IMG/VR virus record: IMGVR_UViG_3300020044_003764
Location: 1-24,777 of that record
From: a virus
Lineage: Duplodnaviria; Caudoviricetes
Length of the DNA stretch: 24,777 bases
Direction: 5' to 3' (one strand)
In this document: positions 1-24,777 of the stretch, piece by piece
How positions within the stretch are numbered: the first letter of the stretch is position 1
How the letters are laid out: every line of letters starts with the position of its first letter
Position numbers and translations under genes: made by a program
The notes under the pieces: generated by a model
Databases searched by the model: none
Seen by the model: only the letters and a program-made list of their open reading frames with translations
Told to the model about the DNA's origin: nothing

Positions 1-1
1 G

Positions 2-334
2 TCGGTCAAGAACATGCTGCGCGTTGTCATAGGCGCTGTTGTGCCAAACTTTGACATTCTTTACCTGCCAATCCATGAGGTCTTTCAACACCTCGCGCAA
101 CTCTTGGTATTGGGTAGGCTCATGCTGTGCTGGCTGCGGGGCATATCGCTTGGGCTTCAAACCATCGCTGGGGTCGAGATAAACAGCAAGCCCCGACAGG
201 TGCTGTGCTGGCTGCTCTGCCAGTGCTTCTCGCAGGGCGGTGATTTCATCAGCAAACCGATCAAAATCTTGCCGCTTTACTTGGTATCGCTCCATTGCCT
301 CCAGCGCCAGCTTCATTGCTTCTTTGCTCATCAT
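2..334 (-). CDS. Partial nin-region-type hypothetical protein (runs off window start; not in ORF track)
   Basis: Manual translation MMSKEAMKLALEAMERYQVKRQDFDRFADEITALREALAEQPAQHLSG...PQPAQHEPTQYQELREVLKDL... is open to the window edge. Its ATG overlaps the stop of the upstream ORF (ATGA, 334-331). Confidence 0.8.
   Translation of the reverse strand, partial: MMSKEAMKLALEAMERYQVKRQDFDRFADEITALREALAEQPAQHLSGLAVYLDPSDGLKPKRYAPQPAQHEPTQYQELREVLKDLMDWQVKNVKVWHNSAYDNAQHVLDR
123..215. repeat. 15-bp direct repeat TGCTGTGCTGGCTGC (123-137, 201-215) encoding QPAQH linkers
   Basis: Exact match read from the sequence. Confidence 0.85.
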
Positions 335-585
335 GTCCCCCTTGTGCCCCAATCGGGCATAGATTCTTTTGATGCCAAGGCTTCCAGCTTGACGTACAGG
401 TCTTGCAACTCTGGGCCAATAAAGCCGCCACTGCAATAGTGCGACCAGAACCAAACAGCAGATTCCCATTCGCACTCTTTAAACAATCTGTCACGGACAA
501 ATGCGCCGGGGCTGTTGGGCATGTATAGCTTTAAGGGGTTGTCAATCTCTGCTTGCATTGCTGCTGCAATTGCTGCGTAGTTCAT
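331..585 (-). CDS. Hypothetical phage protein, 84 aa
   Basis: ATGA-coupled to neighbours on both sides. Confidence 0.75.
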   Translation of the reverse strand: MNYAAIAAAMQAEIDNPLKLYMPNSPGAFVRDRLFKECEWESAVWFWSHYCSGGFIGPELQDLYVKLEALASKESMPDWGTRGT

Positions 586-776
586 ATCAACTCCAATGCT
601 CGGGCAGGCTTGATAAATTCAGCAACATGAAGCAAATCTTCAACTTCGGCATTTCTCCAAGTTGGCAATGATGTTGTATATCCCATGCCACTTACTTCAT
701 AAAGACGAACCTGAAGTACAAGCACATGTTTGCCATTTTCTGCTGGAATGGCTTTAAATCTAATTTCATCAATCAT
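582..776 (-). CDS. Hypothetical phage protein (start revised to ATG 776, MIDEIRF...)
   Basis: AGGA SD upstream of ATG 776; ATGA overlap with the gene remnant at 773-859. Confidence 0.7.
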   Translation of the reverse strand: MIDEIRFKAIPAENGKHVLVLQVRLYEVSGMGYTTSLPTWRNAEVEDLLHVAEFIKPARALELI

Positions 777-859
777 GTTTGTCCTATCTTGTTGAGTGTC
801 CACTCAAGCAGTTCTTGCTGAGTGATGTCATAGTAGTCAACAAAACCTTTGCTGCCAAC
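773..859 (-). pseudogene. Orphaned 3' end of a Ref-like nuclease gene
   Basis: Translates to VGSKGFVDYYDITQQELLEWTLNKIGQT*, which aligns ungapped with the C-terminus of 1446..1724 (MGTKAFERHYNITQKELLQWVLERVQ*). Confidence 0.8.
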
Positions 860-871
860 TAGGAAAAACCC

Positions 872-1351
872 TTATGCAATTCTTGAAAACTGACCATGCA
901 ATTTTTTAGACGCATCGCAATAAGATTCATACGCCTTGATTTTGCAATCAAATAACCCTAAGTAGATTTTTTTGTTGTTGACGGTAATGTTTGCTATCCA
1001 TTTTTTTGCGGCCTTGCTCCAACTAACGCCCTTAAAACCGCTTTTGTTAGTTATTGGCATTTTTGTGTTTCTCATATTTTCATTACGAGAAGCGGGTCTT
1101 AAATTTTCAATTTTGTTGTTACATGGATTGCCATCTTTGTGGTCAATTTCATCCGGCAAAAAACCAAAGTGCCAAAGCCAAATTATTCGATGCAACTTGT
1201 ATCGTTTGTAATTTATTGAAACAGCATAACTGTTACCTGCTTTCCCTCCGGCAATTAAGCCTTGCTGAGATCGACTTTGAATTGATTTTTTTCTAATCAA
1301 TTTTCCATCATCGTATTCAAACAATTCTTTTACAAGTTGTTGCGTAATCAT
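872..1351 (-). CDS. HNH homing endonuclease with C-terminal AP2-like DNA-binding domain
   Basis: HRIIW...IDHKDGNPCNNKIENLR HNH motif; NKSGFKGVSW...KWIANI...YLGLF AP2-like tail; GAGG SD before ATG 1351; AT-rich. Confidence 0.92.
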   Translation of the reverse strand: MITQQLVKELFEYDDGKLIRKKSIQSRSQQGLIAGGKAGNSYAVSINYKRYKLHRIIWLWHFGFLPDEIDHKDGNPCNNKIENLRPASRNENMRNTKMPITNKSGFKGVSWSKAAKKWIANITVNNKKIYLGLFDCKIKAYESYCDASKKLHGQFSRIA

Positions 1352-1375
1352 GTCGCACCTCATCATTGGTGGAAG

Positions 1376-1442
1376 TCATCACTGAAAGACAACAGCAGGA
1401 CGGTGATGAATCGTCTTTTCCCCCGCTAAAGGTAGCTGTTGC
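1376..1442 (-). ncRNA. Putative cis-regulatory three-way-junction leader RNA, copy A
   Basis: GCAACAGC-UA-CCUU(UAGC)GGGG-GAAAA-GACG(AUUCAUCAC)CGUC-CU-GCUGUUGU. The loop UCAUCAC is complementary to downstream GUGAUGA (1382-1376). Same architecture as copy B. Confidence 0.65.
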
Positions 1443-1445
1443 AAA

Positions 1446-1724
1446 TTATTGTACACGCTCCAAAACCCATTGCAACAATTCTTTTTGAGTGATGTTGTAA
1501 TGACGTTCAAACGCTTTTGTCCCCATGCCATGTATGCCAGTGTTACCACGGTGATGCTCTACACATAAGCCCATCAGCGTCATGTAGTCGCCTTTGCCCC
1601 AACCGCCAGCACGGAGGTGGTGTAGCTCTACTGGACCGGGATCGTGATTGCCATGCAAGTGATGGCACAGCGCACAGCCAAGGCTTGCTACAGCCTCTTT
1701 ATGCTTCTTCTCGGCGTTCTTCAA
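1446..1724 (-). CDS. Ref-like/DUF968-like Zn-binding HNH-fold nuclease
   Basis: LGCALC...VELHH...LCVEHHRG...GIHG pattern; nin-region context. Confidence 0.75.
   Translation of the reverse strand: MKNAEKKHKEAVASLGCALCHHLHGNHDPGPVELHHLRAGGWGKGDYMTLMGLCVEHHRGNTGIHGMGTKAFERHYNITQKELLQWVLERVQ
1448..1475 (-). promoter_or_regulatory. Sigma70-like promoter for the HNH leader, inside the last codons of the Ref-like gene
   Basis: TTGCAA-16 nt-TACAAT, ending 5 nt before the RNA element. Confidence 0.55.
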
Positions 1725-2022
1725 TCTTCACCCCATTTGTGTTGGCCCAATACAGCAACCATTCCGTGAAGCTGATGGCTTGCTCTTTGGTGAACCTACG
1801 GCTTTGATGACCAAGCTGGACGACTCGTTCACCATCAATGCTTGGCATGATCTTGCTGATGCTTTTCATCTCGCCGCTTTCATGCGCCCATTGGTCAATC
1901 AGGAAACGCTTCCACGACTCTTGCGTCCAGCGACTGCCATGTAACTCAGCCTGCTTGGCAATCTGACCAATGATGGCGTGATACAGGCGCTCTTGCTCAC
2001 GGCTTTTCATGTCAGCGGCCAT
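1699..2022 (-). CDS. ninB: NinB/Orf-like recombination protein (short N-terminus)
   Basis: SREQERLYHAIIGQIAKQ...WTQESWKR...PSIDGERVVQLG.QSRRFTKEQ...EWLLYWA...GV pattern typical of NinB. Confidence 0.75.
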   Translation of the reverse strand: MAADMKSREQERLYHAIIGQIAKQAELHGSRWTQESWKRFLIDQWAHESGEMKSISKIMPSIDGERVVQLGHQSRRFTKEQAISFTEWLLYWANTNGVKIEERREEA

Positions 2023-2440
2023 TGTGGTTCCTTAGTTGCCACGCAACCATAGCTGCGTCACGTTCGTGCTGGTTTGACCTTGCTGTATAGCCAGTCAGCT
2101 TGTTGAAGTCCTCTGCGTTCATCTTGCTGCCCTTTGCCTTTGGGCTGACACGCATAAACTTGATTTCCCAACGATTGCATGTTTCCTCAATCAAGGAACA
2201 CAGCGCATCGACCTGACCAATCTTCCGGGCAATGTTGTTTGCCACGGCTTTGTTTTTTGATGGAACCCATACCGCGCTTTGCAGTCGGCTGTCCTCAAAC
2301 ACAATCAGGTCTGAGAATGATTCTTTGATGTATTCCTGAATGTCGATGGGCTGAATGGTCTGCAATGACAGCAGCTTGCCATTGCCGTAGCAGGCAACAC
2401 CTGTGTTAACTCCGGGGTCTATGCCAACAACTTGTCTCAT
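2012..2440 (-). CDS. RuvC-like/RNase H-fold Holliday junction resolvase
   Basis: VVGIDPGVNTGVA, IVFED, VSP and NQHERDAA catalytic motifs. Confidence 0.8.
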   Translation of the reverse strand: MRQVVGIDPGVNTGVACYGNGKLLSLQTIQPIDIQEYIKESFSDLIVFEDSRLQSAVWVPSKNKAVANNIARKIGQVDALCSLIEETCNRWEIKFMRVSPKAKGSKMNAEDFNKLTGYTARSNQHERDAAMVAWQLRNHNGR

Positions 2441-2643
2441 TCAAGCTCTCCTGTTTGTAGTTTCTTCATGTAGTCACGAATACGGGCAACTGAACCTGTG
2501 CCGTACCTTCGCTCCAGCCATTCCATCCGAACTTGCGTAAGAACCTTTTGGCCTGTTGATTGGTAGGTTCGGTACAGAACCCGTGCCTCACCAAGTTCAA
2601 TCATGTACCTGTCGCCAGCGTCTTGAATCTGTCTGCGTGTCAT
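2437..2643 (-). CDS. Hypothetical protein (start revised to ATG 2643)
   Basis: ATGA overlaps at both ends (2643-2640 and 2440-2437). Confidence 0.7.
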   Translation of the reverse strand: MTRRQIQDAGDRYMIELGEARVLYRTYQSTGQKVLTQVRMEWLERRYGTGSVARIRDYMKKLQTGELE

Positions 2644-2828
2644 GGGTAAGGCCATAGTTGAATCAAGCCCCACTTCATCTTGGGGTACTTACGGACGACT
2701 TCTGTCTTTTGCAGGCGCTGAATGGTTGCCCACACTTGGCGGGTGGTCCAGCAAGTAATCTCTTCAATCTCTTTGCTGGACAGTTCGCCGTGTTCAAGCA
2801 GGCGTTTGAGTGCGTATGTTCTTGTCAT
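2640..2828 (-). CDS. Small winged-helix DNA-binding protein
   Basis: LLEHGELSSKEIEEITCWTTRQVWATIQRL resembles an HTH; ATGA coupled. Confidence 0.65.
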   Translation of the reverse strand: MTRTYALKRLLEHGELSSKEIEEITCWTTRQVWATIQRLQKTEVVRKYPKMKWGLIQLWPYP

Positions 2829-3556
2829 GCTTTGACTCGCAATTCTTCATCAGCCATGTGACAAAAAATTCCACATTGAATATCTTGCTCTTGTGGATAA
2901 TTGCCAGCATCTTCAGGAAGCTCGTCAAGGTAAACATCTTTAAAAACTGTTTGCTTTTTAAATCGCTCTAGCTTTGCCATTCTTTCAAACGCATCTGGAA
3001 AATCAATTTTGATTTTGTTCCAATACCCTTTGCCGCCTTTTACGCAGCCAATACAGTTGTTGTTGTGATAGCCCAACTTGTACATTTCAGGCAATTCGAT
3101 GCCTGCTTTTTGCAGCATTGCCAAGCAATCAATTTTTGATAACCCTCTGTCAATTAAAGGGACAGAAACATCAATATTGTTTGCATCAATAAATCTATCA
3201 TAACGATCTTGTTCTTCGGCTGTGTAACCAAAAACGTGAAGGTCATTTGGTTGTTCAAATTTTAAACGAACATCTTTTTTTAATTTTCTAGTACATGGAG
3301 ATGCGCCACGAATGTTCATGGCAGAAGTTTCAAATGTCTTGTAAATTGATCGATCGTAACGGTCATTTCCAAGAATCAAAACTTCTTGACCAAACCATTT
3401 TTCGCAATCTTTTATAAACCGTTTGTTATCGGGGTGCTCTTCAATAACTTCGGTGTAAGCAATTATCAACGGCAACTTTCCCGCATTTTCAGCAATCATC
3501 AATTTTGTTGCCACAGCACTTGCAGCACCACAACTAAACCAGCAAAGAATTCTCAT
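2825..3556 (-). CDS. PAPS-reductase-like (PP-loop/adenine nucleotide alpha-hydrolase) protein
   Basis: WFSCGAASAVA PP-loop variant, EEHPDNKRF, PCTRKLKK, HNNNCIGCVKGG, C-terminal CGIFC. Confidence 0.75.
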   Translation of the reverse strand: MRILCWFSCGAASAVATKLMIAENAGKLPLIIAYTEVIEEHPDNKRFIKDCEKWFGQEVLILGNDRYDRSIYKTFETSAMNIRGASPCTRKLKKDVRLKFEQPNDLHVFGYTAEEQDRYDRFIDANNIDVSVPLIDRGLSKIDCLAMLQKAGIELPEMYKLGYHNNNCIGCVKGGKGYWNKIKIDFPDAFERMAKLERFKKQTVFKDVYLDELPEDAGNYPQEQDIQCGIFCHMADEELRVKA

Positions 3557-3571
3557 ACTTACCTTTCGTAT

Positions 3572-3856
3572 TTATGCTTGCAATTGTCGCCAAACAGTAG
3601 CTGGCTTGGGAATGGGATAAACCCTATCTTTTGGATGCGGACAGTCTTCAGGAACAGGAACGGCGCAGTAAACCTTCTGATATCCGCCTCTCAGACCCAT
3701 CTTCCAGCGGTCAACGTAAACGTCAGGCATCCCAAGAATGGCTGTTCTGACGTTGGCAATATGGATGCCCAACTTATCTGACAACTCTTGGCGAGTCAGG
3801 CCATACGTATGTTGCCGCAGCATCTTTCGGATAGCTTGTTGGCGGGTCGGTTTCAT
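3572..3856 (-). CDS. HTH-domain protein
   Basis: GLTRQELSDKLGIHIANVRTAI resembles an HTH; ATGA coupled to the initiator. Confidence 0.65.
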   Translation of the reverse strand: MKPTRQQAIRKMLRQHTYGLTRQELSDKLGIHIANVRTAILGMPDVYVDRWKMGLRGGYQKVYCAVPVPEDCPHPKDRVYPIPKPATVWRQLQA

Positions 3857-4590
3857 GCTTTCCTCAACACTTGGCTAATTTGCTGGCGAATGTGTTCAGG
3901 AATAGGCGCGGCCTTTTGCCTGTCGGCAGCAATTTTGACCAGCACAGGGTCTGGACCTGTGTGTTGGGCAGGGACTGTCGTCCGGGCTATGTCAGCAGCC
4001 TGTTGGGCAAAAGACTGCTTTGGGGCCGATTGGCGGCGCACCCAATTTCGCCATGTTGCAGTCCAGTCAGCCTTAGTGCCCTTGCCTGCTGGAAGTGCTG
4101 TCCAGTAATCCTTGAACTCTTCAAAGACCCTCTGAGGGTTCAAGTCCTTACGCTCCTTCTGGCAAAAGGCAGTCCAGTCTTCTGACAAAACAAAGTCCAC
4201 AGGCAAGCGCGTCCCGCGATTGCTTATCTGCCTCTTCTCTGTCTTTGTCTCTGTCTCTCTCTCTGTCTCTGGGATAGCATCTTGATAGCACTCTGCTAGC
4301 ACTCCGCTTGCAACAACAAAAAAACCTTTATCAATCAACGGCTTAACGCCATCTTGATAGTCTTTAGGTGTGATGTGGAGCCGAAACACTAGCTCATCCA
4401 GTGAGCCATCAAAAACACCGTCTTTGGACTCTGATGCTAGCAGCCAGAGCAATGGTGCAAGCGCTTTGCTAGCAAGTGGCAAGCACATGAACACACGGTC
4501 ATTTAGTAGGTCACGATGGAGTTTGATCCACGGTGGGCAGCGGTCTTTGTAATGTTGGAAGACGGCCCAATTCTTTGGCTGTAAAAGCAT
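3853..4590 (-). CDS. Phage replication initiator (lambda O-like layout)
   Basis: N-terminal KNWAVFQHYKDRCPPWIKLH wHTH region, ETERETET linker, C-terminal FKDYW...KADWTATWRNWVRR; internal iterons. Start revised to ATG 4590. Confidence 0.8.
   Translation of the reverse strand: MLLQPKNWAVFQHYKDRCPPWIKLHRDLLNDRVFMCLPLASKALAPLLWLLASESKDGVFDGSLDELVFRLHITPKDYQDGVKPLIDKGFFVVASGVLAECYQDAIPETERETETKTEKRQISNRGTRLPVDFVLSEDWTAFCQKERKDLNPQRVFEEFKDYWTALPAGKGTKADWTATWRNWVRRQSAPKQSFAQQAADIARTTVPAQHTGPDPVLVKIAADRQKAAPIPEHIRQQISQVLRKA
4231..4312. repeat. Probable replication origin: four iterons at 11-bp period plus a pyrimidine tract
   Basis: GATAGCA 4273, GATAGCA 4284, GCTAGCA 4295, GCTTGCA 4306; (CT/GT)-rich strand-biased tract 4231-4270; lies in the initiator linker as in lambdoid origins. 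Confidence 0.65.
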
Positions 4591-4608
4591 GATATTTCCA
4601 TTCACTGT

Positions 4609-4686
4609 CCTTCACTGAAGAAACGCACGGCAGGCGGGAAGGCTCGCTTTTCGACACGCTCATGACTTCGTATCTAGCCGGGTTTC
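4609..4686 (-). ncRNA. Putative cis-regulatory three-way-junction leader RNA, copy B
   Basis: CGGC-UA-GAUACG(AAGUCAUGAG)CGUGUC-GAAAA-GCG(AGCCUUCC)CGC-CU-GCCG. The loop CCUUC is complementary to downstream GAAGG (4613-4609). Confidence 0.65.
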
Positions 4687-4691
4687 ATAAA

Positions 4692-4700
4692 ACTATACCA
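4692..4700 (-). promoter_or_regulatory. Extended -10 promoter (TGGTATAGT) for the initiator leader
   Basis: TGn-TATAGT ends 5 nt before the RNA element; TTTACA lies 18 nt upstream of the -10. Confidence 0.55.
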
Positions 4701-4704
4701 CCAC

Positions 4705-5106
4705 TCAGGCTCTGCTGTAAATGGTGATCGGCTTGTTCTGGTGATACTTCTGAGTCATCCGGGCAATCTCCCGGTTGTCAAACATGCTCTTGGCTGACAT
4801 AGACAGGTCAAACGCATTGCCTTTGGACTTGGGCGTACCGTCTTCCCACTTGTCAGACACAACCACTGGAGCCTTTTGCTCTTGTGGCTTCATCGTCTTC
4901 TTTGTCAGTTTGTAGTAATGATTGATTTTTTGGGTTTGTCCTTCACGCCTGATGTGCGACAACTCTATCAATCCTTCTGCCATCAAAGCATTCTTGATGG
5001 CTGCTGGCGAGGTGCTGAACCTCTGGGCCAGCCTGTTGGCAATGTTACGTTGGCTCATTGGCCCGCGCTCAAGGCAACTTAGATAATACTGTTTTTCTTG
5101 TAGCAT
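4705..5106 (-). CDS. Putative winged-helix protein, 133 aa
   Basis: LERGPMSQRNIANRL...AIKNALMAEGLIE...YYKLT wHTH-like pattern. Confidence 0.6.
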   Translation of the reverse strand: MLQEKQYYLSCLERGPMSQRNIANRLAQRFSTSPAAIKNALMAEGLIELSHIRREGQTQKINHYYKLTKKTMKPQEQKAPVVVSDKWEDGTPKSKGNAFDLSMSAKSMFDNREIARMTQKYHQNKPITIYSRA

Positions 5107-5270
5107 ATTTCCACTTTCTTTTGGGTGATGATTTCAATTGCATGGGTCAGGATTGCCACAGCAGCGGCATCCCAATCCTCTTGGTTTTGACAGTTGCATA
5201 CTGCTTCGCCCATTGCGACATTTCGCAAGCGCCATGCAGAGTCGTATTCAAGTTGATCTGGTGTAGTCAT
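5079..5270 (-). CDS. Hypothetical protein, first gene of the leftward operon
   Basis: ORF overlaps the next gene; TGA-TAGCCT extended -10 lies 7 nt before the ATG. Confidence 0.6.
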   Translation of the reverse strand: MTTPDQLEYDSAWRLRNVAMGEAVCNCQNQEDWDAAAVAILTHAIEIITQKKVEICYKKNSII

Positions 5271-5499
5271 GCTGGCAAGGCTATCATTGTTTTTTGTTTT
5301 TGTTCATAGGGTATATACCTATGTAAATAAATGTTTTTTCAATTAAAGTGTAGTTGTTGGTGGTTGAAAAGCCGTGAAGTCCATCATGGTAAAAAGTTGC
5401 AATGTAAACGAAACTTGTCACCAATAAAGATGGGGAACCTACTTTCCAAACAGGAACGAATTGCAAAAACGGACACTATTTAACAAGACAGGAGTTCAC
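5271..5499. promoter_or_regulatory. AT-rich divergent control region with imperfect palindrome CATAGGGTATATACCTATG (5305-5323)
   Basis: Non-coding gap between divergent operons; palindrome read directly. Confidence 0.65.
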
Positions 5500-5655
5500 A
5501 TGAACACAACACTTTTACGCCACGCACGGCAACTGTTCCAGACATACAATGCGTCCCCTGATGTCATTCGCAAATACCAACTGAAGTGGGCGCGATCTGT
5601 TCACCAGCTTGGCGACAAGTGGCTCTTGGCACAACCAGTTGCTCGGGTTAAGTAA
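5500..5655 (+). CDS. Small hypothetical protein, 51 aa (start revised to ATG 5500)
   Basis: AGGAG SD upstream; first gene of the rightward operon. Confidence 0.75.
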   Translation: MNTTLLRHARQLFQTYNASPDVIRKYQLKWARSVHQLGDKWLLAQPVARVK

Positions 5656-5669
5656 TAGGCTTAAATGAC

Positions 5670-6185
5670 ATGACAGAAAAAACACACTTTAGAAAAGCCT
5701 TTGACTCTCCATATTTGTCAGCGGCAGACATTGTTGAGCCAACAACTTTGACCATCAAAGAGGTTCGGCTCCAGCCAGACAAAACAAAGAAAACCAAAGA
5801 CTTGTTTAACACGGCATATTTTGCTGAACGAGAAATTCGTGATGGCGAAAAGCTCAAGCCAATGATCTTGAACAGCACCAACAGCAAGATGCTGAAGCAG
5901 CTAACTGGCTCTTCCTTCATTGACGATTGGTCAAATGTTGCAATCACAGTTTATGTTGACCCTGCTGTGAGATTTGGCAAGGAAACTGTTGAAGGCTTAC
6001 GCATCAGCGCAATCCCTCCAGAAAAACGCAAGATTGCAGTCAAACAGCAAATTACAGATGACCGTCTTGATGGCGCGATTGTGAAGATTAAAGCTGGAGA
6101 GTACACAACGGTTCAACTCAATGAACGGTTTATTTTGTCTGAACAACAAGACAAAAAACTTCAAGAGGCTTTGGCAAATGGTTAA
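5670..6185 (+). CDS. Putative single-strand annealing/ssDNA-binding protein
   Basis: THFRK...YLSAAD...KPMILNSTNSK...DDW...GLRI; sits in the SSAP position directly before an exonuclease and SSB. Confidence 0.55.
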   Translation: MTEKTHFRKAFDSPYLSAADIVEPTTLTIKEVRLQPDKTKKTKDLFNTAYFAEREIRDGEKLKPMILNSTNSKMLKQLTGSSFIDDWSNVAITVYVDPAVRFGKETVEGLRISAIPPEKRKIAVKQQITDDRLDGAIVKIKAGEYTTVQLNERFILSEQQDKKLQEALANG

Positions 6186-6807
6186 ATTTAGAGCATCGTC
6201 ATTGGCCGAAATAATGACAGACCCAAAAGGCAAAGATGAAGTTTTGTCTGTTGGAGCAAAGACTGCCATTACAAAAATGGCAAAGCAGTTTATCTATGGC
6301 TACGATGAAAACATCAGCAGCAAGTACATGGACAAAGGCATCAAGGTTGAAGATCGTTCAATTGAGCTTTTGAACTCTGTTCTTTTTACAAGCTACAAAA
6401 AGAACACAGAAAGAAAAACAAATCAATGGATCACAGGCGAATGTGACGTTGTTGGGAATGGCAAAATTCACGACATCAAATCATCGTGGTCACTGGCAAC
6501 ATTTCCCGTTTTAGCAAGTCAAGGTGAGGATAAAACCTACGAGTGGCAAGGACGGGCTTACATGATGCTGTGGGACATGGATGAGTTTGAAATTGACTAT
6601 TGCCTTGTCAATACACCAGATGAACTAATTGGGTACGAAGATTACGCACTCCATTCTGTGGAACACATTGCCCCAGAACTGCGCGTAACCAGAGTCCAAT
6701 ACAAGAGGGACTTGGCCTTGGAAAACAAGATCAAAGTCAAAGTCGAAGCAGCATGTGATTTCTATGAGCAAATGGTAAAAGAAATCGCACATCAACATAC
6801 ATTCTGA
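6178..6807 (+). CDS. YqaJ/lambda-exonuclease-like PD-(D/E)XK nuclease (start revised to ATG 6178)
   Basis: FRASSL, KG...E, TGECD, DIKSSW and YEWQGRAYM motifs. Confidence 0.85.
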   Translation: MVKFRASSLAEIMTDPKGKDEVLSVGAKTAITKMAKQFIYGYDENISSKYMDKGIKVEDRSIELLNSVLFTSYKKNTERKTNQWITGECDVVGNGKIHDIKSSWSLATFPVLASQGEDKTYEWQGRAYMMLWDMDEFEIDYCLVNTPDELIGYEDYALHSVEHIAPELRVTRVQYKRDLALENKIKVKVEAACDFYEQMVKEIAHQHTF

Positions 6808-6816
6808 AAGGTAAAA

Positions 6817-7233
6817 ATGCTCAATCAAGTGCAAATCATTGGACATCTGGGGCGCGATCCAGAAACACGTTTTTTGCCAAGCGGCGAAGCTGTTGCAAAC
6901 TTTTCAATTGCAACAACTGAAAAATGGAAAGACAAGCAAACTGGAGAACAAAAAGAACATACAGAGTGGCACAACATCAGCACGTTTGGCCGCTTGTCTG
7001 AAATTGTTGGTCAATACTTGCACAAGGGTTCGCTTGTGTATGTGTCTGGCAAATTGAAGACTCGCAAATATCAGAAAGATGGTCAAGACCATTACGCGAC
7101 ATCAATCCAATGTCAAGAACTGAAGATGCTTGGCGGCAAGCCATCAACATCAAACCCAAGCCAGCCACAATCAAATTCAAGTCCTCAGCAGGGTAGTGGA
7201 TTTGAAAATATGGAAGACGATATTCCATTTTGA
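6817..7233 (+). CDS. ssb: Single-stranded DNA-binding protein
   Basis: LNQVQIIGHLGRDPE...TEWH...KGSLVYVSGKLKTRKY; acidic DDIPF tail. Confidence 0.97.
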   Translation: MLNQVQIIGHLGRDPETRFLPSGEAVANFSIATTEKWKDKQTGEQKEHTEWHNISTFGRLSEIVGQYLHKGSLVYVSGKLKTRKYQKDGQDHYATSIQCQELKMLGGKPSTSNPSQPQSNSSPQQGSGFENMEDDIPF

Positions 7234-7239
7234 TTTTCG

Positions 7240-7312
7240 GGCCAAAAGCGGATGCTGCGAAAAGGAAACGAGGCGCTGACCTCTATGTCAGCCGCAGTGC
7301 AGCGAGTAGGCC
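7240..7312 (+). ncRNA. Putative structured intergenic RNA downstream of ssb
   Basis: Nested pairings GGCC 7240/7309, CTGCG 7255/CGCAG 7293 and GCTGAC 7275/GTCAGC 7287; purine-rich internal loops; T-run follows. Confidence 0.45.
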
Positions 7313-7339
7313 ACCCCTTTTTTAACCACAGGAGAAAAC

Positions 7340-7549
7340 ATGTCCCGAATTTACATTGTCAGCTATGGTCGTGAAACACGCCTCATCCGTGCCAACACAC
7401 GCGCACAAGCATTGAACCACGTTGCAACTGGTGTCATCAATGTTGACATCCCAACACAAGACCAATTGGTTGATCTTGTTGCCAAAGGCCAATCGGTTGA
7501 AAGCGCCGCCAAGCAAGAAAACCAAGAACTGCCATTGGAGCAAGCATGA
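7340..7549 (+). CDS. Hypothetical phage protein, 69 aa
   Basis: AGGAG SD; ATGA coupled to the next gene. Confidence 0.8.
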   Translation: MSRIYIVSYGRETRLIRANTRAQALNHVATGVINVDIPTQDQLVDLVAKGQSVESAAKQENQELPLEQA

Positions 7550-7851
7550 GTTACGCAGATGTTGAACTAAAAGTCATCCAATGGGGCGAGGCTCGCCAGA
7601 TTGTGCAAAACAGCACCCCTATGGCTCAAGCAATAAAGACCCATGAAGAAGTTGGCGAGTTGTTTGCGGCAATTGCATCAAATAATCGTGAAGCCATGAT
7701 TGATGCTTACGGCGATATTCTTGTTACCCTTGTCATGGGTTGCGCCACTGCTGATCTTGACCTTGTGACCTGTTTTAAACACGCTTACGGGCAAATAAAA
7801 GATCGAACCGGAACTCTTGGTACGGATGGAATCTTTTACAAGGACAAATGA
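7546..7851 (+). CDS. MazG-like NTP pyrophosphohydrolase
   Basis: QAIKTHEEVGEL...DAYGDILVTL...AYGQIKDRTG (EExxE...D motif). Confidence 0.85.
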   Translation: MSYADVELKVIQWGEARQIVQNSTPMAQAIKTHEEVGELFAAIASNNREAMIDAYGDILVTLVMGCATADLDLVTCFKHAYGQIKDRTGTLGTDGIFYKDK

Positions 7852-8138
7852 TGCTTTGCGAGAATTGCAAAAATCAAACTCATTGCACAAACCTTGGTCG
7901 ATGTCCTATGCGCACCGGGACTTTATCTGCTTTTGATAAGCAGGTATCAGGCAACCACTACAAAGACAAAGGCATCCAGCCTATTGTCTACATCCATGCA
8001 AACGATCTTGGCTTTTGTGAAGGTAACGTAGTGAAATACGTCACCCGCCACAAAGAAAAGAACGGCGCTGCTGACATTCAAAAAGCAATCCACTATCTTG
8101 AATTGCTGCTTGAGTTGGAATACAAGAAATCTATTTAA
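7848..8138 (+). CDS. DUF3310 / T7 gp1.7-like nucleotide kinase domain protein with short N-terminal Cys cluster
   Basis: QVSGNHYK...IQPI...FCEGNVVKYVTR...KNG..DIQKAIHYLE; N-terminal CxxC...C....C. Confidence 0.8.
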   Translation: MMLCENCKNQTHCTNLGRCPMRTGTLSAFDKQVSGNHYKDKGIQPIVYIHANDLGFCEGNVVKYVTRHKEKNGAADIQKAIHYLELLLELEYKKSI

Positions 8139-8571
8139 GGCAAACTTGTGTGACGTAAGACTGAAGCGCTTTTAGCTTCAGTCCGTTTTCATCAGCAGTT
8201 GCTGCCAGCGATTGAGCAGCCTCAGAACACTCTCTGATAATTGTGTCTCTGGAATCTGCATCAACTCTGGGGCAGGTTGCGGAATTTTTGCTTGCTGAAT
8301 AGGAGCGTAGCTGGTCGCGCAACCTGTCAAGCTCATTGCGAGTAGAGCGCACCACAGCATCTGAAGTCTTTTTGCTTTTTGCATACTGTTCCTCTACGGC
8401 TTGTTTTTCAGACAACAGTTCTTGCTGACGAATTTGTTGCTCTTGCTCTGCTTTGCGAATAGCAATTTCAATTTCTTGTTTTGCGTCTTGTTTGCCAGCA
8501 ACATAAGCCTTCCAATGTGTGGCAGTGAAGGCAAGAACAACAATTATTGCGGCGACAGCCCTGAGATACAT
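8131..8571 (-). CDS. Rz-like inner-membrane spanin
   Basis: N-terminal TM helix followed by coiled coil; directly after the endolysin. Confidence 0.85.
   Translation of the reverse strand: MYLRAVAAIIVVLAFTATHWKAYVAGKQDAKQEIEIAIRKAEQEQQIRQQELLSEKQAVEEQYAKSKKTSDAVVRSTRNELDRLRDQLRSYSASKNSATCPRVDADSRDTIIRECSEAAQSLAATADENGLKLKALQSYVTQVCLK
8178..8384 (-). CDS. Rz1-like outer-membrane lipoprotein spanin nested in Rz
   Basis: Signal peptide with lipobox LTGC, Pro-rich mature part, alternate frame inside Rz. Confidence 0.8.
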   Translation of the reverse strand: MQKAKRLQMLWCALLAMSLTGCATSYAPIQQAKIPQPAPELMQIPETQLSESVLRLLNRWQQLLMKTD

Positions 8572-9014
8572 AGATCATGCTCCTTTTGCCGCCTGTTTAC
8601 AAGCCCTTGAACTTTGTTGCGGCCAACATACACCCATCGCAACATTTGGTCACAAGCGGCTTTGTAGTTGGATTCGTTGAGCAGTTTTACGGCGGTTGAT
8701 TTGCAAAATGATGAAGCGCCAATGTTGTAGGTGAATTTCACCCAAGCATCGTATTCAATTTGACTCAAAGGAACTTTGACGCATTTTTTGATTGCGCCTT
8801 CAAATTTGCTTACGTCACGAAAAGCAAGTTTCACAGATGTAACGGGGTCTGTTTTGTCCCCAATTTTCACACCTTCAGTAGTTCCAAATCCATAAGTTGG
8901 AACGTCACCTTTGACCGGGATGATTGCTTTGTCGGTGTAACCCTCAGAAACAAGCAAACTCACAAACGCCGCAGCAGAAATTGCAAGACTGGCAACAGCG
9001 TATCTAGCGTTCAT
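8544..9014 (-). CDS. SAR-type endolysin, GH24 lysozyme (start revised to ATG 9014)
   Basis: Ala-rich N-terminal anchor; EG...D..T.G.G catalytic motif; YNIG; GLVNRR; ATGA overlap with the holin. Confidence 0.92.
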   Translation of the reverse strand: MNARYAVASLAISAAAFVSLLVSEGYTDKAIIPVKGDVPTYGFGTTEGVKIGDKTDPVTSVKLAFRDVSKFEGAIKKCVKVPLSQIEYDAWVKFTYNIGASSFCKSTAVKLLNESNYKAACDQMLRWVYVGRNKVQGLVNRRQKEHDLCISGLSPQ

Positions 9015-9205
9015 TTTTCCGTAACGTCTTTGTAGATTTGCCATGTTTTGTGGCAAATAAGCAACAGTGTATAAATCAAAGTCGCCCACAGAACAAGTTC
9101 GCTAACCTGCACACCCATTAAAGTTGCAAGTGAAATTGTCGCTGGAGGGGCCACTTTTGCCGCCAGTACAGTTGCAGTTTCAGTTGTGTGTTGGGCTGTA
9201 CTCAT
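9011..9205 (-). CDS. Holin (probable)
   Basis: 64 aa, hydrophobic segments, charged C-terminus, directly upstream of the endolysin. Confidence 0.75.
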   Translation of the reverse strand: MSTAQHTTETATVLAAKVAPPATISLATLMGVQVSELVLWATLIYTLLLICHKTWQIYKDVTEK

Positions 9206-10301
9206 GGGTTACTACATGGTCAAAAGTTTTTGGGAATTCGCCTGTTGTCATGTAGTGTAGATTGCGCTCAATGCGGCTGTCTTGCGGGGCTAATTCTAAA
9301 GCCTTTTGGCAAAGTTGGACAGATTCATCCCTTAATCCAAGGTTCCATGCAGCAATGCTGGCGTAGTCGTATGGTTTCTCAGTCCAGACAGACGGGTCCA
9401 TTGTGTACACAGCTTGTTTGTCAGTAATCTGCAAGGCAGACTTGGCGGCTGAGTAACTTTCCGCCCACATACTCAGGCGATAGCACTGTGCCGACAACTC
9501 AACCCAAGGCTCACGGGTTCCGGGTGCTTCAGCAACAGCCAGCCTGAACCACTTCAAAGCGTCTGTGGCGTTGCCTTTTTCGGAATACGCCTTACCCAAT
9601 AGCCTCATGGCGTAAGCCCGTTCATTGGGCCAATTTGCTTCTGGCATCTCAAGGTACTTTTTGAGATACACAATGGCTTCATCCCACCGAGCGTAGAACG
9701 TCAACTCACGGGCATGATAGAAAGCGTTTCTTGGGCATCGTGGGTCTTCTTTGACCGCAAGTTCCAGCAAAGGCATATATTGTCCACGGGACTTTGTGTT
9801 GTCTGGCAAGTGTCTAACCAGCAGCATATCTGTCTGGGCATATACCTCCTGAATTCTTCCATCAGGCCTTGGATATTCATGCACTGCGTGATGGAATCTG
9901 TATCCATGACGAGAAAAAATCTTCTCATAGAAGAAGCTGATGCCCTGTCCCCAATCAAACTTGTATCGCAGACGAGTAGTGTTCTCTGTCCACACCCGTT
10001 CAATTTCTTTACGCCAACCGGGTTCAAGCACTTCGTCCAAGTCAAGACTGATAACAATATCAATGTCTCTTGGAAGCAATGCAATCGCCGCATTACGAGC
10101 AAGATCAAAACGCCAAGGGCTAATGCAAATGTCATGGACTTTTGCGCCGCACTCCAAAGCTATTTTTACAGTGTCATCCGTTGACCCTGTGTCAGCAATG
10201 CAAATCAAGTCTGCATCTTTGGCTGAGTCACAGAACCTTTGGACAAATGCGGCTTCATTTTTTGAGATTGCAGAGACTGCAATTTTTAATTTTCTTGTCA
10301 T
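9180..10301 (-). CDS. GT2-family glycosyltransferase with C-terminal TPR repeats
   Basis: ISKNE...ADTGSTDDT...FDLARN...SLDLDE (DxD)...VHE; helical TPR-like C-terminal half. Confidence 0.9.
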   Translation of the reverse strand: MTRKLKIAVSAISKNEAAFVQRFCDSAKDADLICIADTGSTDDTVKIALECGAKVHDICISPWRFDLARNAAIALLPRDIDIVISLDLDEVLEPGWRKEIERVWTENTTRLRYKFDWGQGISFFYEKIFSRHGYRFHHAVHEYPRPDGRIQEVYAQTDMLLVRHLPDNTKSRGQYMPLLELAVKEDPRCPRNAFYHARELTFYARWDEAIVYLKKYLEMPEANWPNERAYAMRLLGKAYSEKGNATDALKWFRLAVAEAPGTREPWVELSAQCYRLSMWAESYSAAKSALQITDKQAVYTMDPSVWTEKPYDYASIAAWNLGLRDESVQLCQKALELAPQDSRIERNLHYMTTGEFPKTFDHVVTHEYSPTHN

Positions 10302-10780
10302 GTTCTATTCCATTCTTTGAAATAATGTTGCTCGGCATTTTTTCTTGCTAAAACAGCATCTTCAATGCTACCAAATCTGCCAAGTGAAATTGATTTTCCT
10401 TCAACACGAATTGTGGCTTTCCATCTGTTGGTGTATTTTTCAAAAGAAACACCTTTGACGCCAGATGTATTTGCTTTTGACAATCCAAGATTTTTACCAT
10501 TCTGAGAATTTGTAGCCTCTCTTAAATTGGAAATCCTGTTGTCAGTTCTTACGCCATTGATGTGGTCAACTTGGTCTTTAGGCCAATCTCCATGATGCAG
10601 TGCCCAAGCAACTCTATGGGCTTGCCATCGCTTTGGGCCTATTGAGATTCCAAGATAGCCACTATGCAACAACGTGCCAGCGGCTTTCTTTTTTATCTTG
10701 CCCTTACCTTTGGCAATCCAATAGATCAATCCAGTTTCAGGATTGTACCGCAGCAGTGATTTCAAAGCATCTATATTCAT
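10298..10780 (-). CDS. HNH homing endonuclease with AP2-like domain
   Basis: YNPETG...AHRVAW...VDHINGVRTDNRISNLR...NTSGVKGV...LGRF. Confidence 0.92.
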   Translation of the reverse strand: MNIDALKSLLRYNPETGLIYWIAKGKGKIKKKAAGTLLHSGYLGISIGPKRWQAHRVAWALHHGDWPKDQVDHINGVRTDNRISNLREATNSQNGKNLGLSKANTSGVKGVSFEKYTNRWKATIRVEGKSISLGRFGSIEDAVLARKNAEQHYFKEWNRT

Positions 10781-10787
10781 GCCTTGA

Positions 10788-10796
10788 ATTATGCCA
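10788..10796 (-). promoter_or_regulatory. Extended -10 (TGGCATAAT) 7 nt before the HNH ATG; probable leaderless transcript
   Basis: Minus strand reads TGTGGCATAAT-TCAAGGC-ATG. Confidence 0.5.
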
Positions 10797-10798
10797 CA

Positions 10799-11140
10799 TT
10801 ACGGTTGTGTAGGCCAGTCAATTGCCCAAGGGAAGCCTGTCTGAGCAGTTACATCACGCAGTGCTTGGCGATAGGCAGCCCACGCAACTTTATCCGCCGG
10901 GGCATCCGGCAGTTGTGTCCAGTCACTGTCTTTAATCTTTTCAGTACGTTGCTGGCGAACAAAAGTAGCTTGCGCTGCTGTTGCAATTGGGTCCGTCTTC
11001 GGGTCATAGGAAATGAACTGTCCGTTTTCGTAAAGGTCTCCGATATTGGCGGACTCAGCGGCGACCCAGTTATCGGCCAGCGCGACATCTGATGCAGAGA
11101 CGTTGACCACCACACCGTTTTCAATGATTGCAAATTTCAT
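10799..11140 (-). CDS. Tail fibre assembly chaperone-like protein (start revised to ATG 11140)
   Basis: VRQQR...SDWTQLPDAP...WAAYRQALRDV..Q.GFP..IDWPTQP; AAGGA SD. Confidence 0.85.
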   Translation of the reverse strand: MKFAIIENGVVVNVSASDVALADNWVAAESANIGDLYENGQFISYDPKTDPIATAAQATFVRQQRTEKIKDSDWTQLPDAPADKVAWAAYRQALRDVTAQTGFPWAIDWPTQP

Positions 11141-11151
11141 GATGCTGTTCC

Positions 11152-12993
11152 TTACCAAGCAGTGATTCGAGCAAAACCATTACCGCCAGAACCGCCAGCG
11201 CCTGAGTCAGAACCATTTGAAGCAGTTCCTCCACCTCCGCCACCACTGGCTGTAAGACCATTGCTTCCGTTAGTCCCGTTAGTACCTGTGTAATAAAGAG
11301 GAATAAAGGAAAGGCTTGTGTAGGCAAGGTTAGACTTTATTGATGTACTGTTAGACCCAAAGAAAATGTTAGACCCCAACAAAACAGCTTTTGTGGCGTT
11401 CCCAAAGGGTGCGCTTCCTGCAATATCAGTTCCCCAAGTAATTCCGCCATCTGAACTTACGCTCGCATAAAACTGATAGGAAGACCCTCGACTTTTAAGA
11501 AGGAATTGTGAGTTCACATACGATAAAACAGGTTCTTCTCTACTAATACTCTTTACGTTAGTCCATGTTGATCCACTGTCTGTTGATCTAAATACTGCCG
11601 ATGAATTATTGACACACCATGTTGATCCGTTGACAGCTAAAGATGTGACAGACCCCGCAAAAGGAGAAGTCGTTTCAACCCATGTTGCAGCATCAGTAGA
11701 TTTTGCGATGTTTCCGCCAGATGTGACTGAATCAATAACAACATAGTTTGTGTTATCAAATTGAATATCAGACCAGTTATTATTAGTTCCTGTTACAGAA
11801 TAAGTGTTCCAATTAACAAGATCAGTTGTTACACTAATACCTGTCGTACTTACAAAAATATAAGTACCGCTGTTATACAGAGAATTTCGCCATTGAGCAG
11901 TGACAGGCATTGTCACTTGCGACCAAGTAGCCAGATCGGTAGAACGATAAACACCGTTAGAGGATGTAACGTAAAAATACGTACCATCATATGTCAATCG
12001 ACCATAGCAATCTGCTACACCAGCATTAGCGTTTGAGTAAGTCGTTCCATCGGAGGTGTATGTAATTACACCTGATCTGCTCACCCAGTAAACAGTTGAA
12101 GAAATTACAGCAGGGTACGTAGATATTCCGTTTGAAATTACATAAGCTGTTCCACCAATAGCATTTGAACCAAACGCATTAGTGTTGTTTGATCCTGCAA
12201 GAGTTGTCAAAGCGCCAAAATAGGCTTGCCCAGAGCCTCCACCGCCTCCACCATACACAGACATTGCGCCGTAATAATGGAGGAATACCGAGCTATTTAC
12301 ACCGCCACCTGCGCCGCCTCCATAAATAGAAGGCTGCGGATTCCCTGAAGCACTTCCAACACCACCTCCAAAAACATTATATTGATTAGTAATTGTTGTG
12401 GTTGATGGCGATCCGCCTGAGTAAAATGCCCCAGCAGATAAAGAGCCACCTCCACCGCTTCCTTGCACACTGGAATATGAGGCCACACCAGCAAATCCAC
12501 CAGCGCCTCCATAAGCGGCAAGCAGAGAACCAAAGGCAGTGCTACCGCCTGTTGTTCCTGCTAATCCAACAGTGCTGTCGGTTGTAATTGCAGCAGCACC
12601 TGCACCACCTGCGCCAATCGTTACAGAAACAGTTGAACCAAGATCAGAAGCATCAAAAATCTTGTAGTTGTAACCGCCCCCGCCACCACCTGTGCCGCCT
12701 GTCATAGTCCCAGTGGAGGAAACCGCACCACTACCACCACCGCCTCCGGCTCCCCACAACTCAACCAAAACAGCAGATACGCCTGAAGGCTTTGTCCAAG
12801 TAGCTGAAGATGAGAATTCTTGTACATCTGTAGAGCCGCCACCTGTTGCAAGTTCAATAATGGTATTGCTTGCGTCTTTTGAAAATATTTTTTTGTCTGT
12901 TAAGTTAACAGCAAGCTCTCCAACAGCAAGATCACCAGCAACAGGAACTTTGCCAGCAACGCTAGACCGCTTGATTTGAATTTGATTCGCCAT
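11152..12993 (-). CDS. Tail fibre / receptor-binding protein: Mtd_N-like head, Gly-rich domain, inserted BNR-repeat propeller
   Basis: IQIKRS...P...LAVGELAVNLTDKKIF; F.SSATWTKPSG...VELWGAGGGG; repeated S.D..TW motifs; terminal GGNGFARITAW. Confidence 0.8.
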   Translation of the reverse strand: MANQIQIKRSSVAGKVPVAGDLAVGELAVNLTDKKIFSKDASNTIIELATGGGSTDVQEFSSSATWTKPSGVSAVLVELWGAGGGGGSGAVSSTGTMTGGTGGGGGGYNYKIFDASDLGSTVSVTIGAGGAGAAAITTDSTVGLAGTTGGSTAFGSLLAAYGGAGGFAGVASYSSVQGSGGGGSLSAGAFYSGGSPSTTTITNQYNVFGGGVGSASGNPQPSIYGGGAGGGVNSSVFLHYYGAMSVYGGGGGGSGQAYFGALTTLAGSNNTNAFGSNAIGGTAYVISNGISTYPAVISSTVYWVSRSGVITYTSDGTTYSNANAGVADCYGRLTYDGTYFYVTSSNGVYRSTDLATWSQVTMPVTAQWRNSLYNSGTYIFVSTTGISVTTDLVNWNTYSVTGTNNNWSDIQFDNTNYVVIDSVTSGGNIAKSTDAATWVETTSPFAGSVTSLAVNGSTWCVNNSSAVFRSTDSGSTWTNVKSISREEPVLSYVNSQFLLKSRGSSYQFYASVSSDGGITWGTDIAGSAPFGNATKAVLLGSNIFFGSNSTSIKSNLAYTSLSFIPLYYTGTNGTNGSNGLTASGGGGGGTASNGSDSGAGGSGGNGFARITAW

Positions 12994-13025
12994 GAGTATT
13001 TACTCCGTTAAAAAAAGCATTTGCT

Positions 13026-14552
13026 TTAGTAAGTTCCGCCATCAAGATTTGAGTTAACCCAAACCCCAAGAGTTGCGTTGTAATTTAACACTTGTCCTTC
13101 TGTTGGAGAGGTAATCAAAACGTTGTGAAGCTCATTAAGCTCCCACCCGTTGTTGATGTTCAAGAACAACTCGCCACTGGATGCGTTGACTTTGAGAATC
13201 CAGCCCAAGAACACAGTGTGTGCAGGTGCAGCAGGGCGTGTTGCCGTAATTCCACCAGGAGTTTGAGACAGATAAACGTCATCACCAGCGGTAAATGCGC
13301 TTGTATCAAAACCGCGCAAAATACCAAAAGTGGTCACAAAACCTTCAGCTCCGTTTGGAATGTCTTGTGTGGTCATGCCAAGCGTAGATGCGCTCAACGC
13401 TTCAGTATCAGCATCAGCAAGAACAATGCTTGGCCGTTGACCTTGCGCTCCAACAACAGCAACAACTTTCCCTTTAGGAATAGTTGCACCTGATCCGTTG
13501 TAAGACAAGACAACATTTTCTTGCCCAACTTGCAAAGTTACATCGGAATTTAAAATGACATCAAGAGTGCTGTCACCAGAGTTCCAAGACACCGAACCAG
13601 CTTGAGTTGGAGTAACACCGGGAGATGTTTGCAAACTAACAAAAGCAGCATTTTGAAGCTGGCCGTCATCGCCAACAGTAATTAAACTGTTTTGGATTAT
13701 TTTGCCTGTGGTTGAGTCATAACGAGCAATGGCGTTATCTGTACTTGATGCCGGACCAAGAACATCTCCTGTCCCAGTGCCAGATGCGCCTGTAGGACCC
13801 GTGGGTCCAGCAACAGTAGAGGCAGCGCCCGTAGGGCCAGTAGGGCCTATTGAACCTGTTGGCCCAGCCACGGTAGATGCGGCTCCAGTTGCTCCCGTGG
13901 GGCCTGTGGGGCCAATAGATCCAGTTGGACCAGCAACCGTTGATGCTGCGCCAGTTGGGCCTGTAGGCCCTGCTACAGTTGAGTTTGCTCCAGTTGCACC
14001 AGTAGGTCCAGTAGGTCCGGCAACAGTTGAATTAGCACCAGTCGCACCAGTTGGCCCGGTTGGGCCAGCTATCGTAGATGCCGCACCAGTCGATCCAGTT
14101 GGGCCAGTAGGACCAGCCACAGTTGAGTTAGCACCTGTTGGCCCAGTTGGACCAGTTGCGCCAACACTGCCTGTTGGACCAACCACTGTTGATGCTGCTC
14201 CTGTGGGACCTGTCGGCCCCGTGGCTCCTGTTGACCCTGTAGGGCCAGCAACAGTTGAATTGGCTCCAGTGGGGCCTGTCGGTCCAATATTTCCTGTGGC
14301 TCCAACAGCGCCTGTGGGGCCAGTTGGTCCTTGAACTGTTGAATCAGCGCCTGTTGGGCCCGTTGCTCCTGTCGGGCCAGTTGGGCCTTGCACTGTCGAA
14401 TCAGCTCCGGTAGGGCCTGTAGGGCCAGTTGGTCCTGTAGGTCCAGTTACGCCAAACTTGACTGTAGTGCCGTAAAGGCCAGTTGTTTCTGCACCGGGGT
14501 TAGCAGGTACAACTCCGGCTGTACTGGAGCCATAAAGACCGCTTGTTGCCAT
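13026..14552 (-). CDS. Collagen-like virion fibre protein
   Basis: About 225 aa of interrupted G-P-T/G-A-T triplets; C-terminal beta-rich domain, LNELHNVLI motif and terminal LDGGTY. Confidence 0.85.
13775..14450 (-). repeat. Collagen (Gly-X-Thr) repeat tract with recurring GA(N/A/D)ST(V/I)(A/Q/V) interruptions
   Basis: Seen in the translation and as 9-nt degenerate DNA repeats; bounds approximate. Confidence 0.9.
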
Positions 14553-14564
14553 TTTGTACCTCGA

Positions 14565-15548
14565 TTACTTAAAGCTATAACGATAATTGCGTGGCTGAAA
14601 TTCAGAGGTCAGATGTTGATCGCCACCTCTCCATTTGCCTTTGTAGTTCTGGTCTTCAATCAAGCCATATGAATCATCAAATCTGCTGATCCATTTTTGA
14701 GCTTCTTCAACGTTTTTGTTCTTGTCGTAGTAAGCCCACAAAGTGCCATACAAATACCCCTCAGGGAATGAAGCAAGAATGCCATTGTTTTGCACAATTG
14801 GATATTCAGCATTCTCTGTCGGGCTAAACAAGAACGGGAAAGTCTTTTGGTAGTACGCCTTGATGATGACGTTTTCACCCGGGTTTGGTGTAAACACATA
14901 GTTAGGACCGACTTCAGAGAAAGAAGCACGGATAACACGAGGTACACCAAAAGGACGGATGTACAACTGATCAATCATTCTGCGGCGGATGATCTCTCGG
15001 TCACCAACCCTGTCATACACAATCCAAGGGCCAAGATTTGTTCCGCCTGGTGGTTGATCAGTAGGTTGGCTTTCTTGGAAGAACAAGATTGGAAAGCACA
15101 TGTCAGCCGGAATAGGGCACATACCTTTGGCATCTGTTACCAGAACCGTAGGCTCCAAATCATCATATGGGTTTGACCGCAAAGCAGGAAGCTCAATGGT
15201 TCGCATCTTCAATTCAGCCATCTGAATGCAAGACTGAATTTCCAAAGATGAAGTAGTTGGCAGCTTCAAGATGACTGTTGGAAGGCTTACGCTTGACCAT
15301 GTGCCATCTGGGTCATCCACGGTAATGGTGGTTGAAGAAACCGCAGTTACAGCCGCAAATGGACCCATGATGTTTGGGCCAATGAAGTCACCAATAAGAA
15401 CCGCAGATGTTGGGTTTGATGAACAGGTGATAACTCCTGTGGTGGAGTTAAATGCTGTTGCGTTGATACTGATGCTGCTTGGAATGGCCCCAACCCACTG
15501 GGCTACACGGCTAACAAGTGCGTTAGCGGATTGAATGAATAGGGCCAT
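14565..15548 (-). CDS. Head-tail adaptor (podovirus tail tubular A-like) with inserted beta domain
   Basis: LVSRVAQW...IQMAELKMR...IPAD...FTPNP...YYQK...NGIL..FPEGYLYGTL; two genes after the capsid gene. Confidence 0.65.
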   Translation of the reverse strand: MALFIQSANALVSRVAQWVGAIPSSISINATAFNSTTGVITCSSNPTSAVLIGDFIGPNIMGPFAAVTAVSSTTITVDDPDGTWSSVSLPTVILKLPTTSSLEIQSCIQMAELKMRTIELPALRSNPYDDLEPTVLVTDAKGMCPIPADMCFPILFFQESQPTDQPPGGTNLGPWIVYDRVGDREIIRRRMIDQLYIRPFGVPRVIRASFSEVGPNYVFTPNPGENVIIKAYYQKTFPFLFSPTENAEYPIVQNNGILASFPEGYLYGTLWAYYDKNKNVEEAQKWISRFDDSYGLIEDQNYKGKWRGGDQHLTSEFQPRNYRYSFK

Positions 15549-15557
15549 GTCGCATCC

Positions 15558-16052
15558 TTATTTGGTCGGTACAGCAGGATTATACGGAAGAGGGATCTTT
15601 CCGCTAGGGTGACAAACAAAGTCAGAATAGTATTCATTGACAATTGCGTAAAACAGAATCTTGTCCTTTTTGTCTTGCTTGATCAACTCCCAAGGTCGGT
15701 TGTTAAACCACTTAGAACTGATCTCGTGAGCAAAGCATTTAGGCAGTTGCATCATGTGTGCAGTGCCAGCAAAAAAAGGATTTTCAGTGCCGTGAATCTT
15801 GTAGAACTCACGTTGCTGTTTACAAAACTCTTTGACACCCTCTACGTTTTTTTGTTCGTATTGGACGTATCTGTTTCCGTCAATAGCGCCAACCTTGTAA
15901 TCAATGTTGTCGGTTTTGAAGGTTTGGGACCAAGTGCCAGACTTGACCTCGTTGAACAGCTTGTCGTTTTGACGGAATACACCATCAATACCAGCCTCAA
16001 GAATACCCTTTGAATAGTATTCTTCGTTGATCTTTACATCTTCATCAGTCAT
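15558..16052 (-). CDS. Hypothetical virion-module protein (start revised to ATG 16052)
   Basis: GGAG SD; lies between capsid and adaptor genes. Confidence 0.75.
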   Translation of the reverse strand: MTDEDVKINEEYYSKGILEAGIDGVFRQNDKLFNEVKSGTWSQTFKTDNIDYKVGAIDGNRYVQYEQKNVEGVKEFCKQQREFYKIHGTENPFFAGTAHMMQLPKCFAHEISSKWFNNRPWELIKQDKKDKILFYAIVNEYYSDFVCHPSGKIPLPYNPAVPTK

Positions 16053-16072
16053 TGCTTTCTCCATGCTTTACC

Positions 16073-16119
16073 AAAGGAACCCCTTGCGGAGTCCCTTCAG
16101 AAAAGCCCCGGAGGGCTTT
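16073..16119 (-). terminator. Tandem hairpins after the major capsid gene (probable leaky terminator/stabiliser)
   Basis: AAAGCCC-TCCG-GGGCTTTT, then GAAGGGACTCC-GCAA-GGGGTTCCTTT. Confidence 0.7.
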
Positions 16120-16121
16120 AA

Positions 16122-17279
16122 TTAGGCCAGGTAACGCTGGACTTGTGTGGAAGGACGGGGAGCCGTCACAGCCGCACCAGTTGGGCTGATGTTAGCCAAC
16201 ACAGCAACACCTGCTGGGTTACGAACAATCAGTGTACCTTCCATGATGTACTGGTCCAAGGAAGCGTCAGCAGAACTGAACACTTCGTTGTTTGGACCCA
16301 GTTCACGCAAGCTACCCCACTGGATAACGTCAGGGTTCAGGAACAGGGCAGATGTGTTGTCTGCGCCAGTTTGGTCCATAACCCAAGAGTCATCGATCTG
16401 GTAGGTGTAGTTGAAGTCACCTTCGTAAGTACCAATCGTGTCACCCTTGTCAGCAGGGTTAAAACGGTTGATCGAACGGCTGGTAGGCATCATGTCCGAG
16501 ATGTGTGTACGCATGGAAGTGGGGACAACCATGTTCGTAATCTTGGCGTTGAAGCGCTGTTCAGCGGTGGTAACCAACTGCTTGTACAGGTAAGGGCTGA
16601 ACTGTTGCAGAGTCACACCAGACGAGAAGGTGAAGTAACCCAAGCCAGCGTTGCTCAACAAGCCGTTGAAAGGCTGGTTAGTTGCAGTGGCAGAAGTCAC
16701 ATCGTTACCATCGCTGGTAGCCAGGTTCAGCACAGAAGTGCCGTCTGTCTCGTTGCCGGAACGTGTGCCAGCGAACGAATACAGGGAACCGAAACGGCGA
16801 CCGTTGTTGGGGCTAGAGCCTTGAGTTGCAGCTTGGCCGCTGTACTTGATGGAAGCGCCGTCAGCACGAACCATCTGGAGTTCAACGTCAAACATGATCT
16901 CAGTCAATTGCTTGACTTCTTGATAGGCTTGTGGATCGCCACCAGCTTGCTCAACAGCACGGGCAGTACCTGTAGCACCAATGACGGTGGTAAAGATCTG
17001 TGTGTAGTTACCGCAGTTAGCACGGGTGTTGTCAGCAGCTTGCGATGCGGACACAGCAGCGCCTTCCAGCTTGGCGTTCAAGGCTGGGGTGCGGTAGTAG
17101 TCAACAGGCCAGATGTGCAGAGTCGAGTTGACTTTGCGCTTCTTGGACATAGCCATGTTGGTCAGGGGGGTACGGTCTTTAACATAGTTAGAGACAGTCA
17201 TGTCGAGGTCTTTGACCACGATGTCGGTGGTATACGAGCCGTTGCCGTTACCGAGGTTTGCAGAGGTGATAGTAGACAT
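16122..17279 (-). CDS. Major capsid protein (DUF5309/SU10-like)
   Basis: DL...V....TP....M...K..ST.H.W..D; EG; NYTQIF......GT..AV; E.TL.VRNP; follows the scaffold gene. Confidence 0.88.
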   Translation of the reverse strand: MSTITSANLGNGNGSYTTDIVVKDLDMTVSNYVKDRTPLTNMAMSKKRKVNSTLHIWPVDYYRTPALNAKLEGAAVSASQAADNTRANCGNYTQIFTTVIGATGTARAVEQAGGDPQAYQEVKQLTEIMFDVELQMVRADGASIKYSGQAATQGSSPNNGRRFGSLYSFAGTRSGNETDGTSVLNLATSDGNDVTSATATNQPFNGLLSNAGLGYFTFSSGVTLQQFSPYLYKQLVTTAEQRFNAKITNMVVPTSMRTHISDMMPTSRSINRFNPADKGDTIGTYEGDFNYTYQIDDSWVMDQTGADNTSALFLNPDVIQWGSLRELGPNNEVFSSADASLDQYIMEGTLIVRNPAGVAVLANISPTGAAVTAPRPSTQVQRYLA

Positions 17280-17292
17280 TCAAAACTCCTGT

Positions 17293-18408
17293 TTAACGCT
17301 TGCGTTTATTTGCTGCAAGCATGGTTGCTAAAAGATCGCGTGCTGCATTCTTATCGCCGGATTTAGCTTGCTTTTGAAGTTTTTCCATCTCATTATCTGG
17401 AGCGGTTTTGGCCTTTGAAACGGGGCGACTAGCAGCAGCTAGAGAACCACCAGCATTCTTGACCTTTGGGCCTTCACGGAACTTCATACCGTCCCGAACC
17501 AACCCCAGCAGATATTCATCACTGGAAACCAAATCAATGTTTGGCACACCGGGGATAAACGAACTGCTTGCACCTTTCCAGTCTTTACTGAGCTTCTCTC
17601 GTAGTTCAGAAAAGACAGCCTTGTTGCTCAACTCTTTATCAGTAAACGACTGCCTGGCTTTTTCCAAGGTTTCTTGGACCAATGCAGAGCGATGCTGATA
17701 GAACTGGTCAACTTTAGGCCGATTCGTCCGAATAAACTGCGACTTCTCTTCGATTAACTGAGCGTTTTGACGCATTGCTGCTTCAGCACGGCTCCGTTCA
17801 GCGGGATCAGTCGTGTTTTGATAGATTTGCTGCCATTGCTGGTTATATTCTTGGATGGTAATCAGCTCATCAGCAGCAGTTTGCAACTGAGGAACGATTG
17901 TCAACTCCAAGCCTATTTGCAAACCATCAAGTTCACTCTTACGCTTCGATTCATATTCTTCAAAATCTGCTTTTTCAGCTTTAAGCTTACGAGCATTTTC
18001 ATGGATAGCACTACCTTGACCCAGAATAGAAGCTGCCTTCTCTGCCGTCAATTCAATAAAGCCGCCTTCTGCGTCCTTATTAGGAATCTTCAACATTACG
18101 TCAGGATTCTCTTTCGCAAACTCAAGGAAATCGACTGCTTCGTTTACTCCTTCGGAGGACTCGGCTTCAACTTCTGATTCTGCGGCATCCGACTCAACTG
18201 AACTGCCATCTTCAGGTTCGACCCCTTCAACAGGAGCCGCCTCAGGGGATTTGGCTTGCGCCTCATCTTGTCCTGCTGGTGGTGGAGAACTGCCATCGGG
18301 TTGCGGACTGTTACGCTTGTTAGCGGCAATCATTGCAGCGATAGCATCGGCGGGATTCGCCACACCAGTTTGCTCAGGGGCGGTCACTTGCGTGATTACG
18401 TCTGACAT
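17293..18408 (-). CDS. Capsid scaffolding protein
   Basis: Acidic disordered N-terminus, coiled-coil core, C-terminal KSGDKNAARDLL helix; directly before the capsid gene. Confidence 0.8.
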   Translation of the reverse strand: MSDVITQVTAPEQTGVANPADAIAAMIAANKRNSPQPDGSSPPPAGQDEAQAKSPEAAPVEGVEPEDGSSVESDAAESEVEAESSEGVNEAVDFLEFAKENPDVMLKIPNKDAEGGFIELTAEKAASILGQGSAIHENARKLKAEKADFEEYESKRKSELDGLQIGLELTIVPQLQTAADELITIQEYNQQWQQIYQNTTDPAERSRAEAAMRQNAQLIEEKSQFIRTNRPKVDQFYQHRSALVQETLEKARQSFTDKELSNKAVFSELREKLSKDWKGASSSFIPGVPNIDLVSSDEYLLGLVRDGMKFREGPKVKNAGGSLAAASRPVSKAKTAPDNEMEKLQKQAKSGDKNAARDLLATMLAANKRKR

Positions 18409-18424
18409 AGTTTACTCTCTTTGG

Positions 18425-18742
18425 TTAAGTGTTAGATTTCTGAGCCACTTTTCCAAGATATTCAGTTTTTTCAATAAAACCGATGAAATCTCGTACTCCA
18501 GCAACATTAAATGCGTTTTCAATACGCTCTGGATCAGTTCGGCAATCTTCCAAACGACCCAATAGATCAAACCTGTAAAGGTTGAACAGCAATGCAAAAT
18601 CCTCATTCTTGATGAGGCGAGAAGCGCACTCCCCATTCTCAATAGCTAAAGTTTTACGATGTACATCGGCCTCCTTATGTGAATCAGCGGCACGAGTCCG
18701 CCGATTAAAGTAGTTGCGAATATTCAATACCAAGCTTTTCAT
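18425..18742 (-). CDS. Small hypothetical protein between portal and scaffold
   Basis: AAGGA SD; operon position. Confidence 0.75.
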   Translation of the reverse strand: MKSLVLNIRNYFNRRTRAADSHKEADVHRKTLAIENGECASRLIKNEDFALLFNLYRFDLLGRLEDCRTDPERIENAFNVAGVRDFIGFIEKTEYLGKVAQKSNT

Positions 18743-18751
18743 TACAAATCC

Positions 18752-20914
18752 TTAATCAACTTGCACGGATGTAAGTTTACCCCGTTTAGCCGCCAAAGCC
18801 TCAAACATATTGTCTGTGTCAATATCTTCAGCCTTCTTCTGAGTGAACATTGTGTTGGCAATAGTCTCTTCAGTCTTTGCCTTGTTCAATTCAGTCTTGG
18901 ACTGAGTTTCTTGCTGTTCAGCACTCGGGCCTTTTGCTGCTTGAGCCTGAATCAGCTTGGCTGCTTCTTCCAATGTCGGCAAATAAGCATCAACGTCTTT
19001 CACACCCAGAACACGCAGGGTGTCTTCAAACGGACGGCGCAGTTTGCTGAACAATTCAGGAACGCTTGGGTCCAGAGACATCATGGCTTGGCTGAACTGC
19101 TGTTGAGCCTGACCAATCAACTGCTGGCGAGTCAAACGGTTCTCGTCAGACAAGAAGCCCAAGGCCAAATCGATGTTGATCAGCTTACGGTCAATGAATT
19201 CATAGTTCTCCATTGACAAGGCATCCATGAATGGAGCGCCTTTGCCGCAAACACCAGCCAACTGCTGAATGTTGTAGTCATCAGAGTACTGGATCAAGGT
19301 CTTCCAGACAATGTAGATCATGTCCCGCAAACCGATAGCGCAGTTCTTCACCATTTCATCTTGAATGAGCTGGTTTGGACCCATAGCCAGTTGCAGCTTA
19401 AAGCCCGAGTTGCCATCCTTCATCACTTCAGGATTCAGCACATCGTTAGGGCTTGTCATGCCAATCATTGCCATCTTGTCGGCTTCAAACCGTTGCATGG
19501 ACGACTGGACGTAAGCCAGGTTGCCTTGCATTGGTGAGAATTCGTAGATGTGCTTGGCAGGATCAAACTTACGGTCCAAGATGAACATGGCAGACACGCC
19601 ACGTTGGATCTCTTCAGCATCCATAAACTCAGGGTTCACGCCGATACGAGGAGTCGAGGACTGCATGGCAAAAGCCATCTCAGCACGGGCAATCGATGTG
19701 GCGTATTCCTGCATTGGCACAAGGCGCTCTGCAAGGGAGTAACCAAAGAAGTTGCCAGTGATGGGCTTGGGGCACATTGCGGCCAAAGGAATGAAGTCCA
19801 CTTCCTTGACGTACAAAACATACGAGCCAGAGAAGCAAACTTCAACGATTTCCTCTTCACCGTCACCGTCAACGTCTTTGCGAATCCATGCGGTGGTCAG
19901 CATAATGACTCGGCTGTAACGATCAGCGCCAGCAGAAGCAATTACGCCTTGACCGGGAACAGGAGTGGAATCACGAGCATGGAGAGCAAGATCATTCTCC
20001 AATGCACCTGCCTGATAAGCGCCAGCAGGACCGTAGGCAGCATGTTCAGCAAGTTTCTCAAGGTCAACATAAGGGTACTGAGCTTTGCACTCATGGATTG
20101 TCATTGGATCGTAGAAACCCAAGAAGTCCTGATCCTGAATGTTGGGGATTGTGGGATTGCACACAAAGTAGTGTTGGGCAACGTGCTTGATACGAACGGA
20201 TGTCGAGAAACCCGTCATCTTGTACTTGGCACGGTAGATGGTGTTGGCAGAAATAGAGCTTGCCATTTCATCTGGCGACTCATCAATGCCAGACTCGCTC
20301 TCAGCCATCTCTTGCATGACACCTTCAAGGTTTACGTCAATCTTACGCATGTTCTGGCGCTTGACTGTCAAACCTTTCTCACCAGCCATAGTCTCAAAGA
20401 CTCGCAACTGGTCCCGTGTGCCTTCAACTTCTTTGTACTGGGTAATAGGTTCACGCACTGGTGACACCATCACAATACCGTTCTTGTGCAGCAACGAATC
20501 TTGTGCCCAATCACGAATGACAGCATACGAGTCATTCTTTGAGTTGATCATGTACTTGACCATCTCAGTAGCTTGATTGGCTTGTGCGCTGTCTTGCTCA
20601 CTAAACCTCTCAAATTCAAAGTTGACCTTGCCGTTAGGCATCAGGCACTTGGTAATGATGGCAGTTGCGTAATCAACACCGGGGGTGACAACAGGGTGGA
20701 TGTAGTCAATGCCACGGATTGGCTCGGTGGAGTTGCTGACAGCAATGTTGAGGTAGTGGTAATCAGAAAGACGGTTGAATGTGTTCTTGGCTTGCGTCAA
20801 TCGCAAGTAATCCACCATCTTCAGATACACCTCATGGGCGACTTGGAAAACAATTCCTTTGTTGCCAGCAGGTGCTTCAATGTACTCAACGATTATGTTC
20901 TGTTTGTCCAGCAT
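18752..20914 (-). CDS. Portal protein (podovirus type)
   Basis: 720 aa directly after TerL; A.QATE.V.Y, DSLLHKNGIV, DVDGDGEEE, FFGYSLAE....Q; Q-rich helical C-terminus. Confidence 0.9.
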   Translation of the reverse strand: MLDKQNIIVEYIEAPAGNKGIVFQVAHEVYLKMVDYLRLTQAKNTFNRLSDYHYLNIAVSNSTEPIRGIDYIHPVVTPGVDYATAIITKCLMPNGKVNFEFERFSEQDSAQANQATEMVKYMINSKNDSYAVIRDWAQDSLLHKNGIVMVSPVREPITQYKEVEGTRDQLRVFETMAGEKGLTVKRQNMRKIDVNLEGVMQEMAESESGIDESPDEMASSISANTIYRAKYKMTGFSTSVRIKHVAQHYFVCNPTIPNIQDQDFLGFYDPMTIHECKAQYPYVDLEKLAEHAAYGPAGAYQAGALENDLALHARDSTPVPGQGVIASAGADRYSRVIMLTTAWIRKDVDGDGEEEIVEVCFSGSYVLYVKEVDFIPLAAMCPKPITGNFFGYSLAERLVPMQEYATSIARAEMAFAMQSSTPRIGVNPEFMDAEEIQRGVSAMFILDRKFDPAKHIYEFSPMQGNLAYVQSSMQRFEADKMAMIGMTSPNDVLNPEVMKDGNSGFKLQLAMGPNQLIQDEMVKNCAIGLRDMIYIVWKTLIQYSDDYNIQQLAGVCGKGAPFMDALSMENYEFIDRKLINIDLALGFLSDENRLTRQQLIGQAQQQFSQAMMSLDPSVPELFSKLRRPFEDTLRVLGVKDVDAYLPTLEEAAKLIQAQAAKGPSAEQQETQSKTELNKAKTEETIANTMFTQKKAEDIDTDNMFEALAAKRGKLTSVQVD

Positions 20915-20951
20915 GATTAAATCCTTTGCACCTTGCCATCAACGGGTGTTG
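20840..20951. repeat. Internal copy of a 112-bp exact inverted repeat (partner 24666-24777)
   Basis: Its reverse complement matches the last 112 nt of the window base for base. Confidence 0.95.
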
Positions 20952-21606
20952 GTCGGCGATATTGGAAATTGTTGGTTCGACTGACCATCGATTCCCCGTG
21001 ACCTTGAATCAGCGCCAAGATGCCAATACGAGCAGAGTCAATGTGATCGTCTGGATCACTAAACCTGCCAGCGTCATCAATAGCGTAGTTTCTTGCCTCA
21101 TCAAGAAAATCGACACATGACTCATTGATCATCAATGTGCCACGCTCCATTCCCATCCGCATTATATTGATTCCATACGACTTATGGTTGGTTACCTTGC
21201 CTTGGTCGTTCACGGGGTTCAATATAGCACCTGGAATACAGTTTAGGCCATAGTTATCCTCAAACACCTCCCGAACCGACTGTTCTGTCAACGTATACCG
21301 ACCAGCTTGGGTGGCATCGTGTGGCAAAGCAATCGGAGTCCCCTTAGATTCCCTGTCCATCAGATAATGGACGTATTCATCAGGCGTTTCGCCTTGGGGA
21401 ATCTTAATCTGGCGGTGCAGGTAGATGATTTCTTCCACAGGATTGCGGAAAAAGAAGCTGATCACCGTTGGGTCATTGCGGATACCCAAGTCAAACGAAA
21501 TCAAGCGCTCAAGCTTAGGATCGTTCTTCAGATCAATGTCGGTAGCCTTGTATGTGGGCCAATTCAGGATTGGGAACACCACACCTTTGCCAACCAGCGG
21601 AATACC
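20917..21606 (-). CDS. terL: Terminase large subunit, C-terminal nuclease half (-1 frame relative to the ATPase half)
   Basis: GIPLVGKGVVFP linker, ISFDLG..NDPT, LPHDA and DDHIDSARIG RNase H-like motifs. Confidence 0.85.
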   Translation of the reverse strand, partial: GIPLVGKGVVFPILNWPTYKATDIDLKNDPKLERLISFDLGIRNDPTVISFFFRNPVEEIIYLHRQIKIPQGETPDEYVHYLMDRESKGTPIALPHDATQAGRYTLTEQSVREVFEDNYGLNCIPGAILNPVNDQGKVTNHKSYGINIMRMGMERGTLMINESCVDFLDEARNYAIDDAGRFSDPDDHIDSARIGILALIQGHGESMVSRTNNFQYRRPTPVDGKVQRI

Positions 21607-22508
21607 TTGATACGGCACTCTCGCTCCCAAGGCATAAAGTCTCGGGACAACTGGTCACGTTCTTCTTGGCTGAAAAACTTCTCATCCCATTCATTCTCAA
21701 ACGGGATGTCGTCCCAAGTCACTCGGACATGGGTGTAGCCGTCAATCTTGTCCCAGAACTTACGGACAAGTCCTGACATACCTTTGAGGGGCGTGAATGA
21801 ACACATGACCTGTCCATTACGCTGTGCGGTACGGACAACAAGTTCCGAGAACACTTCGTCTGGGGGCTGTTCGTCCAAGACAACAAGGTCAAGCTCAAAA
21901 CCCTGCAAGTGACGCACTTGTTGGGTGTAGTTTGAGAAATACAGTTTTGATTTACCACCTGAGCTATGCCAAACTTCAATAGACAGGACGTTGGCCCCAT
22001 CAGTTCGGTATGACTTCTCGTCAATACACTCAAGCGGGATAGAGCCTGTTCCTAATTTGTACGATTGCTTGATGTCATCACATCCAAGCAGCTTGCTTTG
22101 CAGTGTCTTGGCTACCTGCTCCCAGGATTCACCAGCACACATGGCAATGATGGGCTTGTCCCATCTCTTGCCTTTCCAGTTCTTTGGATACCTGCCTGTC
22201 AGGTGGTAGGCAGTCTCGTAGGTCGAGGCGATTGTCTTACCTGCTCGGTTGGCAGCAATCATCCCCCTACGTGCAAAGTGAGCGCCAGTCTCAAAGAACT
22301 CAGTCTGATACTTGAATGGCCGAAACCACTTCAACGTATTGAACTGCATGTCTTTGGCTACAACATCCCTTGCAGCTTTCATCTTGCGGAGTTGGTCAGC
22401 ATCAAGGTGCTTAACAGCAGCCTTTCCACCAGCCAACTTCACGAGATGCTTTAGTGCCCGATCCTTGTAGATGGGCAGTATGTAATCACTGGCTTCACTT
22501 TTTGCCAT
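21564..22508 (-). CDS. terL: Terminase large subunit, N-terminal ATPase half
   Basis: Walker A AANRAGKT, Walker B LVVLDE, coupling motif SFTP; frame breaks near 21605-21608. Confidence 0.9.
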   Translation of the reverse strand: MAKSEASDYILPIYKDRALKHLVKLAGGKAAVKHLDADQLRKMKAARDVVAKDMQFNTLKWFRPFKYQTEFFETGAHFARRGMIAANRAGKTIASTYETAYHLTGRYPKNWKGKRWDKPIIAMCAGESWEQVAKTLQSKLLGCDDIKQSYKLGTGSIPLECIDEKSYRTDGANVLSIEVWHSSGGKSKLYFSNYTQQVRHLQGFELDLVVLDEQPPDEVFSELVVRTAQRNGQVMCSFTPLKGMSGLVRKFWDKIDGYTHVRVTWDDIPFENEWDEKFFSQEERDQLSRDFMPWERECRIKVFRWLAKVWCSQS

Positions 22509-22683
22509 ATGCGTCACGCATGGTCAACAAGAGGTCAGCAGCAGAAGCAAGGTAGTAGACATCTTCAGGATGCAATGTTCGATCCCCTTGGAGATCCTTT
22601 TGCAACCACTCTAATGTTTTCCTTGCACAAGCCTCTGCTTGAGCCGACAACTTCTGACGGAAGATTGTTGTGTGATCTTCCAT
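22495..22683 (-). CDS. Hypothetical protein (start revised to ATG 22683)
   Basis: TGATG coupling to the upstream ORF; overlaps the terL start. Confidence 0.7.
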   Translation of the reverse strand: MEDHTTIFRQKLSAQAEACARKTLEWLQKDLQGDRTLHPEDVYYLASAADLLLTMRDAYGKK

Positions 22684-23324
22684 CACGCCCACGGGTTAGT
22701 GACGTTCTTCTCAGCAATGTTCATCAGGTTACGGTCAATCAAAGTCCAGATGCCGCCACCCTTTTCGCCAACGCAGAACGCATACAAGCCACGACCCTTT
22801 TCGGTGAAAGTGCCATCAGCTCGGCGCAGCATGATTTCCTCTGTGCGAGGGTCAAGCCACGAATACTTCTCAGGCTGCTTTTGACCAAACTTGTTGACTC
22901 GTTCGCCAACAGCAATCTGCTCAATAGGACCAGTCACTTGGAAAGTGATCACGCCGTTGTCGTACTTGCGGAAGTTGATTTGCACCTTGCGATCAGACTG
23001 AGGGTCTGTCGGGTGGGGCATGTTTGTCGCACCAAAGAAGTGGACCTGCGAACCAGTGTCAGGAAGATCTGCTGGGCGAGGAGGAAGAGTCTTCTTCTCG
23101 TCAACAGGGATCAACTCCTTACGGTCAATGTAGGGGTTCAGGTCTGTCTGGAAATCAGCAGGAACCTTCTTGCCCTCAAGAGCGTTACGAGCGACCATGT
23201 ACTGGTCTTCCTTTGGCTTGCCTACCAAGTCCAAAGACATGCCCGTTTTGTCATAGACAAACTGAGCAAGATCCTTGGCTGTTGGGAGGTCGGCTTTCAG
23301 TGCTTCAATATCATACGATGCCAT
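22683..23324 (-). CDS. Hypothetical protein, 213 aa
   Basis: AAAGG SD; long ORF in operon orientation. Confidence 0.85.
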   Translation of the reverse strand: MASYDIEALKADLPTAKDLAQFVYDKTGMSLDLVGKPKEDQYMVARNALEGKKVPADFQTDLNPYIDRKELIPVDEKKTLPPRPADLPDTGSQVHFFGATNMPHPTDPQSDRKVQINFRKYDNGVITFQVTGPIEQIAVGERVNKFGQKQPEKYSWLDPRTEEIMLRRADGTFTEKGRGLYAFCVGEKGGGIWTLIDRNLMNIAEKNVTNPWA

Positions 23325-23333
23325 GCTATACCT

Positions 23334-23564
23334 TTAGACTTTGGTTGGGAGTTTAGGAGTGGTGAACTTCTTAGCTGCCGCCACGTTGATGTTATTCAGG
23401 TGGTTGTCAGAAAGAGGGTTCTGGTTGAAGGCCTTGCCAACAGCAGTAGCCAGAGTCTGACCACGCTTATGACCGTCTTCAAAGCCTTTGAGCTTGTTGT
23501 TGATGCCTTTGGTCAAACCATTGGTCATCGCTTTGCCGCCAGAGATTACTTTACCGTAGGACAT
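23334..23564 (-). CDS. Small basic hypothetical protein, 76 aa
   Basis: K/G/N-rich; tight operon spacing. Confidence 0.7.
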   Translation of the reverse strand: MSYGKVISGGKAMTNGLTKGINNKLKGFEDGHKRGQTLATAVGKAFNQNPLSDNHLNNINVAAAKKFTTPKLPTKV

Positions 23565-23567
23565 GAT

Positions 23568-23834
23568 TTACCCCAGATAGTTTTTGGTTGATTTGTTCAT
23601 GTAGCCATCATTGACAGGAGTCTTGTCATAGCACTTAGGAGCGCTGACAGACACTTTGTTGCCAATAGGGAAAGCATTCCCAGCAGCTTTAGGAGCGCCT
23701 TGCTGACCAGTGGGACCAGACACGCCATGCTTGGGGCCAGTCACATTGGTTGCACCACCAGATTTACTGGGAGTGTGCTTGGACATGTTGCCAGTGCGGT
23801 TAGGCGATTGGGCATACAGGAAGTTTGTAGACAT
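23568..23834 (-). CDS. Small basic low-complexity hypothetical protein, 88 aa
   Basis: GAAAGG SD; G/K/S/P-rich. Confidence 0.7.
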   Translation of the reverse strand: MSTNFLYAQSPNRTGNMSKHTPSKSGGATNVTGPKHGVSGPTGQQGAPKAAGNAFPIGNKVSVSAPKCYDKTPVNDGYMNKSTKNYLG

Positions 23835-23863
23835 ACTAACCTTTCATGAAAGTATCAGGATTA

Positions 23864-24355
23864 TCACACTTTACGCAGAGCCGTCAAGAAGTCATCAAGG
23901 GCATCATCCGCAGACACTTCTTCCTCTTTGTTCACATTGTTCACATGCTCAATAGAGATGATAGGCGCTCTAGACGATTCAAACGGGGCCAGCTTATCAG
24001 CAATCCTGGCCTTGTCCTTGATGTCAATCTCATCAGACTGCATAGCATCAATCAAGACCTCCATAGCCGTTTTCAATGGAGCCAGACCCTTAGCCATTCG
24101 CTCATCATTTAGCTTGTTGAACAAAGCACCGTACTCAGTAACCCTGTTCACAATGGATTTTGGTCTGCCAGCAGGATGTGGGCTTACACCCTCTTTGGGA
24201 AACTTTTCACCAGTAGCCAAACCAAGCGCTTTTTTTTGAGCTTTCTTGGCTTTGTAAAAATCTCTAGCTCTTTGCTTTTCTTCTTCAGTACTTACTTCAG
24301 AGCCTTCTGGCCGAATCTCGCCAAATAAAACATCAGCATCTTTGGGGATTTTCAT
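23864..24355 (-). CDS. Probable terminase small subunit
   Basis: KFPKEGVSPHPAGRPKS motif, helical core (AMEVLIDAM...ARIADKLAPF), acidic tail; upstream of terL. Confidence 0.6.
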   Translation of the reverse strand: MKIPKDADVLFGEIRPEGSEVSTEEEKQRARDFYKAKKAQKKALGLATGEKFPKEGVSPHPAGRPKSIVNRVTEYGALFNKLNDERMAKGLAPLKTAMEVLIDAMQSDEIDIKDKARIADKLAPFESSRAPIISIEHVNNVNKEEEVSADDALDDFLTALRKV

Positions 24356-24665
24356 TTAAGACCTTTCATTCCGTCTTCTGTCCGAATCCAGGCGTAACTG
24401 CCATTTGTTTTAAATCCACGTTTCTGGTGAATTCTCATAAACCCATCATGTTCTGTTCTGATACTTGTCGAACAAATAACAGGAATACCCCAGCCATGTG
24501 CCCACAATATATGTTGGTCAATCATCTCGTTAATCAACCGAACTCTTTGTTTGGCAGGAAGAGATAAATCAACATGGTGAAACTTGGCATTACTGATCTC
24601 CTCATTGGCATACGTTGTATACCCACCACGGTCAAACCAGCAATAACCCAATAAGGCATCGTCAA
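24352..24665 (-). CDS. GNAT-like acetyltransferase-fold protein, 5'-truncated by the inverted segment
   Basis: LLGYCWF...LINEMI...WAHGWGIPVICSTS...FMRIHQKRGF resembles GNAT motifs A/B. The ORF-track start (MPSTG) lies inside the inverted copy. Confidence 0.55.
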
Positions 24666-24777
24666 CAACACCCGTTGATGGCAAGGTGCAAAGGATTTAA
24701 TCATGCTGGACAAACAGAACATAATCGTTGAGTACATTGAAGCACCTGCTGGCAACAAAGGAATTGTTTTCCAAGTC
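24666..24777 (+). repeat. Terminal inverted copy of the terL stop/portal start region
   Basis: On + it encodes ...TPVDGKVQRI* then MLDKQNIIVEYIEAPAGNKGIVFQV, identical to 20951-20840. Confidence 0.95.

Follow-up and report, generated by a model that had tools for sequence, protein, structure and literature searches.

The closest precedent for the locus described here comes from fungal mitochondria, where mobile ORFs (mORFs) form hybrids with resident genes. The accessible sections of the mORF literature describe such hybrids in atp6 of Allomyces macrogynus and in atp6, atp9, cox2, and nad3 of Glomus sp. (PMC3630166), in rps3 of Ophiostoma and in atp6 and cox2 of Phlebia (PMC4019555), and as mobile-ORF gene hybrids of fungal mitochondria (PMC7487136); cleavage has been demonstrated for the Allomyces element, as cited in those sections (PMC3630166, PMC4019555, PMC7487136). 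The principle of gene-end replacement is already published for fungal mitochondria. In these hybrids, as in the cassette analyzed here, a foreign C terminus is joined in frame, an endonuclease ORF follows, and a native gene end that is nearly identical to that of element-free relatives comes last; splicing is needed in neither. The mORF hybrids, however, reside in the mitochondrion and carry LAGLIDADG or GIY-YIG endonucleases, whereas the cassette resides in a phage and encodes an HNH-AP2 endonuclease. Only the cassette has a predicted promoter in its new tail and a structured leader, and its old end, unlike theirs, holds a conserved hairpin and the ribosome site of the next gene. The cassette works like an mORF, but we do not file it in the mORF family.

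The initial annotation had instead likened the locus to intronless homing by free-standing phage endonucleases, and this likeness is partial. According to the accessible portion of PMC2988022, the seg and mob nucleases of phage T4 are intergenic, cut hundreds to thousands of bases away, and have given one-sided homing events with microhomology junctions; in the same portion, mobE in nrdA of Aeh1 and mobA in the topoisomerase of T4 split the host protein into two chains. Like the T4 seg and mob nucleases, the cassette involves no intron or intein and has an RNA structure (predicted in our case) over the ribosome site. It lies, however, inside codon 61 of the empty gene rather than between genes, and it re-completes one chain, leaving the old end over, where in-gene nucleases of the T4 type split the protein. 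The T4 nucleases also show co-conversion of flanks, whereas the cassette shows a gradient that linkage decay also predicts. With the T4 cut sites lying so far away, the fungal mitochondrial mORF hybrid, and not T4-type intronless homing, is the closest precedent.

Individual parts of the locus have further counterparts. Phage homing genes of the HNH-AP2 (IPA-HNH) type have an N-terminal HNH and a C-terminal AP2-like domain, an arrangement that the HNH protein of the cassette resembles with an AP2 match just under the cutoff, and the accessible portion of PMC10448857 describes no gene-end replacement for them. The int-alpA RNA (Rfam RF02996) is, like our leader, a three-way junction directly before a gene; the leader of the window heads a nuclease cassette. 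Int-alpA is absent from the main text of PMC5737381, and the accessible portion of PMC2864571 adds nothing on it. The host gene is predicted to adopt the nuclease-domain fold of P1 Ref, a RecA-dependent nuclease (accessible portion of PMC3973344), but at 92 amino acids it lacks the 76-residue disordered N terminus of P1 Ref. We found no phage precedent for the gene-end-replacement layout in the open-access literature, subscription papers being outside the scope of the search.

If the homing reading developed below is correct, the locus would add gene-end replacement to the two other lifestyles of homing nucleases within phage genes, in which the nuclease is spliced out or divides the host protein, and would thus be the third of its kind. 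Such replacement would yield hybrid proteins that spread in a population, as well as small orphan tails that annotation misses. The system is also tractable, as the cassette is shorter than 700 nt, natural empty and occupied alleles co-occur in samples, and the likely target comprises about 15 codons.

Anatomy of the locus

The window (the whole stretch of DNA analyzed, 24,777 nt from the virus record of an uncultured phage) contains, on its minus strand, a 668-nt insert that splits a Ref-like gene at codon 61. ORF and family searches place a NinB gene (2022-1699) before the Ref-like gene, which is a hybrid ORF (1724-1446) ending in MGTKAFERHYNITQKELLQWVLERVQ and a stop codon, and which scores 31.2 bits against PF16786 (RecA_dep_nuc; cutoff, 26.9). 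The 5′ part, codons 1 to 60 (1546-1724), is of host type by its PF16786 match and by the variants it has in common with empty alleles, that is, alleles lacking the cassette. The insert begins with the 3′ end, codons 61 to 92 plus the stop codon (1446-1545), which is a foreign replacement as judged from its mismatches to empty alleles, its pN/pS, and its GC content (0.40, versus 0.56 in the 5′ part). The 94 noncoding nucleotides between the Ref stop and the HNH start (1352-1445) are occupied by the leader RNA, which consists of an int-alpA motif followed by a predicted hairpin. An intact gene for an HNH-AP2 endonuclease of 159 amino acids (872-1351) follows, with an ATG start behind GAGG. Own stop codons flank the HNH gene on both sides, and by the ORF map and Rfam it does not lie in an intron or intein.

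Behind the HNH gene, a 3′ junction (859-875), recognized by its match to empty alleles and by a damaged 6-nt stretch, leads into the stranded original 3′ end of the Ref-like gene (773-858), which also matches empty alleles. This tail had initially been placed at 859-773, where it reads VGSKGFVDYYDITQQELLEWTLNKIGQT and a stop codon. The tail itself is real, but its start lies elsewhere: similarity to empty alleles begins at 875, overlapping the HNH stop. The two Ref tails are paralogous, as had been claimed, with 45% identity over 29 amino acids (P = 0.003, the floor for 300 shuffles). The stranded tail overlaps the next gene (MIDEIRF; 776-582) by ATGA (776-773) and, as proposed, supplies its Shine-Dalgarno sequence, AGGA at 785-782. 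The supposed ATGA coupling holds for the overlap and is positional only, as the stranded tail contains no in-frame ATG, GTG, or TTG at which its translation could begin. The next gene matches no Pfam, PHROG, or NCBIfam family.

The product of the HNH gene contains an HNH_3 domain (53.7 bits against a cutoff of 24.8; E = 1.6e-14), the D, H, and N residues of the HNH motif are invariant in nine aligned sequences, and the protein matches PHROG 99 (E = 1e-59). The C-terminal AP2 match (E = 2e-7) falls just below its cutoff (31.6 versus 33.3 bits), and the match to I-HmuI (1u3e) is weak (E = 0.03). Between alleles, 27 to 35% of synonymous sites differ and pN/pS is 0.06 to 0.18, so by its substitution pattern the HNH gene is under purifying selection.

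The hybrid Ref-like gene likewise appears functional, to judge from its sequence and its predicted structure. Its replacement end has a pN/pS of 0.07 to 0.31 among three occupied alleles, and the model of the hybrid protein (pLDDT of 92) matches P1 Ref (3plw) over residues 1 to 92 with a Z score of 11.1 and an RMSD of 2.2 over 86 aligned residues, the next match having a Z score of 5.4. Residue by residue, the alignment with P1 Ref is good over residues 3 to 59, short of the His65 that would be compared with P1 His153. The Ref-like host gene is probably accessory.

Empty and occupied alleles

A scan of viral contigs confirmed 109 relatives, the best 80 of which were kept as related loci. Within these best 80 of 109, 74 loci have at least 700 nt of downstream sequence; the cassette is absent from 78 and present in 2 (L001 and L002); and the gene ends in a tail of the stranded type (GSKGF), as predicted for HNH-less relatives, in 43, of which 36 show the ATGA ending. 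The exact tail peptide of the window occurs in 4 of the best 80. A gene like the next gene of the window stands behind an intact tail in four empty loci (L025, L038, L039, and L042). In L025 the intact tail overlaps, by ATGA, a MIEEIRF gene that is 83% identical to the next gene of the window, which is the arrangement that the initial annotation had foreseen for an HNH-less relative. None of the 78 empty loci (best 80 of 109) carries both tails or the upstream tail, the arrangements that would have spoken against a replaced gene end.

Empty alleles match the window at 2015-1543 and then at 875-773, and the alignment resumes at the identical subject base, which places the insertion point at codon 61. 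The stranded 84 nt (856-773) are nearly identical to their closest empty alleles, with a single base difference in the window and in L001 and two in L002; for the replacement end, even the best of 63 distinct empty alleles leaves 26 to 29 of 75 nt mismatched. On this comparison the downstream tail is native and the upstream tail is foreign, in line with the claim that an HNH cassette replaced the 3′ end of the Ref-like gene and stranded the old one. That the HNH gene is flanked by two paralogous tails could also be explained if the upstream end were original and the downstream tail had come with the HNH gene or by tandem duplication. We consider this next to impossible, because the downstream tail is within 1 to 2 nt of intact ends in empty relatives that have the same 5′ part and next gene, and because none of the 63 distinct empty alleles comes closer to the upstream end than 26 mismatches in 75 nt. 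Support is good both for the anatomy and for the order of events.

The three distinct occupied alleles (window, L001, and L002) have both junctions in common, and their flanks and next genes differ. Further scans returned one occupied locus from metagenomes (L088, with the allele of L002), two close and two distant loci in a search with the HNH gene, and three loci, with flanks left out, in a genome scan. In public sequencing runs, contigs span the 5′ junction in X1, X4, and X10 and the HNH-to-tail boundary in the same three runs; X1 may be related to the source of the window. Occupied and empty forms were found together in runs X5 and X10. DNA scans for the upstream tail returned only the two occupied contigs, and a donor locus, with a replacement-type end and an HNH gene but without the stranded tail, was not found in these scans.

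At the protein level, a search with residues 53 to 92 of the hybrid gave 58 matches, 16 of them at 90% identity or more. Together with the three loci, these matches yield 18 distinct proteins with the replacement end (mean identity of the end, 96%), 15 of which come without genomic context, so that a downstream HNH gene is assumed for those 15. Over their first 60 residues, the 18 tail carriers vary among themselves as much as 32 empty alleles do (84.5% versus 84.9% identity). The comparison shows how the locus is built, that empty alleles exist, that the gene is a hybrid, and that the occupied form stands on many host backgrounds. The residues MGL at codons 51 to 53 occur in 14 of the 18 replacement-end proteins versus 7 of the 32 empty alleles (P = 0.0002), and the differences between occupied and empty alleles fade upstream of the 5′ junction.

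Junctions, splicing, and spread

The 5′ break falls at codon 60/61 (H-H-R-G|N). The insertion had been placed near the GIHG codons, which is close; the exact break lies about three codons before them. At the 3′ junction, 10 nt (874-865) reproduce the N-K-G-F codons found in empty alleles and partly coincide with the HNH stop codon, an in-register match with a chance probability of about 6e-6. Six different nucleotides (864-859) then replace the 7 nt spanning the His65-Gly66 codons, and identity resumes after them. With this 1-nt loss, the stranded tail (871-773) now lies in the HNH frame, right behind its TAA stop. All 16 nt at 874-859 are invariant across the three occupied alleles. The upstream copy of the target codons differs from the empty allele at 10 of 12 codons, so both copies of the N-K-G-F-H-G-L-G stretch are altered in the occupied allele, and the downstream copy lacks the His-Gly codons. 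The loss of these codons at the junction is a new point. In the empty alleles, H57, H58, G60, G63, H65, and G68 are invariant in 63 of 63 distinct sequences.

Splicing is unlikely on this sequence. That the insert is a self-splicing intron joining the 5′ part to the downstream tail would account for a downstream tail that is undecayed and free of stops, and one join on paper obeys the U and terminal-G rule, from after 1530 into 868. This single rule-fitting join, however, reads H-F-F-L-V-G instead of H-G-L-G, and a reading across the 3′ junction in the original frame meets a TAG stop and lacks the invariant His65. No group I or group II intron matched the insert in Rfam at E ≤ 5, and the only noncoding sequence is the 94 nt of the int-alpA leader. 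The hybrid gene is complete, under selection, and foldable in the model, so splicing is not needed. We regard an intron as highly improbable.

Two histories fit the junction sequence. Mutation may have struck the target in the stranded copy, or a similar palindrome may have closed the donor and been joined via interrupted microhomology; the second would match the one-sided homing events of T4 in the accessible portion of PMC2988022. Among other ref classes, 8 of 29 distinct contexts have a junction-like palindrome where ref ends, whereas none of the 34 of the window's class does. In those other classes, the palindrome has the form AGGG-N4-YCCT (L010, L030, L040, L041, L044, L050, L068, and L080) and resembles 874-859. 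It is possibly a protein-binding site; a reading of AGGG-N4-CCCT as an operator was dropped, since 7 distinct sites against 3 to 6 in shuffles is not an overall enrichment.

The insert is a cassette made up of a foreign gene end, a predicted promoter, an int-alpA leader, and an HNH-AP2 gene, and we consider it probable that it spreads by intron-free homing. The nuclease would have originated behind the ref gene of another lineage and been copied in by one-sided repair, with a homologous left join at the conserved H-H-R-G codons and an illegitimate right join at the interrupted 10-nt microhomology. The cassette now has host-type sequence on either side. When both alleles meet in a mixed infection, the HNH protein would nick or cut the empty one within or close to its N-K-G-F-H-G-L-G codons, and the cassette would be copied over during repair. 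The occupied allele, having both target copies altered, would be immune. The old end would be retained as the right-hand homology arm and for the elements it bears, namely the hairpin and the ribosome site and start codon used by the next gene, and the leader would limit nuclease synthesis. We infer the position of the cut site solely from where both copies differ.

The flanks of the occupied alleles bear on this homing reading. In the 5′ part, 40 of the 41 sites that vary among occupied alleles have only variants known in the 33 empty alleles of the class, and the same is true of 6 of 7 variable sites in the stranded tail, the nearest of which lies 11 nt beyond the damaged bases. Over its initial 30 nt, the noncoding tail shows 0 to 2 base differences, far below the neutral expectation (rough binomial P of 0.006 or less). 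Set against the 27 to 35% synonymous divergence of the HNH gene, these 0 to 2 bases suggest that the stranded tail has been renewed from empty alleles. Ordinary recombination could explain part of the pattern, and shared flank variants with a fading gradient are also expected from an allele of single origin.

One could therefore suppose that there is no homing at this site, and that a single illegitimate recombination introduced a foreign ref end together with the adjacent HNH gene, a block that has since changed backgrounds through ordinary recombination, drift, or selection, with the HNH protein aiming at another site or serving the phage. These phages are highly mosaic, linkage decay by itself yields the upstream gradient, and 22 of the 26 nuclease clusters behind the leader have no significant duplicated gene end. 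The occupied allele is also a minority (2 of 80, best 80 of 109), and a cassette this rare has not swept. Against this account, both junctions fall within the most conserved codons, both target copies are altered, empty-type variants start 11 nt past the damaged stretch, and the HNH gene is kept under purifying selection; we think it unlikely, though it is the alternative to homing that deserves to be taken seriously.

A regulatory element, in addition to the ribosome site, is likely to reside in the old end. In 33 empty alleles, synonymous differences drop to 8% in codons 78 to 92, versus 27 to 54% elsewhere, and a hairpin at 801-824 has a predicted folding energy of −11 kcal/mol in the old tail versus −1.3 in the replacement. 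That the old tail has this conserved hairpin in addition to the ribosome site is a new point. As a constraint, it could by itself conserve the second half of the tail, which weakens the renewal argument there. Among the three occupied alleles, the stranded tails differ at no more than five synonymous codons and at 0 or 1 amino acid. This largely synonymous pattern, together with a stop-free frame directly behind the HNH stop, would also be expected if the tail were a working peptide made by read-through or reinitiation. The tail has no start codon, however, the HNH stop is TAA, a shared frame arises by chance in one case out of three, and renewal from coding empty alleles together with the hairpin constraint explains the synonymous pattern, so we hold a working peptide to be very improbable.

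The leader and its other nucleases

The promoter proposed for the HNH leader, TTGCAA-16-TACAAT, is present in the replacement tail (1475-1448) as a predicted sigma70-type promoter with a 9 of 12 match, its −35 hexamer at 1475-1470 and its −10 hexamer at 1453-1448, overlapping the stop codon. Taken alone, the pattern is no more frequent than chance would make it, with 2 sites where 2.5 are expected. Its −10 part holds up across loci: in 34 of 38 dereplicated contexts a −10 hexamer ends 8 to 14 nt before the leader core, and control windows average 1.4. The −35 part fares less well, at 9 of 34 versus a control mean of 4.6 and maximum of 7.

The leader RNA anticipated for the HNH gene proved to be the catalogued int-alpA RNA (RF02996), at 1442-1376 with 39.3 bits (gathering score, 35.8); the copy in L001 falls below the RF02996 gathering threshold. 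The ribosome site GAGG (1361-1358) and the HNH start codon lie in a predicted hairpin, and neither the leader region nor the tail region gave significant folding z-scores. The second leader loop and a downstream complement, a pairing outside the Rfam model, covary in three loop variants, which suggests a switch. On paper, the loop pairs with a nearby downstream stretch in the window (1352-1445), L001 (419-497), L059 (558-642), and L126 (47-132), and in the same four leaders a second partial copy of the loop complement adjoins the ribosome site.

Scanning with the leader core returned 112 loci, 80 with long flanks. The leader precedes replication-initiator-like genes in 52 of the 112 and nuclease-like genes in the other 60; the gene behind one leader variant is DUF1376. 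Elsewhere in the window (4606-4704, minus strand), the sequence differs where sister phages have an int-alpA-type leader before a replication-initiator-like gene, and it has no Rfam match.

Duplicated gene ends were tested at the protein level, since local alignment of DNA is insensitive (P = 0.49 for the Ref case). At P ≤ 0.01, they were found in 4 of 26 nuclease clusters with flanks versus 0 of 13 replication-gene controls; 6 clusters lacked flanks. The Ref case is duplicated at the 3′ end and the other three at the 5′ end, and L128, which is not a cluster representative, is a further significant 5′ case. That int-alpA leaders accompany other nucleases with duplicated gene ends is a new point. 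It is tempting, though we hold this extension only tentatively, to see a family of intron-free cassettes in which a portable module, a −10 box in a gene end plus an int-alpA leader from a replication operon, lets unrelated HNH genes settle in either gene end and provide it in recoded form, 3′ or 5′, while the displaced end stays on in the double role of homology arm and regulatory element; on this view the Ref case is a member that is actively homing, with its cut site readable from the destroyed His-Gly codons.

Several neighboring arrangements were also seen. Three different HNH genes (L138, L140, and L128) sit at one spot of a RusA-like gene, a label that comes from reading the sequence, just after P-V-G-K-G (leader core at 1501 after orienting the loci). 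There, the first 12 to 17 codons stand upstream and a second start lies behind the HNH gene, a mirror image of the Ref case. In L146, a duplicated 5′ end surrounds a leader-HNH cassette in a small gene upstream of the RusA-like gene (P = 0.005). L119/L142 and L160 have seven-codon duplicated 3′ ends, and there the HNH frame itself closes with the downstream copy; at P = 0.045 and P = 0.15, respectively, these short duplications are suggestive only.

Near ref itself, L023/L043 carry the leader before an unrelated nuclease-like ORF (1905-2526; no Pfam match) between ninB and ref, and their ninB allele is diverged (74%, versus 84 to 85% in L024 and L025). In L014/L016, an HNH-AP2 gene (about 1390-1956) interrupts the ninB start and leaves a 14-codon stub upstream; replacement of the ninB 5′ end was considered and set aside, the duplication test being nonsignificant (P = 0.28). 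The window also holds a second HNH-AP2 gene (10298-10780, minus strand), for which the test for a duplicated gene end was not significant (P = 0.33) and int-alpA gave no match. It is 31% identical to the first and adjoins genes that, from reading the sequence, are tail-assembly-like and glycosyltransferase-like.

Follow-up and report, generated by a model that had tools for sequence, protein, structure and literature searches.

The two leader RNAs analysed here, copy A ahead of an HNH endonuclease gene and copy B ahead of a replication gene, almost certainly belong to the Rfam family int-alpA (RF02996), and across this family the loop L3 of a three-way junction is complementary to two alternative downstream segments, one proximal (target T1) and one at the ribosome-binding site (target T2, the second target). 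Because the loop matches both a decoy and the ribosome landing site (weakly in copy B), it likely limits protein output, and alternative pairing of L3 probably controls translation in cis. The window is the whole 24,777-nt stretch of the Caudoviricetes record IMGVR_UViG_3300020044_003764; features are listed in Table 1.

Family membership, junction and promoters

Using cmscan, copy A matched RF02996 at 39.3 bits (E 5.3e-05), above the gathering cut-off of 35.8 bits, and copy B matched at 34.2 bits (E 0.0011), just below it, the long P2 of copy B costing score; both matches cover model positions 1-71. Two leaders orthologous to that of copy B, L122 and L150, exceed the cut-off (37.0 and 36.4 bits; 2 of the 18 loci given). 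The junction P1-UA-P2-GAAAA-P3-CU-P1' spans the full 71-position model in both copies, and the consensus loop and tail of RF02996 are complementary, like L3 and T1 (the cmscan output shows nested pairs). The match stops at T1, and T2, hairpin P4 and the true Shine-Dalgarno sequence (SD) lie outside the model. The two copies are ordinary int-alpA members and the family is catalogued already; the first-pass annotation, which had proposed a cmscan search, was mistaken in holding that no named family could be assigned. None of the 8 matches obtained from Rfam at E values up to 10 is to a validated riboswitch class. Rfam types RF02996 as 'Gene; sRNA'. The motif reportedly originated in the Weinberg et al. 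2017 survey. The term 'alpA' was not found in the main text of that survey (PMC5737381), the literature searched yielded no functional study of int-alpA, with the name occurring in a table only, and a combined-term search found no description of a two-target leader layout.

A junction parser returned two matches in the window, compared with a single match in 1/100 dinucleotide shuffles. Among 27 sequences, 97.2% of P1-P3 cells were paired (41-54% in slid controls), with two-sided changes at 15/18 junction pairs. Applied to a MAFFT alignment, RNAalifold predicted P1-P3 but neither P4 nor the tail. Sequence, covariation and shuffles thus agree that both minus-strand elements are real and located where first annotated, with the same junction and covarying stems. 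Single-sequence folding energy was rejected as proof (z near 0 for both copies, -0.05 to -0.74). The string UUCAGUGA, which occurs in both copies and had been counted as part of the motif, is instead a clade trait, being present in 7/50, 4/101 and 0/71 distinct relatives fetched without UUCAGUGA in the query.

Each junction starts 5 nt downstream of the -10 hexamer of a sigma-70-like site. The promoter scan found 8 sites where 7.5 were expected, so single sites are not significant alone; however, a -10 box lies 11-18 nt upstream of the junction in 132/234 relatives versus 7-11 in five control windows, a significant positional enrichment. Transcription would start at P1 (+1). From the end of the upstream gene to the leader (n = 177), 8 leaders lie inside the gene, 57 at 8-20 nt, 58 at 21-40 nt and 33 farther, and 21 have no upstream ORF; melting of P1 by a ribosome finishing the upstream gene is not favoured as a trigger, as these distances are scattered.

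Table 1. Features of the two leader loci (window positions; SD, Shine-Dalgarno sequence).
Feature	Position	Strand	Basis or remark
Copy A predicted promoter, sigma-70-type; -10 box 1453-1448	1448..1475	-	site scan, enrichment in relatives
Copy A three-way junction P1, P2, P3 (UA, GAAAA, CU), int-alpA	1389..1442	-	sequence, Rfam, covariation
Copy A P1; UA; P2	1442-1435/1396-1389; 1432-1429/1424-1421	-	sequence
Copy A GAAAA; P3; CU	1420-1416; 1415-1412/1402-1399	-	sequence
Copy A loop L3	1403..1411	-	sequence, folding
Copy A proximal target T1	1376..1382	-	7 bp with L3, predicted pseudoknot; Rfam match ends here
Copy A hairpin P4	1353..1373	-	predicted -5.7 kcal/mol
Copy A second target T2	1365-1360	-	inside P4 loop 1367-1360; 6 bp with L3
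Copy A SD-like bases	1361-1356	-	span P4 loop and 3' arm
HNH_3 + AP2 endonuclease gene, 159 aa	872..1351	-	phrog_99, E 1.5e-60
Host gene of insertion	1446..1724	-	Pfam RecA_dep_nuc, 31.2 bits
Displaced original host-gene 3' end	779..877	-	matches empty-site alleles; joints 844-1564, 844-1528
Copy B predicted promoter	4692..4721	-	extended -10, 10/12 matches
Copy B three-way junction, long-P2 int-alpA subtype	4620..4686	-	sequence, Rfam, covariation
Copy B P1 (with internal loop); UA; P2	4686-4677/4631-4620; 4674-4669/4658-4653	-	sequence
Copy B GAAAA; P3; CU	4652-4648; 4647-4645/4636-4634	-	sequence
Copy B loop L3	4644-4637	-	sequence
Copy B proximal target T1	4609..4613	-	5 bp with L3
Copy B weak T2 at ribosome-binding site	4596..4603	-	4 contiguous bp, 5 with bulge
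Predicted phage replication protein, 245 aa	3853..4590	-	phrog_26426, E 2.2e-32; phrog_1408

Loop L3 and its two targets

Copy A shows the full family layout of junction, T1 and T2 in P4, with computed duplex energies of -8.6 kcal/mol for L3:T1 and -6.6 kcal/mol for L3:T2. Hairpin P4, which presents T2 in copy A, had been missed in the first-pass annotation. In copy B, L3:T1 is computed at -6.7 kcal/mol, L3:T2 reaches about -3.0 to -3.1 kcal/mol, not better than swapped controls, and P4 is not present. The orthologous leader L150 carries a matching change at copy B's second target.

Family-wide, an element's own L3:T1 pairing is better than the median swap in 176/182 elements and its own L3:T2 pairing in 151/182, with the qualification that C-rich loops pair somewhat with any SD and that related sequences are non-independent. 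The two helices share at least three L3 bases in 177/182 elements, and T2 overlaps the SD in 114 of the 155 elements having one. The 182-element swap test and the P4 test contained 35 replication-locus elements, and the swap test was repeated on 47; at these replication-gene loci, T1 beats the median swap in 46/47 and T2 in 27/47. T2 also follows loop changes that are not SD-like: in four of the eight loop types, the best-pairing T2 is the one that belongs to the loop. Targets were compared in position-defined windows, since a loop-target control with whole tails let too many swaps through (54% of them reached -7). The complementarity of loop and T1 described earlier stands in both copies and covaries across the family; the second target at the ribosome-binding site holds for copy A and family-wide but is weak in copy B. 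The loop sequence is unconstrained, with 111 different loops among 147, and T1 is transcribed ahead of T2. With bulges allowed, T1 is the stronger target in 72 elements, T2 in 50 and the two are level in 60; counting contiguous helices, T1 is stronger in 96 versus 38 for T2.

The P4 arms pair in 60/64 genome-derived elements versus 44-50% in controls; in the replication-gene set P4 is not above chance (14/32). Among hairpins folded blind to L3, 56/141 have loops that pair their own L3 by at least 5 bp, compared with 6% of swaps, and the unpaired bases lie mostly at the 5' side of L3 and of the hairpin loop, as would be expected if the two loops contact each other. Ribosome-binding-site segments exceed shuffles in stability only slightly, with median z-scores of -0.22 and -1.04.

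An HNH cassette and exchangeable leaders

Comparison of alleles shows, at the level of sequence, that copy A, its predicted promoter and the HNH gene move together as an optional insertion, and the optional insertion, the empty-site alleles and the altered target are those of a free-standing homing endonuclease cassette. The last ~100 nt of the host gene are a replacement end supplied by the cassette, and the predicted promoter sits within the last codons of this gene; the displaced original end now lies behind the HNH gene and has no open frame as read. Leader A and the HNH gene directly follow the host gene in 2/74 alignable host-gene loci. A second HNH gene in the window (10298-10780) has no int-alpA leader by Rfam scan or junction parser, and three leaderless loci (L176, L190 and L191) have no HNH gene in the 150 nt read between the leader site and the replication gene. 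The 245-aa replication protein itself has no Pfam match.

Near-identical leaders precede unrelated loci, leader alleles are swapped among close relatives, and identical replication proteins carry different leaders. The eight loop types are scattered on the tree of replication proteins, needing 23 changes where 7 would be the minimum. Cassette insertion, allele exchange and near-identical leaders at unrelated loci confirm the portability claimed in the first-pass annotation; its wider proposal of a portable translational switch is partly supported, since two alternative L3 targets are found family-wide but T2 of copy B does not exceed swaps and the family does have a name.

Proposed switch, alternatives and known systems

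In the proposed mechanism, the three-way junction would present L3. This loop would initially bind T1, a decoy close by, leaving the ribosome site free and translation open, and would later pair with T2 at the ribosome-binding site, shutting translation. Both pairings may form in vivo, with these ON and OFF signs. Folding order, not a ligand or protein, would throw the switch, a reading that we favour tentatively, and the handing of L3 from T1 to T2 would likely mean that each message is translated only briefly after its synthesis. Free L3 letters, unrelated downstream genes and hosts of many phyla fit a device that works without a gene-specific partner. The more frequent strength of T1 in contiguous helices is not predicted by a one-way timer unless loop-loop stacking adds energy. 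It is rather doubtful that int-alpA as a whole is a widespread, portable switch of phages and mobile elements that passes from a decoy pseudoknot to SD-hairpin kissing and serves as a ligand-free timer (or as the sensor of some universal signal). If it is, loop alleles would be exchangeable, and each message for a replication protein, homing nuclease, integrase or antirepressor would be limited to one short burst of translation; int-alpA would then be a frequent means of controlling phage genes that act on DNA, as well as a small part that could be retargeted to tune translation. The two-target layout with its SD hairpin gives this orphan motif a precise, cheap test.

The trigger of the same two-state switch could instead be a small molecule, or a widely conserved host or phage protein, that binds the junction and stabilizes L3:T1, making the leader an ON riboswitch or a protein-binding leader; this is possible and nearly as likely as folding order. 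Nine junction bases are identical in every element parsed, in part because patterns and parser were built on them, and are found in 71/76 replication-gene loci fetched by protein; such invariant bases could form a binding pocket, and T1 and T2 are of balanced strength if helices may contain bulges. However, the UA/GA and other junction bases may be architectural non-canonical pairs, the downstream genes share no common metabolic theme, and with products so unrelated to one another it is less likely that the encoded protein regulates its own synthesis. An aptamer-like core joined to an anti-SD platform resembles corrinoid (cobalamin) riboswitches, in which, according to the excerpt of PMC10327014 used here, an L5-L13 kissing loop governs the ribosome-binding site; in both systems a loop of the 5' domain pairs with a downstream hairpin loop and governs ribosome access. 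Against the riboswitch of that excerpt, the int-alpA core is far smaller, L3 is free where L5 has a consensus, and a proximal decoy is present; neither copy has a sequence or Rfam match to the corrinoid riboswitch.

A static structure, in which the junction and T1 pseudoknot cap and stabilize the 5' end or fix low translation and T2 arises incidentally, because C-rich loops meet a G-rich SD or through local duplication, is improbable. It would account for the far cleaner covariation of T1 (46/47 versus 27/47), for the weak T2 of copy B and for a P1 that would begin at +1, but T2 tracks non-SD-like loop changes and is found in P4 loops far more often than swaps would give, and the P4 arms pair well beyond controls (60/64 genome-derived elements versus 44-50%). 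A small self-cleaving ribozyme, an option once raised for these elements, is highly improbable: a three-way junction with GAAA beside a stem recalls the hammerhead, whose core consists of a CUGANGA strand and GAAA/UH, but here UA replaces the CUGANGA strand, no ribozyme family is among the Rfam matches up to E 10, and two alternative targets with an own promoter fit regulation. It is also unlikely, slightly more so than a static structure, that L3 is an address for a trans-acting RNA (an antisense or a second leader) serving copy-number control or incompatibility groups. The scattered loop types and the different leaders of identical replication proteins would fit such an address, as would IncI repZ, whose translation, in the portion of PMC8383071 drawn on here, needs a pseudoknot near the ribosome-binding site of the replication gene that antisense RNA blocks. 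In that account the repZ pseudoknot activates and the Inc antisense blocks, whereas in int-alpA T2 overlaps the SD, and no Rfam match to repZ was found. Moreover, opposite-strand -10 boxes form no clear peak within 200 nt of 235 elements (at most 0.014 per position in any bin, versus 0.003-0.009), the longest complements elsewhere in the window, a partial genome, are 10 and 9 nt, the level of a random 95-mer, near-identical leaders occur at unrelated loci, and recombination alone can shuffle alleles.

The T4-type homing endonucleases I-TevI, segB and mobE, with the RBS-sequestering hairpins described in the excerpt of PMC2988022, share with copy A a promoter directly before a homing endonuclease gene and RNA structure limiting translation. 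As presented there, the T4-type structure is a simple hairpin on read-through messages only, which the gene's own promoter omits, whereas the promoter of copy A would include the structure.

Across the family, int-alpA elements lie upstream of phage or mobile-element genes that are otherwise unrelated, a position that we take from the family name to be its defining trait. The loci described here share this mobile-element context, and integrases occur among the downstream genes of relatives; they differ in having an HNH nuclease and a replication protein downstream and, in copy B, a longer P2. No AlpA match was found among 127 scanned downstream products. By estimate, one search pattern matches ~1800 IMG/VR stretches and a second one ~310 in species genomes of many phyla; not all of these are true members. 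A search of GenBank phages gave 16 chance matches and one real relative, MW202520.1, which lies before an endonuclease.

Two int-alpA leaders and their relatives

Both leader RNAs described in the first-pass annotation, copy A before the HNH gene and copy B before the replication gene, were found in the window sequence and are real members of an already known family. An Rfam scan matched int-alpA (RF02996) over the whole model at 39.3 bits for copy A, above the 35.8 cut-off, and at a borderline 34.2 bits against 35.8 for copy B; the remaining six matches had E values of 0.13 or worse. The annotation had found no named family to assign and had held that a match to one would cost the element its novelty and not its existence, which is the outcome here. 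We take the motif to come from a 2017 RNA-motif survey (Weinberg et al.). A −10 hexamer lies 5 nt ahead of the start of each copy, and both are predicted to fold as a three-way junction of stems P1–P3, with folding-energy z-scores near zero. A junction parser matched exactly these two sites in the window, compared with one match in 1 of 100 shuffles.

The junction covaries. In a set of 27 sequences, made up of the two window copies and 25 from loci fetched through the replication protein, pairing holds in 97.2% of cells and two-sided changes occur at 15 of 18 pairs; slid controls pair in only 41–54% of cells. RNAalifold on 66 sequences (65 of 147 picked by length, plus copy A) recovered P1–P3 with covariation at 13/15 pairs, and did not recover the tail. 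The loops of long P2 stems, the subtype of copy B, are drawn from a few recurring ten-base sequences, several of them partly self-complementary.

Relatives came from 120 viral loci fetched with a pattern containing the shared tail word UUCAGUGA, 120 viral and 120 genome loci fetched with tail-free patterns, and 80 viral loci fetched through the replication protein alone. A structure-anchored parser returned 242 distinct elements (235 once identical loop and tail were collapsed). On recount, an element with enough tail was parsed in 104/120 viral, 71/120 genome and 68/80 replication loci, the others being chance pattern matches, truncated loci or variants missed by the parser. Where 125 nt upstream were available, the element lies directly before the replication gene in 71 of 76 loci; two more show it by eye and three have none. 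The tail word, which the annotation had made part of the motif, occurs in only 7/50, 4/101 and 0/71 distinct elements of the unbiased sets, which argues for shared descent rather than a feature of the motif. A −10-like hexamer ends 11–18 nt before the UA junction in 132/234 elements, against 7–11 of 232–233 in five control windows, an enrichment suggesting that the RNA begins at or near the base of P1; the opposite strand of the same elements has no clear −10 peak. One junction copy (L174, minus strand near 2429 of the reversed locus), with neither tail targets nor a downstream ORF, is possibly a broken or inverted remnant.

Loop L3, its two targets and hairpin P4

Windows for T1, the proximal target of the P3 loop (L3), and T2, a second target at the ribosome-binding site, were set by position only; 221/235 elements had a usable start codon, and 182 of these were tested once the window copy and the 38 elements obtained through the tail word had been set aside. 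L3 pairing with the element's own window beat the median swap (L3 against other elements' windows) in 176 of the 182 for T1 and 151 for T2, counts that overstate independent events because the elements are related. Mean energies were −6.7 versus −1.9 kcal/mol in swaps for T1 and −5.7 versus −2.7 kcal/mol for T2. The two helices have at least three loop bases in common in 177/182, so the pairings would be mutually exclusive, and T2 overlaps a Shine-Dalgarno (SD) sequence in 114 of the 155 elements that have one. T1 is the stronger contiguous helix in 96 elements versus 38 for T2, and the two are balanced when bulges are allowed (T1 stronger in 72, T2 in 50, no difference in 60). T2 falls outside the RF02996 model, since the Rfam match stops at T1. 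Among 47 distinct replication-locus elements, T1 beats the median swap in 46, T2 in no more than 27. Of the eight loop types there, four pair best with their own T2 (the diagonal); the type of copy B is not one of them (−3.1 kcal/mol). Family-wide, the annotated proximal and ribosome-site targets are supported; for the copy B type, T2 does no better than swaps. In a single case (L150), loop, T1 and bulged T2 changed together.

Elements in which the called T2 extended into T1 (5 genome, 22 viral, 3 replication-locus) were excluded from the P4 count. In the others, the T2 flanks can pair over at least 4 bp as a hairpin, P4, in 60/64 genome-derived (controls 44–50%) and 35/56 viral elements (34–38%); the 14/32 in replication-locus elements are not above chance (37–39%). 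Folding the ribosome-binding segment blind to L3 gave a hairpin in 141/147. Its loop is complementary to the element's own L3 for 4 bp or longer in 91 cases, against 26% of swaps, and for 5 bp or longer in 56, against 6%; in 65 of those 91 the P4 loop leaves no base unpaired on its 3' side. The gain in stability of these segments over shuffled controls is only mild, at median z values of −0.22 and −1.04. Such folding found no P4 in copy B.

Mobility of the leaders and the genes behind them

The first-pass annotation had called the leader portable, and both copies bear this out. Among 80 loci fetched through the gene upstream of copy A, 74 aligned at the DNA level and two carry the leader and the same HNH gene directly behind this host gene, excluding two further loci flagged as possibly carrying the element. 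DNA behind the window HNH gene matches the 3' end of empty alleles, the host-gene end now in use is a promoter-bearing replacement, and contig joints (844-1564 and 844-1528) are consistent with a displaced end; together these argue that promoter, leader A and HNH gene were inserted as a single, optional, homing-type unit. At unrelated upstream sites, copies of leader A that match at 92–95 of 96 nt precede HNH proteins sharing no more than 62 of 157 and 75 of 167 identical residues, as well as two truncated ones. At L017, L025, L085 and L105, where the HNH proteins are only ~40–55% identical and the sites unrelated, leader A is nearly unchanged and has thus diverged less than the gene it heads.

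When the eight loop types are mapped onto a replication-protein tree with 65 tips (the window and 64 of 73 loci with a pattern hit), they require 23 changes (minimum 7, shuffled mean 41.9), and one pair of identical proteins has different leaders, indicating that leaders are exchanged as modules. L188/L192, L177/L184 and L015 versus copy B have the same or near-same replication proteins and common short flanks with different leader alleles, pointing to frequent whole-leader exchange.

Downstream products with names are mostly DNA-acting mobile-element genes from unrelated families. The 67 viral products, with starts picked using T2 and many truncated, comprise 19 DUF1376, 4 HNH, one each of ParB, AntA/ANT, Rha, integrase and four others, and 36 without a hit. 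Hits were obtained for 9/60 genome-derived products: integrase, YhcG (twice), HTH_36, HNH, NUMOD3-AP2, DUF559-Rha, DUF6387 and glycosyltransferase.

Candidate mechanism and phage setting

At sequence level, the analysis establishes a mobile, structured leader placed just behind a predicted promoter, with two complements of L3 that exclude each other and the second of them overlapping the SD. Alternative L3:T1 and L3:T2 pairing probably provides translational control in cis. Folding order is our tentative choice of trigger: as T1 is made before T2, L3:T1 would pair first, so that no more than a weak hairpin would cover the ribosome site, and L3:T2 would follow and clamp the SD. The free letters of L3, the unrelated products and the diverse hosts favour this trigger, and there is general precedent for functional structures that form transiently during transcription (PMC3851714). 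Nearly as likely as folding order is a trigger in which the invariant junction is bound by a ligand or by a protein of the host. A static cap is improbable, addressing in trans slightly more so, and a ribozyme very unlikely.

int-alpA would work like the L5–L13 kissing loop of corrinoid riboswitches (PMC10327014) without being a member of that class. Its leaders would serve the same purpose as the T4 homing-endonuclease RBS hairpins (PMC2988022) and sit at the same place as the repZ pseudoknot (PMC8383071), and are members of neither system. The motif is listed in a table of PMC12370729, and its name is absent from the main text of PMC10690425. A literature search that did not extend to the supplement of the motif survey (PMC5737381), which possibly covers the pseudoknot or second site, found no description of the two-target layout. 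The part beyond the Rfam model (T2 and P4) makes the predicted leader function directly testable.

Features of the window discussed in this part
Feature	Position	Strand	Remark
Copy A junction	1389-1442	minus	
Copy B	4620-4686	minus	
Copy A P4	1373-1353	minus	predicted −5.7 kcal/mol; T2 in loop, SD straddles loop and arm
P2 loop of copy B	4668-4659	minus	long-P2 example
HNH endonuclease	872-1351	minus	PHROGs
Replication protein	3853-4590	minus	PHROGs
Replacement host-gene end	1446-1545	minus	diverged, promoter-supplying; replaces last ~100 nt of RecA_dep_nuc-family nuclease gene
Old host-gene end	779-877	minus	now behind HNH gene
PAPS-reductase-like gene	2825-3556	minus	
Glycosyltransferase gene	9180-10301	minus	
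Second HNH-AP2 gene	10298-10780	minus	between tail-fibre assembly and glycosyltransferase genes; no int-alpA leader
Collagen-like G-X-T repeat protein	13026-14552	minus	among tail genes
Presumed terminase large subunit	20917-22517	minus	overlapping ORFs 21564-22517 and 20917-21630

The window is a partial phage contig (24.8 kb) in which recombination, lysis and tail genes (PHROGs) surround the HNH and replication genes. Contig joints at 2826-3574 in two sequencing runs suggest that the PAPS-reductase-like gene is optional in relatives. The gene presumed from its position to encode the terminase large subunit appears split into two overlapping ORFs, possibly by a frameshift or an assembly error.
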